DNA from: an uncultured Intestinimonas sp.
GTDB lineage: Bacteria > Bacillota > Clostridia > Oscillospirales > Oscillospiraceae
Direction of reading: 5' to 3'
DNA length: 64,000 bases
Assembly (NCBI RefSeq): GCF_944387725.1
Contig: NZ_CALXGA010000002.1
Span: forward strand, 2,602-66,601
In this document: piece after piece, positions 1 through 64,000 of the stretch
How the letters are laid out: every line of letters begins with the position of its first letter
How positions within the stretch are numbered: position 1 is the first letter of the stretch
Translations under genes and position numbers: made by a program
Notes under the pieces: model-generated
What the model saw: the letters and a program-made list of their open reading frames with translations, nothing else
Database searches by the model: none
What the model was told of the DNA's origin: nothing

Positions 1-1141
1 TGTCTCCTATGAGCCCCAGAACCAGGTGGTGGTGGTCAGCGCCGCCGCAGTGGACCAGAACGACCTCATCTCCCTGGAGAGCGTAACGCTGCTGCTGGAG
101 CAGGAGGCGGCCTCCCAGCCTCAGGGCGAGCCTGTCCAGCACACCAGCTCCAGCTACAGCCTGCCCTCCGGAACGGTGAGCGCCAACGTCATCACCGTGA
201 ATCTCAACGATCCCCGGGTGTCGGTCCGCAGCGGCATTGTGGGCGGGCGGCTCAACGCCACCGCCTCCTTTGGCGACATTGTGGCCTCCTCCGGCGGCGC
301 GGTGGCCGTCATCAACGGCAACTTCTTCGAGTCCTACCAGGATATCCAGGACCCCATCGGTCCGGTGATGGTGGACGGCAATTTTGTCTACGGCAACAGC
401 GGCTCCATGACCTCCGTTGGTATCACCGCCGACGGAAAGGTGTACTTCGGCCGTCCCTCCGTTTTCTACCGGGTGAAGACCACCGACGGCGGCGCCGCCC
501 AGGAGTGGTCCGGCTATAACCTCAATGTGTTCAACCAGTCCGCCGATGTCTCCGTGATCTACACCCCCGCCCGGGGGACCACGGTGCCGGTGACCTGCAC
601 CGGTGCGGTGCTCACCGTCATCAACGGCGTCACCACCAGCTATCAGCAGGTGGCGGCTGGGGACACCATCACCATCCCCGCCGACGGCTATGTCCTGTGG
701 ATGGGCACCGGCTTTACCTCCACCCACTATTTCAGCGTCCCTGAGATGGGCCGGACCGTGGTCCTGGAGCCCTATCTGCAGTCGGCTGATGAGGAGGGCT
801 TCTCTCTGGAGGGGGTCACCAGCCTTCTCTCCGGCGCCCCCCGTCTGGTGAAGGACGGAGCCATCGAGACCTACCTGGACCCCGGCTTCACCGAGGCCCG
901 GTTCACCACGAGCGTTACCCCCCGGACCGCCATCGGCGCTACCGCCGACGGCAAGCTCCTGTTGGTCCAGACCTCCGCCGCATCCATCCAGCAGATGCGG
1001 GAGCTGATGCTTCAGCTCGGCTGCCAGGACGCGGTGAACCTGGACGGCGGCGCCTCCACCGGAATGTACTATAACGGCCAGACCCTGGCCACCCCGGGCC
1101 GCCAGCTCACCACCACCCTCCAGGTGTTTGTGAACGGCTGA
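1..1141 (+). CDS. Phosphodiester glycosidase (NAGPA/DUF2233-type) domain protein, probably 5'-truncated by the window edge
   Basis: Motifs AVINGNFF, PRTAIG and NLDGGAST; frame is open to the window start. Confidence 0.75.
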   Translation, partial: VSYEPQNQVVVVSAAAVDQNDLISLESVTLLLEQEAASQPQGEPVQHTSSSYSLPSGTVSANVITVNLNDPRVSVRSGIVGGRLNATASFGDIVASSGGAVAVINGNFFESYQDIQDPIGPVMVDGNFVYGNSGSMTSVGITADGKVYFGRPSVFYRVKTTDGGAAQEWSGYNLNVFNQSADVSVIYTPARGTTVPVTCTGAVLTVINGVTTSYQQVAAGDTITIPADGYVLWMGTGFTSTHYFSVPEMGRTVVLEPYLQSADEEGFSLEGVTSLLSGAPRLVKDGAIETYLDPGFTEARFTTSVTPRTAIGATADGKLLLVQTSAASIQQMRELMLQLGCQDAVNLDGGASTGMYYNGQTLATPGRQLTTTLQVFVNG

Positions 1142-1166
1142 GCGCCGGGCCTCTCGGCTCAGATCG

Positions 1167-1204
1167 AATGGGCGTGGAGCGCCTGTGCTCCGCGCCCATT
1201 TTTG
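1167..1204 (+). terminator. Intrinsic terminator
   Basis: AATGGGCGTGGAGC...GCTCCGCGCCCATT hairpin followed by a T run. Confidence 0.7.
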
Positions 1205-1285
1205 CCCCCTCCATCTGAGTGGCAGAGGAGGGAATCCCGGCACCCAAAACGCATAGAATAGAAGATAAGGAAAGGGGGCGGGGGC

Positions 1286-1864
1286 ATGGAGCGGCGGTTC
1301 ACTCTGGAGGGGGGCGGAGCTCTGACGGTCCGGGAGGAGGGGCTCCGGGCGGTGTTGGCCGCCCAGCGCCCCGACGACGGGCGGGGGCTCTACCGGGCCT
1401 ACCTCCTGGGGCCAGAGGGCCGGGCCCTGCTGGGCACCATGGCGCCGGAAGGGAAAATACTTGTCATACGCCGCACCCTCTCTCTGGACGAGCTGCGCCG
1501 GCAGGGGGCCTGGCCACCCTGCGGCGGAAGAGCTGAGCTGTCTTTTTCCTTTACAGGGAATGCCGCGACGGAGGGCTGGCGCTGGGCCGACCCGGCGGCG
1601 CTGCCCTTCCGGGACAGGGAGCTCCGGCGGGCGGCGTCCCGGTTGGGCCGGACCCTGTACCGGCAGGAGGGAGAGGGCTTTGCCCTGGCCTGTCCCTTTT
1701 CCTGCCGGGAGCCCTTTCCCATCCCGGACCTCTTCTGTCTGGCGGAGCCGGCGGAGCTGGAGGGACGGCGGCATGTCCTCTTCCGCTTCGACGCCGTGGG
1801 CTGGCCTCTGCCGCCCGGGAGGGAGGGAGCGGGGAGCAGTCCCAAGGAAAAACAGCATGATTGA
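1286..1864 (+). CDS. Hypothetical protein (192 aa)
   Basis: Host-like codon usage, G-rich RBS, CATAGAAT (SigE/K-like -10) at 1252-1259. Confidence 0.6.
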   Translation: MERRFTLEGGGALTVREEGLRAVLAAQRPDDGRGLYRAYLLGPEGRALLGTMAPEGKILVIRRTLSLDELRRQGAWPPCGGRAELSFSFTGNAATEGWRWADPAALPFRDRELRRAASRLGRTLYRQEGEGFALACPFSCREPFPIPDLFCLAEPAELEGRRHVLFRFDAVGWPLPPGREGAGSSPKEKQHD

Positions 1865-1923
1865 CCCCGGGGCCGCGCTGTGTTAAACTGAGGGGCGAAA
1901 GACAAGAGAAGGAGAAATTTGCC

Positions 1924-2316
1924 GTGAAGAACAAAAAGATGTGGTTGAGCCTTGGGGCCCTGCTGCTTGTGGCCGCCGGCCTGCTGCTGGTCTACCGTGC
2001 CCTCGCCCCCCGGCCGGTAGAGGGGGCCAAGACCATTACCGTGGAGATTGTCCACGGGGACGGCTCCACCCGGACGGTGGAGCTCCACACGGACGCCGGA
2101 TACCTGGGGGAGGCACTGGATCAGGAGGAGGGCCTGGTGGAGGGTGAAGAAGGCCCCTACGGACTCTATATCAAGACAGTGGACGGGGAGACCGCCTCCG
2201 ACGCCGCGCGGACCTGGTGGTGCATCACCAAGGACGGGGGAGAGGTGACCACCAGCGCCGACCTCACCCCCATCGCCGACGGGGAGCATTATGAGCTCAC
2301 CCTGATGTCCTACTGA
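1924..2316 (+). CDS. DUF4430-type membrane-anchored protein, ECF-associated, possibly cobalamin-binding
   Basis: GTG start after GGAG; N-terminal hydrophobic helix; GLYIKTVDGE...WWCITKDG pattern; promoter TTGACC-17-TAAACT at 1861-1889. Confidence 0.65.
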   Translation: MKNKKMWLSLGALLLVAAGLLLVYRALAPRPVEGAKTITVEIVHGDGSTRTVELHTDAGYLGEALDQEEGLVEGEEGPYGLYIKTVDGETASDAARTWWCITKDGGEVTTSADLTPIADGEHYELTLMSY

Positions 2317-2831
2317 TGGGCCGGGCCAGACTGACCACCCGGCGGCTGGTGCTCTTCGCCCTGCTGGAGGCTCTTCTGGTGGGGCTCCAGGTGGCCATGG
2401 CCGCCCTTCCAAACATTGAGCCGGTGAGCCTCCTCATCATGGTCTATACTGTGGTCTTCGGCAGGGGGGTGGCCTATATCATCGCCGGCTTTGTAGTGCT
2501 GGAGATGCTGGTCTGGGGCGTCCATACCTGGGTCATCAGCTATTGCTACGTCTGGGCGGTGCTGGCAATATTGGCCTGGCTCTTCCGGCGGATGGAGTCC
2601 CGTCTTGGCTGGGCTATCCTTTCGGGGGGCTACGGGCTCTCCTTCGGGGCCCTGTGCGCTCTGGTCTACCTGCCCATCGGGGGCCCGGCCATGTTCGCTG
2701 CTACCTGGGTGGCGGGCATTCCCTTCGACCTCCTCCACTGTGCCGGGAACTTCGCCATGGCGCTGCTGCTCTTTCAGCCCAGCCGGCGGCTCCTCGCTGC
2801 CCTCTGGCATCGGATGGAGGACCAGCAGTAG
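2316..2831 (+). CDS. ECF transporter S component (CbrT-like)
   Basis: Multi-pass hydrophobic protein with LPNIEPVS and GIPFDLLH motifs; start overlaps the upstream stop. Confidence 0.65.
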   Translation: MGRARLTTRRLVLFALLEALLVGLQVAMAALPNIEPVSLLIMVYTVVFGRGVAYIIAGFVVLEMLVWGVHTWVISYCYVWAVLAILAWLFRRMESRLGWAILSGGYGLSFGALCALVYLPIGGPAMFAATWVAGIPFDLLHCAGNFAMALLLFQPSRRLLAALWHRMEDQQ

Positions 2832-2901
2832 AGCAAAAAGGACTGGGACCGGCGTTTTGCCGGGCCCAGTCCTCCGCTTGTCTTAGAAAAAGAGGCCCGT
2901 C

Positions 2902-3519
2902 TCAGCCCCGGCGGATGTCGTAGCGGTTGGAGACGAAGTCCCAGTTGATAAGGCCGAACCAGGCGTCCACATAGTCGCCCCGGCGGTTCTGGTAGTCCAG
3001 GTAGTAGGCGTGCTCCCAGACATCTACGCACAGCAGGGGCCAGAGCCCCTGGCTGAGGGGGCAGTCCTGGTTTGGGGTCTTGATTACCGAGAGGGCCCCG
3101 TCCCCATCGGCTGCCAGCCAGGCGTATCCTGAGCCGAACTGGCCCAGGGCGGCCTCCTTCATCCGAACCCGCCACTCCTCCAGTGAGCCGAAGGCCCGGC
3201 AGACGGCCCGGGACAGGTTCCCAGCGGGGAGGCTGCTCCTGCCGCCCATACAGTCGAAGTAGAGGTAGTGGTTATAGACGCCGCCCGCGTTGTTGCGGAT
3301 GGCGGTGCGCTTGTGCTCCGGGATGCGGTCCAGATTTTGCAGCAGCTCCTCCAGGGATTTTTTCTGGCAGTCCGGGCAGTCGGCCAGGGCCTTGTTCAGG
3401 TTGTCCACATAGGTCTGGAGGTGCTTGTCGTGGTGGAAGTGGAGGGTTTGCTCGCTGATCTCCGGGCGGAGGGCGTCGTAGGCGTAGGGCAGGGGGCGCA
3501 GGGTGAAGGGATAGGGCAT
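2902..3519 (-). CDS. sodA: Fe/Mn superoxide dismutase
   Basis: LPYAYDAL, HHDKH, FGSGYAWL, DVWEHAYY signature. Confidence 0.95.
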   Translation of the reverse strand: MPYPFTLRPLPYAYDALRPEISEQTLHFHHDKHLQTYVDNLNKALADCPDCQKKSLEELLQNLDRIPEHKRTAIRNNAGGVYNHYLYFDCMGGRSSLPAGNLSRAVCRAFGSLEEWRVRMKEAALGQFGSGYAWLAADGDGALSVIKTPNQDCPLSQGLWPLLCVDVWEHAYYLDYQNRRGDYVDAWFGLINWDFVSNRYDIRRG

Positions 3520-3611
3520 GGGGCAAGACTCCTTTCACAAGTGATTGTGTTTTGCCGGCATTTGCGTTATACTACCTTACATATCATTCCTATTTTGACG
3601 GAGAAGATACC

Positions 3612-4013
3612 ATGACGGATTATTTTCATCTCAGCGCCAGCCCGGACGCTATCCGGGGGGTGAGCAATCTGGGTCTGGCCCATCTGGGGGACGGTGTCTA
3701 CGAGCTGATGGTGCGCTCCTGGCTGGTGCTCCACGGAAAGGCTACCTCCCGGGGGCTCCACCGGGCCACCGTCCGGCTGGTGGCGGCCCCGGCCCAGGCC
3801 GCCCTGACGGAGAAAATCCTGCCCGTCCTCACGGAGGAGGAGCAGGACGTCTTCCGGAGGGGGCGCAACGCCAGCCCCCACACCGTACCCAAAGCCGCCA
3901 GCCGGGAGGAGTACCAGACGGCCACCGCCCTGGAGGCCCTCTTCGGCTATTTATATTTGCAGGGGAAGACGGAGCGGCTCAACGAGCTCTTCACCCTGAT
4001 GATGGGAGCGTGA
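3612..4013 (+). CDS. mrnC: Mini-ribonuclease III
   Basis: LAHLGDGVYEL, RRGRNA, ATALEALFGYLYL. Confidence 0.9.
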   Translation: MTDYFHLSASPDAIRGVSNLGLAHLGDGVYELMVRSWLVLHGKATSRGLHRATVRLVAAPAQAALTEKILPVLTEEEQDVFRRGRNASPHTVPKAASREEYQTATALEALFGYLYLQGKTERLNELFTLMMGA

Positions 4014-4020
4014 GGGAGTC

Positions 4021-5649
4021 ATGGCACTGGACGCGATGTGTCTGACGACGGTGGCGGAGGAGCTCCGCCCCACCCTGGAGGGCGGAAAGATCGACAAAAT
4101 TTATCAGCCCAGCCGGGATGAGATTCTTCTGGCAGTCCGGGGGGGCGGGGAGAACGTGCGCCTCCTCCTCTCGGCCAGCCCCAATGGACCCCGGCTCCAT
4201 CTGACCCGGGAGGTCCGGGAGAACCCGGCCCAGCCCCCCATGTTCTGTATGCTTCTGCGCAAACACCTCACCGGGGCCCGCATCCTCCGGCTGGAGCAGC
4301 CGGAGCTGGAGCGCATCATCCTCCTGCGGCTGGAGGCCACCGACGAGCTGGGGGATCGGGTGGGGCGCACCCTGGTGCTGGAGGCCATGGGCCGCAGGGC
4401 CAACCTCATCCTGCTGGACGGGGAGGGGCGCATCCTGGACTGCATCCGCCGGGTGGAGGGGGATGTGGCCACCGGCCAGCGGGGCGTGATGCCCGGCCTC
4501 TTCTATCGCCTGCCGGAGCCCCGGCCCGGCCTGTCCCCCCTCCTGGAGCGGGAGCTGGACTTCCGCTCCAACGGGGAGAGCCGGACGGAGCCCCTGGAGC
4601 GGAAGCTCTCCCGGCTCCGGGAGATCCTGGGCCGGGAGGGGGGCCCCTACCTCCTCCTCCAGGAGGGAAAGCCAGCGGACTTCTCCTGCCTGCCCATCCT
4701 CCAGTACGGGCCGGAGGTGGAGCTGCGCCGCTGTGAGAGCTTTTCTCAGCTCCTGGATGTGTTCTATGCCGGCCGGGCCACAGCGGAAAAGGTGGGCCAG
4801 CGGGGGGCCGGCCTCCTGAAGGCGGTGACCCGGGTCCGGGACCGGGTGGCCCGGCGGGTGGACCAGCAGGAGCTGGAGCGGGAGGCCACCCGGGACCGGG
4901 AGCGTAAGCGGGAGCTGGGGGACATCCTGACCTCCAGCCTCCATGTCCTGGAGAAGGGGATGCGCACCGTCCGGCTGACCGACTACTACGACCCGGAGGG
5001 CCGGGAGGTGGAGATCCCCCTGGACCCACTATTGACCCCCCAGCAGAACGCCGCCCGGTACTATAAGGAGTACAACAAGGCCAAGACGGCGGAGGTGGTG
5101 CTGGGGGAGCAGATCGAGAAGGGAAGGCGGGAGCTGGAGTACCTGGACAGCGTCCTGGAGGCCGTCCATCTGGCGGAGGGGGAGCGTGACCTGCTGGAAA
5201 TCCGGCAGGAGCTCACCGAGACGGGCTACCTCCGCCGGGGGGACAAGGCGGCCAAGCGGATGAAGGCGGCGGCCAAGCCCATGGAGTTCCGCTCCTCCGC
5301 CGGGCTGCGGATTTCGGTGGGGAAGAACAACACCCAGAACGACCTCCTCACCACCCGGCTGGCGGGAAAGGGGGACCTGTGGCTTCACACCCAGAAGATT
5401 CACGGCTCCCACGTCATCCTGTGGACCGGGGGAGAGACCCCCGACGCCAAGAGCGTGGAGGAGGCCGCCGTGCTGGCGGCCTGGTTCTCCCAGGCCAGAG
5501 AGGGGAAGAAGGTGCCGGTGGACTATACCCCGGTGAAATATGTGAAAAAGCCCGCCGGGGCCCGGCCGGGGATGGTGGTCTACACCACCTATCAGACCGC
5601 CTATGTGGACCCGGACGGGGATCTGGCAAAGAAGCTGAGAGTCAAGTAA
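4021..5649 (+). CDS. rqcH: Ribosome quality control protein RqcH (NFACT/FbpA family)
   Basis: KIDKIYQP, PPMFCMLLRKHL, QNAARYYKEYNKAK, VGKNNTQND, HGSHV. Confidence 0.92.
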   Translation: MALDAMCLTTVAEELRPTLEGGKIDKIYQPSRDEILLAVRGGGENVRLLLSASPNGPRLHLTREVRENPAQPPMFCMLLRKHLTGARILRLEQPELERIILLRLEATDELGDRVGRTLVLEAMGRRANLILLDGEGRILDCIRRVEGDVATGQRGVMPGLFYRLPEPRPGLSPLLERELDFRSNGESRTEPLERKLSRLREILGREGGPYLLLQEGKPADFSCLPILQYGPEVELRRCESFSQLLDVFYAGRATAEKVGQRGAGLLKAVTRVRDRVARRVDQQELEREATRDRERKRELGDILTSSLHVLEKGMRTVRLTDYYDPEGREVEIPLDPLLTPQQNAARYYKEYNKAKTAEVVLGEQIEKGRRELEYLDSVLEAVHLAEGERDLLEIRQELTETGYLRRGDKAAKRMKAAAKPMEFRSSAGLRISVGKNNTQNDLLTTRLAGKGDLWLHTQKIHGSHVILWTGGETPDAKSVEEAAVLAAWFSQAREGKKVPVDYTPVKYVKKPAGARPGMVVYTTYQTAYVDPDGDLAKKLRVK

Positions 5650-5737
5650 AAGCCCCGGCCCTCTGGCTGGGAAGAGAGAAGGAGGAGATCCATATGCTGA
5701 AATGGGTCTGCTGGGACCGGGAGGGGAAGCAATAGCC

Positions 5738-6430
5738 ATGGAGACCTGTCACATTTTGGTGGTGGAGGACGACCAGGACATCAACCGCCTCCTTTGCCGC
5801 ATCCTCACCGATGGGGGCTACGACGTGCGCCCGGCCTTTTCCGGCAGCGAAGCGGTGCTGTGGGCCGAGCAGTACGAATACGACCTGGTCCTCCTGGACC
5901 TGATGCTTCCCGGCCTCACCGGGGAAGAGTTCATCGCCCGGATGCGGAAGCAGAAGACCATGCCCATCCTGGTGCTCTCGGCCAAGGCGGGGCTGGAGGA
6001 TCGGGTGAATGTGCTCCGGATTGGGGCCGACGACTTTATCCCCAAGCCCTTTGACAACGACGAGGTTCTGGCCCGGATAGAGGCCCAGCTCCGGCGGTAC
6101 AAGGAGTTCTCCGCCCCGGTGGGAGCGGCCCAGGTCCTCCGCTGTGGGGATCTGGAGCTGGACCGGGAGGCCGTCCGGGTCACCGCCGGGGGAAGGGAGG
6201 CGGCCCTCACCGCCCGGGAGTTCGAGATTCTGGCCCTGCTCATGTCCCACCCCAGAAAGGTCTATACCCGGGAGCAGCTCTACGAAACGGTGTGGGGCGG
6301 GGAATACATGGGGGATGACAACACCGTCAACGTCCATATCTCCAACCTGAGGGCCAAGCTGGGGAAGGTTTCCGACCGGGAGTACATCCGCACCGTTTGG
6401 GGCATTGGCTTCAAGATGAACGTGGAGTAG
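5738..6430 (+). CDS. OmpR-family response regulator
   Basis: Receiver domain (VEDD, DLMLPG, KPF) plus winged helix (TVWGIGFK). Confidence 0.93.
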   Translation: METCHILVVEDDQDINRLLCRILTDGGYDVRPAFSGSEAVLWAEQYEYDLVLLDLMLPGLTGEEFIARMRKQKTMPILVLSAKAGLEDRVNVLRIGADDFIPKPFDNDEVLARIEAQLRRYKEFSAPVGAAQVLRCGDLELDREAVRVTAGGREAALTAREFEILALLMSHPRKVYTREQLYETVWGGEYMGDDNTVNVHISNLRAKLGKVSDREYIRTVWGIGFKMNVE

Positions 6431-6437
6431 GGCATGG

Positions 6438-6492
6438 CTTTATGCTTTCTTCACCTTTGCTTAAAGGAATCCTGCTGCCTTCGTGCTATCAT
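6438..6492 (+). promoter_or_regulatory. Putative OmpR-type direct-repeat site and -10 box of the ABC operon
   Basis: CTTTA/CTTCA/CTTAA at 6438, 6449 and 6460 (11-bp period), then TGcTATCAT. Confidence 0.5.
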
Positions 6493-6526
6493 GGCATCAT
6501 GATTCCAAAAGAAAGGCTGATGCCAT

Positions 6527-7450
6527 ATGTCGAAACCAATCCTGGCGACCCGCGCCCTCACCAAACGATACGGCGCCGCAGCGGCGGTGGAGGATGTGGA
6601 CCTCTGCCTGGAGAAGGGCCAGATTTACGGCCTGGTGGGCCGGAACGGCGCCGGTAAGACCACCATCATTCGGATGCTCACCGCCCAGACCCTCCCCGCT
6701 TCCGGGGAAATCGAGCTATTCGGAGAGACCACACCCAGGGGCCTATCCGCTGCCCGGGCCCGGGTGGGGGCCATGGTGGAGATTCCCAGCTTCTACCCCT
6801 ACCTCACCGCCGCTGAGAACCTGGAGTACTACCGCCGCCAGCGGGGCATCCCTGGCCAAGCCTGTGTGGGGCAGGTGCTGGAGCAGGTGGGACTCCAGGG
6901 CGCGGGAAAAAAGAAGTTCAAGCACTTTTCCCTGGGCATGAAGCAGCGGCTGGGCCTGGGCCTGGCCCTGATGAACCACCCGGACCTTCTCCTTCTGGAC
7001 GAACCCATCAACGGACTGGACCCGGAGGGCATTGTGGAGTTTCGGAACCTGCTGCTGGACCTAAACCGCCAGCGGGAGACCACCATCCTGATCTCCAGCC
7101 ACATCCTCTCGGAGCTCTCCAACGTGGCCACCCACTTCGGCTTTTTGGACAAGGGCCACATGCTGGAGCAGATTTCCGCCCAGGCCCTCCGGGAGAAGTG
7201 CCGGGCCTGCCTCCAGATTACGGTAGATGACACCGCCCGGGCCGCCCTGGCCCTGGAACAGCGGCTGGACACCCGGGACTACGAGGTCCTGCCCGGCAAT
7301 GTGCTCCGGCTCTACGGCTTCCTGGACCGGCCCCAGGCGGTGGCCGCTGTCCTCACCGAGATGAAGGTGGCCCTTCTGGGTCTGGAGAACCGGAGCGCCA
7401 ACCTGGAGGACTACTTCCTGGGCCTGATTGGAGGTGTCCGCCATGGGTAA
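6527..7450 (+). CDS. ABC transporter ATP-binding protein (BcrA/lantibiotic-immunity type)
   Basis: GRNGAGKTT, FSLGMKQRL, LLDEPINGLD. Confidence 0.92.
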   Translation: MSKPILATRALTKRYGAAAAVEDVDLCLEKGQIYGLVGRNGAGKTTIIRMLTAQTLPASGEIELFGETTPRGLSAARARVGAMVEIPSFYPYLTAAENLEYYRRQRGIPGQACVGQVLEQVGLQGAGKKKFKHFSLGMKQRLGLGLALMNHPDLLLLDEPINGLDPEGIVEFRNLLLDLNRQRETTILISSHILSELSNVATHFGFLDKGHMLEQISAQALREKCRACLQITVDDTARAALALEQRLDTRDYEVLPGNVLRLYGFLDRPQAVAAVLTEMKVALLGLENRSANLEDYFLGLIGGVRHG

Positions 7451-8216
7451 GTATCTATTGGCCGAGGGCTATAAACTGACCCGCCGCTCCTACTTATGGC
7501 TTGCCCTCCTCATCACCGGAGCCCTGGAGCTCCTGCTGGTGGTCCTGTTCGCCGCGCTGAACGGAGACGTTACCAACATGACCGCCTCGGTGGGCCTGAC
7601 CGTCCTCCTCTATCTGCTGCCCTTTGGGTACTACGCCACCGCTGTCACTGGGGACATCGTCTTCTCTGAGCAGTACAAGCACAACACCCTGAAAAACGAG
7701 GTGGCCTATGGCCTGCCCCGGCTGCGGATTTACTTCGGTAAGCTCCTGGCCAGCACCCTGCTGGCCCTGGCTGCCTGTGCTGTTCTCGTGCTCTGGTACG
7801 GCCTGCTGTGCGGGGTGCTCCTCCCCGGAGACGGGGCCATGCTCAACGCCTGGAGGACGGTGGGTTTTGGATTGCTGACTGCCCTGCCGGTGTGGCTGGG
7901 GGCCCAGTCCCTCTATCTCATGTGCTTCTTCGTCTTCCGGGGCAGCACAGCCGCGACTCTGGTGGGGACCGGAATCCTGGCCATTTTGGGCCAAGCCCTT
8001 CAGCTCCTCTACCTGCTGGTCAGCGTCCGGGTTCCCGCCCTGGGGGAGGTGGTGCTGGTGCTCCAGGACCTGCTGCTCACCGCCCCTCTGGAGGGTCTGA
8101 TCGATGATGTGTGGAACTGGTCCCGGATGGGCTGGTCCTGGGCGGTTGGCCTGGGCTGGTGCGCTGCCACCACAGCCATCGGCTGTTGGAGCTTCCACCG
8201 GCGGGAAATCAGCTGA
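7443..8216 (+). CDS. ABC-2 type permease
   Basis: Hydrophobic; EQYKHNTLKN motif; C-terminal FHRREI. Confidence 0.82.
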   Translation: MGKYLLAEGYKLTRRSYLWLALLITGALELLLVVLFAALNGDVTNMTASVGLTVLLYLLPFGYYATAVTGDIVFSEQYKHNTLKNEVAYGLPRLRIYFGKLLASTLLALAACAVLVLWYGLLCGVLLPGDGAMLNAWRTVGFGLLTALPVWLGAQSLYLMCFFVFRGSTAATLVGTGILAILGQALQLLYLLVSVRVPALGEVVLVLQDLLLTAPLEGLIDDVWNWSRMGWSWAVGLGWCAATTAIGCWSFHRREIS

Positions 8217-8232
8217 GGGAGGAGGTCCCGCC

Positions 8233-9003
8233 GTGCTCAACTATCTCAGCGCCGAGCTCTGGCGGATGCGCTGCCGGAGATTGGATCTGGCCCAGTGGAT
8301 GATCTTTCTGCTCCTGGCCGCCCTGGCGGGGTGGTTCTGCGGGACCGGCTCCCCGGCGGAGGCTCTGGAAGCCTTTCAGAACCTGCTTCCCGCAGGGCTC
8401 TATGCGGCCCTGCCCCTGACCTCCTGGGCGGAAGGGGACGCCGCTCGGACGGGCCTGCTCACCAATGAAATCGTCTTCGGCCTGCCCCGGGGCCGCATCT
8501 ACCTGGGAAAGCTCTTTGCCGCCTTTCTGATGGGGCTTCTGCTCTTTCTCTTCACCGCCCTGGCCTTTCTGGGGGTGGCCCTGCCCCTGGCCGCTCAGGA
8601 TGGCTGGGGGACCTGGGAGGGGGACCCCGTCCTGGCTCTGGCGGTCTGGATCCAGCTTCTGGAGGCTGTGCTGTGCGCCCTGCCCCGGTATTTTGGGGCG
8701 GCGGCCCTGGCCCATCTATTGCTCTTCTCCCTCCGCAGCGCCGGACTGGGGGCTGTGCTCTACTACCTCTATTTTTTCTTCGGAGAGATGACCCTGGCCG
8801 CTGTGAGCTTCCAGGGAATGGGCCTGGTGGGCACAGCGCTCAATACCCTGGGCGACCTGCTCCGGCCCTTCCTCCTCAGCGGACCCTATTTCATGGATAT
8901 GCCGCCAGCGGAGGTGGGGCAGAGCTGGACGGTGGGGGCGGTCTGGGTGGCCGGCGCCTCGGCCCTGGGTTTGGCCCTGTTCCGGCGGCGGGAAATTCGC
9001 TGA
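8233..9003 (+). CDS. Second ABC-2 type permease
   Basis: GTG start after GGAGG; paralog of the previous gene (GLPRGRIYLGK, FRRREI). Confidence 0.8.
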   Translation: MLNYLSAELWRMRCRRLDLAQWMIFLLLAALAGWFCGTGSPAEALEAFQNLLPAGLYAALPLTSWAEGDAARTGLLTNEIVFGLPRGRIYLGKLFAAFLMGLLLFLFTALAFLGVALPLAAQDGWGTWEGDPVLALAVWIQLLEAVLCALPRYFGAAALAHLLLFSLRSAGLGAVLYYLYFFFGEMTLAAVSFQGMGLVGTALNTLGDLLRPFLLSGPYFMDMPPAEVGQSWTVGAVWVAGASALGLALFRRREIR

Positions 9004-9021
9004 CAAGGGGGAATCCTTACC

Positions 9022-9927
9022 ATGCTGATCCTGGCGGTGATTCTGCTCCTGGCGATCTGCGCCGCCCTGGGGCTGCGCCTCTATACCCTGGAGCGGGATA
9101 TTCGCCGGTGCGCCCGACAGCTCCGGGAGGGGCGGACCGCCCGGGTCGCCATGGCCGCCCCCCACCGGGGGGTGGAGGCGCTTCTGACGGCGGTGAACGG
9201 CCTGCTGGCCCTACGGGAGTCCGACGCCGCCGCCCACCGGCGGCAGGAGAAGGCCATCCGGCAACAGATCGCCAACATCTCCCATGACCTGCGGACCCCC
9301 CTTACCTCCATCTTGGGCTATCTCCAGCTTCTGGAGGGAGACAACCTCACCCCCCAGGAGCGCCGGGAGTACCTGGACATCGTCCGGGGCCGGGCCAGGG
9401 CCCTTCAGAGTCTCATCACCAGCTTTTACGACCTGTCCCGGCTGGAGGGGGAGGAGTACCCCCTCTCTAGGGAGCGGGTGGACCTCTACCATGTCCTCAG
9501 CGAGCTGGCAGCCGAGTTCTACAACGACTTCGAGGGGGCCGGCTTCGAGATGACGGTGGAGCTCCAGGAGGGTCTGCCGCCGGTGACGGCGGACCCCGCC
9601 GGAGTGCTCCGGGTCTTCACCAACCTCATCCGCAACGTCTTGGAGCACGGACGGGAGCGGATGTCGATTCTGCTCTACCGGGAGGGGGAGGCGGTGTGCT
9701 CGGTCTTTGCCAATGACGCCCCAGGGCTCGCCCAGGAGGATGTCCAGCACGTCTTCGACCGCTTCTTCACCGCTGACAAGATGCGCACCGGCCAGTCTAC
9801 CGGACTTGGGCTGGCCATTGTCAAGGCCCTGGTGGAGCGTATGGGCCATACGGTGACGGCCGAGCTCACCCCGGAGGGCCTCTTCCAGATCACGGTTCGC
9901 TGGCGGATCGCCCGACGGCAGGGGTAA
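9022..9927 (+). CDS. Sensor histidine kinase (single N-terminal helix)
   Basis: H-box SHDLRTPLT, N-box NLIRN, G-box TGLGLAI. Confidence 0.92.
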   Translation: MLILAVILLLAICAALGLRLYTLERDIRRCARQLREGRTARVAMAAPHRGVEALLTAVNGLLALRESDAAAHRRQEKAIRQQIANISHDLRTPLTSILGYLQLLEGDNLTPQERREYLDIVRGRARALQSLITSFYDLSRLEGEEYPLSRERVDLYHVLSELAAEFYNDFEGAGFEMTVELQEGLPPVTADPAGVLRVFTNLIRNVLEHGRERMSILLYREGEAVCSVFANDAPGLAQEDVQHVFDRFFTADKMRTGQSTGLGLAIVKALVERMGHTVTAELTPEGLFQITVRWRIARRQG

Positions 9928-9989
9928 GGCCCCCTCCGCCTGGCCTTATTATAGGAAGACCGCACCCAGTCAGGATTGGGCGCGGTCTT

Positions 9990-11249
9990 TTATGCTCCGC
10001 GATGGCTGCCCCCGGGGGGGGGGATGCTCCCGGCGTGTCCGGCGGGGTGGTCGATATCCTCGCCCACTACGGCGGCAGACTGGATGGACCCCCGTCCAAA
10101 TTTCTCTCGGATGCCGTCCACCGCTCGCTCCAGCTTTTCCCGCTTTTCCCGGCGGGGGGCTGCACCGGCCTGGAAGAGGTCAAGCTGCTCCCCGGCCTCC
10201 CCCTCGGGGAGAAGGTTCTGGCCCGTGATGGTGAGGGCCCGGATGGGGGAGCGGGGGTCCCAGGAGGCCCGAATGAGTGCCAGCGCGGCCTGGCCGATGT
10301 CCTGGGCGGTGCAGGAGGGGGCCTCCAGCCGCTTCTGGCGGCAGATGTCCTTGAAATGGGGATCCCGGATGGTGACCTGGACGGTGGCGCACTTCATGCC
10401 GTGCTTCCGCAGGCGCATGGCCACACTGTCGGCCAGGAGGACTACCCCGGTGCGGATGTCGGCCCAGCCCACCAGATTCCGCCGGAAGGTGATGCCGTTG
10501 CCCACCGACTTGGGGGGCGGGGTCTCCCCGGCTCGGGTGACCCGGCTGTGCTCCAGACCGGCGGCGTAGTCGTAGAGCTGTCCCCCCAGCTTGCCCAGGA
10601 TGCGCTCCAGGGGCTCCCGGCCGAAGACCGCCAGGTCCCCGATGGTGCGGACCCCGTAGTCCCGGAGGACCTTGGCCGAGGCCCGGCCCACAAAGAGCAG
10701 GTCGGTGACCGGAAGAGGCCAGACCTTTTCCGGAACATCGGCGCGGGCAATGACGGTGGTGGCGTCGGGCTTTTTCAGATCGCTGCCCAGCTTGGCGAAG
10801 ACCTTGTTGAAGGAGACCCCCACCGAGATGGTGAGCCCGGTCTCGGCCCGGACTACGGCCCGAATCTGGTCAGCGATGTCTTTGGCGTCCCCGCCGAAGA
10901 GGTGCATGGAGCCGGTGATGTCCAGCCAGCTCTCGTCAATGCCGAAGGGCTCCACCAGGTCGGTGTACCGCTCATAGATGGCGTTGACCCGCTTGGACCA
11001 GAGGCGGTACTGGTCGTGGTGGGCGGGGAGGAGGACCAGGCCGGGGCACTTCTGCCGGGCCTGCCAGATGGTCTCCGCCGTTTTGACGCCGAAGCCCTTG
11101 GCCATCTCGTTCTTGGCTAGGATGATGCCGTGGCGGCTCTCCAGGTCGCCGCAGACCGCTACGGGCTTCTCCCGCAGGTCCGGGCGCTCCCGGATCTCCA
11201 CCGAGGCGTAGAAGCCGTTGAGATCACAGTGCAGAATGGTCCGGTCCAC
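9990..11249 (-). CDS. dinB: DNA polymerase IV
   Basis: ILHCDLNGFYASVE, GIDESWLD, KKPDA; GTG start. Confidence 0.95.
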   Translation of the reverse strand: MDRTILHCDLNGFYASVEIRERPDLREKPVAVCGDLESRHGIILAKNEMAKGFGVKTAETIWQARQKCPGLVLLPAHHDQYRLWSKRVNAIYERYTDLVEPFGIDESWLDITGSMHLFGGDAKDIADQIRAVVRAETGLTISVGVSFNKVFAKLGSDLKKPDATTVIARADVPEKVWPLPVTDLLFVGRASAKVLRDYGVRTIGDLAVFGREPLERILGKLGGQLYDYAAGLEHSRVTRAGETPPPKSVGNGITFRRNLVGWADIRTGVVLLADSVAMRLRKHGMKCATVQVTIRDPHFKDICRQKRLEAPSCTAQDIGQAALALIRASWDPRSPIRALTITGQNLLPEGEAGEQLDLFQAGAAPRREKREKLERAVDGIREKFGRGSIQSAAVVGEDIDHPAGHAGSIPPPGGSHRGA

Positions 11250-11273
11250 CGCAGAACGCCCCCCTTTTCTCAC

Positions 11274-11313
11274 AGTGTAGCATGGAGGAGCAGGGTTGTC
11301 AAACACATGTTCG
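11274..11313 (-). promoter_or_regulatory. dinB SigA promoter with an overlapping LexA (SOS) box
   Basis: Minus strand TTGACA-17-TACACT; CGAACATGTGTTTG at 11300-11313 fits the Firmicute GAAC-N4-GTTY box. Confidence 0.8.
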
Positions 11314-11321
11314 GGAAGACA

Positions 11322-12517
11322 TCAGCTCCATGCCAGCAGTCCGGCCACCGACTCCAGGTGGTCCCGCAGGTCTTGGGAGCCGCTGTAGTCCAGATAGAGC
11401 ACCCGCCGCCCTGACTGGGCAAAGAGCTGCTGGCTGTCATACGCCACGGCCTCCACCACCACCAGCCGGTCGAAGCCGGGGACGGACAGCTCTTCCACCG
11501 CGTAGCGATCCGGCTGGTAGGCCAGGTCATAGAGATGGTAGTCCATGAGGTCGTCCAGCAGGGGGGAGGCCAAGAAGGGGAGGGACAGGCTGTACCACTC
11601 CATATCCAGGCGGCGCCGGTCCCCGTCCACGGCGCCCGTCTGGTCCACCTCGAAGATGCGGGCCAGGGCTTCCTGCGCATAGGAGACATAGTTGTCCCGG
11701 TCGGGGCCCTCGCAGCCGGGGTACCAGAAGGGCTCCGGGGCGTATCCATCGCCTTCCAGCTCCGCCAAAGAGAGCACCGGGGCGGGGCGGTCCAGGGAGG
11801 CTAACTCCATACTCCAGTGGGTCAGGCCCAAAAAGTAGGCACAGGCTCCGCCGATTTGGGCCAGGGCGAGGATACAGAGTAAGAGGGTGTAGCCCTGCCG
11901 GACGAGGCCGGTATGCCGCCAGCGGGCGGGCCGCTGATGGGCATGCCCGCCCGGAGCCGCCGACGCAGGCGGCACAGGCCCCAGACCTCCCGCACGATGT
12001 GGAGGGTGAGCACCAAATCCAGCAGAAAGACAAAGCCGGTATAGGGGGAGCTGTATCCGACCAGTCGGAGGACCGGCCCGAAGCTGCTGTCCAGAGAACT
12101 CCAAACGAGAAAGGCGGTCAGAGATGCCATGACAGCCAGGAGGAGCCAGGTGGAGCGGGTCATGGTCCGGGTCATCCGCTCCAGAGTGTAGCTCTGGGCC
12201 ACCGGGTCAGTATGGAAGTCTGGGGCGCTGGGGTCGCTGGTTCGGAAGACGGCCAGCCAGCCGATTTTTCCTGCATAGCTCCAGCCCAGATCCCCGCAGT
12301 CCACAGCCTGCCCCGGGATCACGTCCCGCCGCTTGTCCGGGGTGGGCTCGGCGTGGCAGCGGACCTGGGCCGGAGCTCCCGGCAGGAAGTGGGCGAAGAG
12401 AACGCCGGAACCCTGGAAGTGGAGCCCCTTGGCCGCCATTTCCTCCAGCCAAAGCTCCATCCCGTCCAGGTCCAGAAAATCCACTGGGACGGGTTTGCGC
12501 ACGATGTCTTTGCTCAT
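11322..12517 (-). pseudogene. DUF2812-type membrane protein with one frameshift near 11930
   Basis: N-terminal MELWLEEMAAKGLHF motif; protein-like sequence continues in another frame (RPARWRHTG...) to the stop at 11322. Confidence 0.7.
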
Positions 12518-12843
12518 GACTGCACCTCCTCGCTGTCGGCGTCGGCCACGCAGGCCCGCAGCCGGGCCACCTCCTCCTGATAGAGAGCCCGGCCCCGGTC
12601 GGTGAGCCGGTAGGTCCGCTTCCGGCCCTCCACCGCCACCTCCTTCAGCAAGCCCTCCTCCTCGAACTTTCCCAGGATGGTGTAGAGGGTCCCAGGACCC
12701 ATCCGTACCCGCCCCTTGGTCTTGCAGGCTACGAACTCCGCAGCCTCGGTGCCGCATCGCTCCTCCTTGAGAAAAGCCATGAGGACATAGAACATGGTCT
12801 CGGTCAGGGTGCCCAGGGCTTTTTTGGACAAGGCCGCTCCCAC
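12514..12843 (-). CDS. PadR-family transcriptional regulator (start uncertain)
   Basis: LTETMFYVL, MGPGTLYTIL, RKRTYRLTDRG. Confidence 0.88.
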   Translation of the reverse strand: MGAALSKKALGTLTETMFYVLMAFLKEERCGTEAAEFVACKTKGRVRMGPGTLYTILGKFEEEGLLKEVAVEGRKRTYRLTDRGRALYQEEVARLRACVADADSEEVQS

Positions 12844-12978
12844 CTCTCTTAATATCGAATTTTAATATCATCTAACGATATCATAACATCGAAGGGAAAT
12901 GTTGTCAACTGGAATTTCGTGACGGAAAGAAAAAGACCGCCCAAAGGCGGTCTTTAGAGAAGCGTGCGGGGAGAGGGC

Positions 12979-13629
12979 TCAGATGACGTCCAGCAGGACC
13001 AGGGCCAGCATGACGAAGGTAGCCAGCAGGGCCAGGGAGAAGAGGAGGAATCCGGCGCTGGCCCGGCGAGAGGGTTGGGCGCTCTGGGAGGAGGTCACCA
13101 GGCCGGCCTTCCGCAGGGCGGTGACCACCGGCTTGTAGAGCAGGAGGGTGGCGGCCATGTTCATACCGCCCTTGGCCAGGTTGAAGGGGAGGAAGATGGG
13201 TACCAGCATGTCAGCCACGGCATCCCGGGGCAGCCCCTGGTAGATGGGGGTGAGGAAGTAGTTCCACAGCAGCATCACCACGGTGAGAACCACCACGCCC
13301 AGGCCCAGGCCCAGGACGGCGCCCGCCATGGTGTGGCGCTTCTTGTAGATGAAGGTGGCTGTGCAGCAGAAGCCGCAGGTGGCCAGGACGTTCATCACGA
13401 AGCCGATGAGGCCGGTGGTGCTGATGGTAATCATCTCCACGAAGGCCACCACAATGGACATGATGGCGGCGGCCACGGGCCCAAAGGCAAAGCCGCCGAT
13501 GCAGATGACCACATCCTTGAAGTCGAAATCCAAAAAGCCGTTGACACTGGGTAGCAGCTTGGAGACCAGCATCACCACATAGGCAATTCCGGAGAGCATG
13601 GCCAGGGTGGTGATGGTCTTGGTGCTCAT
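12979..13629 (-). CDS. ribU: ECF S component, riboflavin transporter (start may be a few codons upstream)
   Basis: FLDFDFKDV and PFNLAKG motifs; lies under an FMN riboswitch. Confidence 0.85.
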   Translation of the reverse strand: MSTKTITTLAMLSGIAYVVMLVSKLLPSVNGFLDFDFKDVVICIGGFAFGPVAAAIMSIVVAFVEMITISTTGLIGFVMNVLATCGFCCTATFIYKKRHTMAGAVLGLGLGVVVLTVVMLLWNYFLTPIYQGLPRDAVADMLVPIFLPFNLAKGGMNMAATLLLYKPVVTALRKAGLVTSSQSAQPSRRASAGFLLFSLALLATFVMLALVLLDVI

Positions 13630-13800
13630 GGCGGGGCGGGCCCCGGTTCTGGCGAGGAGGGGATCGGTCATAAAAATACAGGCTCCTTCCAGACATGGCC
13701 GGCGCTCCGGCCATGTCTCATGTAAAGTAGAAAACACCCGAAAGACACAATGCCTTCCAGGTGTTAATCACAATACATGGGGAAAGGTGCGCGATTGAAC

Positions 13801-13942
13801 ACATCTTCTTCCATCCAGACTTCGCGTCCACCGAAATGGAGGCGTCACTGTCGGTCCCGGAGTTCCACCGAGTCAGCCGCGCGGGAGCGCGGGTCGCGGA
13901 CTGTACCGCCGATCGGGATTTTCACCCTGCCCTGAAGACATC
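13801..13942 (-). ncRNA. FMN riboswitch (RFN element)
   Basis: Minus strand TCTTCAGGGCAGGGTGAAAATCCCGATCGGCGGT...AGTCCGCGA...GACCGACAGT...AAGTCTGGATGGAAGAAGA; terminator near 13731-13767; promoter TTGCAA/TATAAT at 13972-13999. Confidence 0.95.
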
Positions 13943-14021
13943 TCGCTGTTCAGTTGTTTTCTCTGTCTGTTATTATACACGACCGCGCAAAAATTGCAAG
14001 CCTTTTTGGCGGGAAATTTTC

Positions 14022-14072
14022 AGAACAAATGTTCGATAACACATTGACTTGCCCTCCGGGATATACTACAAT
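14022..14072 (+). promoter_or_regulatory. LexA box and SigA promoter of the SLOG gene
   Basis: AGAACAAATGTTCG at 14022-14035; TTGACT(14044)-17-TACAAT(14067). Confidence 0.7.
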
Positions 14073-14129
14073 AATGTCTGCTGAGTCTACCGAATATCAA
14101 CCGTAAATTGGAGGAAGAGGGGCCGGGGA

Positions 14130-14654
14130 ATGGACCGGATCTGGAGGTATCTTGTGGAGAGAGAACACACCTGCTGTTTTACCGGCCACCGGCCGAATAA
14201 GCTCCCATGGGGGAGCAACGAGGGGGACCCCCGCTGTCTGGCGTTGAAGGAGCGGCTGGCACGAGAGGTGGAGGCCGCCTATGACAAGGGCTACCGCCAC
14301 TTTATCAGCGGTATGGCTCTGGGCTGCGACCTATACTTCTGCGAGGCGGTTCTGAACCTGCGGACCTGTCGGGAGGGCGTAACGGTGGAGGCCGCCATCC
14401 CCTGTGAGGAGCAGGCCGCCCGATGGCAGGAGGGAGACCGGCGACGCTACTTCGCCCTGGTGGAGCAGTGCGACTATGAGACCATGGTCCAACACCGCTA
14501 CACCCACGGCTGTATGCAGCGCCGGGACCGCTACATGGTGGACCACTCCAGCCTGCTCATCGCCGTCTACGACGGCATGACCCTGGGAGGTACCATGTAT
14601 ACCCTGACTTACGCCATGCGCCAGGGCCTGGAGACGGTGATCCTGGATGTGTGA
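14130..14654 (+). CDS. SLOG-family protein (YpsA/DUF1273-like)
   Basis: CCFTGHRP, FISGMALGCD, RRDRYMVD, GGTMYT. Confidence 0.85.
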   Translation: MDRIWRYLVEREHTCCFTGHRPNKLPWGSNEGDPRCLALKERLAREVEAAYDKGYRHFISGMALGCDLYFCEAVLNLRTCREGVTVEAAIPCEEQAARWQEGDRRRYFALVEQCDYETMVQHRYTHGCMQRRDRYMVDHSSLLIAVYDGMTLGGTMYTLTYAMRQGLETVILDV

Positions 14655-14725
14655 AGCCCAAAGCAGAAGGGCTCCCGGCGGCAGACTGGCTGAAAACCAG
14701 CCTGCCGCCGGGAGCCCTTTCACAG

Positions 14726-17425
14726 TCATTCATCTGGATCGAAGGGTGGAACCTCCAGGCTCTGAGGGACGGCGTCTCCCTCAAACTCCAGCTCCTCGGG
14801 GACAGGCTCGGGAGCCTTGTTGATCAGGCCCTGCTTGAACTGCATCTCCTGCCACTGCTCCTTGGTGATGAGGAGCTGCCGGGGCTTGGAGCCCTCGAAG
14901 GGGCCCACCACGCCCTTCTCCTCCATCTGATCCACCAGCCTAGCGGCCCGGGAGTAGCCCAGCTTCAGCCGCCGCTGGAGCATGGAGACCGAGGCCATGC
15001 CGGTCTCCACCACCACCTCGATGGCGGCGGGGAGGAGCTCGTCGTACTCGTTGCCCGCCTCTTCTGGGGGGGCGCCGCCCACGCCCTTGCCCTGCTTGTC
15101 CTTTTCGGCGGCATGGCGCTCGATCTCGTGGATGACCGACTCGTCGTACTCCACGGTACTCTGATCCTTGATAAAGCCCACCACGGCGGCCACCTCCTCG
15201 TCGGAGATGAGGCAGCCCTGGACCCGCTGGGGCTTTCCGGAGCCAAGAGGGAAGTAGAGCATGTCGCCCCGGCCCACCAGCTTTTCGGCGCCCTGGGTGT
15301 CCAGGATGATCCGGGACTCCAGGGCGGAGGCCACAGCAAAGGCGATGCGGGAGGGGATATTGGCCTTCATCAGGCCGGTAATGACGTCGGCCGAGGGGCG
15401 CTGGGTGGCGATGATGAGGTGCATTCCGGCGGCGCGGCCCATCTGGGCCACCCGGCAGATGGATTCCTCCACCTCCTTGGCAGCCACCAGCATAAGGTCG
15501 GCCAGCTCGTCGATGACTACCACGATCTGGGGCATCTTCTCCATGCCCTCCGTCTTGGCCGCGTGGGCGTTGTAGGAGGCCAAGTCCCGGACTCCGATCT
15601 CGGAGAAGGAACGGTAGCGCTTCATCATCTCGGTGACCGCCCACTGGAGGGCCCCGGCGGCCTTCTTGGGGTCGGTGACCACGGGGATGAGCAGGTGGGG
15701 GATGCCGTTGTAAATGCCCAGCTCCACCATCTTGGGGTCCACCATAATGAGACGGACCTCCTCCGGGGTAGCCTTGTAGAGCAGGGAGATGATAAGGGAG
15801 TTGGTGCACACCGACTTGCCCGAACCGGTGGTGCCGGCGATGAGCAGGTGGGGCAGCTTGGCAATGTTGCCCACAATGCAGTTGCCGGCGATGTCCTTGC
15901 CCACAGCGAAGGCCACCTTGGAGGGGTGGTCCCGGAAGGCCTTGGAGTCGATGACCTCGTGGATATGGACGGGGCTCACCAGCTTGTTGGGCACCTCGAT
16001 GCCCACAGTGGCGATCTTGTCTGGGATGGGGGCGATGCGGACGCCGGTGGCCCCCAGGGCCAGGGCAATGTCGTCGGAGAGGTTGGTGAGCTTGTTGAGC
16101 CGGACCCCCTGGTCCAGCTCCACCTCATACCGGGTCACCGAGGGCCCTCTGGTTACATCGGAGATCCGGGCCTCGATGCCGAAGGATCGGATGGTCTCGG
16201 CCAGCCGCTCCTGGTTGAGCTTCAGCTCGGCCTGAGCTCCGGCCTCCACACCGCCGCTGCCCTCTACCAGGAGGGAGACCGGCGGATACTGGTAGGCGGC
16301 GGGGGCGGGCTCCGAGAGGGTTTTTGCAATGTCCTGCTCCACCTCGGCGGCGGCGTTCTGGGTATCCTTGGTGGTCACCTTGGGCACCGCAGGCTCCCGC
16401 TGAATCTCCGGCAGGGGAGGGGCCGGGGGTTCCTCCTCCGGCAGGACCGGCGGCTCCTCGGGGATCGGGATGGGGGCCGGGGCAACCGGCGGCGCCTCCG
16501 CCTGAGGCGGGACTGGGTCTGGAGCCGGGGGCTCCTCCGTCTCCGGAACGGGGGCTTCCATGGGCCGTCCACCGGTCAACACCTGGTCTGGAGGCAGAAC
16601 CCCAGCCTTGCGGTTGAACAGGCGATCCTTCTTGGGGGTGAAGGGCAGGGGAGACTTGGGCCGCTCCGGCTGGGGGGGGAGCTCCGGCCCATCGTCCACC
16701 GGAATGTCGATGGCGGCTCGCCGCCTGGCGGCAGGCCGCTTAGGGGCAGGGGGCGGCGCCGGGGCGTCCTCTTCGTCCTCTTCCTCGTACTCATATTCGG
16801 CCCAGGTCCGGGAGCGGACAGCATCCACCAGATCCGGGACGGAGAGATGGAAAGCCCCCAGCACCATGAGGAGCTGGAGCAGGATCAGAATGACTCCCGT
16901 GCCGATGCCGCTGAACGCCACACGCAGTCCTTCGGCCAGCAGTCCGCTGACCACTCCGCCGCAGGACATCTCCAAGCCATGGGTCCATAGGCCCTGAATG
17001 GCCGAAATCCGAAAGGAGAAGGTTCCCCGGTAGAGAAAGAGGTGGAGGATAGCACCCATGACCACGGGGGTCAGCAGGGCGCAGCACAGCCGCAGACGGA
17101 CGGGGCGTCCCCGGTGGAAGGCCAGTATGTAGCTGGCCACCAACAGCATGGGAGTGGTCAGCCAGAAGCCAAAGCCGATCAGCCCCTTCAGCAGACCGCA
17201 GAAGAAGTGGATGAAGAGGGCCTCAATCTGAAAATACCCAAAGGCGGAGAAAAAGGCCAGCAGCAGGCAGACCACCGCTCCCACCTCCCGGCGGATGGGC
17301 TTGGGCTGTGCCGCGGCCCTGCTCCGGCTGCCCCTTCCCTTCCGGGAGGAGGAGGCGCTCCGCTTCCCGGAGGAAGCGGTTCCCGAGTGCGCTCCGCCGG
17401 AGCTTTTCTTTTGTGTGGATGCCAT
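14726..17425 (-). CDS. ftsK: FtsK/SpoIIIE DNA translocase
   Basis: N-terminal TM region, Pro-rich linker, GTTGSGKS, IDELADLM, gamma domain SMLQRRLKLGYSRAARL. Confidence 0.97.
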   Translation of the reverse strand: MASTQKKSSGGAHSGTASSGKRSASSSRKGRGSRSRAAAQPKPIRREVGAVVCLLLAFFSAFGYFQIEALFIHFFCGLLKGLIGFGFWLTTPMLLVASYILAFHRGRPVRLRLCCALLTPVVMGAILHLFLYRGTFSFRISAIQGLWTHGLEMSCGGVVSGLLAEGLRVAFSGIGTGVILILLQLLMVLGAFHLSVPDLVDAVRSRTWAEYEYEEEDEEDAPAPPPAPKRPAARRRAAIDIPVDDGPELPPQPERPKSPLPFTPKKDRLFNRKAGVLPPDQVLTGGRPMEAPVPETEEPPAPDPVPPQAEAPPVAPAPIPIPEEPPVLPEEEPPAPPLPEIQREPAVPKVTTKDTQNAAAEVEQDIAKTLSEPAPAAYQYPPVSLLVEGSGGVEAGAQAELKLNQERLAETIRSFGIEARISDVTRGPSVTRYEVELDQGVRLNKLTNLSDDIALALGATGVRIAPIPDKIATVGIEVPNKLVSPVHIHEVIDSKAFRDHPSKVAFAVGKDIAGNCIVGNIAKLPHLLIAGTTGSGKSVCTNSLIISLLYKATPEEVRLIMVDPKMVELGIYNGIPHLLIPVVTDPKKAAGALQWAVTEMMKRYRSFSEIGVRDLASYNAHAAKTEGMEKMPQIVVVIDELADLMLVAAKEVEESICRVAQMGRAAGMHLIIATQRPSADVITGLMKANIPSRIAFAVASALESRIILDTQGAEKLVGRGDMLYFPLGSGKPQRVQGCLISDEEVAAVVGFIKDQSTVEYDESVIHEIERHAAEKDKQGKGVGGAPPEEAGNEYDELLPAAIEVVVETGMASVSMLQRRLKLGYSRAARLVDQMEEKGVVGPFEGSKPRQLLITKEQWQEMQFKQGLINKAPEPVPEELEFEGDAVPQSLEVPPFDPDE

Positions 17426-17516
17426 GGGATCATCCTTTCAAAGAGAGGATAGACAAAGTGGGGAACTTACGGCGGCACTGTATTGAGAGTGCCGAACGGC
17501 TTTGTGCGGCGCCGTC

Positions 17517-18365
17517 TCACTTTTTCAGCAGAAAACCGGCCACCAGGGAGATGATTCCCACTGCCCAGCAGTAGTAGGAAAAATTGCCAAATTTACCCTT
17601 GTCGGCCAGGAGGTTCACCAGCCGGATGGCAAAGTAGCCCACCACAGCGGCCACCGCCATGCCCAGAAGGTAGATGGGGAGAAGCGATGCGTCAAAGGCC
17701 CCGGCCTGGGCCGCGTCAGCGATCTCCAGGATATTGGCCCCCAACACGGCGGGCAGGGACAGGAGGAAGGAGAATCGGACGGCAAAGGAGCGGTCGAAGC
17801 CGCAGAGCATCCCGGCGGAGATGGTGGAGCCCGCTCGGGAGAGCCCAGGCAGGGTGGCCACCGCCTGAACGCAGCCCACCACCAGGGCGTCCTTCATGCT
17901 GGCGGTCCGGACCGTCTTGTGCCCCCTGGCCAGCCGGTCGGAGAAAAAGAGGAGAAAGCCGGTGGCGATGAGGGCCAGGGAGACAAAGGTGACGTTGTTG
18001 AAGGCGGCGTCCAGCACATTCTTCACCAGCAGCACCAGAAACAGGGGCAGGGTGCCTACAATGATCATCAGCACCAGCCGCCGGGCCTCCGGCGGGCGGC
18101 CGGACGAGCCACGCCGGGAGAAGAGGGCGGCCAGGCCCAGGAAGAACTCCTGGATCATGTCCAGGATGTCTTTCCCATAGTAAAGGCACACTGAAAGCAG
18201 AGTGCCGAAGTGGAGCAGGATGGTGAAGAGCATATCGGTCTCTCCGGCGCTCTGGTCTGGGGAAAAGAAGTACTGAAACAAGGTCAGGTGGCCGGAGCTG
18301 GAGATGGGCAGAAACTCTGTCACGCCCTGGAGCACGCCCATGGCGATGGAATACAGGTAGTTCAA
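17517..18365 (-). CDS. uppP: Undecaprenyl-diphosphate phosphatase
   Basis: QGVTEFLPISSSGH and PGLSRAGSTI. Confidence 0.95.
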   Translation of the reverse strand: MNYLYSIAMGVLQGVTEFLPISSSGHLTLFQYFFSPDQSAGETDMLFTILLHFGTLLSVCLYYGKDILDMIQEFFLGLAALFSRRGSSGRPPEARRLVLMIIVGTLPLFLVLLVKNVLDAAFNNVTFVSLALIATGFLLFFSDRLARGHKTVRTASMKDALVVGCVQAVATLPGLSRAGSTISAGMLCGFDRSFAVRFSFLLSLPAVLGANILEIADAAQAGAFDASLLPIYLLGMAVAAVVGYFAIRLVNLLADKGKFGNFSYYCWAVGIISLVAGFLLKK

Positions 18366-18475
18366 GCTGGTTCCCCCTTGTGATGATGTCCCGCCGGACG
18401 GCGCCGGAGAGCATATAAAACTATATTACCACACAGGACGGAACATTTCCAGCCTTTTTCTGCGGGCGGCAGAGG

Positions 18476-19189
18476 CTATGAGGGTTTTCGCTGGGCGGCG
18501 ATCTTCTCGTGGAGACAGTCCAGGGCGTCGCTGAGGCTGCCGGTGCGGTCGATGAGGCCCAACGACACGGCCTGTTCCCCATAGAGGACGCTGCCCACGT
18601 CGGCGGCCAGCTCTCCTGTTTGAAGCATCAGCCTTGTAAAGTCATCTCGCTTCACATTGCTATTTCGGGTGATAAAGTCGAGGATGCGCTCCTGAATGCG
18701 TGTAAAGTAGGTGAAGGTCTGGCTGACGCCGATGACTGTCCCGGACAGGCGCACCGGGTGGATGGTCATGGCCGCTGTGGGGGCGATGAAGGAGGTCTGG
18801 GCCGAGACCGCCAGGGGCACGCCGATGGAGTGCCCGCCTCCCAGCACCAGGGAGACGGTGGGTTTCTTCATGCCGGCGATGAGCTCCGAAATGGCCAGCC
18901 CCGCCTCGATGTCGCCTCCCACGGTGTTGAGGAGGAGCAGGAGCCCGTCGATGTCCTCGCTCTCCTCCACAGCGGCCAGCAGTGGGATGACGTGCTCGTA
19001 CTTGGTGGATTTGCTGGAGGGGGGCAGAACCTGGTGGCCCTCGATTTCCCCCACAATGGTTAGCGTGTAGATGGCGCCCTGAGTGGTGCGGATGGTGGCG
19101 GAGCCCATGTCCACCGCCTGCTGCCGGCGGTCCTGGCGCTGGCTGTCGCCGGTTTCTGTCTCTTTGGTCTCCTGAGTCTCTTCTGTCAT
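18476..19189 (-). CDS. tepA: ClpP-family protease, TepA-like
   Basis: GEIEGH, TKYEHVIP, LNTVGGDIEAG, GGHSIG; SigF/G-like promoter GCATG...GGCAAACT at 19223-19252 (minus). Confidence 0.85.
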   Translation of the reverse strand: MTEETQETKETETGDSQRQDRRQQAVDMGSATIRTTQGAIYTLTIVGEIEGHQVLPPSSKSTKYEHVIPLLAAVEESEDIDGLLLLLNTVGGDIEAGLAISELIAGMKKPTVSLVLGGGHSIGVPLAVSAQTSFIAPTAAMTIHPVRLSGTVIGVSQTFTYFTRIQERILDFITRNSNVKRDDFTRLMLQTGELAADVGSVLYGEQAVSLGLIDRTGSLSDALDCLHEKIAAQRKPS

Positions 19190-19292
19190 AGCTTCTTTGC
19201 CCTCCTTGAGTCTGTTTGGGACCAGTTTGCCCGGAATAGAGTCCAAACATGCAAAAGGGCCGCCTGCAGGCGGCCCGAAAGGAGGTTCCGAT

Positions 19293-19775
19293 TCAAAGGG
19301 AAGACAGAACGGCCCCAAATAGGCTCCAGATGGCCAGTGCGGACAGAATGGCGCCCACAGTCCTAAGGAAAGTCATGGGTTTGCCCTGAACGTTCGCGCG
19401 GCAAAGCTCCTGATCCAGCTGGACCGGATCGGCTGCCAGGGCGGTTTCCCCCGTCCAGAGGGAACGGCTCCGAACCATCTTACAGGTGCAGAGATACTTC
19501 AATTCGTTCTGGAGCTCCCGGGCCTCTTGACAGGAGAGCCTCTGGGCCGGGACGCAGGGCGTGGCGAAAAGCAGCTCCCTGGCCTGGGGAAGCGAGAGGG
19601 TCAGCCTTCGAGCCAGGCACTGAGCGGTCAGCTCCATGTCTCCACCCGCGTCTTCCAGAATCAGGTCATAGCGGTCTGCGTGACCTGGAGGGGTCAGTGG
19701 ATAGCCGCAGTGGACGCACCAGGCGGCCTGGTCGGAGATCTGCCGGCCGCACTCGGGACAGGGGAGTAGGGGCAT
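19293..19775 (-). CDS. Zinc-ribbon protein with a C-terminal TM helix
   Basis: CPECG...CVHCGYP. Confidence 0.65.
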   Translation of the reverse strand: MPLLPCPECGRQISDQAAWCVHCGYPLTPPGHADRYDLILEDAGGDMELTAQCLARRLTLSLPQARELLFATPCVPAQRLSCQEARELQNELKYLCTCKMVRSRSLWTGETALAADPVQLDQELCRANVQGKPMTFLRTVGAILSALAIWSLFGAVLSSL

Positions 19776-19806
19776 GGAAAGGGCTCCTTTCTATTTCGTT
19801 GTAAGG

Positions 19807-20553
19807 TCACCCCTCTGTGGGAAGCGAGGGGGCCTCCTTTTTGGGAGACCCCTCTCCGCAGGAGGCCAGCAGCCTCTCCAGGGTGGCGTCGTGCTCGGAG
19901 AACTCTGTAAGGACCTGAGAGAGGGCCTTATCCACCCGGCCCAGCTCACTGGAGGCGTGGGAGAGGGTGGCCCCCACGTCCTCCCGGAGCCGGGAATAGC
20001 CCGCCTTGACCTGGCTGAGGAGCTGCTCCGTCCCGGATTGGACCAGCTTGGCCCGTTGGGCTGCCTGTTCCTCGACGTCCTTGGCCCGCCGGGCCGCCTG
20101 CTCTTCAATGGCCTGGGCCCGGCGGCGGGCCTCCAGCTCGATGGTGGCCGTGCGGTCCTTCAGGTCGGCGTAGGCCTGGGCTCCCTGCTCCCACTGGGCG
20201 CATTTCTCCCGCAGGATGGACAGCTCTTCCCGCATCTCCCCGGACTCAGATTGGAGTTGGGCGAGATCGGCCTGAGCGGTATCCCGGCCGGCTGCGGCGT
20301 CATCCAGGAGCTTGCGGAGCTCCTCCACCTCTTTTTCCAGGGCAGCGTTCCGTTTTTGGAGGGCCTGGTTCTCCTTTTTGGCAGACTCTCCCTCCTTTCG
20401 GGCGGCGTCCACCTCCTTGCGGAGCTCGGTCAGGTGCTCCTTGGACTGCCGGGCGCTGGCTTCGATGTAGTTCAAAACATCCTGCCGGTTGAAACCGCCC
20501 ACTACGGCGGTCCGAAAGGTGCTCTCGGAAGGATTCATTTGCATATGCCCCAT
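19807..20553 (-). CDS. DivIVA-like coiled-coil protein
   Basis: FRTAVVGGFNRQDVLNYI followed by a long coiled coil. Confidence 0.65.
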   Translation of the reverse strand: MGHMQMNPSESTFRTAVVGGFNRQDVLNYIEASARQSKEHLTELRKEVDAARKEGESAKKENQALQKRNAALEKEVEELRKLLDDAAAGRDTAQADLAQLQSESGEMREELSILREKCAQWEQGAQAYADLKDRTATIELEARRRAQAIEEQAARRAKDVEEQAAQRAKLVQSGTEQLLSQVKAGYSRLREDVGATLSHASSELGRVDKALSQVLTEFSEHDATLERLLASCGEGSPKKEAPSLPTEG

Positions 20554-20624
20554 CTCCCGTCTTTTTCAACAGTTTACCATAAATCCAGGCGCAGCTCAAC
20601 ACTCCCGGTGGGAGTTTCCCGTGG

Positions 20625-21191
20625 TCAACCGGTGTGGACGCAGATCTCCCGCATTTTGGCCTGGAGTTTTTTCAGGTCCTCGAAGGCCTCCGGCCGCTTT
20701 CTGGGGTCCCGGAGGAGGGCGGATGGGTGGTACATGGCCATCATTTGGATACCGGCCTTCTCGAACCAGAGACCGTGCTCCCGGGTGATCTTGAAGTCCT
20801 CCCGGATGAGCCGGACAGCGGCGACACGGCCCAGACAGACGATGATCTTGGGGCGGATGAGGGCCACCTGGTTCCGAAGGTAGCCAATACAGGCGTCCAT
20901 CTCCACATTGAGGGGGTCCCGGTTCTGGGGCGGGCGGCACTTGACCATGTTGGCGATGAAATATTTGGAGCGGTCCAGGTCAATGATGGACAGCATTTCG
21001 TCCAGAAACTTCCCCGCCCGGCCCACAAAGGGGCGGCCAGTCAGGTCCTCCTGCTCACCGGGGCCCTCCCCGATGAACATGACCTCGGCCTCACGGCTCC
21101 CCTCGCCGAAGACCACATTGTGGCGGGTCTCGGCCAGAGCGCACTTCTGACAGGCGCGGCAGGTGCGCTCCAGCTCAGTCCAATCCAGCAT
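20625..21191 (-). CDS. Uracil-DNA glycosylase, family 4
   Basis: Cxx[20 protein letters not shown]. Confidence 0.93.
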
Positions 21192-21280
21192 AAACAAATT
21201 CCCCATTTCCTGTGAGTCTGACAGGATTATACCACAAAGCAGGGGGGACGGGAAGCCCTGTTGTTTGATAAATTTGACGG

Positions 21281-21309
21281 TTGACATTTTCTTGAGAAGC
21301 GCATATACT
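21281..21309 (+). promoter_or_regulatory. SigA promoter of the T-box-aspS-gatCAB operon
   Basis: TTGACA-17-TATACT. Confidence 0.85.
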
Positions 21310-21317
21310 ACCCACAG

Positions 21318-21577
21318 CAAAGGCGATGACAAAGACCGCCCCCCGTGAGGGCCGCCAGAGAATCCGGGCCGCCGACTGAGAGCCCGGTCCGGCAGGATGG
21401 GGAGGCGCAACGCTTTCGAGCTGGGGGTTCGAGTCCCGCGAGGGAGGAGGGCTCCCCGTATCCCCGCGTTAAGGGAACGAAGCGGCCGCTTCAAAGGGGA
21501 GGCGGCAATCTTTGGGTGGTACCGCGGAATGTTCCGTCCCGAGACTGCAGGAGGCAGTTTCGGGATTTTTTGTTTTT
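21318..21577 (+). ncRNA. T-box riboswitch, probable Asn (AAC) specifier
   Basis: Stem I with AGAGA and CTGAG motifs, AAC at 21409-21411, T-box GGGTGGTACCGCG at 21514-21526, terminator TCCCGAGAC...GTTTCGGGA plus T run. Confidence 0.92.
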
Positions 21578-21584
21578 CCGCCCC

Positions 21585-21750
21585 TAGGGCTTGTTTGAAA
21601 AATGGCAACATGCCCAACCGGCGGGTCTTTTGCCCCCTGGACGGCGCAATTTTTCCTTGCAATCCGCCAGGATTCCTGCGAAAAAATTGCTTGCCAGCGG
21701 CCCAAAATCCCTCCCTGCTGGACACATCGCCAATTTTCAAACAAGCCCTA
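21585..21750. mobile_element. MITE copy 1 (~165 bp, non-autonomous)
   Basis: Perfect 17-bp terminal inverted repeat TAGGGCTTGTTTGAAAA...TTTTCAAACAAGCCCTA; near-identical copy at 49814. Confidence 0.88.
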
Positions 21751-21786
21751 CACCCCAACCAATTTGAAAGAAAGGACGTGAACGGT

Positions 21787-23109
21787 ATGGAATTTCTGGC
21801 AGATGGCCGGCAGAGCCTGCGGCTGGAGTGGAAGGACATCATGGGAGGGGCCCATCGAAATGAGACCGTTCAGGTCTCTGGCATGGTCCACGCCAAGCGC
21901 CCCATGGGGGGCGGACTCACCTTTTTGAAGCTGCGCAAGCAGGACGGCGTTCTCCAGTGTACTTGCGATGGCCTGGACCTCTCCCAGGTGCCGGAGGAGG
22001 CCGCCGTTGTGGTCACCGGAACCCTCCGGGACGAGCCTCGGGCCCCCGGCGGGGTGGAGCTGGCGGCCCGGGCGGTGAAGGTCCTCTCCCGGCCGGCGGA
22101 ACCCATGCCGGTGCCGGTGGCCAAGGCCAAGCTCCATTTGAATCTGGACACTGAGCTGAGCCTGCGGCCGGTGCTCCTGCGGAACCTGCGGGAGCGGAGC
22201 ATCTTCCAGATTCAGGCGGGCCTGTGCCGGGCCTTCCGTGAGTATCTCCAGGGCCAGGGCTTTACCGAAATCCATACCCCGAAAATCGTCCACGCCGGGG
22301 CGGAGGGCGGATCAAACATCTTCCGGCTGGACTACTTTGGACGCAAGGCATTCCTGACACAGTCCCCGCAGTTTTACAAGCAGACCATGGTGGGAGTCTT
22401 TGAACGGGTCTTTGAGGCGGCTCCGGTCTTCCGGGCGGAGAAGCACGCCACCATCCGCCATCTCAACGAGTACACCAGTCTGGATCTGGAGATGGGCTTC
22501 ATTGACTCCTTCCAGGACGTAATGGCGGTGGAGACAGGGTATCTCCAGTATGCCATGGCCTTGCTGGAGGGGGAATATGGGGAAGACCTAAAGCGCCTGG
22601 AGGTTACGATCCCGGATGTCAAACGCATCCCCTGCGTCCGCTTCGATGAGGCTAAGGCCCTGGCTGCGGAGAAATACGGCTACCGGATTCGGGACCCCTA
22701 CGACCTGGAGCCAGAGGAAGAGCACGCCATTGGCCGGTACGCCAGGGAGGCGTGGGGGAGCGACTTTGTCTTTGTCACCCACTACCCCAGCAAGAAGCGG
22801 CCTTTCTACGCCATGGATGACCCGGCCGACTCCCGGTATACCCTCTCCTTTGACCTGCTCTTCCAGGGGGTGGAGGTCACCACCGGAGGGCAGCGTATCC
22901 ACGACTACGCTCAGCAGGTGGCCAAGATGGAGGCCCGGGGTATGGATCCGGCGGAGTTTGAGAGCTACCTTATGATCCACGAGCACGGGATGCCCCCCCA
23001 CGGCGGACTGGGAATCGGTCTGGAGCGGCTGACCATGCAGCTCTGCGGGCTGGAAAACGTGCGGTATGCCGGTCTGTTTCCCCGGGATCTCTCCCGGCTG
23101 GAGCCCTGA
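21787..23109 (+). CDS. aspS: Non-discriminating aspartyl-tRNA synthetase (short form, 440 aa)
   Basis: ATG after GAAAGGA; QSPQFYKQ, FRAEKH, GMPPHGGLGIGLERL; upstream of gatCAB. Confidence 0.93.
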   Translation: MEFLADGRQSLRLEWKDIMGGAHRNETVQVSGMVHAKRPMGGGLTFLKLRKQDGVLQCTCDGLDLSQVPEEAAVVVTGTLRDEPRAPGGVELAARAVKVLSRPAEPMPVPVAKAKLHLNLDTELSLRPVLLRNLRERSIFQIQAGLCRAFREYLQGQGFTEIHTPKIVHAGAEGGSNIFRLDYFGRKAFLTQSPQFYKQTMVGVFERVFEAAPVFRAEKHATIRHLNEYTSLDLEMGFIDSFQDVMAVETGYLQYAMALLEGEYGEDLKRLEVTIPDVKRIPCVRFDEAKALAAEKYGYRIRDPYDLEPEEEHAIGRYAREAWGSDFVFVTHYPSKKRPFYAMDDPADSRYTLSFDLLFQGVEVTTGGQRIHDYAQQVAKMEARGMDPAEFESYLMIHEHGMPPHGGLGIGLERLTMQLCGLENVRYAGLFPRDLSRLEP

Positions 23110-23129
23110 ATGAGATGGAGGTCTGCAAG

Positions 23130-23417
23130 ATGAAGATTACAGAAGAGATGGTGGACTATGTCTCCACCTTATCCCGGCTGAAGCTTCCCCAGGAGGAGAA
23201 AACCCGGATGGCCGGAGAGCTGGAACAGATTTTGGCGTTTATGGACGTGCTTAATGTCCTAGATACGTCGGAGGTGGAGCCCATGAGCCACGTCTTCCCG
23301 GTGAAGAACGTCCTGCGGCCCGATGCGGTGGAGCCCTCCGCCGACCGGGCGGAGCTTCTGAAAAACGCGCCGGTACCGGACCTGGAGGCTTTCCTGGCGC
23401 CAAAAACCGTGGAATAG
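23130..23417 (+). CDS. gatC: Asp/Glu-tRNA amidotransferase subunit C
   Basis: YVSTLSRL, LDTSEVEP, NVLRPD; operon position. Confidence 0.93.
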   Translation: MKITEEMVDYVSTLSRLKLPQEEKTRMAGELEQILAFMDVLNVLDTSEVEPMSHVFPVKNVLRPDAVEPSADRAELLKNAPVPDLEAFLAPKTVE

Positions 23418-23430
23418 GGGGGAAGACAGG

Positions 23431-24906
23431 ATGGAATTGTGGGAGCTTACCGCCCTGGAGCTGGGCGGTCTGATACAAAAAGGGGAGGTCTCCCCAGTGG
23501 AGGCGGCCCGGGCGGCCCTGGACAGGCTGGCCGGGGAGCAGCCCCGGAACAACGCCTTTGTCACCACCCTGGAGGAGGAACAAGTCCTGGCGCGGGCCAA
23601 GGCGGTGGAGGCGGTCCTGGGCAGGGGAGAGGCCCTCTCCCCTCTGGCCGGAGTACCCATGGCCCTGAAGGACAACATCTGCACCCGGGGGATCAGGACC
23701 TCCTGTGCCTCGAAAATTCTGGGGGACTTCGCGCCCCCCTACAACGCCACCCTGGCGGAGCGGCTTCAGGCCGCCGGCGGAGTTCTGCTGGGGAAGCTGA
23801 ACATGGACGAGTTCGCCATGGGCTCCACCTCTGAGACCTCCTGGTACGGCCCCACACGAAATCCCTGGGACCTGGAGCGGGCGCCCGGCGGATCCTCCGG
23901 CGGGGCGGCGGCGGCAGTGGCCGCCGGGGAGTGCTGGTACGCCATCGGATCCGACACCGGGGGCTCCATCCGCCAGCCCGCCTCCTACTGCGGAGTCACC
24001 GGCATGAAGCCCACATATGGCACGGTCTCCCGATATGGCCTCATTGCCTACGCGTCCTCTCTGGACCAGATGGGCCCCCTGGCCCGGTCAGCCGCCGACT
24101 GCGCCGCCGTCCTGGACCTGGTGATGGGCCGGGACCGGCGGGACAGTACCAGCCTGGACGTGCCGGTGGGGGGACTCCTGACCTCCCTTGCTGGGGACAT
24201 CCGGGGGCTGCGCATTGGCCTGCCCGCCGACTGCTTCGGGGAGGGTTTGGACGGGGAGGTCCGCGCCGCTGTCCTGGCCGCCGCCCAGGTGCTCCGGGAC
24301 CGGGGGGCCGTGGTGGAGGAGTGCGTTCTGCCCATTATGAATTATGTGGTCCCCACCTATTATATTATCGCCTCCGCCGAGGCCAGCAGCAACCTCTCCC
24401 GGTTCGACGGGGTGAAGTACGGCTGGCGGGCGGAGGGCTATGAGGATCTCACTGATCTCTATGAGAAGACCCGGACCGAGGGCTTCGGGGCCGAGGTGAA
24501 GCGCCGCATCCTCCTGGGGACCTTCGTTCTCTCCACCGGGTACTACGACGCCTACTACAAAAAGGCCCTCCAGGTCAAAGCGGTCATCAAGGAGGCCTAT
24601 GACGCCGCCTTCCAGCAGTATGACCTGCTCCTCACCCCGGTGTCCCCCACCACCGCCCCCCGGCTGGGGGAGAGCCTCAAGGACCCGCTGAAGATGTACC
24701 TCTCGGACATCTACACCGTCCCCCTGAACCTGGCGGGCCTGCCGGGACTCTCCATGCCCTGCGGCTTTGACGGGCAGGGTCTGCCCATCGGGGCCCAGCT
24801 CATCGGCCCCGCCCTGGGGGAGGCCAAGGTCTTGGCCGCCGCCCACGCCTTCCAACTGGAGACCGACTACCACAGACAGAGCTCCGCCGGAAAGGAGGCC
24901 TGCTGA
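23431..24906 (+). CDS. gatA: Amidotransferase subunit A
   Basis: KDNI, GGSSGG, GSDTGGSIRQP amidase signature. Confidence 0.96.
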   Translation: MELWELTALELGGLIQKGEVSPVEAARAALDRLAGEQPRNNAFVTTLEEEQVLARAKAVEAVLGRGEALSPLAGVPMALKDNICTRGIRTSCASKILGDFAPPYNATLAERLQAAGGVLLGKLNMDEFAMGSTSETSWYGPTRNPWDLERAPGGSSGGAAAAVAAGECWYAIGSDTGGSIRQPASYCGVTGMKPTYGTVSRYGLIAYASSLDQMGPLARSAADCAAVLDLVMGRDRRDSTSLDVPVGGLLTSLAGDIRGLRIGLPADCFGEGLDGEVRAAVLAAAQVLRDRGAVVEECVLPIMNYVVPTYYIIASAEASSNLSRFDGVKYGWRAEGYEDLTDLYEKTRTEGFGAEVKRRILLGTFVLSTGYYDAYYKKALQVKAVIKEAYDAAFQQYDLLLTPVSPTTAPRLGESLKDPLKMYLSDIYTVPLNLAGLPGLSMPCGFDGQGLPIGAQLIGPALGEAKVLAAAHAFQLETDYHRQSSAGKEAC

Positions 24907-24907
24907 G

Positions 24908-26353
24908 ATGCCCTGGGAAACCGTCATCGGTCTGGAGACCCATGTGGAGCTCGCTACCCAGACCAAGATTTTCTGCTCCTGCACCACCGCGTTCGGAGGG
25001 GAGCCCAACACCCACTGCTGCCCGGTGTGCACCGGAATGCCCGGCACTCTGCCGGTGGTCAATGAAAAGGTGCTGGAGTTCGCCGTCAAGGCCGGCCTGG
25101 CCCTGAACGGGGAGATCACCCGGCGCTGCAAGTTCGACCGAAAGAACTACTTCTACCCCGATCTGCCAAAGGCCTACCAGATCTCCCAGCTCTACCTGCC
25201 TATCGTCCGAAATGGAAAGGTGCCCATCCGCACGGAGAGCGGCGGTGAGAAAGTCATCCGCATTCACGAGCTCCATATGGAGGAGGATGCGGGCAAGCTG
25301 GTCCACGACCCCTGGATCGATCAGACCCGGTGCGATTACAACCGCTGTGGAGTGCCCCTGATCGAGATTGTCACGGAGCCAGATTTCCGCTCCGCAGAGG
25401 AAGTCATCGCCTACCTGGAGAAGCTGCGCTCCACCCTTCAGTACCTGGGGGTCTCTGACTGCAAGATGCAGGAGGGGTCTTTGCGTTGTGATGTGAATCT
25501 GTCGGTGCGCCCGGCGGGCTCCCAGGATCTGGGGACCCGGACCGAGATGAAGAATCTCAACTCCTTCAAGGCCATTGCCCGGTCCATCGCCTATGAGTCC
25601 CGGCGGCAGATTGAGGCCCTGGAGGAGGGAAAGCGGGTGCTCCAGGAGACTCGCCGCTGGGACGAGAACAAGGACGCCACCTTCGCCATGCGTTCCAAGG
25701 AGAACGCCCAGGACTACCGCTACTTTCCCGATCCGGACATCCCGCCTCTTGAGCTCACGGAGGAATACCTGGACCGTCTCCGGGCCCAGATTCCCGAGAT
25801 GGCAGAGAAGAAGGCGGTCCGCTACCAGACCCAGTGGGGCCTTCCGGCCTACGACGCCCAGATGCTCACCGGGGAGAAAGCTCTGGCCGGCTTTTTCGAG
25901 GAGACGGTAAACCTGGGGGCCCCGCCCAAACAGGCTTCCAACTGGATCATGGGGGAGGTCCTCCGGAGGCTCTCGGCCGACGGGCTCGAGGCCGGAGAGA
26001 TGGCCCTGACCCCCGGGACCCTGGCACGGATCATTGCCCTGGTCCAGGAGGGGAAAATCAACCGGAACACGGCGGTGAAGGTCTTCGACGCCGTCTTTGC
26101 CGGGGACGGCGATGTGGACGCCTATATCCGAGAACACGGTCTGGAGCAGGTCTCTGATGCCGGACTAGTGGGGCAGGTGGTGGAGCAGGTCCTGGCCGCC
26201 AACTTCAAGTCGGTGGAGGACTACCTGGGCGGCAAGGAGAAGGCCTTCGGTTTTCTGGTTGGCCAGGTCATGCGGGAGCTTAAGGGCCAGGCTTCCCCCC
26301 AGGTGGTAAACCAGACCCTCCGGGAGAGGCTGGAAGAAAAGAAATCCATGTGA
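24908..26353 (+). CDS. gatB: Amidotransferase subunit B
   Basis: VIGLETHVEL, RKNYFYPDLPK, HMEEDAGK, DYRYFPDPD. Confidence 0.96.
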   Translation: MPWETVIGLETHVELATQTKIFCSCTTAFGGEPNTHCCPVCTGMPGTLPVVNEKVLEFAVKAGLALNGEITRRCKFDRKNYFYPDLPKAYQISQLYLPIVRNGKVPIRTESGGEKVIRIHELHMEEDAGKLVHDPWIDQTRCDYNRCGVPLIEIVTEPDFRSAEEVIAYLEKLRSTLQYLGVSDCKMQEGSLRCDVNLSVRPAGSQDLGTRTEMKNLNSFKAIARSIAYESRRQIEALEEGKRVLQETRRWDENKDATFAMRSKENAQDYRYFPDPDIPPLELTEEYLDRLRAQIPEMAEKKAVRYQTQWGLPAYDAQMLTGEKALAGFFEETVNLGAPPKQASNWIMGEVLRRLSADGLEAGEMALTPGTLARIIALVQEGKINRNTAVKVFDAVFAGDGDVDAYIREHGLEQVSDAGLVGQVVEQVLAANFKSVEDYLGGKEKAFGFLVGQVMRELKGQASPQVVNQTLRERLEEKKSM

Positions 26354-26378
26354 TATAATGAGTCTGCCTGTTTCCAGG

Positions 26379-26416
26379 CGGAGGTACAGGGCGCAGGCCT
26401 CCGCCCTGTACCTCCG
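26379..26416 (+). terminator. Strong hairpin after gatB
   Basis: CGGAGGTACAGGGCG-N8-CGCCCTGTACCTCCG (15-bp stem), no clear U tract. Confidence 0.5.
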
Positions 26417-26451
26417 AAAGCCGGAACGGATGGGAAAGGATGGATGCCGCT

Positions 26452-27096
26452 ATGACGGAATACTATATCCCCACAGGCCACTCAGAGACGGAATTCACGG
26501 AAAAACGCTCCCGCTTCCTTGGCCAGGTTTGGCGGGTGGAGACGGAAGAGGAGGCCAGAGCCCGGATTGATGAGACAAAAAAACGCTTCCACGACGCCCG
26601 GCACAACTGCTGGTGCTACCTTCTCCGAGACCCCGCTGTGGAGCGCTACTCTGATGACGGGGAACCCCAGGGCACAGCGGGACAGCCCATGCTGGAGGTC
26701 TTCCGCCGGGTGGGGATTACCAACGTATGCTGTGTGGCAACCCGGTATTTCGGCGGTGTCCTGCTGGGGACCGGTGGCCTGACCCGGGCCTATAGCCGCT
26801 CTGCCAAGGAGGCTTTGCACGCCGCCGGCATCTCGGTGGTCCGCCGCTGGGTAGAGGTGGAGCTTACCTGCCCCTACCGCCTCTACGAACGGGTGAAGCT
26901 GGAGGTGGAGGAGGCGGATGGCCTGCCGGTGGAGACAGACTACGCCGCCGACGTAACCCTCCACGCGCTGTTTCCAGAAGGAAAGGTAAAAGACTTTACA
27001 GACCGGATCGCAGAAGTGACAGCGGGGGAATCAGCACCTGTTGTCATCGGAGAGACGTTAAGGGATATACCTTTACAAGAATGCTTCAACGGATAA
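26452..27096 (+). CDS. YigZ/IMPACT family protein
   Basis: EKRSRF, ARHNCW, SDDGEPQGTAG, RYFGGVLLGTGGL. Confidence 0.92.
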   Translation: MTEYYIPTGHSETEFTEKRSRFLGQVWRVETEEEARARIDETKKRFHDARHNCWCYLLRDPAVERYSDDGEPQGTAGQPMLEVFRRVGITNVCCVATRYFGGVLLGTGGLTRAYSRSAKEALHAAGISVVRRWVEVELTCPYRLYERVKLEVEEADGLPVETDYAADVTLHALFPEGKVKDFTDRIAEVTAGESAPVVIGETLRDIPLQECFNG

Positions 27097-27194
27097 GTCG
27101 TGAATAATTTGTGAATTCTGCTCCGGGCGGCAGGATTTTTCCCTGCCCACGGCGTATCTTCTCATTAGAGCCCAATTTTGGGAGGTGAAAGTCC

Positions 27195-28199
27195 TTGACG
27201 GAGAGAGAACGGAGAGAGGAGCAGGAGCGGCAGATGCTCTCCCCCTTTGCCTGCCGGGCAGTGGACTCCCGGGGGCGCCTGCGGCCGGTGGAGCCCTGCC
27301 CGGTGCGGACCTGCTTCCAGCGGGACATTGACCGCATTGTCCACTCAAAGGCCTTCCGGCGGCTGATGCACAAGACCCAGGTCTTCCTCCAGCCGGAGGG
27401 GGACCACTACCGCACCCGGATGACCCATACCATTGAGGTTGTGCGCATCGCCCGAACCATCGCCCGGGGGCTCCAGCTCAACGAGGACCTCACTGAGGCG
27501 GCTGCCTATGGCCACGATCTGGGGCACACCCCCTTTGGTCACGCCGGGGAGCGGGTCCTCAATCAGATTATGCCCGGGGGTTTTGAGCACAACGTCCAGT
27601 CCCTGCGGGTGTTGGACCGGCTGGAGAACGACGGGGATGGCCTGAACCTCACCTATGAGGTCCGCCGGGGTATCCTTTGCCACACCGGGCCGGACATGGC
27701 TGAGACCTTGGAGGGACAGCTTCTGCGGCTGGCGGACAAGATTGCTTACATCAACGCCGACATCGACGACGCCATGCGGGGCGGCATCATCTACCCCATG
27801 GATATCCCGCTGGAGATTTCCAATGTTTTGGGCTTTACCTACTCTGACCGCATCGACACGCTCACCACCGACATCATCCGGGAGAGTGCCGGCATCGGCG
27901 TCCTCCGGCAGTCTGAGCCCTGCCGGGAGGCCATGGCCAACCTGCGGGCATTCATGTTTGAGCATGTCTACCGAAACCCGGTGGCCAAGGGGGAGGAGTC
28001 CAAGGCCCAGGAGATGCTCCTCCACCTGTTCGAGCACTATTGCCGGGGCCCGGACAGGCTTCCCCCGGAGTTCCAGGACATCCGGGAACGGGAGGGCGTG
28101 GAGCGGGCGGTGTGCGACTATATCGCGGGCATGACCGACAAATACGCGGTGGAGAAATTTTCCGACGCCTTTATCCCCATCTCCTGGGGCGTGAAATGA
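27195..28199 (+). CDS. dgt: dGTP triphosphohydrolase
   Basis: FRRLMHKTQV, HDLGHTPFGH, DYIAGMTD. Confidence 0.94.
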   Translation: MTERERREEQERQMLSPFACRAVDSRGRLRPVEPCPVRTCFQRDIDRIVHSKAFRRLMHKTQVFLQPEGDHYRTRMTHTIEVVRIARTIARGLQLNEDLTEAAAYGHDLGHTPFGHAGERVLNQIMPGGFEHNVQSLRVLDRLENDGDGLNLTYEVRRGILCHTGPDMAETLEGQLLRLADKIAYINADIDDAMRGGIIYPMDIPLEISNVLGFTYSDRIDTLTTDIIRESAGIGVLRQSEPCREAMANLRAFMFEHVYRNPVAKGEESKAQEMLLHLFEHYCRGPDRLPPEFQDIREREGVERAVCDYIAGMTDKYAVEKFSDAFIPISWGVK

Positions 28200-28257
28200 A
28201 AAAATCGTATGAAAGAACGGTCATCCGGCCAAAATAGACCGAAAGGGGGGTGCAAGA

Positions 28258-30027
28258 ATGGCCATTCCAGCCCATTTCATCGACGAACTGGCGGCCCGCT
28301 GCGACATCGCGGATGTGGTGGCCGACTATGTTCCCCTCACCAGGAAGGGGGGCAGCTTGTGGGGCTGCTGTCCCTTCCACAGTGAACGGACCCCATCCTT
28401 TCATGTAGTGCCGGAGCGTCAGATGTATAAGTGCTTCGGCTGCGGTAAGGGCGGGGGTGTCATCAACTTCATCATGGAGATGGAGAACCTCTCCTACCCG
28501 GACGCGGTGCGCTTCCTGGCTAAGCGGGCGGGACTGGAGGTCCCGGAGGACCGGGAGGGCAGCGGCGCCTTCCGCAGGCGGCGGGAGCGGCTGCTGGAGC
28601 TCAACCGGGAGGCCGCCCGCTTCTTCCATGCCAGCCTTCGGAGCCCGGAGGGCCGGGCAGGAGTGGATTACCTCTTCGGCAGGCGGAAGCTCTCCAAGGC
28701 CACCGTCACCCGATTCGGTCTGGGCATGGCCCCGGAGGGCTGGGACAACCTCATCACAGCCATGGTGGCCAAGGGCTACGAAAAGAGCGACCTGTTGACC
28801 GCCGGACTGGCGGTCCGCAGCAAGGAGGGCCGGGTCTACGACCGCTTTCGGAACCGTGTCATGTTCCCCATCATCGACCTGCGGGGGGATGTCATCGGCT
28901 TTGGAGGACGGGTTTTGGACGATTCTTCCCCTAAGTACCTCAATTCCCCAGACACCCCGGTGTTCAACAAGGGGCGTAATCTCTTCGCCCTGAACATCGC
29001 CAAAAAGTCCCGGCTGGGCCGGATCATCCTGACAGAGGGGTATATGGACACCATCTCCCTCCACCAGGCGGGCTTTGACTGCGCGGTGGCCTCCCTGGGC
29101 ACGGCCCTGACCTCTGAACACGCCCAGCTCCTGTCCCGGTACACCAAGGAAGTGGTCATCGCCTACGATGGCGATGGGGCGGGGGTCTCGGCGGCCCAGC
29201 GGGCCATCCCCATTTTGGAGAAGACCGGCATGAAGGTGCGGGTTCTGCGGATGAAGGGGGCCAAGGACCCCGATGAGTTTATCAAGCAGTACGGCCCGGA
29301 GGCCTTTGCCAAGCTTCTGGACCAGAGTGAGAACCATATCGAGTACCGCATCGACCAGGTGAAGGCCAAGTACGACCTTACCGACGACGCCCAGCGGGTA
29401 GAGTTTCTCAAGGAGGCGGTGGAGGTGGTAGCCGGGCTCCACAGCCCAGTGGAGCGGGAGGTCTACGGCGCCCGCTGTGCCGATCTGGCGGGTATCTCCG
29501 CCGAGACCATGGCCCAGGAGGTCCGGAGGGAGCGCTCCCGCCGCGCCAGAAAGGAACAGAAGCAGCAGGAGCGCCGGGATCTGACGCCAACGGTCCAGCT
29601 CCAGCCCAAGGAGCGCACCCTGCGCTACGAAAACCTGCACTCCGCCCGGGCGGAGGAGGGGGTTGTGCGGCTGGTGCTGCTGGACCCGGAGCTGTTCCGA
29701 AGGACGGGGAGCCTGACGCCGGAGGCGTTCTCCTCGCCTCTGCTGGGCAAGACCTACCGCCTCCTGCGGGAGCGCTGGGAGGGTGGGCTGGCGGTCCAGC
29801 TCTCGGCCCTGGCCGGGGAGCTGGAGCCAGAGGAGATGAACTGCCTGACCGGCATCGTCCAGCGGCCGGAGTCCCTCCAGAACGGAGCGGCGGCCATGTC
29901 GGACTACATAGAGATCATTCAGGATGAGGCGGAAAAACGCAGCCTCCCGGGGGACCGGGACGCCCTGCGTGTGCTTCAAAAAAAGCTGCTAGAGAAAAAA
30001 GCATATGGAGGATATGCCCATGAGTGA
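28258..30027 (+). CDS. dnaG: DNA primase
   Basis: CPFH zinc finger, [28 protein letters not shown]. Confidence 0.97.
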
Positions 30028-31402
30028 AAAGAGAGTGCTGGATATGCCGTCCGATCCCCTGGAGAGCCCCCAGGCCAACAGCCAGCCCCAGGGGGAAAAG
30101 CCCCAGGCCAACAACCAGCCCCAAAAGAAGAACGACACCATCAGCGGCGAGAAGCTGGAGGCCGGTAAGATCGAGCTGATGAAGGTGGTCGCAGGGGTTC
30201 AGGGGGCGGAAAAACTGGCGGAGCTTCTGGACCGGGGAAAGAAGAAGGGGAAGCTCTCTTCCAGCGAGCTCATGGACGTTCTGGAGGAGCTGGACCTGGA
30301 GAGCGAGCAGCTTGACAAGATCTATGACACCATGGAGAACATGGGCATTGATACCTCCGGGGAGGACTACCTCCCTGAGCTGGTAGACGATGTGCCCCCT
30401 CTGGAGGAGATCGAGGAGATTCCCGAGGAGGAGATTGTAGACCCCAACACCCTGGTGGACTCCTTCGGCATCGACGACCCGGTGCGGATGTATCTCAAGG
30501 AGATCGGCAAGGTCAATCTGCTGACCCCGGAGGAGGAGGTCCAGCTGGCCCAGGATATGGGGGCCGGAGACGCGGCCAAGTCCCAAATGGAGGAGCTGGA
30601 GGCGGCCAAGGCCCGGGGGGAGGAGGTTTCCCTGACTCCCGAGGAGGATAAGGCGCTTAAACGGGCTGTCAAACGGGGAGAGGCCGCCAAGCAGCGCCTG
30701 GCTGAGGCCAACCTCCGGCTGGTGGTCTCCATCGCCAAGCGGTATGTGGGCCGGGGAATGCTCTTCCTGGACCTCATCCAGGAGGGTAACCTGGGCCTCA
30801 TCAAGGCCGTGGAAAAGTTCGACTACACCAAGGGCTATAAATTCTCCACCTATGCAACCTGGTGGATTCGCCAGGCCATCACCCGGGCCATTGCAGACCA
30901 GGCCCGGACCATCCGCATCCCCGTCCATATGGTGGAGACCATCAACAAGGTTATCAGAGTCTCCCGTCAGCTTCTCCAGGAGCTGGGACACGATCCCTCC
31001 CCGGAGGAGATCTCCGAGGAGATGAACATGCCGGTGGACAAGGTCCGGGAGATTTTGAAGATCGCCCAGGAGCCTGTGAGTCTGGAGACCCCCATTGGCG
31101 AGGAGGAGGACTCCCATTTGGGAGACTTCATCCCGGACGAGGACGCCTCCGAGCCCTCTGAGGCCGCCAGCTACACCCTCCTCAAGGAGCAGCTCATCGA
31201 CGTGCTGGACACCTTGACCCCCAGGGAGGAGAAGGTCCTCAAGCTCCGCTTCGGCCTGGAGGATGGCCGGACCCGCACCCTGGAGGAGGTGGGCAAGGAG
31301 TTCAACGTCACCCGGGAGCGCATCCGCCAGATCGAGGCCAAGGCCCTCCGTAAGCTCCGCCACCCCAGCCGGAGCAAGAAACTCAAGGACTTTCTGAACT
31401 GA
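30020..31402 (+). CDS. rpoD: Primary sigma factor SigA/RpoD
   Basis: [41 protein letters not shown]. Confidence 0.97.
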
Positions 31403-31415
31403 GAGTGGATCGCGT

Positions 31416-31880
31416 ATGGAAATCCGTTTTTACGACCAGGCGCTGGACAGCGACCTGAAATTTGCCGTGGTGGCAGCCCGGGTGGGGAGCCGGTGGCTCC
31501 TCTGCCGCCACCAGGACCGGTCCACCTGGGAGTTTCCGGGCGGGCACCGGGAGACGGGGGAGGATATCTACAGCGCCGCCTTGCGGGAGCTGTGGGAGGA
31601 GACCGGCGTCACCGAATGCCAGTTGGAGCCCGTGGCGGCCTACGGTCTCTTCCAGGAGGGGGAGGAGCCCTCCTTTGGGGCCCTCTTTTTCGCGGAGGTC
31701 CGGGAACTGGGGGAACGGCCGTCCGGATTTGAGATCGCGGAGAACCGTTGCATGGATGGCCTGCCGGAGGAGATGACCTACCCGGAGATTCAGCCCGCCC
31801 TGATGGGACAGGTTCAGGCGTGGCTGGCTGGGGGCGGCTTCCGTTCTGAGGAAGAAGACCTGATGGAGCTGCTCTTTTAG
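31416..31880 (+). CDS. Nudix hydrolase
   Basis: GGHRETGEDIYSAALRELWEETG Nudix box. Confidence 0.9.
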   Translation: MEIRFYDQALDSDLKFAVVAARVGSRWLLCRHQDRSTWEFPGGHRETGEDIYSAALRELWEETGVTECQLEPVAAYGLFQEGEEPSFGALFFAEVRELGERPSGFEIAENRCMDGLPEEMTYPEIQPALMGQVQAWLAGGGFRSEEEDLMELLF

Positions 31881-31979
31881 CTGCCCCGGGGTGGAGAGCT
31901 GGAAAGGGTTCACATTTTATTTACAGCTCATTCAAAATTTGTCCAATCATTTTCCACTGGGGCATGGTACACTATCCAT

Positions 31980-32067
31980 GTGGTCAGGAAAGCAGAAAAA
32001 AGATTTACCCCTCCTCCTCTCTCAAAAAGAAGCGCGGGCTCGTTTCAGCGGGCCCGCGCTTCTTTTT
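31980..32067 (+). ncRNA. Candidate small RNA A
   Basis: Extended -10 TGgTACACT (31965-31973), CU-rich CCCCTCCTCCTCTC, strong terminator 32024-32067. Confidence 0.4.
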
Positions 32068-32106
32068 ACCGGTACTTTGCAGAGAGGCAGCCGTTTTCTT
32101 CGGACG

Positions 32107-32240
32107 AGGGTTTGTTTGAAAAATAGCAATGTACCCAGCGGTGAGGAATTTTGGGTTTCTAACAAGCAATTTTTTACAGGAATCGGGACGGAACAAAAAG
32201 AAAACCGCAAAAATCCAAAAACTTTACACATTTGAAACAT
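32107..32240. mobile_element. Degenerate MITE copy (reverse orientation)
   Basis: AGGGTTTGTTTGAAAAAT...CAAGCAATTTTTTACAGGAATC aligns by eye to the reverse complement of copy 1; right end eroded. Confidence 0.6.
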
Positions 32241-32281
32241 CTTCTCCCTTCTTCTTTAATATCTTTCCCTTATGATAGAAC

Positions 32282-32375
32282 ATGCAAGGGACAGTTTCTT
32301 CGTTTCATTGTATCCTCTTTCCTTTTTGGCAGCGGGCCGGACGTCAGGAGCAGGCGTTCGGCCCGCTGCCATTTC
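32282..32375 (+). ncRNA. Candidate small RNA B
   Basis: TATGAT at 32271, CU-rich TATCCTCTTTCCTTTTT, 12-bp GC hairpin 32328-32370. Confidence 0.35.
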
Positions 32376-32471
32376 CATGCGGTTTTTTCCGGTATTTCTT
32401 GCAATTCCCTCTCTGTCATCTTATAATGGAGCCGGTTCGATACTCTGTGTTTCATAGGGAGGAATACACAC

Positions 32472-33662
32472 ATGAAAGAGCTGTCACAGATTGCCGCTGG
32501 AGTCCAGGCCTCCACCACCCTGGCCATTGACGCCATGTTCAAGCAGATGAAAGCGGACGGGGTGGACGTCATCGGCTTTGGAGCGGGAGAGCCAGACTTT
32601 AATACGCCGGACCACATCAAAGAGGCGGGGAAGGCCGCCATCCGGGAGAACTTCACCCGCTATACCCCCACCGCCGGCATTCTGGATTTGCGTCAGGCTG
32701 TCTGTGACCGGCTCCGGGCCGACTGCGGCCTAGACTACCAGCCCAGCCAGATCGTGGTGGGCAGCGGCGCCAAGCACTCCCTGTACGGCGCTCTCCGGGC
32801 CCTGGTAAATCCAGGAGACGAGGTCATCATTCCCGCGCCCTACTGGGTGAGCTATTACGAGATGGTCCGCATGGTGGGGGGCGTCCCCGTCATTGTCACC
32901 GCCCAGGAGTCCGCCGGCTTCAAGCTCACGCCGGAGCAGCTCTCCGCAGCGGTGACCACCAGGACCAAGGCCGTCCTGCTCAACAATCCCTCCAACCCCA
33001 CCGGCATGGTCTACAGCCCCGAAGAGCTCCAGGCCCTGGCCGGCGTCTGTGTTGAGCGGGACCTCTACGTCATCGCCGACGAAATCTACTACCGCCTGGT
33101 CTATGATGGACGGAGCTTTACCAGCTTCGCCGCACTGGGGGAGGACGTCAAAGCGCGTACCATCGTTATCAACGGTGTCTCCAAGTCCTACGCAATGACC
33201 GGCTGGCGGGTGGGCTATGCCGCCGCGCCGGAGGCCATCGCCAAGGTAATCTCCAACTACCAGAGCCATTCCGCCGGAGCAGCCTGCTCCATCGCCCAGA
33301 AGGCCGCTGTGGCCGCCCTGGCCAGTCCCCAGGACGCAGTGGAGACCATGCGCCAGGCCTTCGAGGCCCGCAGAGACCACCTGGTGGAACGGATGAACGC
33401 CATCCCCGGCGTGAGCTGCCTCAAGCCCCAGGGGGCGTTCTATGTCATGATGAACCTCAGGGCGCTCTTGGGAAAGGAGCTCCATGGAACCGTTATCCAG
33501 AACGCGGACGACTTTGCCGACGCCTTTCTGAAGCATGGCCTGGTGGCTACAGTGCCTGGTACCGGCTTTGGCGCACCGGAATTCGTCCGCTGGTCCTACG
33601 CTACCTCCATGGAGAACATCGACGCAGGTCTGGACCGGCTGGAGCGTTTTTTGCAGGGCTGA
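32472..33662 (+). CDS. Class I PLP aminotransferase (aspartate aminotransferase type)
   Basis: GEPDF, NPSNPTG, DEIY, SKSYAMTGWRVG; promoter TTGCAA-17-TATAAT at 32399-32427. Confidence 0.92.
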   Translation: MKELSQIAAGVQASTTLAIDAMFKQMKADGVDVIGFGAGEPDFNTPDHIKEAGKAAIRENFTRYTPTAGILDLRQAVCDRLRADCGLDYQPSQIVVGSGAKHSLYGALRALVNPGDEVIIPAPYWVSYYEMVRMVGGVPVIVTAQESAGFKLTPEQLSAAVTTRTKAVLLNNPSNPTGMVYSPEELQALAGVCVERDLYVIADEIYYRLVYDGRSFTSFAALGEDVKARTIVINGVSKSYAMTGWRVGYAAAPEAIAKVISNYQSHSAGAACSIAQKAAVAALASPQDAVETMRQAFEARRDHLVERMNAIPGVSCLKPQGAFYVMMNLRALLGKELHGTVIQNADDFADAFLKHGLVATVPGTGFGAPEFVRWSYATSMENIDAGLDRLERFLQG

Positions 33663-33820
33663 GGCCCACAGCGGAAAGGAGAGGGGAGGGGCGGCTTCTC
33701 TCCCCTCCGGCAGAAGGGAATGCAAAAACTGGTGATATCTTCGGAGCGGACCTTGTGTCCGCTCCATTTTTATGGTATGATGCTTTTCAGTGAAAGTGCT
33801 GTGACAGGAGGCTGTGCCCA

Positions 33821-35260
33821 ATGCGCAATACCAAGATTTATGAAAGCCCGCTCTCCTCCCGCTATGCCAGCGAGGAGATGCTTGCCCTCTTTTCCCCGGA
33901 CAAGAAGTTTACCACCTGGCGGCGGCTCTGGGTAGCCCTGGCCCGGGCCGAGATGGAACTGGGGCTCCCGGTGACCCAGGAGCAGGTGGACGAGCTGGAG
34001 GCCCATGTAACCGACATCAACTACGATGTGGCAGCCGCCGAGGAGAAGCGGCTCCGCCATGACGTCATGGCCCATGTTCACGCCTACGGCGCCCAGTGCC
34101 CAAAAGCCATGCCCATCATCCACCTGGGGGCGACCAGCTGCTATGTGGGGGACAACACTGACATCATTCTTATGCGGGAGGGCCTGGAGCTGATCCGGGA
34201 TAAGCTGGTGCGGGTGCTCCATACGCTGTCCCTCTTTGCTGACAAGCATAAGTCCCTTCCAACCCTTGGATTTACACACTTTCAACCCGCCCAGCTTGTG
34301 ACTGTTGGCAAACGTGCCGCCCTCTGGATGAACGAGCTTTTGATGGACCTGGAGGAGGTGGAGTACCGCATTTCCACCTTGAAGCTGTTGGGCTCCAAGG
34401 GGACCACCGGCACCCAGGCCAGCTTTCTGGAGCTTTTCGACGGGGACCATGAGAAGGTGAAGCTCCTGGAGGCAAAGATTGCAAAGGAAATGGGCTTTAC
34501 AGAAGTTGTACCTGTCTCTGGCCAGACTTATTCCAGAAAAGTGGACGCCAATGTCCTGGCCGCACTCTCTGGAATCGCCCAGTCGGCCAGCAAGTTCGCC
34601 ACCGACCTGCGGCTGCTATGCCACCTCAAGGAGGTGGAGGAGCCCTTTGAGAAAAATCAGATTGGATCTTCGGCCATGCCCTACAAGCGCAACCCCATGC
34701 GGTGCGAGCGCATCTGCTCCCTGGCCCGGTACGTCATTGTAGACGCCGGAAACCCGGCTGTCACCGCCGCCACCCAGTGGTTTGAGCGGACCCTGGATGA
34801 CTCGGCCAACAAGCGCATCTCGATACCCGAGGCATTCCTGGCGGCGGACGCCATTTTGAACATCTATGAAAACGTCTGCTCCGGTCTGGTGGTCCACGAG
34901 AAGGTCATCCGCCGCCACATTTTGGAGGAGCTGCCCTTCATGGCCTCAGAGAACATCATGATGGACGCGGTGAAGCGGGGAGGGGACCGTCAGGAACTCC
35001 ACGAGCGCATTCGGGTACTCTCTCAGGAGGCCGGCCGGAACGTGAAGGACCTAGGTCTGGACAACAACCTCATCGACCTCATCGCGGCGGACCCCACCTT
35101 TGGCATGAGCCGGGAGGAGCTCACCGCCCATCTGGAGCCGGAGCGCTATATTGGCCGCTGCCCGGAGCAGGTGACGGAATTTCTGACTCAGCACATCCAG
35201 CCGGTGCTGGACAAATACCCGGAAGCCCTTCAGGGCGCGGACGTGGACCTCAAGGTATAA
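33821..35260 (+). CDS. purB: Adenylosuccinate lyase
   Basis: RHDVMAH, GFTHFQPAQ, GSSAMPYKRNP. Confidence 0.96.
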   Translation: MRNTKIYESPLSSRYASEEMLALFSPDKKFTTWRRLWVALARAEMELGLPVTQEQVDELEAHVTDINYDVAAAEEKRLRHDVMAHVHAYGAQCPKAMPIIHLGATSCYVGDNTDIILMREGLELIRDKLVRVLHTLSLFADKHKSLPTLGFTHFQPAQLVTVGKRAALWMNELLMDLEEVEYRISTLKLLGSKGTTGTQASFLELFDGDHEKVKLLEAKIAKEMGFTEVVPVSGQTYSRKVDANVLAALSGIAQSASKFATDLRLLCHLKEVEEPFEKNQIGSSAMPYKRNPMRCERICSLARYVIVDAGNPAVTAATQWFERTLDDSANKRISIPEAFLAADAILNIYENVCSGLVVHEKVIRRHILEELPFMASENIMMDAVKRGGDRQELHERIRVLSQEAGRNVKDLGLDNNLIDLIAADPTFGMSREELTAHLEPERYIGRCPEQVTEFLTQHIQPVLDKYPEALQGADVDLKV

Positions 35261-35289
35261 GCAATCAAAAATAGAGAAGGGAGTGCGTC

Positions 35290-36273
35290 ATGATGTCTAA
35301 TGCAGTAAACAGGATCGGAGTCTTTACCAGCGGGGGAGACGCCCCCGGCATGAACGCTGTCATCCGCTCGGTGGTCCGTACCTCGGTCCATATGGGCATC
35401 GAGTGCATCGGCATCCGCCGGGGCTACAACGGCCTGGTTCACGGGGATTTCATCCCCCTGGACTTTGACAGCGTCAGCGGGCTGAGCCGCCGGGGCGGCA
35501 CCATGCTCTACTCCGCCCGCAGCGAGGACTTCAAAACCGATGCCGGGCAGGAGAAGGCGGTGGCCACCTGCAAGCTGCTGGGTCTGGACGGCGTGGTGGG
35601 CATCGGTGGAGACGGCACCTTCCGGGGATTGCTGGCGCTCTCCCGGCGGGGCATTGCTGTGGTGGGGGTGCCGGGCACCATTGACAACGACATCGCCTGT
35701 TCCACCTATACCATCGGCTTTGACACCGCCTGTAACACCGCCCTGGAGTCCACGGACAGGCTGCGGGACACCATGCAGTCCCACGAGCGCTGCTCTGTGG
35801 TGGAGGTGATGGGCCGCCACGCCGGCCACCTGGCCCTCTATGTGGGGGTAGCCTGTGGAGCCACCTGCGTCTTGGTCCCGGAGCGGGAGGTGAACTTTGA
35901 GCGGGATGTCATCGAGCCCATTCGGAAGTCCCGTCTGGGCGGGCGGACCCACTTTATGGTCATTGTGGCCGAGGGAGTGGGGAGTGCCTATGATGTGGCC
36001 AAGAAAATCACAGAAATCACCGCCCTGGACACCCGGGTCACTGTGCTGGGCCATGTCCAGCGGGGAGGCGCTCCCACCGCCCGGGACCGGGTGGCGGCTA
36101 CTTATATGGGCTATGAGGCTGTGCGGCTTCTGGCGGAAGGGAAGACCAACCGGGTGGTCTGCGTCCAGGGAGAGACCTATGTGGACTATGACATCAACGA
36201 GGCTCTGGAGATGAAAAAGGGCCTGGACGAGCAGACCTACACCGTCATGCGGGCGCTGACGGGGGTGGAATGA
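35290..36273 (+). CDS. pfkA: ATP-dependent 6-phosphofructokinase
   Basis: TSGGDAPGMN, GGDG, PGTIDND, MGR. Confidence 0.95.
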   Translation: MMSNAVNRIGVFTSGGDAPGMNAVIRSVVRTSVHMGIECIGIRRGYNGLVHGDFIPLDFDSVSGLSRRGGTMLYSARSEDFKTDAGQEKAVATCKLLGLDGVVGIGGDGTFRGLLALSRRGIAVVGVPGTIDNDIACSTYTIGFDTACNTALESTDRLRDTMQSHERCSVVEVMGRHAGHLALYVGVACGATCVLVPEREVNFERDVIEPIRKSRLGGRTHFMVIVAEGVGSAYDVAKKITEITALDTRVTVLGHVQRGGAPTARDRVAATYMGYEAVRLLAEGKTNRVVCVQGETYVDYDINEALEMKKGLDEQTYTVMRALTGVE

Positions 36274-36285
36274 GATTTCCAGGAA

Positions 36286-36669
36286 ATGAAAATAAGAAGT
36301 GTTTACACATGCCCGCTTGAGCTGACCCACGATATGATGAAAGGGAAGTGGAAGCCGATCATTGTGTGGCGCCTTCGGCTGGGTCCAACCTCTCTGTCCA
36401 AGCTGGAGCATGACATTGAAGGCATTACGCAGAAAATGCTGCTCCAGCATCTCAAGGAATTGATGGCGCTTGGCTTTGTGGGGAAAACCGTCTATGAGGG
36501 CTATCCGCTGAAGGTCGAATATTTTCTGACAAGCCCGCAGGGGGAAAAGCTGCTGTCCGCCTTGAAAATCATGCAGGAGATTGGCATTGACTACATGCTT
36601 GGGCATGGGATGCTGGATGAATTGGAGGCAAGGGGCTTTTGCCTGAGATACCCACAAAAAAGTAAGTAA
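36286..36669 (+). CDS. HxlR-family transcriptional regulator
   Basis: CPLE, GKWK, ITQKML, PLKVEYFLT. Confidence 0.9.
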   Translation: MKIRSVYTCPLELTHDMMKGKWKPIIVWRLRLGPTSLSKLEHDIEGITQKMLLQHLKELMALGFVGKTVYEGYPLKVEYFLTSPQGEKLLSALKIMQEIGIDYMLGHGMLDELEARGFCLRYPQKSK

Positions 36670-36733
36670 TTTACAGACTCTCTCGATACTGATATAATGG
36701 CCCCGTCTCAAAACGTGATGGAGGTATGACCTT

Positions 36734-37237
36734 ATGAAAGTTGTCAGTGCCGGAATCAAAAACGGCGTCATCGAAGACAAGTATGGCAAGCATGGAGACC
36801 ACTTTAATCAGAATGGCGTGCCCACCTGGTCGCTGCCCTTTGAAATTCTGGATGCACCGGAACATGCAAAGAGCTTCGCGGTCCTCCTGGAGGACAAGGA
36901 TGCCTACCCGGTCAGCGGGGGCTTCTCCTGGGTGCACTGGCTGGCCGCCAATATTACCCGCCGGAAGATCGAGGAAAATGAAAGTCAGATCGCCACTGAC
37001 TTCGTGCAGGGCGTAAACAGCTGGATTAGTATCCAGGGAGGGCAGCAGAGCAAGGAGCTCTCCTCGTTTTACGGGGGGATGGCGCCGCCAAACGAGCCGC
37101 ATCTGTATGAGCTGCATGTCTATGCGCTGGATACCATGCTGGATCTGAACAATGGTTTTATGCTCAATGATCTGTTCCATGCCATGGAAGGGCACATTTT
37201 GGATCAGTACACACTTAAAGGAGAATATCGAAATTGA
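36734..37237 (+). CDS. YbhB/YbcL (PEBP/RKIP-like) protein
   Basis: EDKDA, WVHW, YGGMAPP, HLYELHVYALD. Confidence 0.9.
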   Translation: MKVVSAGIKNGVIEDKYGKHGDHFNQNGVPTWSLPFEILDAPEHAKSFAVLLEDKDAYPVSGGFSWVHWLAANITRRKIEENESQIATDFVQGVNSWISIQGGQQSKELSSFYGGMAPPNEPHLYELHVYALDTMLDLNNGFMLNDLFHAMEGHILDQYTLKGEYRN

Positions 37238-37524
37238 GCACCCTGGAAGCTGTCATGCTGATTTGCTTTGGAGCCGCCTGGCCGTTTTCCATCTATCGGT
37301 CCGCCACATCAAAATCGACCAATGGCAAAAGCCTTGCCTTTTTGCTGGTGCTGATTCTGGGATATCTTGCGGGCATTTTGAATAAGATTTATTTCAACTA
37401 TGATGTGGTTCTGTATCTGTATATTCTGAACCTGATAATGGTCTCCACGGACGCCCTGCTCTGGCTCCGCAACAGAAGATTGGAAAAGCTCCGTCACACA
37501 CAAGACAGTCCAGTCACAAAATGA
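37234..37524 (+). CDS. Small PQ-loop/SemiSWEET-like membrane protein
   Basis: CFGAAWPFSI, TNGKS, three hydrophobic segments. Confidence 0.7.
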   Translation: MSTLEAVMLICFGAAWPFSIYRSATSKSTNGKSLAFLLVLILGYLAGILNKIYFNYDVVLYLYILNLIMVSTDALLWLRNRRLEKLRHTQDSPVTK

Positions 37525-37528
37525 GCTC

Positions 37529-37578
37529 AAAAAGCGCCACGAAGAAGTGCGATCACCGCATCTCTTCGTGGCGCTTTT
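37529..37578. terminator. Bidirectional terminator
   Basis: AAAAGCGCCACGAAGA...TCTTCGTGGCGCTTTT between convergent genes. Confidence 0.75.
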
Positions 37579-37619
37579 ATCATGCGTATTGGGAGTCTTA
37601 TTGGGATTGACGCACAGCT

Positions 37620-38861
37620 TTACACAGAGGCCAGGACCTTTTTCAGCTTGGCAAAGCGGGGGAGGGAGTGCTCCTTGGGCCGGTCCGGCTCCCCTTGAAT
37701 GAGGGGAAGCACATAGTCGATGAAGGGCTGCTCCACGCCGTTGCCCGCGGCGTTGATCCACTCCCGGGGCACCTTTTTCTCCACGTTGGCCACGATGTCC
37801 AGGGGCTGGAGGACCGCCTTGCAGGTGTATTTACCGTTGTCCCGCGTACACTCGAACGCCACCATCTTGTCGGTCTCGCCGGCCACAGCAGACTCCACAG
37901 CTACACGGCCGGCCATTTTGGCCTCCTCCACGTCGGTGTGGGAAGCCAGATGGGACCCGCAGCGCTGGAGCAGAGAGAGTTCAATGCCCCGGACCTTGGC
38001 GCCGGTGCGCTGCTTGATAAGATCGGCCAGCTTTACCGCCAGGCCGCCCAGCTGAGCGTGGCCGAAGCCGTCGGTGGCGGAGGTCTCCGCCTCGGAGACA
38101 AAGCGGCCGTCGGCGTAGTGGATGCCCTCGGAGACAGCCACCATGCACTTGCCGGTCTTGTCGTAAATGGCGGTGACATCGGTAATGAACTGGTCCAGGT
38201 CGAAGTCTACCTCGGGGAGGTAGATGAGGTCGGGCCCGCAGCCGGCCCAGGTGGCCAGGGCGGCGGATCCAGCCAGCCACCCGGCGTGACGGCCCATGAT
38301 CTCGACGACGGTCACCATGCCGGTGTCGTAGACGTGGGCGTCATGCCAGACCTCCATGCAGGAGGTGGCGATATACTTGGCGGCGCTGGCAAAGCCGGGG
38401 CAGTGGTCGGTGCCGTTGAGGTCGTTGTCAATGGTTTTGGGGATGCCCATAATGCGGCACTCGTAGCCTACCTTCTGCATATACTTGGAAATCTTGTTGC
38501 AGGTGTCCATGGAATCGTTGCCGCCGTTGTAGAAGAAGTAGCGCACATCATACTTCTTGAAAATCTCCAGGATGCGCTTGTAGTCGGTGTCATCCTGGTC
38601 GGGGTCAGAGAGCTTGTAGCGGCAGGAGCCCAGGGCGGAGGAGGGGGTGTTCTGGAGCAGCTCCAGCTCCTTGGGGTCCTCCTGACCCATATCGTACAGC
38701 TTATCGTCCAGAACACCCTTAATTCCGTGAGCAGCGCCCAGCACCCGGGTGATGCAGTCGGCCTTCAGGGCCGCCTGGATCGCGCCCTGGGCGCTGGCGT
38801 TGATGACAGAAGTGGGGCCGCCGGACTGCCCGATGATGCATGCGCCTCGAAGTTCGGTCAT
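37620..38861 (-). CDS. pfp: Phosphofructokinase, probably pyrophosphate-dependent
   Basis: QSGGPT, GGNDS and PKTIDND (Asp and Lys at the positions typical of PPi-PFK). Confidence 0.85.
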   Translation of the reverse strand: MTELRGACIIGQSGGPTSVINASAQGAIQAALKADCITRVLGAAHGIKGVLDDKLYDMGQEDPKELELLQNTPSSALGSCRYKLSDPDQDDTDYKRILEIFKKYDVRYFFYNGGNDSMDTCNKISKYMQKVGYECRIMGIPKTIDNDLNGTDHCPGFASAAKYIATSCMEVWHDAHVYDTGMVTVVEIMGRHAGWLAGSAALATWAGCGPDLIYLPEVDFDLDQFITDVTAIYDKTGKCMVAVSEGIHYADGRFVSEAETSATDGFGHAQLGGLAVKLADLIKQRTGAKVRGIELSLLQRCGSHLASHTDVEEAKMAGRVAVESAVAGETDKMVAFECTRDNGKYTCKAVLQPLDIVANVEKKVPREWINAAGNGVEQPFIDYVLPLIQGEPDRPKEHSLPRFAKLKKVLASV

Positions 38862-39007
38862 GTTTGGTCCTCCAATCATACCATTCGTATCATTTTGGAA
38901 AAACTTTCATGTGAAAGTTCATTCTGCGCAAATATCATATCATAACCTCTTGCATTTATCAACTATTGCTGGTAAAATTAGAAAAGAAAAAGAGGGGACG
39001 TCCCTCT

Positions 39008-39162
39008 CGGCTTTGTTTGAAACTTGCCGGTGTGCCCGGCGGCGGGGATTTTGGCCGATGGCAGGCAGTTCCGACCCAGGAACCCCCGGATTTCAAAGGG
39101 AATTGTACTGTCCAGGGGAAAATCTGTCCATCGGACATGCTGACATCTTTCAAATGAGGCCG
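39008..39162. mobile_element. Diverged MITE copy (reverse orientation) in the fba leader
   Basis: CGGCTTTGTTTGAAA...TTTCAAATGAGGCCG ends; interior collinear with the reverse complement of copy 1. Confidence 0.7.
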
Positions 39163-39203
39163 CACGGATTCTTTGCCAAATATGATAAAAGGAGTTGAGA
39201 CAT

Positions 39204-40172
39204 ATGCCTCTGGTCACTTCAGCGGAGATGTTCAAGAAGGCCTACGACGGCGGGTATGCCATCGGTGCGTTCAATGTCAATAATATGGAGATCGTGCAGG
39301 GCATTACCGAGGCCGCCCGGGACCTGAGCGCCCCCCTGATCCTCCAGGTCTCCAAGGGGGCCCGGGCCTACGCCAACCACACCTATCTGGTGAAGCTGGT
39401 GGAGGCCGCCGTCATCGAGTGCCCCAACATTCCCATTGTGCTTCATCTGGACCACGGCCCCGACTTCGAGACCTGCAAGTCCTGTATCGACGGCGGCTTC
39501 ACCTCCGTGATGATCGACGCCTCCTCCAAGCCCTTTGCTGAAAACATCGCCATCACCAAGCAGGTGGTGGAGTACGCCCATGACCACGGTGTTGTGGTGG
39601 AGGCCGAGCTGGGCGCCCTGGCCGGGATTGAGGACGATGTGAAGGTCTCCGCCGAGGAGTCCCACTACACACACCCAGAGGAGGTGGAGGAGTTCGTCTC
39701 CAAGACGGGTTGCGACTCCCTGGCTATCGCCATCGGCACCAGCCACGGCGCCTACAAGTTCACCGCTGATCAGTGTACCCGCAATGAGAAGGGGGAGCTG
39801 GTACCCCCGCCCCTGCGCTTCGACATTTTGGAGGAGGTCTCCAAGCGTCTGCCCGGATTCCCCATCGTGCTCCACGGATCTTCCTCTGTGCCTCAGGAGT
39901 ATGTGAAGATGGTGAACGAAAACGGCGGCAAAATGCCTGACGCCGTTGGCATTCCCGAGGAGCAGCTCCGCAGGGCCGCCGCGATGTCCGTGTGCAAGAT
40001 CAATATCGACTCTGACCTTCGTCTGGCCATGACTGGCACCATTCGGAAGTTCTTCCACGATCACCCCGACAAGTTCGACCCCCGGGAGTACCTGAAGCCC
40101 GCCCGGGCCGCCATCAAGGAACTGGTGGCCCACAAAATCGTGGACGTGCTGGGCTGTGATCACAAGGCCTGA
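39204..40172 (+). CDS. fba: Class II fructose-bisphosphate aldolase
   Basis: HLDHG, VEAELG, IGTSHGAYK, VLHGSS, KINIDS; promoter TTGCAT-17-TAAAAT at 38950-38978. Confidence 0.96.
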   Translation: MPLVTSAEMFKKAYDGGYAIGAFNVNNMEIVQGITEAARDLSAPLILQVSKGARAYANHTYLVKLVEAAVIECPNIPIVLHLDHGPDFETCKSCIDGGFTSVMIDASSKPFAENIAITKQVVEYAHDHGVVVEAELGALAGIEDDVKVSAEESHYTHPEEVEEFVSKTGCDSLAIAIGTSHGAYKFTADQCTRNEKGELVPPPLRFDILEEVSKRLPGFPIVLHGSSSVPQEYVKMVNENGGKMPDAVGIPEEQLRRAAAMSVCKINIDSDLRLAMTGTIRKFFHDHPDKFDPREYLKPARAAIKELVAHKIVDVLGCDHKA

Positions 40173-40203
40173 TATATCCCAGTTTCATGGAAAATAAACA
40201 AGG

Positions 40204-40236
40204 AGCGGCGGGACCCAAGTAAGGGTCCCGCCGCTT
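40204..40236 (+). terminator. Terminator after fba
   Basis: AGCGGCGGGACCC-N5-GGGTCCCGCCGCT followed by TT. Confidence 0.7.
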
Positions 40237-40265
40237 TCGTCGGCAGGGGAGGGGAGAGGCCCTGT

Positions 40266-40916
40266 TTACCGGATGCGCTCCAGCAACTCCTCCGGGGTAT
40301 CTACCAGGGCAGAGGCCCCATGTTCCAGCAGAAACTGCCGGTCCCGGAAGCCCCAGGTGACCGATAAGCAGGGGAGGCCCGCATTGGCTGCCGTCTGAAT
40401 ATCCACGTCGGAGTCTCCCACATAGACCGCGCCGGAGGCCGGAACCTGAAGGGCCTCCAGGCAGCTGATCACCAGGTCTGGCGCGGGTTTTTTCCGAAGG
40501 CCCGGCCTCTCACCTAGGACGACAGGGAGGAGGGTCCCAAAATAGTCCCGGCACAGCCCTTTGACCGCCCCGTCAAATTTGTTGGAGACCACCGCCGTCT
40601 GGCAGCCCTGGGTCTGGAGGGCTTTCAGCAGCTCCGGGATACCTGGATAGGGCCGGGTTTTCTGCTGCATATTGGCAAGATAGTGGGCCTTGAAGTCCGC
40701 CAGACACCGCTCTGTTTCCTCGGGGGAGGCGCCCGCCGGCACCGCCCGGCGGATCAGATTCCCCACACCGTTGCCCACAAACCGGCGGAGCTCCTCCAGC
40801 GAACGCTCTGGAAACCCATGGGCATCCAGGGCAAAGTTGGTGCTGTCCGCCAGGTCCTCCAGAGTATTCAAAAGCGTTCCGTCCAAATCAAAAATCACGG
40901 CTTGATAACGCGACAA
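40266..40916 (-). CDS. HAD-family hydrolase (phosphoglycolate phosphatase-like)
   Basis: FDLDGTL, VSNK, KKPAP, YVGDSDVD; TTG start after AGGAGG. Confidence 0.9.
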   Translation of the reverse strand: MSRYQAVIFDLDGTLLNTLEDLADSTNFALDAHGFPERSLEELRRFVGNGVGNLIRRAVPAGASPEETERCLADFKAHYLANMQQKTRPYPGIPELLKALQTQGCQTAVVSNKFDGAVKGLCRDYFGTLLPVVLGERPGLRKKPAPDLVISCLEALQVPASGAVYVGDSDVDIQTAANAGLPCLSVTWGFRDRQFLLEHGASALVDTPEELLERIR

Positions 40917-41007
40917 GATCGTTTCCCTCCTTTGTGTGTGGACAGTACCGCCCCTGGATATGGACGCATAGCATGGAGCAGTACCTGTGAAAGGATTGAT
41001 CCGCGCC

Positions 41008-41565
41008 ATGCCATCCCTGATCATTCCCTATAACCGAAGGGCGGCCGTCCGCTACGCCCACCGCTGGGCCAGCAGCCGCAATCCAAACTACTACGACTAT
41101 GAGAAGCTCGGGGGTGACTGTACCAATTTTGCCTCCCAGTGCCTCTACGCCGGGACCAAGGTGATGAACTTCACCCCTACCTACGGCTGGTATTACCTCG
41201 ACGCCAACAACAAGTCGCCCTCCTGGACGGGCGTCCCGTATTTTTATAACTTTATCACCAGAGAGGAGAAAACCCCCGGCCCTTTCGGCCTGGAGAGCAC
41301 CCTAGACAACCTGGAGCCCGGTGACTTTGTCCAGCTCCGCTTCAACGGGGAGGTCTTCGGCCACACGCCCATCATCGTGGCCATGGGAACCCCGCCAACC
41401 CTGGAAAATACCCTTGTCGCCGCCCACTCCTATGATGCGGACTGGAGGCCTTTGAGCACCTACTTTTTCCAAGAAATCCGCTTCCTGCACATCCTGGGGG
41501 CCTATCCGCCGGAGGGATTCGGGGAGCTGCTGCTTCCGCTCTTTCGCCCCTCCGCCTCCTCCTGA
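41008..41565 (+). CDS. Amidase_6 (YhbB-like) domain protein
   Basis: YNRRAAVRYAHRW, GGDCTNFASQCL; CATAGCAT SigE/K-like -10 upstream. Confidence 0.82.
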   Translation: MPSLIIPYNRRAAVRYAHRWASSRNPNYYDYEKLGGDCTNFASQCLYAGTKVMNFTPTYGWYYLDANNKSPSWTGVPYFYNFITREEKTPGPFGLESTLDNLEPGDFVQLRFNGEVFGHTPIIVAMGTPPTLENTLVAAHSYDADWRPLSTYFFQEIRFLHILGAYPPEGFGELLLPLFRPSASS

Positions 41566-42596
41566 TGGCCGGAGGACCTGACCGCCTTGGGGGGGGCCTT
41601 TCCAGGCTTGAGCTTCCCAAGCGGGTTGGCTTTGGCCGCGATGCGCAGTTCAGCATTGTCCACATGGGTGTAAATCTGTGTGGTGTTCAGGTGGTCGTGG
41701 CCAAGGACCTCCTGAAGGGTCCGAACGTCCACGCCGTTTTGAAGCATCAGCGTGGCGGCAGTGTGCCGGAGCTTGTGAGGGGAGTACTGGGAGCTGTCCA
41801 GTCCAGAGGCCAACAGGTGCTTTTTCACCAGTTTCTCCACCGCCGCCTTGGAGATGCGTTTGCGCAGCCGGCTGAGGAACAGGGCGTTTTTGTCGATGAC
41901 TTCCTGGCCGCCCCGGACCGCCAGATAGTTGTCCAGGGCACTCCGGCAGGCGTCGTTGAGGTAGACCACCCGCTCTTTGTTGCCCTTGCCCAGCACCCGC
42001 AGGCTGTCCTCCCGGATGTCGGTGAGATTCAGCCCGATGAGCTCCGAAATCCGCAGCCCGCAGTTGAGGAACAGGGTCAGGATGCAGTAGTCCCTCTCGC
42101 GGTACGGCCCGTCTATAGATTCCAATAACTGGATGCTGCTGTCCAAATCCAAATATCGGGGCAGGGATTTCTTCAGCCGGGGCGAATCCAGATCCTGCAT
42201 GGGATTTTCCTGGAGGAGCTTGGCCTTTACCGCGAGATACTTATAAAAGGAGCGGATGGCGGCAATCTTTCGGGCCCGGGAGGCCGGACTCAGCCCATAG
42301 CCGGTGTTGGGACTGTTGGGATGCTGGGCCCGGTCCCGGCTCAGGTAGGCCATATAGGAGTAGACATCGGTGATGGTCACCGAAGCCACCAGGTCCAAGT
42401 CCACATCATCAATAGAGACGTTGTCCAGTTCGGCCGTCCTCGGCGCCAGGCCTTTTTCAATCTTGAGATAGCGGAAGAAATTCCGCAGGTCCAGAAAATA
42501 CTCGTCCACCGTTCTGCGGGAATGTCCCTGAATGGTCTCATGGTAAATGAGAAAATCCCGCAGAATGGGGGGCGCTTCCGTTCGATAGTCTGTCAT
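41502..42596 (-). CDS. Xer-family tyrosine recombinase (364 aa)
   Basis: Full catalytic set: GLRISE, GKGNKER, HKLRH, LGH, TTQIYTH; flanked by core genes. Confidence 0.92.
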   Translation of the reverse strand: MTDYRTEAPPILRDFLIYHETIQGHSRRTVDEYFLDLRNFFRYLKIEKGLAPRTAELDNVSIDDVDLDLVASVTITDVYSYMAYLSRDRAQHPNSPNTGYGLSPASRARKIAAIRSFYKYLAVKAKLLQENPMQDLDSPRLKKSLPRYLDLDSSIQLLESIDGPYRERDYCILTLFLNCGLRISELIGLNLTDIREDSLRVLGKGNKERVVYLNDACRSALDNYLAVRGGQEVIDKNALFLSRLRKRISKAAVEKLVKKHLLASGLDSSQYSPHKLRHTAATLMLQNGVDVRTLQEVLGHDHLNTTQIYTHVDNAELRIAAKANPLGKLKPGKAPPKAVRSSGHQEEAEGRKSGSSSSPNPSGG

Positions 42597-42642
42597 GTGC
42601 AGCCGGCGGCGGAGACTCTGAAAAAGGTGGCTTCCCCTCCTT

Positions 42643-42676
42643 CGTAGTAAACAAAATTTTTATTTTGTTTACTACG
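42643..42676. other. Perfect AT-rich palindrome, candidate dif-like recombination site or operator
   Basis: CGTAGTAAACAAAAT-TTTT-ATTTTGTTTACTACG, 46 bp upstream of the xer start codon. Confidence 0.55.
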
Positions 42677-42817
42677 CAATCTCCCGCCGCATTCCTCCTC
42701 CCTGGCAGGCCTCCAAAGCAAGCTGCCTGATGGGCAGCTTGCTCCGACGGCGTTAATAACCGGTTCTGCGTTTTGTCTGTGATTGGCAATGTACGCTTCT
42801 GTCATTTTGTGTCTCTT

Positions 42818-44179
42818 TTATAAGATGGCGGACAGAGCTTCCCGGATGTTGCGGACTCGGACAAGCTGGAGTCCGTCCGGCTCAGTGAGCTTGCCGCTGT
42901 TTCTGGCCGGAATCAGGCACTGGGTAAAGCCCAGCCGGCGCACCTCAGAGAGCCGCTGGCCTAAGGCGCTCACTGAGCGCAGCTCGCCGGTAAGCCCCAC
43001 CTCACCGATAGCGGCCAGGGTTCCGGGCACGGGCTTGTCCCGAAAGCTGGAGGCCATGGCGATGACAGCGGCCAGGTCGGCGGCGGGCTCGTCCAGGCTC
43101 AGGCCGCCGATGACATTGAGATAGGCGTCGCATCCGCTTACCAGAAGTCCGCCCCGCTTCTCCAGCACCGCCAGCAGCAGCATGGCCCGGTTGTAGTCAA
43201 ACCCGTTGCTGGTGCGTCTGCCGTTCCCATAAGCGCTGGGGGCCAGAAGAGCCTGAATTTCCGCCAGCACCGGCCGAACTCCCTCCATAACGCAGGTCAC
43301 ACAGGTGCCCGGCGTATCTAGGGGCCGTCCCGCCAGCAGGGTCTCCGAGGGGTTGGGCACCTGGGTCAGGCCGCTGTCGGCCATTTCGAAGACGCCGATT
43401 TCGTTGGTGGCGCCGAAGCGGTTTTTGGCTGAGCGCAGAATGCGGTAGGACATGTGCGGCTCCCCCTCGAAGTAGAGCACACAGTCCACAATGTGCTCAA
43501 GCACCTTGGGGCCGGCGATGGAGCCCTCCTTATTCACATGGCCGATGACGAAAACGGTGATTCCCTCTCCTTTTGCCAGCTGCATCAGGGCCATGGTACA
43601 CTCCTTAACCTGGCCCACGCTGCCCGGAGAGGTGGTCAGTTCCCCGCTGAACATGGTCTGGATGGAGTCCACAATGACCACATCCGGCCGCAGGGAGCGA
43701 ATGGCCTCCAGAATCTCCCCCAGATCGGTCTCAGCCAGCAGATAGAGGGACTGGCTCCGCACCCCCAGCCGCTCCGCCCGGAGCTTGATCTGCCGCTCGG
43801 ACTCCTCCCCAGAGACATAGAGCACCTTGGAAAACCGGCAGAGATTGTCGCAGATTTGGAGCATCAAGGTGGATTTTCCGATGCCGGGGGCGCCCCCCAC
43901 CAGGACCAGAGAACCCTGCACCGCTCCCCCACCCAGGACCCGATCCAGTTCGGAAAGGCCGGTAGAAAAGCGCAGCTCATCGCTGGTCTCGATCTCCGTA
44001 ATGGGACGGGGACGGCGGCCTCCCCCACTGCGGACCGCAGCGGTAGGAGCCGTTTTTTTCTTAGTCTCTGCGGGCTGTTCCACCATGGTGTTCCAGCTTC
44101 CGCAGGCGGGGCACTTCCCCACCCATTTGGGGGTTTCATTCCCGCATTCCGTACAATAAAAGACTGTCTTGGCTTTCAA
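42818..44179 (-). CDS. radA: DNA repair protein RadA/Sms
   Basis: C4 zinc finger, GAPGIGKST, KNRFG motif. Confidence 0.96.
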   Translation of the reverse strand: MKAKTVFYCTECGNETPKWVGKCPACGSWNTMVEQPAETKKKTAPTAAVRSGGGRRPRPITEIETSDELRFSTGLSELDRVLGGGAVQGSLVLVGGAPGIGKSTLMLQICDNLCRFSKVLYVSGEESERQIKLRAERLGVRSQSLYLLAETDLGEILEAIRSLRPDVVIVDSIQTMFSGELTTSPGSVGQVKECTMALMQLAKGEGITVFVIGHVNKEGSIAGPKVLEHIVDCVLYFEGEPHMSYRILRSAKNRFGATNEIGVFEMADSGLTQVPNPSETLLAGRPLDTPGTCVTCVMEGVRPVLAEIQALLAPSAYGNGRRTSNGFDYNRAMLLLAVLEKRGGLLVSGCDAYLNVIGGLSLDEPAADLAAVIAMASSFRDKPVPGTLAAIGEVGLTGELRSVSALGQRLSEVRRLGFTQCLIPARNSGKLTEPDGLQLVRVRNIREALSAIL

Positions 44180-44915
44180 GGGTGCCCTCCCCTTCTGAAT
44201 CATTTTCCGAGTCGCTGAGATAGGCGCAGGCCAAAGCCGCAGCGATTTTGGTCTGATAACTGCCGGTCTGGAGCAGGGCGTCCTCCTCCGGGTTGGAGAG
44301 AAAACCGCACTCCACCAAAATGGCACGGCAGGTGATGTGGGTCATCAGGTAGACAGTATTGGGCAGACGGGCGGCCTGGCGTCTGTTTTCCGGGTCCAGA
44401 GCCAGCCGCAGCAGCTCCTGGGTATGCTGGGCCAAACCCAGACTGCTGGCTTCGTCGGCATAAAACACCTGTGCGCCGTGGTATTGGGTGCTGCCGCTAT
44501 AGGTGTTTTGGTGAATGCTGATGACGGTGGCATTGGGCACAGCCTCAATTTGGGCCGCCCGGTTCTGGAGGTCGGATCGCTTCTTCTCCCTGAGCGTCTG
44601 AGCCTCTGGGTCATGGAGAGAGATGTCCTCGGTGCGGAGCATGACCACATCGGCCCCAAAGAGACCGAGAATAAGGTCCAGCCGTTGGGCCACTGCCAGA
44701 TTTACCTGGCTCTCCACCGTTCCAGTCTGGGAGACCGCGCCCCCGTCTTCCCCGCCATGTCCGGCATCAATTACCACGGTGGAGCGGGAAAACCGGGCCG
44801 GATGGGCCATGGTTGGGACGGACTCCTTCTCATAAAACAGAAAAAAGCCGGTGCTCACGGCCAAAAGCACCGTCACCGCGATAGATAAAACCCGGATCAG
44901 GGCAGGATGTTTCAT
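44136..44915 (-). CDS. cwlD: N-acetylmuramoyl-L-alanine amidase, CwlD-like
   Basis: IDAGHGGEDGG, SIHQN, LVECGFLSN. Confidence 0.8.
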   Translation of the reverse strand: MKHPALIRVLSIAVTVLLAVSTGFFLFYEKESVPTMAHPARFSRSTVVIDAGHGGEDGGAVSQTGTVESQVNLAVAQRLDLILGLFGADVVMLRTEDISLHDPEAQTLREKKRSDLQNRAAQIEAVPNATVISIHQNTYSGSTQYHGAQVFYADEASSLGLAQHTQELLRLALDPENRRQAARLPNTVYLMTHITCRAILVECGFLSNPEEDALLQTGSYQTKIAAALACAYLSDSENDSEGEGTLESQDSLLLYGMRE

Positions 44916-44937
44916 CAACGGGCACCCCCTCTCTGTC

Positions 44938-44966
44938 AACTTATGAGGGGACCGTGCACAATATAC
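44938..44966 (-). promoter_or_regulatory. SigE-type promoter of the cwlD-like gene
   Basis: Minus strand GTATATT-N14-CATAAGTT. Confidence 0.6.
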
Positions 44967-45137
44967 CCAAAAGGGCCTCAGCCGTGTCTCGATTATACCA
45001 CATCCTCCAGGAACCGCGCAAGGGTTCGGCTTCCCTCTCCCCTGCCAGTTCCCATCCGCCTGCTGTCGCATAAGATAGAACAGAGGGGAAGCCTGCCGGG
45101 CGGAACCCCTCGAAACCACCGAAGGAGGAACCTCACA

Positions 45138-45596
45138 TTGTATCCTGAAAACGGAACCAAGCCCACGCCCTGCGGCGATGCCTGCGGCACCCTGCCGGAG
45201 TGCGCCCCTCTGGCGGTCCCCTATGTACCCTTTCAGCAGAACAGCCCCAAACGTTATGAGCAGATGGATGCCCTGAGCAACGGCACCCTCTATCCCGGCC
45301 TGAACCTTCCCTTCCGGGCCAAGGTGGACGCCGCCGGCGTGCCCCAGACCCCGCTCACAGAGCTTCAGGCTCTGGAGTTCGTGGTCCAGGAGCTGGCCCT
45401 TTACCTAGATACCCACCCCTCCGACACGGAGGCATTTGAGCTCTTCCGACAGTACAGCGCCATGGAGAAGGAGGCCCGGGCGGCCTTTGTCTCCTCCAAC
45501 GGCCCTGTCCTCCGCAGTGAGACAGCCGACTGCAAGACCTACACCTGGCCCAAGGAGCCCTGGCCCTGGAACTACCCAGAAGGAGGGATGAAATAA
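45138..45596 (+). CDS. cotJB: Fused CotJA-CotJB spore coat protein
   Basis: TTG after AAGGAGG; CotJA motifs LAVPYVPFQ and ALSNGTLYPGL; CotJB motifs ELALYLDTHP and WPKEPWPW; CATAAGAT -10 at 45069. Confidence 0.85.
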   Translation: MYPENGTKPTPCGDACGTLPECAPLAVPYVPFQQNSPKRYEQMDALSNGTLYPGLNLPFRAKVDAAGVPQTPLTELQALEFVVQELALYLDTHPSDTEAFELFRQYSAMEKEARAAFVSSNGPVLRSETADCKTYTWPKEPWPWNYPEGGMK

Positions 45597-45597
45597 G

Positions 45598-45790
45598 ATG
45601 TTTTCTTATGAGAAAAAGCTGCAATATCCCGTCAAAATCAAGACGCCAAATCCCAAGCTGGCTTCCTTTATCATCAGCCAGTACGGTGGGCCGGACGGTG
45701 AACTGGGCGCTTCCCTGCGCTATCTGAGCCAGCGGTACGCCATGCCTTACCCGGAGCTCAAGGCGCTGCTCACCGACATCGGCACCGAGG
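45598..45790 (+). pseudogene. cotJC: cotJC 5' half (Mn-catalase family, ~64 codons), interrupted by an integrated element
   Basis: MFSYEKKLQYPV...QYGGPDGELGASLRYLSQRY...LLTDIGTE, then similarity stops before the expected E-x-x-H. Confidence 0.9.
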
Positions 45791-47372
45791 GGCTGTTCTG
45801 GGCCGGCTGCCCCAGCCGCTCCAGCACGAAGGTCCAGGTCCTGGGCAGCAGGTTCAGCTTCACCTCCACCCGCCGGTCCGGGTAGACCACCATGTGGTCC
45901 AGGATGGTTTTATAGAAGGTCTCGCTGGCCTGCTCCCCCTGGAGCAGGGCGGTCACCCTCCTCTTGATGCACCGTTCCAGCTCGCCCTTGTCGTAGGCCA
46001 CCTCCGCCCCGGCCTTCGCGGCGGACAGGCGCTCCTGGAGCTGAGCCATCTCCCGGTCATAGCGCTCCGTCATCTGCCGCATCTCTGCCTTGGTGATGTC
46101 CTGGGCGAAGAAGGCGTCCAGGGCGGTCTCCCGCTTTTTGGCCAGGCGATCCAGATCCAATTCCAGGGCCTTCTGGTTTTCACTGCCTCCCCCCTCCCCT
46201 GCCCGGATGGCCTCCAGGACGATGGCGGTCACGCTGCGGACCATCGCCTCACTGTCCAGCGGAAGGGATTGAAGGGACTGCCGCAGCAGCTCCATGGCCG
46301 TCTCGTCCCGGAGGGTCCGCCCCACATCGCAGCCCACCCGGTTGCCCTGGGGGTCCAGATGGGCCCTCCCCTCCCTGGTGGCGGTGTAGCAGCTCCAGCG
46401 CCGGCTGTAGCTGCCGTCCTTCCGCTTCTTCTTCCGGGACACGAAGCTGGCCCCGCACACCCCGCACTTGATCCTGCCGCTGAACACATAGCGGTTGGAG
46501 TGCCCCGCCCCCAGCTCGCCGTTTCGGTTTCGCTTTTTCAGCTCCGCCTGGACCGTATCCCACAACTCCCGGTCAATGATGGGCTCGTGGTGGTCCCGCA
46601 GGATAACCAGGTCCTCCTCTCCGTGGTTGTACTTTTTGGCATGAGAGAGGTAGTCCGGAGTGATGGTTTTCTTCTGGACCAGATCGCCGATGTACTTTTC
46701 ATTCTTCAGAATTTTAACGATGTGGGTGTTGCTCCACTTGACGTTGCCCCGGTGGGTGCGGTATCCGGCCTCCCGCAGCTCCCGGGCAATGACCGTAGTG
46801 CCCTTTTTCTCCACGCCGTACTTGTGAAAGATGAGCCTGACGATCTCCGCCCCTTTGGGCTCCACTGTCAGGCGTCCATCCTTTACATTATATCCCAGCA
46901 GGGACCTGCCGAAGACCACCCCCTGTTCCATCCGCCGGGTCTGGCCCCACTTCACCCGGCTGGAGGTCTTGCGGCTCTCCTCCTGGGCCAGGGAGCCCAT
47001 GATGGACAACCGAAGCTCGGCGTCCGGCTCCAGAGAGTGGATGCCGTCGTTGAGGAAGACCACCCCAACCCCGATGGCCTTGAGCTCCCGGGTGTAAGCG
47101 ATGGTGTCCAGGATGTTCCGGGAGAACCGGCTGACCTCCTTGGTTAGGATCAGGCGGAACTTTCCCCGCCGGGCGTCCTGAATCATCTGGTTGAAGGCGG
47201 CCCGCTTCTTGGTGGAGGTGCCGGTGATGCCCTCGTCCGCGTAGACCTGGTACAGCTCCCACTCCGGATGGCGGTCGATGTACTCCCGAAAGTACCGCTG
47301 CTGGTTCTCAAAGGAGTTGGCCTGATCCTCCTTGTCGGTGGAGACCCGGCAGTAGGACGCTACATAGATCAT
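45747..47372 (-). CDS. Large serine recombinase (resolvase, recombinase and zinc-ribbon domains)
   Basis: YCRVST catalytic Ser, YADEGITGT, SRFSRN, AQEESRKTS, NEKYIGD, HEPIID, CGVCG. Confidence 0.96.
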   Translation of the reverse strand: MIYVASYCRVSTDKEDQANSFENQQRYFREYIDRHPEWELYQVYADEGITGTSTKKRAAFNQMIQDARRGKFRLILTKEVSRFSRNILDTIAYTRELKAIGVGVVFLNDGIHSLEPDAELRLSIMGSLAQEESRKTSSRVKWGQTRRMEQGVVFGRSLLGYNVKDGRLTVEPKGAEIVRLIFHKYGVEKKGTTVIARELREAGYRTHRGNVKWSNTHIVKILKNEKYIGDLVQKKTITPDYLSHAKKYNHGEEDLVILRDHHEPIIDRELWDTVQAELKKRNRNGELGAGHSNRYVFSGRIKCGVCGASFVSRKKKRKDGSYSRRWSCYTATREGRAHLDPQGNRVGCDVGRTLRDETAMELLRQSLQSLPLDSEAMVRSVTAIVLEAIRAGEGGGSENQKALELDLDRLAKKRETALDAFFAQDITKAEMRQMTERYDREMAQLQERLSAAKAGAEVAYDKGELERCIKRRVTALLQGEQASETFYKTILDHMVVYPDRRVEVKLNLLPRTWTFVLERLGQPAQNSPSVPMSVSSALSSG

Positions 47373-47581
47373 GGTGTGTGTTTCCCCTCCCCTTCTGGTG
47401 TGAAATGGATTTTCCCTTTACAGATTTCTTCCGCATATCTGTATTGCACCTCACTGAGAATGCCCTCGTCTTTCAGCCCGAGCAGGATGGCCCGCTGGAG
47501 CATAGACCAGAACGCCGGGTCCGTCTCTTGTGTGATGAATTTCTCATCTGTGACGCCCAGCAGTCTGATCCGATCCCCCAT
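47369..47581 (-). CDS. Small hypothetical protein (70 aa) coupled to the recombinase
   Basis: ATGA stop/start overlap, purine-rich RBS; CATACCCT -10-like box at 47604-47611 (minus). Confidence 0.65.
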   Translation of the reverse strand: MGDRIRLLGVTDEKFITQETDPAFWSMLQRAILLGLKDEGILSEVQYRYAEEICKGKIHFTPEGEGKHTP

Positions 47582-47806
47582 CCCGCATGCCCCCTTTGGT
47601 TCCAGGGTATGCATGGGACAAGACCAGATTTCTTAGCGGATGTGCCCCCTTCCCTTTCAGCGCATCGTCGGATGTGAATTGGATTTGGATGCTGTCCTCA
47701 TGATGTGTGCCTCCTTCCATGCGGAGGGGAGCGCAGCGGTGGTTAAACGGAGCCTGCCGCACTCCCCCACGAGTCCATTGCCTTTTTTCATCTCCACGAG
47801 GCCGGG

Positions 47807-49114
47807 TCACATGGTGAGCTTCCAAGTGGGATCTTCCTCATGGTCGTCGGTCCTGTGGCCCATGGCCAGCCGCTTCTGCCTCTGCCGCTCCCGTGTCTCG
47901 AAATCTACCGGGCCGGGCCTCAGGGTGTAGTCATCCACTGGTCCACTGACCTGAGCACGCTCCAGAGCGTGCTCAAGTCGTACCAGCCCGCCCACAAGGC
48001 CAGCAGCCCTGGCGGGATCAGCAGGAGATCCTGAGACGGGCGGGGGAGCGAAGGCTTCGGCAGCCTGGGCGGTGAGAAACAACGCTTGCTCCTCCTCCCA
48101 GCCGGTGGGAGCCTCCGCCGCAGCTCCGCCACCACTCACGTCAGGGCCTCCCACTGTGCCAGGGTGGGGAGTTCCCCACCTGGGTGGAAATCTCCCGGGA
48201 CAGGGCCGCCAGCGCCCCAACGCTGGCCTCTAGACGGTCCAACCGCTCCAGCAGCGCCTCCCACTCCTGGGGCGTGGGACTGGTCTGGGGACCGCCCTGT
48301 CCATTCGGCAGATTCCGCCGCTTCAGCTCCTCCAGAGACAAGTTCTGCTCGAATGCGGAACTCACGCTCCATCCTCTCCTTCCTGTACTTTTCCTCAGAG
48401 AACCGGTCATCCCGGCACCTCATGCCCTCCGGCGTGGTGTAGGTGATGCTCTTCCAGCCGTCCGTCCAGCGGACCTCACAGCCCTCGCTCCGCATCAGGG
48501 AGAGGAACTCCTCCCGGCTGGCGGCGTATACCATACACTGGTCGATGGTGTTTCATCAGCCGGAACTTCCAGATCTAGCCCTTGGCGGCGGAGCGGTACT
48601 CCCTGGCACCCATCCGTTTTTCCCGAACCTGTTTCTGCGGCGGCGGCAAAATTTCCAGCCCATGGGCAAGGCAGATCTCGTCGTTGGCCATTCAGTGGGC
48701 CTGGAGATCGGCGACGCTCTGGTGGAGCTTTCTTCCACCCCGGAAGCTGACGCTGTTCACCACCAGATGGTTGTGGAGATGCTCTGTGTCCACATGGGTG
48801 GCTACCAGCACCTCGAAATCCAGGAACTCCCGCTGGGCCAGCTCCAGGCTGATGACGTGGACCTCCTGGGGCGTCAGGTCGTCCGACTCCAAAAAGGACT
48901 GGACCAAGTGGTAGTACTGCCACCCGTCCGTTTTTCGGAACCGCTTCTTGGTGAGCTGCATCTCAGAGAGGGCACTTTGCGTGGTACAGTTCCAGCCGGT
49001 CACCAGCCGCTGTCCTTCCCACAGCGTCTTTTCCTTCTGGCTGACGTAGCGGGTGATACCGCCCAGCGCACCCCGGCCTCCACCACGATTTTTGATGGCG
49101 GTGAAGGTGGCCAT
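47807..49114 (-). pseudogene. MOBP-type relaxase, multiply frameshifted
   Basis: YVSQKEKT, YYHLVQSF, ATHVDTEHLHNH, KSITYTTPEG spread over several frames. Confidence 0.85.
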
Positions 49115-49135
49115 CTCGTCGACACCTCCTCCATA

Positions 49136-49552
49136 TCATTCGCTTCCGGCCTTATCGTCCGAAAGCTCACTCATTCTAGGGCGTCTCATCTCCCCACAAA
49201 AGCGGTTCACCGCTTTTGTGGGGGTTCCGTTTACCGCTTTTAACAACTGCCGGAGCTGTTCGCTGACCTGCCCGTAGCCATCCGCTAGCCTGTCACCGTA
49301 CACGACGGGGATCCTCCCCATGTTGGCCAGGGTGGTAAGCTGGTTCAGGTTCCGCCCCTGGCCTTTCAGGTCAGTGATCACTTTATCCAGGCCGTCCACC
49401 TGGACAATCTTTTTGCCCAGCCCACAGAAACACAGGTAGTCGGTGACCGTCATGTCCGCCTGCTTCGCCCGCGCCCGGATGGCCGCTTTGACCCGGGGTG
49501 TCACCAGGAGGGTGATGAGCTCCGTTTTCTTTGCTGCTCTCTGCATGCTCAC
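49136..49552 (-). CDS. mobC: MobC relaxosome accessory protein
   Basis: RHH-like N-terminus and GRNLNQLT motif directly upstream of the relaxase. Confidence 0.85.
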   Translation of the reverse strand: MSMQRAAKKTELITLLVTPRVKAAIRARAKQADMTVTDYLCFCGLGKKIVQVDGLDKVITDLKGQGRNLNQLTTLANMGRIPVVYGDRLADGYGQVSEQLRQLLKAVNGTPTKAVNRFCGEMRRPRMSELSDDKAGSE

Positions 49553-49559
49553 ACCTCTC

Positions 49560-49650
49560 TCCCCTTCAGGGGCTGGGGGACCAAGGCGGCACCCCAGAGT
49601 CTATGGCCGGCGTATCGGACGCGATGCTTGCCCTCCCTAACGGGAGAAGT
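49560..49650. other. Candidate oriT
   Basis: Directly upstream of mobC; ATGCTTGCCC at ~49624-49633 resembles the GCTTG^CC nic site of pC221-type MOBP origins. Confidence 0.45.
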
Positions 49651-49813
49651 TTTCCTTCTGTCGGTGCGTGCTTCCTTGGGTCGGAGCTTTGGGGAGGGTC
49701 GATAGGGTCGATCTCCGGGGCCTCCGGCGCATCGGCACTTTCGGCACTGTGAAGCTCCACAATCCGCCTCCCGTTGCTGCGCCGGACCGAGGCTACAATT
49801 CCGGCTTTCCCTA

Positions 49814-49977
49814 AGGGCTTGTTTGAAAAAAGTCAACATGCCCAATCAGCGGGTCTTTTGCCCCCTGGACGGCGCAATTTTTCCTTGAAATCCGCCAGGA
49901 TTCCTGCGAAAAAATTGCTTGCCAGCGGCCCAAAATCCCTCGCTGCTGGACACATCGCCAATTTTCAAACAAGCCCT
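49814..49977. mobile_element. MITE copy 2
   Basis: AGGGCTTGTTTGAAAA...TTTTCAAACAAGCCCT; nearly identical to 21585-21750. Confidence 0.88.
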
Positions 49978-49978
49978 A

Positions 49979-50367
49979 GTGATTGACGAGGTCGGGTACA
50001 TGCAGTTGAACCGCCAGGAGGCAGAATTGTTATTCCGGTTGGTTTCAGAGCGCTACGAGCACGGCAGTGTGATCCTCACCAGCAACAAATACTTCAGCGA
50101 CTGGGGCGAGCTGCTCAGCGATGATATCCTGGCCACTGCTCTCCTAGACCGGCTGCTCCACCACGCCCACGTGGTGAATATCCGGGGCCAGACCTACCGG
50201 CTGCGGGACCGCCTCAAGGCCGGCGTCTAACCGGTCCCACTGGCCGAAATTCCGGCGCACGGATAACTAGCAGGTAGGTTTCCGGCACCACAAGACCGGC
50301 GATGTGATTCCGGCGGTTGGGTCAGCTTCTTCCCGGCGATTCCGCTTTTTCTACTCCGGCGTTGACA
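49979..50367 (+). mobile_element. istB: IS21-family remnant: istB 3' end and right end
   Basis: VIDEVGY, LTSN, TALLDRLLHH; repeated TTCCGGC units ending in TTGACA. Confidence 0.82.
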
Positions 50368-50762
50368 GATCGAGTTCGATGATGCTTTTTTCGGCGGGCC
50401 GACGGTAGGTAAGAAGCGCGGACGTGGTATAGAGAAAGCCAAAGGATTCGTTGCACTATCGTTGGATCAGGATGAAAACCACAAAGGATATTCGTCAAAA
50501 GTCTGTGAAAAGCTTTGCGGAAAAGTTCTTTGCGGATCCCAGCACAATTATCAGCGACGGCTTTCGCAGTTATGGCCCGGCCCTTACTGCATTTGAACAT
50601 CATCCACAGCGCTATGACCCCAAAAGCGGGATGCTGCATTGGCTGCATATCCTGGTCAGCAATGCCAAGACGTTCCTCCTGGGTACCTGCCACGGCTTGC
50701 CCATCAAATTTTTAGATCACTATCTTGATGAATTCTGATTTCGTTTTTCTCGCAGGTTTTTT
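50368..50762 (+). mobile_element. IS1595-family transposase fragment
   Basis: IEFDDAFFGGPTVGKKRGRG, IISDG, YLDEF*FRFSRR with disruptions. Confidence 0.78.
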
Positions 50763-51434
50763 GGGGAGGTCCACTTCATCCAACGGCGGTATGGCTGGTT
50801 TCTGGAATCCCTGTCCAAAGGCGAGTCCTATGAAAAGAAAAAGGGCCAGAGGAAAGCACCTCTGGCCGCGCAGATCAGGAAACATGGTTTGGAGTCCTAT
50901 GTAAGCGGGGGAAGTCTGGGCGAGGCCCCGGTGGTGGACGCCCCCCAGGTGAACATCCATTTCGCGCTGAAGGAGCTGCCCAAGCGGGCGCCGGAGCTGG
51001 TGGAGCGGCTGTACTTTGACCGGCTTTCCGACTTCATCTATGTGGAGATGATGCAGGGACTGCAGAGGGGCTTTGTTCCAAAGCGGTACCCAAACTGCAA
51101 ACGATGGTTCCTCCAGAAACCCGGCGCTATCTACTCCTACTGCGATGGACCGGCGCCTGGAGAGGAGGAGAAAACCTGCCGGGATGTGGGGGGAACCACA
51201 AGCTTCCGGAATAAAGTACAGAACAGTGATATCTGGAAGCTCCACCAGCGGGCCTATAAGAAATACTTTGCCCGGACCAAAAAGGGTACCATGAGCAAGG
51301 CGGACTTCGAGGAATGGTCCCGAGAGGCGGAGCGCCTACGGGACCATTCCTCGAAGAGATACGATAATACAAGTGTTTTAAAAGAAATGGAACAGATTGC
51401 GCAGAAGTTAAAGGAAATGCTCAATCAAATCTAA
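50763..51434 (+). pseudogene. 5'-truncated DUF6076-like zinc-ribbon protein
   Basis: Open frame from 50763; KRYPNCKRWF...YCD...TCRDVG...AYKKYFAR; no native start. Confidence 0.55.
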
Positions 51435-51532
51435 AGCGCCAAGAGAGATCGCTCATCGTGATCCTTAGCTGAACACTGCCAGGATCTGTAGCTTGGAAAA
51501 AATTTGTTGATCTATACTGAACCTCTAAAAAC

Positions 51533-52649
51533 TCAAAAAATGGGTTGATCCACACCAGAAAGGATGGAGACTCCGTACTGATAGGCATAGCAGGACCAAC
51601 GGATGGTGTCTGGTGCACGGGTCGTGTTAAAGAAATCCGAGACAGCGAAGAGCGGCCGCTCATCAACCAAGTTCTCCACATGAACCAGAATGTCTCCCCG
51701 TCCGGAATAGTGCTTGGCCACCAGGTTATTCAGCGTCTGGATATAGCCATCCGTACGGGTAATCTTCACGCAAATAAATCAGCAGGCGGGTCTCCGTATC
51801 GCCAAATCGCTGGCAGTAGGCACGGAATGCTTTCTCGTACACAGGGAAAGGATCGTCGAAGTCGGGGATAGACAGGTAGGTAGGGGACGTCTTCTCCAGA
51901 CGGACAGAGCCAGCGGGGCGGACGGAGCCCATGTGCGTCTCGATAAAGCGGTGGGACAGGCAACAAAAAGGAATCCCGCTGCCGCACCAGTTTCTCGTAA
52001 GGCCACTCCCACCAGGCGATGGCCTCTGCAGGGCCTGGATCTCTTCTGGGCTGAAGCGATATTTGATAACCTTGGCCGGGTTGCCGCCCACGATGGCATA
52101 GGCAGGCACGTCCTTTGCGACTACCGACCCGGCTACTACCACTGCGCCGTTGTGGATGGTTACACCACCCATGATGGTCGCTCCGTGCCCGATCCAAACA
52201 TCATTTTGGATCAGAATCTGCCCCTTTTCCCGCAATTTCGTGTGTACATTTAGACAGGGCTTCCAGAAACCAGCCATACCGCCGCTGGATGAAGCGGACC
52301 TCCTGGAGCCGCTGCCTCATGATGCCAGGCAGCTGATAGGCGCCGTTTACGATGTCCTCTGCGGGGAGGAGGGGAGGAAGGAGACTGCAGCGGTGGTCAC
52401 CGCCAGGTAGTCGTGATTTAAATTGACCAGGAAACAAAGTTCGTCGGCCATAGAACAGTAACGCCCGATCTGTATGCTGTGTACGCCCGCAGCGAAATCA
52501 AAATTGAGCCCGGTCTGAACCGTTGCGGAGACAATATAGCTATCCATATCCAGGCACAAGATGGGGAAATCCTGAAGAACCTTCCCCACCGTCAGCCGTG
52601 TGAACTGCTTCACTGTTTTGGGCTCCACGTGGATATTGTTTACAATCAT
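51533..52649 (-). pseudogene. CatB/Vat-like hexapeptide O-acetyltransferase, disrupted
   Basis: [44 protein letters not shown] across several frames, plus a ~120-bp insert. Confidence 0.8.
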
Positions 52650-53551
52650 GTCAACGCTCCTTTTGATCCTGACCATAGGCCGGCCAGGCCCTGCTCCAGA
52701 GAAATCCGGGGGCTCCAGCCCGGGACTGGCGGGTAAAGTCTAGGAGCATGGCGCATATCACGATCCGGGGCAGGGCGGGTGCCCCAATTTGTCTGCACCG
52801 TCAGACCACAGATTTTTACCATGGTTTCCACCGTTTTGCGCAGAGAGGGGATGGCATCCGGAAGCACTTGGAACTGCTGGTTTTCCCACTCCCCAGAGAC
52901 CAGTTGCTTCCCGGCCAGGATAAACGCCTCCGTCACATCGTCGATGTGGACGGCGGCATAGTCCTGCTGTCCATCGGACAGATCGATTGCTCTATGGCTG
53001 CGGGCGGCATCCAGAATAAGATTTAACACCTTAGACCGCCGGTCACCAGGACCGTAGGTGTCCGCCAGCACAAGCGTTCCTGCCCGGAGTAATCCTGTGT
53101 CAGTATAATATGCCAGCAGATCCCGGAATGCGCGCTTAGTTGCTGCGTAGAGATTGAGTGGACGGTACGCATCGCCTTGGCAATGTTCCATGATACTGGT
53201 GGCGCAGATCAGGTTTCTACACTCGCAGCTTGCCATCGCTTCCAGCAGATATGCGCCGTATGCGATATTGGATGCTACTAACTGGGTGGTGTTGTCCATA
53301 TCATGGGCGCCAGTATAGTAGGCCGCCAGATGATAGACCAGATCTGGCCGGCAGCGCTCCACCTGTGCTAAAACATTCATCCCCTCACCGTCGCAGGGCA
53401 GGAGCGTTATCTGATTCTGAATATCTTCGATATATGTGGTATGAAGAGGGTTTCGCACGAGACCAAAAACCTGGTGTTCACCCTGCGCCAGCAGACGGCG
53501 GGCCAGATGGCTGCCGATATACCCGGTCAGTCCGGTGATTAAAATATGCAT
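52646..53551 (-). CDS. NAD-dependent epimerase/4-reductase (CDP-deoxysugar synthase-like)
   Basis: TGLTGYIG, YAATK, DTYGPGD. Confidence 0.85.
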   Translation of the reverse strand: MHILITGLTGYIGSHLARRLLAQGEHQVFGLVRNPLHTTYIEDIQNQITLLPCDGEGMNVLAQVERCRPDLVYHLAAYYTGAHDMDNTTQLVASNIAYGAYLLEAMASCECRNLICATSIMEHCQGDAYRPLNLYAATKRAFRDLLAYYTDTGLLRAGTLVLADTYGPGDRRSKVLNLILDAARSHRAIDLSDGQQDYAAVHIDDVTEAFILAGKQLVSGEWENQQFQVLPDAIPSLRKTVETMVKICGLTVQTNWGTRPAPDRDMRHAPRLYPPVPGWSPRISLEQGLAGLWSGSKGALT

Positions 53552-53565
53552 AGTATCACCCTATA

Positions 53566-54132
53566 TTACAGGCCGCCAAAGTGGTCGCAGAACCAAGAAA
53601 AAGATGGCAGCGCTTGGTCCTTTTCCGATATGATCAATTCCTCAATCTGATCAATTGGCCAGGAGATTTTGAGTTCCGAATCATTCCATACAATACCTCC
53701 ATCCGAATCGGGATCATACTGGTCTCCACACAAGTAGTTGAACAATGTATCCGGCTCTAGGGCCAGAAAACCATGGGCGAATCCCTTTGGGATATAGAGC
53801 ATCTCCTGGTTCTCAGCGGATAGTGTAAATCCCCGCCATTGACCGAAAGTGGGCGAGCCCCGGCGCAGATCAACCGCTACATCGTACACTGCGCCATACA
53901 ATACTCTTACAAGCTTGTCCTGGCTATATTCCCTTTGGAAGTGCAGACCACGAATGACTCCCTTCCGAGACTGGGAGGTCAGATCCTCATAGGGAGTAAG
54001 TAAAATCCCCTGCTGACGGAATATACCTTGTTCAAAAGACTTCATCAGACAGCCGCGTTCATCTGGAACAACACGCGGTCGGATGGCCACAAGGCCAAAA
54101 AGATCAGTAGGCTGAAACGAAAACCGCTGCAT
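53566..54132 (-). CDS. rfbC: NDP-4-keto-6-deoxyhexose 3,5-epimerase (RmlC/RfbC family)
   Basis: DERG, RGLHFQ, DVAVDLR, GFAHGF. Confidence 0.92.
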   Translation of the reverse strand: MQRFSFQPTDLFGLVAIRPRVVPDERGCLMKSFEQGIFRQQGILLTPYEDLTSQSRKGVIRGLHFQREYSQDKLVRVLYGAVYDVAVDLRRGSPTFGQWRGFTLSAENQEMLYIPKGFAHGFLALEPDTLFNYLCGDQYDPDSDGGIVWNDSELKISWPIDQIEELIISEKDQALPSFSWFCDHFGGL

Positions 54133-54153
54133 CCCCCACCATCCTATCGTTTT

Positions 54154-54906
54154 TTATTTGATACGCTTCAACCATCCACCAGGGCAGGAGGTTAGAACAC
54201 TTTTCTGTTCAAAAGAGTCATCTACTATAAAATCGTCGCAGTTCTTCAAAAAAGCTTGCACAGCAGTATATGGATTGTTTCCTTTGCCCCATGGACGGTC
54301 GCTGTAGGTATGATCTGCAAATTCAATTCCAGTATCGTATACTACAACATAAGAATTTTGGGACACCAGAGGTGCATAGAGCTTTAATTCTTCCAGTACA
54401 TGGGCATGGGTGTGGCATGAATCAAGCAACACCATAACTGTCTGATGGCGCTCCGCAATCTGGCAAACCTGCTCAGCAATGCCAGCGTCAATCGAAGAAC
54501 CCTCAAGCATGGTAATCCGCTTATGCATGGGGTGAACTTCGATAGCGGCCCGATTGTGCGTGCGGATGTCAATGTCAATCCCCACCACTTCCCGCTTGAT
54601 ATTTTGCGCCCCATCAAATGTATCAAGCAGCTCCAGCATGGAGGCAGAAAAAATGAGGCTGCCGCCATGGGCGATCCCGGTCTCAATGATTAAATCAGGC
54701 CGAACACTCATAATCACCTCCTGCAAGCTGATCATATCCTGCGGGATCTGAATGATGGGACGCCCCATCCAAGTAAAATAGTAGCCATATTTATAGCGCG
54801 ACACATGATCCTGGAACTGCTTGGCCAAGCGCTTGGTATCCGGATCCTGCGTCATAGCATGGATATCTTCTTCCTTTTCCTGCTGGAACTGCGCTACTGC
54901 GTCCAT
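54154..54906 (-). CDS. CmcI (cephalosporin hydroxylase-family) methyltransferase-fold protein
   Basis: WMGRPIIQIPQD, IETGIAHGGSL, LDSCHTHAHV. Confidence 0.9.
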   Translation of the reverse strand: MDAVAQFQQEKEEDIHAMTQDPDTKRLAKQFQDHVSRYKYGYYFTWMGRPIIQIPQDMISLQEVIMSVRPDLIIETGIAHGGSLIFSASMLELLDTFDGAQNIKREVVGIDIDIRTHNRAAIEVHPMHKRITMLEGSSIDAGIAEQVCQIAERHQTVMVLLDSCHTHAHVLEELKLYAPLVSQNSYVVVYDTGIEFADHTYSDRPWGKGNNPYTAVQAFLKNCDDFIVDDSFEQKSVLTSCPGGWLKRIK

Positions 54907-55369
54907 TTTAATCACCATGCCGACCGTTACACGGTCTGCACAAATAGGGATGAAAGAGTGCAGACAAACGATCGCCTTTCTTATAAAATTGAGATGAGGG
55001 GGAAGCACACTACAGCGCTCGGGGAGGTAAGTCGTAGATTGCTTCCAGAGTTCAAACCAGTATTTTAATCAGTGTCAGAACCGCCTTTTCAAGCACAAAT
55101 AAGTGGCGCTTCGAGCCCGGAAACTAAGGATTGTATTAACGCCTGTTAATTGCTTGGCGGTTCAGTCACTGCTTCCTCCTCTCCACATTGAAATGAGGAG
55201 GGTGTAGATTGAAAGTCGTATTTACTACGCTTTGAAATATGAGCACATTGCCAAACGCCGGCGAAAGAAAAGAGCCATATGCTCTCCACTGGGGGAATCT
55301 GGAACCCTGGGGATCTGTTCAAGGTCGATATGCCTGATCACCCTGCCCAGAAGATTTCCTTTAATCCCA

Positions 55370-56446
55370 TTAAATAGGATCTTTAAGGGCAAAATATTTC
55401 CGGATCTCTTCCGTCATTTCCTCCAAAATTGTTTTGCTCTCCAGCCAGACGTGTGTCCAACGAACGGTCTCCTGAATGGCCTGATCGATATGCCATTGAG
55501 GTGTCCAGCCAAGACGGGAAACAATTTTTGAGCAGTCTAACTTGAGAAAATTCGCCTCATGAGGGCCACCCGCATGCTCAGGTGCGTGCCAGCCAGCGCC
55601 CTTTCCCCAGGCATGGCAGAACAGCTCCACCAACTTCCCCGTTGTCACACAGTCCACAGCATCTGGCCCTACATTATAGCATCCAGAGACAGAGGGATCT
55701 GTAAATTGCTCTCTGGCCACCAGTAAATACGCCGAAAGCGGCTCCAGCACATGCTGGTACGGGCGGATCGAACCTGGATTACGTACCTCAATTCGCTGAT
55801 GGTTTAATACACCGCGAATACAGTCTGGAATGATACGATCCGCCGCAAAATCCCCGCCACCGATCACATTACCCGCCCGCAGGGTCGATACCGCGACTTC
55901 ACTGTTTCTCAAAAAGCTTCGGAAATAGCTGTGTGTCACCAACTCCGAGCACGATTTGGAGTTGGAGTAGGGGTCGTAGCCATCCAGCCGGTCAGTTTCT
56001 CGATAGGGCCAATCCCATTCCTGATTATCATAGACTTTATCTGTGGTCACATTCACAAGGCTCCGGACCGAATCTGTTTTCCTGACACACTCCAGAACAT
56101 GCACCGTTCCCATCACATTGGTGGCGTAAGTGGCAACCGGGTCACGGTAGCTCTCTCGCACAATTGGCTGGGCCGCCAAGTGAAAAACGATCTCCGGCTG
56201 GACGTGGTGAAAGACTTTTTTCAATGTCTCTAGATCTCGAATATCCGCAATCGTAGAGGAGAGAGCGCCATCCAGCCCAGCAATCCGATAAAGGCTTGGT
56301 TGTGTCGGCGGCTCCAACCCATAGCCGTACACTTCCGCACCCCAATCGAGGAGAAGCTTGCAGAGCCAGGCACCCTTGAAGCCGGTATGGCCCGTAATCA
56401 GAATTTTCCTGCCCCGATAAAAGGACTGCATTGGCTCCATGGGCAT
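55370..56446 (-). CDS. rfbG: CDP-glucose 4,6-dehydratase
   Basis: TGHTGFKG, HLAAQP, TTDKVY, YSNSK, RAGNVIGGGD. Confidence 0.95.
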   Translation of the reverse strand: MPMEPMQSFYRGRKILITGHTGFKGAWLCKLLLDWGAEVYGYGLEPPTQPSLYRIAGLDGALSSTIADIRDLETLKKVFHHVQPEIVFHLAAQPIVRESYRDPVATYATNVMGTVHVLECVRKTDSVRSLVNVTTDKVYDNQEWDWPYRETDRLDGYDPYSNSKSCSELVTHSYFRSFLRNSEVAVSTLRAGNVIGGGDFAADRIIPDCIRGVLNHQRIEVRNPGSIRPYQHVLEPLSAYLLVAREQFTDPSVSGCYNVGPDAVDCVTTGKLVELFCHAWGKGAGWHAPEHAGGPHEANFLKLDCSKIVSRLGWTPQWHIDQAIQETVRWTHVWLESKTILEEMTEEIRKYFALKDPI

Positions 56447-56460
56447 CCTGCCTTTCCAGA

Positions 56461-57549
56461 TTATAAAAATGCGTATAGTACAGTCTCCGTGTCAATATTG
56501 GAATAATGCCGAAGGGCAAATTGATATTCTGGCACCAGTGATTTGAGATATTGCATCAGAACAATCACATCACCGGGTCTGTGGTATGCCGAGATGGCAC
56601 AGAGAGGCTTGTCCCGCCGGATAGTCTTGGCGGCCCCGCGCAGCGCAGGCAACTCAGATCCCTCAATATCCATCTTGATAAAGGATACTGTGGTATTGCC
56701 CACTATTTCGTCCAGCGTGACCAGTGAGATCTCCACATCCCCACCTTGGGCAATCAAGCTGCTGGAGGTTCCCCTGCTGTCAAAGGAGGCAGTTCCATTG
56801 TGATCGTATAGTCCAGCCTGATAGAACGAGATGTTCGGGAGGCCGTGTTTCTGTGCGGCCAGTTTACATCTCTCCAGGTTTTCAGCATCTGGCTCAAAGG
56901 CGAAAATCTTTGAATACTGTCCACCGCACCAGTGCGCAAAGCGAAGCGAAGTATCACAGTTAAAGCATCCGGCGTCTACAAACGCACCGCCCTTTGGATA
57001 TTTTTCAGGAAAATCAAAGTATTGATGCTCAAAATCTTCTTCTCGATACCCACATATAATTAACTGCTCGGCAGAAAAGCCTCGACTCATTAAAAATTGA
57101 TGAATTTCTTTTGAGTGATCGACTGGAGTAATCAAAATACAGTAATCAGTAAAATTGTTTGCACTCTCCGGTGGCGGCATCACAGGAAGTCCCATGCAAG
57201 AGGTCATTGTTTCATAATTTTGGTCAAAGAAACCGGTTAAGTTTGCAGAAATACTACGCAAATACTCTGCCCATTTTTTCCCGTATCTCCCCGCACCATA
57301 AATCGCAATGGGCTTTTTTGTTTTGGCGGCATCCTGTAAGATATTGAGCTTCAAATAGCCGCTTTTAGATTGTCTGCAAACCTCTATCATGTCATCTACA
57401 TATTGAGGATGAAAAAGGAGGTCCGTTTTTACGCGAGCGTCAAAGATTATTTTCGAAATCTCGTCATAAAGCGCCCCATAGCAGTCTTTTAGGTCCTGAA
57501 ACCAGGCATAACCGTCCCACCAATTGGGTCGTTCAGAAGGTAGACACAT
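56461..57549 (-). CDS. FkbM-family methyltransferase with an N-terminal Rossmann-like domain
   Basis: IYGAG, FVDAG, AFEPD, IKMDIEG, ETVLYA. Confidence 0.88.
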   Translation of the reverse strand: MCLPSERPNWWDGYAWFQDLKDCYGALYDEISKIIFDARVKTDLLFHPQYVDDMIEVCRQSKSGYLKLNILQDAAKTKKPIAIYGAGRYGKKWAEYLRSISANLTGFFDQNYETMTSCMGLPVMPPPESANNFTDYCILITPVDHSKEIHQFLMSRGFSAEQLIICGYREEDFEHQYFDFPEKYPKGGAFVDAGCFNCDTSLRFAHWCGGQYSKIFAFEPDAENLERCKLAAQKHGLPNISFYQAGLYDHNGTASFDSRGTSSSLIAQGGDVEISLVTLDEIVGNTTVSFIKMDIEGSELPALRGAAKTIRRDKPLCAISAYHRPGDVIVLMQYLKSLVPEYQFALRHYSNIDTETVLYAFL

Positions 57550-57578
57550 ATCTTTCTCCTTTGTTTATTACAGGCTAA

Positions 57579-59387
57579 TCACAGATCCAAGTTTGGGTCG
57601 AGGAAATCCCCAAGATAGAGGATTCTCTTCACTGAAGGATATTTTTCCGCAACTGTGCGGCAAATTGATCCAGCCGAAACGCTCGTAAACGTTATAATAA
57701 CGATCTCTATATTTTCACGCATAATAATGTCAGGAGCCTCTATGACCTTCCTATGTAATTGTAGCCCCTGCTTTTTGACTGCGGAATCAACCAGAAAGAA
57801 GTCTGCTTTCCATACGTCCGAAATTGTCTGATAGAGCGCTTCGACTGGGCTGATCATTCCCCACAAAGCTGTCTTATAGCCGCGTAGTTTTTGAAAATTT
57901 TTCAAATAAAGTTCTTTGTCAATATACTCTGGCAGATAGGCGTCCACAATTTTTTGGCAGTGCTCACATACCATTGGCGTAATGGGGCGGAATATCTCGC
58001 GCTCTTTCCATACTGCCATGTGCCCGCAGTGTGGACAACGTCCCTGGACATCGGCCAAACCTGCGCCGCAATACCGCAAATGTCCTTCCGGAATGCTATC
58101 TATGCCCCTTTTAACGGCGGTGCTAATGTCCAGCATCATTGTCCGATACTCCTGATCGGTCATTTTTGTCACATTTATCTGTGGACAGCCCTGACGAATA
58201 TACTCCACCTCATCGGTGATGATACCCCGCCGGCAGGCGTTTTGATAGAGGATGGAGCCAGGATAGACGGAGATATAGCCAAGTTTAATATTGTATTCCG
58301 GGTGCGCCTTCCACCAATTCAGGGTATTGTGATAGGTTTCTACTGTTTCCGCTTCATCGCCGAAGATAAAGTTACCCTGCGCAGTCAGATTGGCCTTTCT
58401 ACACATTTGCAGTGCAGAGTCAATCTGTTCAACGGTAATGTGCTTATTCATACTTTTCAGGATGGTATTATCCGCGCTTTCCAGGCCAAAACCTGCGTAC
58501 CGGCAGCCACTTTCCTTGAGCCGGTTAATCATCTCCTGATTGACCATATCGACACGAAGGGAAATCATATAGGTCAAATTGCGCTCCTTCATAGCGTCGC
58601 AAAATGTATCGAACTCCGTCTGCCGCAGGGCAAACAGCTCATCTGAAATGTAGAGGGATTGAATGTGATAGGTCTCAATCAGGTAATCCACCTCATTCAG
58701 GATGTTGCTGAGAGACCGCTTGCGGTACTTTGTCCCGCTGGGATGGAAGCAAAAGGTACAGTTGAACGGGCAGGAACGGCTGAAGGACACCACGCCGCTG
58801 TGTTCCGCGTTCAGTTCAAAGTTTGCCTTGTCCAGAAGCTGGTCATATTCAAAGCCTTCATAGTCGGGAAACGGAAGCGCATCCAGGTCCTCAATTTCCT
58901 TTCGGGGACGAGTTATGACCCACTTCTCTGCTTCGCCGTCCCGATAAATGAGACCATCTACCGAGGCAAGCTCACGCTTACCCTCCATGGCCTCTGCAAG
59001 TTCACAGATGGTGATTTCACCCTCACCAATCATACCATAATCGGCGTATTCCAACGCTTCCATGGCTGGAACCGGGCTTGCGGTGATGATGCCGCCGCCC
59101 ACCCAGGTGATGATGTCAGGTTTCATCTGTTTGGCGGTTTCAAAGATCTCCCGAAGCTCCGAATACTGCGTGGTTAAGCCACCAGACGCAATCACATCCA
59201 CATCATGCTCCCGGATCAAGCGCTCCAGCAGTTCCCGCACAGTTCCCTTTTTATAATTCAGGTTGTAAGTAATTACATGCCGTTCTGTGGCCTTTAACGC
59301 CGCTGAAACATAAGCCATTCCAACCGGGAAGGCGTAGCTTGCGTCATCGTCCCGAGTCAGCCTCGGCATCACAATACAGTAGTTCAT
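57579..59387 (-). CDS. B12-binding radical SAM protein
   Basis: N-terminal cobalamin-type domain (GGG...GEGE), CPFNCTFC, GLES. Confidence 0.9.
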   Translation of the reverse strand: MNYCIVMPRLTRDDDASYAFPVGMAYVSAALKATERHVITYNLNYKKGTVRELLERLIREHDVDVIASGGLTTQYSELREIFETAKQMKPDIITWVGGGIITASPVPAMEALEYADYGMIGEGEITICELAEAMEGKRELASVDGLIYRDGEAEKWVITRPRKEIEDLDALPFPDYEGFEYDQLLDKANFELNAEHSGVVSFSRSCPFNCTFCFHPSGTKYRKRSLSNILNEVDYLIETYHIQSLYISDELFALRQTEFDTFCDAMKERNLTYMISLRVDMVNQEMINRLKESGCRYAGFGLESADNTILKSMNKHITVEQIDSALQMCRKANLTAQGNFIFGDEAETVETYHNTLNWWKAHPEYNIKLGYISVYPGSILYQNACRRGIITDEVEYIRQGCPQINVTKMTDQEYRTMMLDISTAVKRGIDSIPEGHLRYCGAGLADVQGRCPHCGHMAVWKEREIFRPITPMVCEHCQKIVDAYLPEYIDKELYLKNFQKLRGYKTALWGMISPVEALYQTISDVWKADFFLVDSAVKKQGLQLHRKVIEAPDIIMRENIEIVIITFTSVSAGSICRTVAEKYPSVKRILYLGDFLDPNLDL

Positions 59388-59422
59388 TCCCTTTTCCCTC
59401 CGGAATTCATCCTGTCAAGTGG

Positions 59423-60403
59423 TCATTGAAATTTGGACTTGAGCTGCTGTACATAGGGATCCAAATAGTCCCCATCTTGCAGCCCAAACGCAGGCACACT
59501 GCACTGTCCACAGACCGGAATCCCCTGGACGCCGTCCAGTTGCTGTTTCAGGAACTCTTTCCGCGTACCGCTGTTCCAAATGTCCAGCAGAGAAGCATCC
59601 TGCACACTCCCCCAAAAACATGGCACATCGGTGGAACAGCAGGGGCAGACTTGTCCGTCTGGATATACAACAAGCATATAAAAGGGCATAGCACAGATGG
59701 TGGAATGCCGAAGATTCCCCTGCTTGCATCGCCCGGACAGCGAATTTAAATTGGAATAATCAATTTCTTTCACAAATGGGATCGCGTACTCAATCGCGGT
59801 AATATCCGCGATGGGAGAGAAAATCCGCCGGAATTTCTTCTCCCCATCCTCGCCGTCCAGTGCACAGTCGATAATTTTGATGCAGACCTCAGTATCCCGT
59901 TTATGGTGGTAAAAATAGCCTAGATTCTCCACTAGCTTTTCAAAATCCACCGTCACACCACAGGTTTTTTCATATTGGCCGGCATCAGTGCCCTGGATGG
60001 AGACGCGAAGCCGCTTGAGCCCGGCTGCAATGAGGGCGTCAGAGAGTTCCGGTGTCAGCAACGAGCCGTTTGTCACAATCTCTGTTCGCTCTGCGGCATT
60101 TTTTTGCTCGGCATAGGCCACCATATCGGCAATTCTCGGATGGATCAGCGGTTCCCCGTGGCCAGCAAAAATGAGAGCCTTCAATTTGTGCACGAATTGC
60201 AGAGCGTCATCGATTGCCTTTTGGTACACAGAAAAGTCCATCATTTGGCGATGGAACTGCTTTTCCGCCAGGGCTTCCTCTGATAAACTGTACAGGCAGT
60301 AATTACACCGAAAGTTGCAATAAAACGCTGGGAATATATGCAGGGAAAAGGGCCCGCTCAGGGGGATTTGCTCACCTAACTCTAGTCGCTTATTATAAAT
60401 CAT
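59423..60403 (-). CDS. Radical SAM protein with SPASM/Twitch domain
   Basis: CNFRCNYC, GEPLIH, C-terminal CAMPF...CPCC...CGQC. Confidence 0.9.
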   Translation of the reverse strand: MIYNKRLELGEQIPLSGPFSLHIFPAFYCNFRCNYCLYSLSEEALAEKQFHRQMMDFSVYQKAIDDALQFVHKLKALIFAGHGEPLIHPRIADMVAYAEQKNAAERTEIVTNGSLLTPELSDALIAAGLKRLRVSIQGTDAGQYEKTCGVTVDFEKLVENLGYFYHHKRDTEVCIKIIDCALDGEDGEKKFRRIFSPIADITAIEYAIPFVKEIDYSNLNSLSGRCKQGNLRHSTICAMPFYMLVVYPDGQVCPCCSTDVPCFWGSVQDASLLDIWNSGTRKEFLKQQLDGVQGIPVCGQCSVPAFGLQDGDYLDPYVQQLKSKFQ

Positions 60404-61536
60404 GTGCCTTTCCTCCCTGAACTGTCGGCTGTGGCATATAAGACGGTTTCCATTGTGCATGCGTTATAGCATCTCAGATAAAACGTATATCCTAAGTCCC
60501 AACCATGCAAAAGCAAAGGGATGTCCCATAAATGGTTTATATGATGGTAGACACAGACTGCCAAGTCGGGGGTGTACTGAGTAATCATCTCCTTGGCCGC
60601 CATAAGCGCCCGCAATTCCGTCCCCTCTATGTCCATTTTAATCAGATCAACGGAGTGGTTTTTCAGCGCATCGTCCAGAGCAATGCAAGTGACCACCTCC
60701 CCCCCGGTCTGAGTAATCCGGCCAGACCCAGTCCCAGTCTGGAAGGATACCGGTCCGGTAAATCCTCCAACACCGCATGGAAAGAGGGTGATTGCCCCCA
60801 GTTTTTCCCTGTTTTCCCGGCAAAAGCTGGCGAGACGCGCGAAATTACTCTGATTTGGCTCAAATCCAGTATACTGGGCCAGCGGCCCTTCCAGCTGTAA
60901 AAACTGCTGGGCCGTATCTCCAATATAGGCGCCGCAATCTATCACATGGGTATGTCTCTTCCAGGGAATATCCTCCGGAAAGTACTGCCTTCCCAAGGGA
61001 TCTTCCAGTGTGCAGCCTGAATAGTCTCTGGCCATATGAGCCTCTAAATTATTCCAGAATATCTGTCTGCTCTTCGGCTCATGGAATCGTGTGGCTGCGC
61101 TTTGAATTCTACGCCAGCGGACAGCGTAATATTCCTGCAAAGACTCGTTTGTTGACCGGTCATCCGGCTCCACCATCAGGCAGCGCAGGGACTGCGCCTC
61201 TCTGATATGCTGGAAACCTGTTTTATGAATGACTTCCATAGCATGAACCCGTTCGGTACAGTCCATCACAATGGAAAACAGCACCAGCGGCGTAATATCT
61301 TTGATAGCTTGCGGCACATTTTGCAGATTCCAAACAGGTAGGCCAAATAATGCCGCTCCATCTTCCGCGTTGGCGTCCAAAAAGCCCATGACCGGATGTC
61401 CTTCCTGACTGAGCAGCGTGAAAAGTTCCTGCCCAAAGGCGCCGGCGCCATAGATCAGAAGCCGATCCGGAAGCTGTTGTATGGCCTGGGAAATGGTTTG
61501 GGATGAAATACGGTCTTTCATCTGTTCCCAATTCAT
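60400..61536 (-). CDS. FkbM-family methyltransferase
   Basis: IYGAG, IDCGAYIGD, GFEPN, IKMDIEG. Confidence 0.88.
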   Translation of the reverse strand: MNWEQMKDRISSQTISQAIQQLPDRLLIYGAGAFGQELFTLLSQEGHPVMGFLDANAEDGAALFGLPVWNLQNVPQAIKDITPLVLFSIVMDCTERVHAMEVIHKTGFQHIREAQSLRCLMVEPDDRSTNESLQEYYAVRWRRIQSAATRFHEPKSRQIFWNNLEAHMARDYSGCTLEDPLGRQYFPEDIPWKRHTHVIDCGAYIGDTAQQFLQLEGPLAQYTGFEPNQSNFARLASFCRENREKLGAITLFPCGVGGFTGPVSFQTGTGSGRITQTGGEVVTCIALDDALKNHSVDLIKMDIEGTELRALMAAKEMITQYTPDLAVCVYHHINHLWDIPLLLHGWDLGYTFYLRCYNACTMETVLYATADSSGRKGT

Positions 61537-61539
61537 CGG

Positions 61540-62856
61540 TTATCCCTCATTGTTCATTCTGTTAATGACTGCGTTCCATTGGGAGAGGACGGGATCATTC
61601 GGAAAGGTCCGGCTGAAATGGGGAACCGAACCTTTGCTGGGCTCCCGAAAGACGGGCATTTCATTCATAAGCTTTTGAAAGGGCTCCCAGTGGCCGTCTT
61701 TGGCTTTCATAAATGCCAGCGCCATATCCGGGCGGACGGAATTCAAAAACCACTGCCATGGTTCGCAGTTTGCATAATTTGGCCAAATCAGACGTTTTTT
61801 TGCCTGATCTGCGGCACAATATATGCCGTTCAAAAAATTTTTTATATTGTCACCAATATTGCGCCGACTGATAACAGACTTTCGGGCCTCCCACCCTAAA
61901 TGGAAGCGCAAATCTGGATCTTCCGCTAACATACACACCCATTCCGCGAAATCTTTAGTATTTTCTGCAAGGATTCCATTCTCCTGATGTGTCACGATTG
62001 TCCGTTCAGTAGACTGGTTCAACAATACCACAGGCAGTTCCATGGCCATGGCCTCTAAAATAGAATTTTCTGTGGTTGCGAAATGGGTCTTATTGAGAGG
62101 ATACATAAAAATATCCAAGGAATTCAGCAGTTCAGGCACATCCTCCACATATCCAGTAAATATAAATGCGTCAAAAATGCCCATCGCCCTGGCTGAATCG
62201 GCAATCCATTGATACTCCCTTGGATCACCTGCCAAAACAAACTGGATGTGTGGACATGCCCCCAGAATCCACGCACAAATGCGTACAAATTGCGGATGAA
62301 TTTTGCTCTTGACGAAGCTGCCCACATAACCTACACGAATGGGCGCGGCAGGGTCCCTTTTCTTTCGGACTGGTATAAACTTGGAGAGATCCCCCAACCC
62401 GAACACCACATCTGTTTTTTCTAAAAGCAGTTTCTGCCGCTGCTCCGTTGTCCACTCTTCTACATCAGAACTGCACGGCGAGGTGAGAAATACCCGGCTG
62501 GCTGGTTCCAGCAGCAATGGTGAGAGCCAAGGGTAGTACAGGCCATTGACATGGTTCCAAAGGATACATCTCGTTGGGATTGGAGGAAAATGTGCCAGCA
62601 GTTCCGCCATCGCTGGATGTCCCCACCAGTGCAGAATACACACATCAGCCTCGCCCACTGCTTGTGCAAGCTGGTCTGGACCCGGCTGGCAGATCACCTG
62701 TGTGCCTCCCTCCATACACTGCCGGACGAAGTGATCGCGTTCTGGACGCTGGAGACAAAGAACTCTGTGTCGGTTTTCGGTCTCATTCACCACCAAACCA
62801 CTGATGGTACGGCCAATCCCCCCGCCCATGTGCGCTGTAATATGTAGGAGTTTCAT
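61540..62856 (-). CDS. Glycosyltransferase family 4
   Basis: HMGGGIG, FTGYVED, ENSILEAMA. Confidence 0.85.
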   Translation of the reverse strand: MKLLHITAHMGGGIGRTISGLVVNETENRHRVLCLQRPERDHFVRQCMEGGTQVICQPGPDQLAQAVGEADVCILHWWGHPAMAELLAHFPPIPTRCILWNHVNGLYYPWLSPLLLEPASRVFLTSPCSSDVEEWTTEQRQKLLLEKTDVVFGLGDLSKFIPVRKKRDPAAPIRVGYVGSFVKSKIHPQFVRICAWILGACPHIQFVLAGDPREYQWIADSARAMGIFDAFIFTGYVEDVPELLNSLDIFMYPLNKTHFATTENSILEAMAMELPVVLLNQSTERTIVTHQENGILAENTKDFAEWVCMLAEDPDLRFHLGWEARKSVISRRNIGDNIKNFLNGIYCAADQAKKRLIWPNYANCEPWQWFLNSVRPDMALAFMKAKDGHWEPFQKLMNEMPVFREPSKGSVPHFSRTFPNDPVLSQWNAVINRMNNEG

Positions 62857-62872
62857 ATAACTTCCTCTATAC

Positions 62873-64000
62873 TTAATTCCCGGTTTTCTGGACACCCATG
62901 ACATAGGTATCCACTAAAAGCAATGGCAGGGCATTCCGGTCAGGCAGCGTGGAAAGGAGATATTCCTGCGAGGCCCCGTCTATATTGTGCATACGAGACT
63001 TAGTAAACAGGATTTTTCCAAAGGTATATACTGTCTTCTGCAAGATGTCGATTGGAATGTTGTACGCAAACTGGGGATTATAGTACCTATGATCGCCCCG
63101 GCAAAATAGATATTCCCGGAAACTGAATGTATTGAGCAGAGTGAACAACAGAATGCCATCCGGTTTCAGCAGACGGACAGCTTCATCCAAAATAAACTGT
63201 GGTTCATGGAAGCGGTTCAGCGGCTTATCCACCACCACATAGTCAAAATATCCCGTCGGATACTGCCGGCCAAAAAACTCTTCCCGGTCACAAGCCACAA
63301 CCCCGTCGCAGACGGTGTTTAGATCCGCCTGATATTTCGATTCCTCTGTAAAGGCAGACAGTTCCGTATTGCGAAACCCCATGGACCGCAGGCGATTTTT
63401 TACATCTAAGATTGGAGTGCCACAGCGGGTGTCTACCCCTAAAATCCGCTTCTGGCCATCTCCTCCAGTTGGGGGGAGATCATCCAGGACGTCGATCCAA
63501 AAGTTATTTACATCGTCCCAGGCGTCCACCCCTTGGTATTTCTCCATAAAATTGTTCCGCCCAATGGACAGTGACTGGCGAAACTGCTCTGGATCTTTGC
63601 CCTCCCCATGGCTGAGATCATGATTGTGATGTATCCAAGTGTCGCCGGCCAGCATAGCCTTGTACCCGGCCCGCCGAACACGGAAAGCGATATCATCATC
63701 TGCAAAGTCGTGGAAGAATCCCACATCGGCCAGCGGCAATCCAACAGCCATCAAGCACTCCATACGGTAAACAGTCGCTGGTGTTACTAGTCGAAGACGC
63801 TCCTGCCATTTCGAGGTGTCTGGACGATTAAAGACCGCCGCCTGCTGCTGCATCTCTTCCAAATTCGAAAAGGGCAGATTTATCTGCTGAAAGTTACTGA
63901 CATTGGAAGATACCGGGCACACCATACCAATTCGTTTGTCCTCTTCCATACCGCGGATAAGGTTGGAGAGCCATCCAGAAGTTACAATAATATCGTTTCC
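62873..64000 (-). CDS. Glycosyltransferase family 2 with a C-terminal methyltransferase-like domain (5' end outside the window)
   Basis: NDIIVTSGWL, DDDIAFRVRRAGY, IHH; C-terminal FDYVVV...LKPDG. Confidence 0.8.
   Translation of the reverse strand, partial: GNDIIVTSGWLSNLIRGMEEDKRIGMVCPVSSNVSNFQQINLPFSNLEEMQQQAAVFNRPDTSKWQERLRLVTPATVYRMECLMAVGLPLADVGFFHDFADDDIAFRVRRAGYKAMLAGDTWIHHNHDLSHGEGKDPEQFRQSLSIGRNNFMEKYQGVDAWDDVNNFWIDVLDDLPPTGGDGQKRILGVDTRCGTPILDVKNRLRSMGFRNTELSAFTEESKYQADLNTVCDGVVACDREEFFGRQYPTGYFDYVVVDKPLNRFHEPQFILDEAVRLLKPDGILLFTLLNTFSFREYLFCRGDHRYYNPQFAYNIPIDILQKTVYTFGKILFTKSRMHNIDGASQEYLLSTLPDRNALPLLLVDTYVMGVQKTGN

Follow-up and report, generated by a model that had tools for sequence, protein, structure and literature searches.

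In Streptococcus and Lactococcus, one longer Xer protein, XerS, serves a site, difSL, that usually lies just upstream of its gene and at the GC-skew switch, with an AAAA...TTTT inner core (PMC1914069, PMC5357621). The clostridial locus described here shares these features, service by one Xer being likely here, and the AAAA...TTTT core given in a preliminary description of this DNA is consistent with the difSL half-sites quoted in PMC5357621. It differs in that its arms are perfect and equal in length, whereas those of difSL are imperfect with an extra base in one arm, in that the site can be 76 kb from the gene and XerD usually co-exists, and in the protein itself, which is 28% identical to streptococcal-type XerS, scores 160 bits against a cut-off of 267 with the XerS model (NF003462), and falls in a separate clade.

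The XerH/difH system of Helicobacter and Campylobacter (PMC5241119) likewise combines a single enzyme (as is likely in Clostridia) with two arms and an asymmetric 6-bp centre, although the asymmetry of difH comes from an inserted base pair, while the clostridial arms are of equal length. By its description, XerL/dif of the Legionellales (PMC9765430) is similar in being a distinct clade overlooked by homology searches, with a single Xer (again likely in Clostridia) and long perfect arms, and in having come to light through an integrating element; the XerL gene, however, lies more than 400 kb from its site or on a plasmid, whereas the clostridial gene is usually adjacent. With the XerC/XerD (CodV/RipX)-dif system of Bacillus and other Bacillota (PMC5357621, PMC3025954), the locus shares the catalytic core and the arm-6-arm layout, but its arms are symmetric and variable between lineages, its Xer scores below both cut-offs, and we found neither xerC in the source genome nor canonical dif in the Oscillospiraceae tested. 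In mode of action the system is probably like XerS/difSL or XerL, with an Xer outside the XerS clade.

A full-text literature search, mostly without subscription papers, found no published description of the site or clade. Castillo 2017 does not mention Clostridia, and the accessible text of Smyshlyaev 2021 and of PMC5345009 contained nothing relevant. Supplement 2 of Kono 2011 (PMC3025954), in the part available, gives no site for two Clostridium genomes and places four other Clostridium sites 137 to 176 degrees from the skew switch, while the paper reports canonical, switch-located sites for several further Firmicutes that were assigned to the Clostridia at the time. As far as it could be consulted, this sole comprehensive survey of dif sites contains no switch-located Clostridium sites, and we found no earlier account of how clostridial chromosome dimers are unlinked. 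We consider it likely that the palindrome described below is the dif site of the source Oscillospiraceae and of much of the class Clostridia, recombined by the adjacent Xer alone, acting as four copies.

A conserved palindrome and its probable recombinase

The window, a 64-kb stretch of DNA (G000:C2:2602-66601), comes from a source genome, G000, of 2.18 Mb in 116 contigs that is 85% complete. Its features are collected in Table 1.

Table 1. Positions of the candidate site, the neighbouring recombinase and associated features, numbered from the first nucleotide of the window.
Feature	Position	Strand	Remarks
FtsK/SpoIIIE motor domain	15392..15964	-	likely activator, 27 kb from the site; G000:C2:17993-18565
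GC-skew switch (+ to -)	38655..40701	.	best break 39320; the 5-log-likelihood interval, 37282-44719, takes in the site
Amidase_6 gene	40987..41565	+	convergent, overlaps the xer 3' tail; domain match
Clostridial Xer tyrosine recombinase	41502..42596	-	364 aa, conserved part ~1-335; PF00589 + PF02899
Helix codons 248-260	41817..41855	-	align with XerD MTRQTFWHRIK; residues 251 and 255 vary in step with positions 8 and 10 of the arms
One-sided purine flank	42634..42642	-	AAGGAGGGG as read on the - strand; columns 39-42 of sites
Candidate dif site	42643..42676	.	14-bp arms 42643-42656 and 42663-42676, asymmetric 6-bp centre 42657-42662
radA	42818..44326	-	upstream neighbour of xer; adjoins prophage-bearing loci of relatives too

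The preliminary description had pointed out a catalytically complete recombinase, set among core genes 46 bp from a 34-bp perfect inverted repeat with 14-bp arms and an asymmetric 6-bp spacer, and each of these points held. The repeat is 100% complementary (42643-42657 against 42662-42676, 15 nt with 4 nt between, or equally 14-6-14), has an AAA-N6-TTT core and ends 46 bp upstream of the xer ORF start. R182, K204, H274, R277, H300 and Y309 are all present in Xer and do not vary in any of the 64 aligned orthologs, and radA, a cwlD-like amidase, Amidase_6 and a HAD hydrolase adjoin the gene. The emphasis on a long protein stands for the ORF but not for the family: relatives are mostly ~320 to 345 aa and their alignment with the window Xer ends at about residue 330 to 345, so that the last ~30 residues are a local tail over the convergent gene. 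Mobile-element remains at 45747-50230, 3 to 7 kb from the site and apparently unrelated to it, consist of a large serine recombinase (PF00239, PF07508, PF13408) and a short fragment of a relaxase.

Palindromes per se are common in G000, which holds 242 perfect inverted repeats with arms of at least 13 nt, but this one is set apart by being single copy and conserved. In answer to a uniqueness check named beforehand, no second copy was found in the 85% complete genome even when 9 of the 28 arm bases were allowed to mismatch, and the palindrome was also the best and only G000 match of a covariance model, R1 (E 9.6e-8, with G000 in the training set). As a separate observation, G000 carries at least 13 copies of a REP-like family of perfect 30- to 42-bp palindromes that have CCCTAGGG at their centre and in many cases lie at the end of a contig (contigs C7, C8, C11, C17, C20, C26, C28, C46, C50, C68, C89 and C104).

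Upstream regions of orthologs were aligned, as the preliminary description had suggested, and the palindrome proved conserved. It was found at 26 of the 30 best loci of the family, the misses being three loci with the site on another contig and one with a 10-nt centre, and at 50 of 80 GTDB loci, where 5 of the 30 misses had less than 70 bp of upstream sequence. R1 matched 70 of the 80 genomes, essentially once each: 50 matches lay no more than 1.5 kb from the gene, 13 were 2.8 to 76 kb away, 6 were on another contig, and 1 was false; it gave no match in the other 10 and missed a known site in G278. The AAA-N6-TTT core is invariant in 71 aligned sites (alignment A1, 71 of 91 rows, leaving out near-duplicates and L137, L061 and L130, which comprised one false and two mis-oriented sites). 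The non-coding layout of dif sites in general, two arms on either side of a 6- to 8-bp centre, is that of the palindrome as well, with a single exception in G075 (L502, G075:C51), whose 10-nt centre is either an assembly error or a real variant.

Both arms change together. Two-sided changes occurred in 11 of 14 arm pairs, with a covariation of 0.43 compared to 0.11 for shuffled and at most 0.08 for slid alignments, and one-sided G-U changes were nearly absent in the inner pairs. Since the sites were chosen as palindromes, this pairing is not independent evidence; the variety of symmetric arms is what informs. Across 88 protein-site pairs, the protein column that ranked first was residue 251 in the case of arm base 8 and residue 255 in that of arm base 10. 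K255 is matched by C in 20 right arms and 19 left arms, out of 22 each. After correction for kinship, helix-arm covariation was not significant in an underpowered comparison (2 to 7 independent pairs, median p 0.125 to 1), and one of six such tests went both ways. XerH reads the outer arm through a helix of its catalytic domain (PMC5241119), and helix 248-260 of Xer may be the equivalent of that helix.

Outside the arms, the sites carry a one-sided purine flank, G, G, A and G occurring in columns 39 to 42 of 72, 70, 67 and 70 of 78 sites, respectively. The flank is tied to the orientation of the centre and not to that of the gene, which is on the same strand as the site in 52 cases and on the opposite one in 23; site orientation was assigned partly through the flank itself, in agreement with the first base of the centre, which is T in 77 of 78. 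It amounts to a GGGGAG motif directed away from the site, and is carried by Oscillospirales sites while being absent in some other Clostridia.

By sequence, the clostridial Xer is a separate clade, neither XerS nor XerC/XerD. It scores below the cut-offs of the XerC, XerD, XerA and XerS models, the closest being XerC and XerD with 226 and 213 bits, and matches XerH weakly at 61.6 bits (131 for XerD). In a quick tree of 87 rows without bootstrap, a single branch (SH-aLRT 99) unites 40 clostridial Xer rows with one plasmid copy and is separate from the XerS group (98) and from XerC/XerD (92); the order of branching between these clades is undecided in that tree because outgroup branches are long and XerH, XerL and XerA were left out. 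The earlier comparison with XerS and XerH does not extend to the protein, which is neither of the two. The gene is single copy in 144 of 150 genomes of the family and has a match at E 1e-40 or better in 176 of 251 genomes of the class, orthology being tree-checked for 40 rows and several families having no match.

Relatives also occur elsewhere. Clostridial plasmid and phage-like records encode some that are 42 to 49% identical, and one plasmid copy (L493) falls within the clade, with no R1 site in its 2.9 kb. Families f13 and f24, Clostridia without this clade, carry proteins branching with XerS (L229, L230 and L233, from f13, f24 and f51), and some other Bacillota (L223 to L228) score above the cut-off of the XerS model; single-Xer systems may therefore be more widespread still. 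PDB chain 9i5v_14, labelled RaiA, matches Xer recombinases over its first 300 residues and is possibly a mis-called or fused sequence.

One enzyme or two

That the palindrome is a dif site on which the window Xer acts seems to us very probable. The question is whether a second recombinase takes part, with the window Xer in the place of XerC and a spoIIM-linked XerD on the right arm. Such an XerD exists: G000 encodes a true one (334.4 bits, cut-off 329.6) beside a weak spoIIM match, and 63 of 80 genomes have a clear XerD, which often lies close to the terminus and often 1 to 100 kb away. The NCBI annotation, moreover, names these clostridial genes xerC, and the right arm, which bears the asymmetric flank, resembles the canonical XerD arm in the table of Kono (PMC3025954). 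Yet 14 of the 80 genomes have no XerD-like match beyond xer and 11 of these keep the site architecture, while in G179 (3 contigs, 97%) xer is the only PF00589 match, leaving no second tyrosine recombinase. Both arms covary together, tracking the Xer helix, whereas the XerD helix reads RQGFWK in 21 of 21 distinct loci despite differing arms, and Xer lies outside the XerC/XerD branch. We regard recombination by such a pair as unlikely, and action of Xer alone on the site as probable; it is likely and not more because XerD is encoded elsewhere in G000.

The preliminary description had proposed a single recombinase, which the 11 genomes that keep site and enzyme without XerD favour and the XerD of G000 does not. 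Of the canonical dif with xerC and xerD that it had named as counter-evidence, only XerD turned up. In G000 (85% complete) no xerC was found, xerD alone exceeding its cut-off; the six PF00589 matches are this xer, XerD, three apparent mobile-element integrases and one fragment. No canonical dif was found in G000 either, and the canonical pattern occurred in 0 of 8 XerD-bearing Oscillospiraceae, compared to 9 of 12 control Bacillota.

In some Clostridia (G278, G336, G380 and G395), a canonical-like site is present near the terminus as well. Such a second site, of the canonical type, lies near the xer 3' end at L140 (G336:C1:86010-86037) and at G278:C1:1658953. The G336 site has two arms of the XerD type and is symmetric, and G336 has another like it ~2 kb from its xerD (C1:189106); sites of this type could be served by XerD only. 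Lone XerD half-sites numbered 14 versus 7 for the control in G000 and 24 versus 6 in six GC-rich XerD-bearing flanks, with no signal in AT-rich genomes, an excess that is suggestive only. On G000 contigs C9 and C14, three exact arms of the XerD type stand alone, with no second arm beside them, and may be bound by XerD only. In B. subtilis, XerD unloads SMC independently of recombination (as cited in PMC13342612), and a comparable role could explain why Clostridia retain XerD.

The site and the replication terminus

The preliminary description had asked for a skew switch near 42.6 kb. The switch was found ~3 kb off: the site is 3.3 kb from the best break, which places it in the 5-log-likelihood interval but not in the narrower one of 2 log-likelihood units. 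Cumulative GC skew on contig C2 climbs to a peak at C2:41902 and then drops, and the two-segment break of C2 gives the largest gain (about 43) of the 24 G000 contigs longer than 30 kb. Purine motifs flip their polarity around this break, GGAGGGG occurring 33:7 on the left and 3:11 on the right. In eight Oscillospiraceae, no hexamer is more strongly polarised toward the site than GGGGAG (355 versus 64, a count that still includes Shine-Dalgarno and codon effects).

In all 16 Clostridia genomes with both genes on one near-complete contig (one of them, G007, placed by hand), xer lies 0.40 to 0.59 of the chromosome from dnaA. A locus far from the terminus, named beforehand as counter-evidence, was thus not what we found, by the skew switch as well as by the mid-chromosome position relative to dnaA.

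Genomes in which gene and site are separated are the most telling. In seven of them, all outside the R1 training set, the skew peak lay close to the site and not to the gene: +18 bp from the site in G248 (gene 67 kb off), +26 bp in G179 (22 kb), +36 bp in G339 (14 kb), -43 bp in G245 (15 kb), +509 bp in G378 (8 kb), +778 bp in G008 (76 kb) and -2092 bp in G359 (60 kb). Agreement to less than 50 bp is not an artefact of the window used, since the fetched spans measured 33 to 60 kb with the site near their centre. A distance of 4.6 to 31 kb between peak and site was measured in 8 genomes out of 24, most of the 8 having a weak skew; these comprise three weak-skew separated cases (G016, G084 and G232; 8 to 22 kb) and five unseparated genomes (4.6 to 31 kb).

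The switch lies at most 80 bp from the site in six genomes, which would also fit a replication-fork trap or an SMC-unloading site that Xer binds without recombining it, in line with the non-catalytic role of Xer in B. subtilis (citation in PMC13342612). Invariance of all catalytic residues, a 6-bp centre between two arms and the strand exchange required for the phage integration described below all speak against this reading, which we hold to be very unlikely as the main function; either activity could be an additional role of the site.

A mainly regulatory palindrome, be it an operator through which xer controls itself or a terminator hairpin behind radA, is highly improbable. The site does usually lie 20 to 200 bp upstream of the gene, its 81-nt region folds at a z of -5.2, and autoregulation has been speculated upon for difSL (PMC1914069). 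But both orientations relative to the gene occur, inner pairs show almost none of the one-sided G-U changes, the site serves as a prophage border, and it can be up to 76 kb from the gene yet at the skew switch. Because the skew peak tracks the site and not the distant gene, a terminus landmark is favoured over a mere operator, though the palindrome may have an additional operator role. That gene and site are a domesticated mobile-element module without a housekeeping role, as the clade members on clostridial plasmids might suggest, is scarcely tenable given a single copy in nearly all genomes of the family, core-gene neighbours and a place near the terminus in every genome measured.

The earlier inference that this is the clostridial chromosome dimer resolution site is hence supported by terminus position and a conserved palindrome, with neither canonical dif nor xerC found in the 85% complete G000. 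In the mechanism that we envisage for Xer acting alone on this dif site, each arm would be bound by one Xer subunit, the N-terminal domain contacting the inner arm bases and helix 248-260 the outer ones. The two sites of a chromosome dimer would synapse at the septum, where FtsK/SpoIIIE, probably steered by GGGGAG-type polar motifs, would trigger two strand exchanges across the 6-bp centre. The direction of the otherwise symmetric site would come from its asymmetric centre together with the one-sided purine flank, the flank hypothetically directing the translocase, and the spoIIM-linked XerD would do another job.

Microviruses at the site and biological meaning

In enterobacteria, integrase-less gokushoviruses of the IMEX type sit between one intact and one variant dif copy (PMC7062461); the consulted part of that study reports no prophages of this type outside enterobacteria. 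Only two Gram-positive hosts of microviruses are named in Kirchberger 2022, a paper in which dif and Xer do not occur as whole words. A scan of IMG/VR with the exact core returned 6 contigs, of which 4 were microviruses of 4.8 to 7 kb. Their capsid and Rep proteins match PHROGs, and no integrase was seen among their ORFs. One is flanked by two copies of the site with radA beyond, and another is followed by an xer ortholog. The core was present in 11 of 80 capsid relatives (0.24 expected by shuffling), a number that includes the 4 seeds and 6 close kin. A Rep-based viral search gave 3 loci only, and a loose viral pattern, discarded, gave more than 120 matches that were mostly due to chance.

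The cultured strain Pusillibacter faecalis MM59 has a microvirus prophage between radA and xer, in the same gene order as the window, bordered by one intact and one degenerate site copy. Among the paired centres of 5 doubly flanked prophages, the first three bases are shared in 3, the first only in 1 and all six in 1, a pattern consistent with integration by one pair of strand exchanges. These prophages differ from IMEX in their host, a Gram-positive anaerobe, and in the hijacked system, which is probably a single enzyme. Two records, L491 and L492 (Pusillibacter and Monoglobus), are filed as 500-kb plasmids, carry core genes and the terminus site, and look like chromosome pieces or chromids.

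A wider picture can be offered tentatively. Most Clostridia may have swapped XerC for a single-enzyme Xer system that would be the fourth in bacteria. Its perfectly symmetric dif would evolve in step with a single recognition helix, base for base, and its direction would be set by a translocase-guiding motif that lies in inverted orientation to one arm. The site would mark fork convergence to tens of bases, XerD would be left with a non-recombining job, and dif would be the entry door of gut microviruses into Gram-positive chromosomes.

For the Clostridia, a large class of gut, pathogenic and industrial anaerobes, a precise candidate dif site and a candidate enzyme are now proposed, and with MM59 a cultured strain with a resident prophage is available for testing them. 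The natural helix-to-base variants provide material for an Xer recognition code, and the site offers a neutral landing site at the terminus for genetics. For the abundant microviruses of the gut, the locus suggests both hosts and a route of integration.

Follow-up and report, generated by a model that had tools for sequence, protein, structure and literature searches.

A serine-recombinase island inside the coat gene cotJC of a gut Intestinimonas, candidate for programmed excision at sporulation

Skin, SPbeta, vfbin, vrin and gin are the well-known elements intervening in sporulation genes (PMC5025042, PMC4191935, PMC5595907). We describe here a candidate of this kind, hereafter element 1. The window, i.e. 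the whole stretch of 64,000 nucleotides that was analysed, corresponds to C2:2602-66601 of G000, the genome of an uncultured Intestinimonas of the chicken gut (2.18 Mb, 116 contigs, 84.7% complete); positions without prefix are those of the window, and C numbers designate contigs of this genome. A preliminary description of the window had proposed that its cotJC gene is split by a serine-recombinase element that excises at sporulation. The split is confirmed, three in-frame pieces of the gene having been found, and the programmed-excision interpretation is supported.

The locus resembles skin(Cd) of Clostridioides difficile (CD1231 and CD1234), for which the accessible text of PMC5025042 describes a large serine recombinase at the element edge within a mother-cell gene, a small helper gene under control of the sigmaE plus SpoIIID type, and a precise excision restoring the frame; the same features appear here, the control being read from motifs and the excision being one that would restore the frame. 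The differences concern the target, sigK for skin(Cd) and the coat catalase gene cotJC for element 1; the helper and the recombinase, which here appear to share one promoter, the helper family having no known match; and the derivation of element 1 from a relaxase/MobC island with 30 kb of cargo. Gin, in gerE of Bacillus cereus ATCC10987 (GirC and GirX; accessible text of PMC5595907), is likewise a non-prophage element lodged in a late mother-cell gene, with a serine integrase and a directionality factor—here a candidate. It differs by its target, host class and helper, whereas element 1 belongs to a broad, horizontally moving family inserted at one codon, and shares cotJC with a second, unrelated element. 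SPbeta, in spsM of Bacillus subtilis (SprA/SprB; accessible text of PMC4191935), is still mobile, excises in the mother cell and rebuilds a spore-surface gene; but SPbeta is a phage, whereas element 1 is an island of the mobilisable type. The preliminary description had rightly judged so: besides the relaxase/MobC-type genes, no phage gene, be it for head, tail or packaging, was found by Pfam among 37 scanned ORFs of the element.

The same description spoke of an analogous switch at a different target; cotJC is not a new one. A cotJC-intervening element is named in Laceyella sacchari (bioRxiv 10.1101/2022.02.25.481979), and bioRxiv 10.1101/2021.11.22.469490 cites Abe et al. 2013 for a list of targets that includes cotJC; in the accessible text, both are brief mentions of the same target gene and the same kind of element, with no site, helper or regulation. 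The main texts of Durrant et al. (PMC10083194), of PMC12904643 and of bioRxiv 10.64898/2026.07.08.737213 mention neither cotJ nor catalase; their supplements might list cotJC. The kind of element and its target are therefore already known; for the clade inserted at codon Gly62, its helper family and the twice-split cotJC, we found no description in the openly accessible main texts searched.

The pieces of cotJC and the crossover site

The host operon begins with cotJA and cotJB fused into a single ORF of 152 aa (45138..45596, plus strand; PF11007 and PF12652). The preliminary description, to which cotJA-B looked undecayed, is corrected in that they form a single ORF; the fusion is also present in genus relatives. 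CotJC starts at 45598 and, in the window, matches the Mn-catalase model PF05067 at positions 1-67 only. Its first piece, codons 1-62 up to the crossover, covers 45598..45782 (plus strand). No 3' half lies in the window, as had been noticed; the following part, codons 62-178, is found farther along the same contig, 32.85 kb on and outside the window (C2:81233-81577, plus strand), and a second break interrupts it at codon 178. Contig C29 carries the remaining 21 codons, preceded by the end of a second recombinase (piece 3, codons 175-199, C29:23615-23535, minus strand, also outside the window). The three pieces join into one 199-aa frame without stop, which agrees at 183 of its 199 residues with an intact cotJC from the same genus, so that the split-gene reading is not a matter of chance. 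The search for a 3' half, advised in the preliminary description, thus ends with one that exists, in frame and undecayed, while no second cotJC, intact or otherwise, was found in the contigs of this 84.7% complete genome.

Element 1, 32,849 bp in length, lies within the coding frame of this mother-cell gene. Its attL covers 45763..45800, with the crossover dinucleotide GG at 45781-45782 (Gly62), and the GG of attR is at C2:81231-81232, outside the window; recombination of these sites would restore the cotJC frame exactly. The break first described at the E-E-x-x-H motif is confirmed, but the crossover takes place two codons before this motif: the T-E codons after Gly62, which had carried the border to 64 codons, are element sequence mimicking cotJC. 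The core then proposed at 45787-45795 is off by about 6 bases, and both this core and a 7-bp shared run were rejected, since the family shares GG alone and the symmetry is centred there. Indeed, among the 26 loci for which both ends are available, all joints read in frame, only GG is common to both ends in four, and the symmetry of the arms is maximal at GG (8.5 of 14, against at most 4.7 for 11 shifted centres). The att arms of G000 are less symmetrical than those of most loci (6 of 18, for a median of 11); its element arms fit the family profile, with ranks of 42 of 73 and 6 of 35.

The split gene bears marks of selection. No stop was found in 37 split 3' pieces, nor in 98 segments covering codons 33-62 (split and intact together), and pN/pS was similar for split and intact cotJC (0.20 vs 0.21 and 0.08 vs 0.12, respectively). 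In pairs whose cotJC had diverged about as much as their recombinases, the 3' pieces, which lack a promoter, accumulated 24/1, 30/0 and 27/0 synonymous/non-synonymous changes in three cases, and 7/4 in a fourth. Such purifying selection on pieces devoid of promoter would agree with an expression through excision. As the element jumps, it may also date from a phase in which the gene was intact, by independent re-insertion into intact genes.

The recombinase, its candidate helper and their promoter

The large serine recombinase noticed at the break is complete: 541 aa (45747..47372, minus strand), with Resolvase, Recombinase and Zn-ribbon domains, the motif YCRVS and cysteines at 303, 306, 328 and 348. 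Element 1 thus carries its own integrase, intact and at its edge. The last codons of the protein read across attL, a feature not conserved in the family; a control by tail swap (541 aa integrated, 581 aa circular) was considered and rejected, as the protein ends ahead of att in 15 of 23 relatives and the remaining tails have nothing in common.

Upstream lies a gene for a conserved small protein of 70 aa (47369..47581, minus strand), predicted to be a recombination directionality factor. In 69 of 79 loci, drawn from the best 80 of at least 599 matched stretches, a homologue directly precedes the recombinase gene. The protein matched no Pfam or NCBIfam family, and its best named hit in the ESM Atlas, SHOCT-like at 0.81, is below the reliable range. 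Folded together with residues 285-520 of the recombinase, it gave a complex score of 0.81, against 0.00 for the best of three controls; this mark is reached by 116 of 157 solved pairs and by 2 of 215 mismatched pairs, although the score may be partly due to the likeness to recombinase-directionality-factor complexes already solved. The folding runs share at least 91% of contacts, with a pLDDT of at least 84 for the partner. The predicted interface involves residues 355-392, 469-490 and 506-520 of the recombinase, i.e. the base of the coiled coil and the last strand. This is the DBD2/coiled-coil junction, to which the accessible text of PMC12286644 assigns the binding of verified directionality factors. 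The 70-aa protein is thus predicted, on this model, to bind the recombinase as its directionality factor.

The small gene and the recombinase are preceded by a sigmaE-like promoter motif (47604..47632, minus strand; -10 at 47611-47604, -35 at 47632-47628), within which a SpoIIID-like core is found at 47616-47621 on the plus strand. With patterns set after the sequences had been seen and among kin that are not independent, the two-box motif is present in 39 of 44 upstream regions (63 of the 69 loci had enough DNA, dereplicated to 44), for a shuffle mean of 4.1 and a maximum of 10, and in one on the opposite strand. A similar pattern, widened to admit the atypical -35 of element 1, retains 11 of the 6193 candidate gene starts of G000, including spoIIP, spoIIIAA and sipL, which the accessible text of PMC3789822 gives as sigmaE-dependent, spoIIP jointly with sigmaF. 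The -35 box of element 1 departs from the TCATA/GCATA of the host sigmaE targets in the same genome.

The host cotJ operon appears to be of another class. Its -10 box (45069..45076, plus strand) is assigned to a sigmaK-like promoter from the motif CATAnnnT, present in 66 of 69 cotJA upstream regions, and from the base counts at position -18, where 49 of 66 host cotJA promoters have C and 36 of 43 element promoters have A. This matches the -35 box of C. difficile, ATA for sigmaE and AC for sigmaK (PMC3789822, accessible text), and would place the element promoters in the sigmaE class and those of cotJ in the sigmaK class. A sigmaE-controlled cotJ operon, which the preliminary description gave as known in B. 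subtilis, is not supported in these organisms: the sigmaE-type -35 pattern is found in 13 of 69 cotJA upstream regions, for a shuffle mean of 10.1. The cotJ promoter thus looks sigmaK-type in these organisms, and cotJ-type operons are sigmaK-dependent in C. difficile, in the accessible text of the same source. As for SpoIIID, a shorter core is enriched in the element promoters (23 of 43, vs 2.6) and found in 6 of 62 cotJA promoters (vs 3.9), whereas a stricter consensus shows no enrichment (4 of 43 element promoters, vs 1.2). The genome holds the mother-cell apparatus, with spo0A, sigE, spoIIID and spoIVA. From these motifs we infer that the small gene and the recombinase are under a mother-cell promoter of the sigmaE type.

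Cargo, relatives and a second element

Next to this module lies a relaxase pseudogene with two stops and a frameshift (PF03432; 47807..49114, minus strand), followed by a gene for a MobC/NikA-like mobilisation protein (49136..49552, minus strand). The relaxase is intact, 394-428 aa, in relatives including G010 of the same genus; in element 1 it is dead while the excision module is intact. With no intact relaxase found in it, element 1 reads as derived from an integrative mobilisable element and no longer one by its own means. The segment 49814..50738 (plus strand) contains a copy of a 166-bp host repeat together with IS21/IS1595 remnants. This repeat, MITE- or REP-like with its inverted ends (49814-49979 in the window, C2:24187-24351, C2:76603-76767), has 150 copies on 65 contigs of the genome, and none in the related loci searched. 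As element 1 contains two such copies besides its dead relaxase, its sequence points to a long residence in the lineage.

Its cargo comprises some 15 genes for glycan biosynthesis, with a lower GC content (51726..64000, minus strand, continuing beyond the window): hexapeptide acetyltransferase pieces, epimerases, CmcI and FkbM methyltransferases, radical SAM enzymes and glycosyltransferases. Beyond the window come a flagellin (C2:72146-72970, or L004:9545-10369, minus strand) next to a GT2 glycosyltransferase, both 77-80% identical in DNA to a host pair on C33, then a small resolvase, ApbE and RnfC/D/G-like genes (C2:74484-79630, or L004:11883-17029, plus strand). The latter stretch also holds a lipoprotein-like ORF with an internal repeat, and lacks rnfE/A/B among the ORFs scanned; a second rnfD of the genome is on C22. 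The host has fliG and two more flagellins of its own. A hairpin-like motif is common to the upstream regions of all three flagellins (that of the element and those at C33:20696 and C10:42405), in none of which did a sigmaD-like box pattern match. No Rfam family was matched in element 1; elsewhere in the window, an FMN riboswitch lies at 13799-13943 (minus strand).

The family was defined on the best 80 of at least 599 matched stretches: 76 of these 80 closest recombinases adjoin a cotJC piece broken at the Gly62 site, and of the four misses two end less than 50 bases from the recombinase. The named hosts, among the matches listed, include Oscillospiraceae, Lachnospiraceae, Acutalibacter and Pelotomaculum, as well as Agathobaculum ammoniilyticum and a Dysosmobacter sp. 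The elements range from 3 to 33 kb, and their cargo, for the 57 of 124 ORFs scanned, is unrelated: genes for type I-C CRISPR-Cas, for type I restriction and for [FeFe] hydrogenase, transporters and a further flagellin. One in the genus relative G007 has a type I-C CRISPR-Cas gene set (L035:9905-17402), and another an 884-aa flagellin (L122:679-3333) whose flagellinolysin-like middle domain is below the family cut-off. Of 25 pairs with close recombinases, 19 have host cotJC genes diverged to saturation, the recombinase pS being 0.01 in one pair. On these comparisons the family jumps horizontally between hosts, and vertical descent of a host-domesticated family is ruled out as a general rule.

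The survey of relatives suggested by the preliminary description bore fruit: among 60 sampled, 46 have a cotJC match, which is split in 14. Four sites are used, codons about 30, 62, 135 and 177, and an intact extra copy exists in 3 of the 14. Two elements at different fixed codons of cotJC were seen at L036, L039, L077, L089, L090, L093, L097, L105 and L110. The sporulation gene-intervening arrangement is common in gut Clostridia.

The second break of cotJC in G000 is due to element 2, unrelated to element 1. Its ends carry an 11-bp core over codons 175-178 (C2:81567-81577 and C29:23615-23605), flanked by a perfect 11-bp inverted repeat; the assembled parts are C2:81567-82074 and C29:23605-23737, and beyond 22 codons the body of its recombinase is absent from the assembly. 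Over 498 bases, the left end matches the corresponding one in Ca. Merdivicinus (L111) at 98.6% identity. The right end is common to 52 metagenome loci, of which 38 are in cotJC at the same codon, 13 elsewhere and one too short; the family is near-identical across human and chicken gut Clostridia. A sigmaE-like motif precedes a small ORF ahead of the recombinase in all 34 loci with the common recombinase type and enough DNA, whereas a second recombinase type in the family (L148) is without it.

SigK is also split in this genome, at least twice and by elements other than element 1, which itself is not in sigK and hence is not skin proper. The 5' part is at C47:1961-2160 and the middle part on C13 (C13:35847-37630), behind a recombinase and before a second break, while a search of the assembly yielded no third and last piece. 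The recombinase on C13 is accompanied by a small ORF upstream and by a near-match to the motif of sigmaE type. Three further large serine recombinases are at C39:551-2155, C61:11248-12966 and C101:3056-4513.

Populations were approached through metagenomes. At least 0.8 of the region is held by 14 chicken-gut or gut runs, and a share of at most 0.15 by RNA runs. In contigs from 7 runs of 4 studies, one run being a possible source of the genome, attL and attR are each bridged in 4 of 4 runs. Among the loose ends listed in these contigs there is neither an empty site nor a circle of element 1, but contigs drop rare forms, so that these data neither show nor exclude excision. One loose end at attR differs in sequence from cotJC of G000 and was read as the intact gene of another species. 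In run X14, piece 2 continues straight into piece 3 (30 of 30 letters), so that element 2 is missing from that strain; run X13 also departs from the reference at this site, while X5 and X7 extend 25 letters into element 2.

Proposed mechanism and alternatives

Altogether, we consider it quite probable that the 32.8-kb island at Gly62 of cotJC is precisely excised in the sporulating mother cell, rebuilding the gene. SigmaE, probably with SpoIIID, would activate the 70-aa gene together with the recombinase that follows; the small protein would bind the recombinase at the base of the coiled coil and direct the attL x attR excision at GG. Element 2 would exit likewise by its own enzyme, sigmaK would then transcribe the rebuilt cotJA/B-cotJC operon, and the spore chromosome would retain both elements, their cargo being inherited.

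A more trivial view is that of a plain site-specific island at a conserved codon of a dispensable gene, cotJC being knocked out and excision rare and independent of sporulation. The horizontal jumps between hosts would suit it, as would the lack of excision product in the contigs of 7 runs, the 13 of 52 loci in which the element 2 family is outside cotJC, and the dispensability of the cotJC homologues for coat formation in C. difficile, whose mutants have mild phenotypes (accessible text of PMC11222575). We nevertheless hold it for improbable, because a mother-cell-type promoter is kept before the small gene across families, the 37 split 3' pieces and the 98 segments of codons 33-62 are stop-free, change in the co-diverged pairs is synonymous only, and cotJC has not decayed despite the long residence told by the dead relaxase and the two copies of the 150-copy repeat. 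An assembly or binning artefact joining pieces from different strains is hardly credible: certainly the assembly is fragmented, with piece 3 on another contig and element 2 mostly unassembled, but pieces 1 and 2 are on one contig, independent contigs bridge both junctions, and X14 directly joins piece 2 to piece 3 by 30 of 30 letters.

Excision during sporulation being granted, its beneficiary can be discussed. A timing switch domesticated by the host, in which excision would delay cotJC or remove the flagellin and glycan genes from the mother cell to the benefit of the host, is compatible with the main mechanism, from which it differs only in the beneficiary. The skin of C. difficile is such a timing device (PMC4191935, accessible text), the relaxase of element 1 is lost, and the element is in all 7 runs from 4 studies. 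We find this view unlikely, however: most relatives keep an intact cotJC (14 of 46 split), cargo varies freely among elements of 3 to 33 kb, and if cotJ waits for sigmaK, an excision timed by sigmaE adds no delay. Given this mobility of the family and the unsplit gene of most relatives, we favour a harmless lodging of the element over a switch that would have evolved to serve the host. Excision in the mother cell would be, in origin, a mobile-element strategy that makes insertion harmless; in this lineage the element has lost its own transfer gene and persists as a skin-like resident.

Tentatively, and with slightly more doubt than belief, this could be extended to a broad class of sporulation-cloaked islands hosted by gut Clostridia: at least two unrelated recombinase families, each with a small helper under a sigmaE-type promoter, would land in a late coat gene read by sigmaK, so that cargo of any sort, be it the flagellin glycosylation genes of element 1 or the CRISPR-Cas, restriction, hydrogenase or transporter genes of others, would ride free of cost. 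The mother cell of G000 would then have to go through a chain of four programmed excisions, with sigK and cotJC each requiring two, to finish a spore.

The conserved set of recombinase, helper and att sites is an integrase system ready to be tested, the helper of which belongs to no known family. A flagellin travels on the island with its glycosylation genes, and this surface trait may be relevant to host immunity and to phages. If the proposed mechanism is true, programmed DNA excision in sporulation would be an ordinary event among gut Clostridia instead of an oddity found in a handful of model strains; cotJC and sigK “pseudogenes” of this kind would probably be functional, which bears on the calling of gut bacteria as spore-formers.
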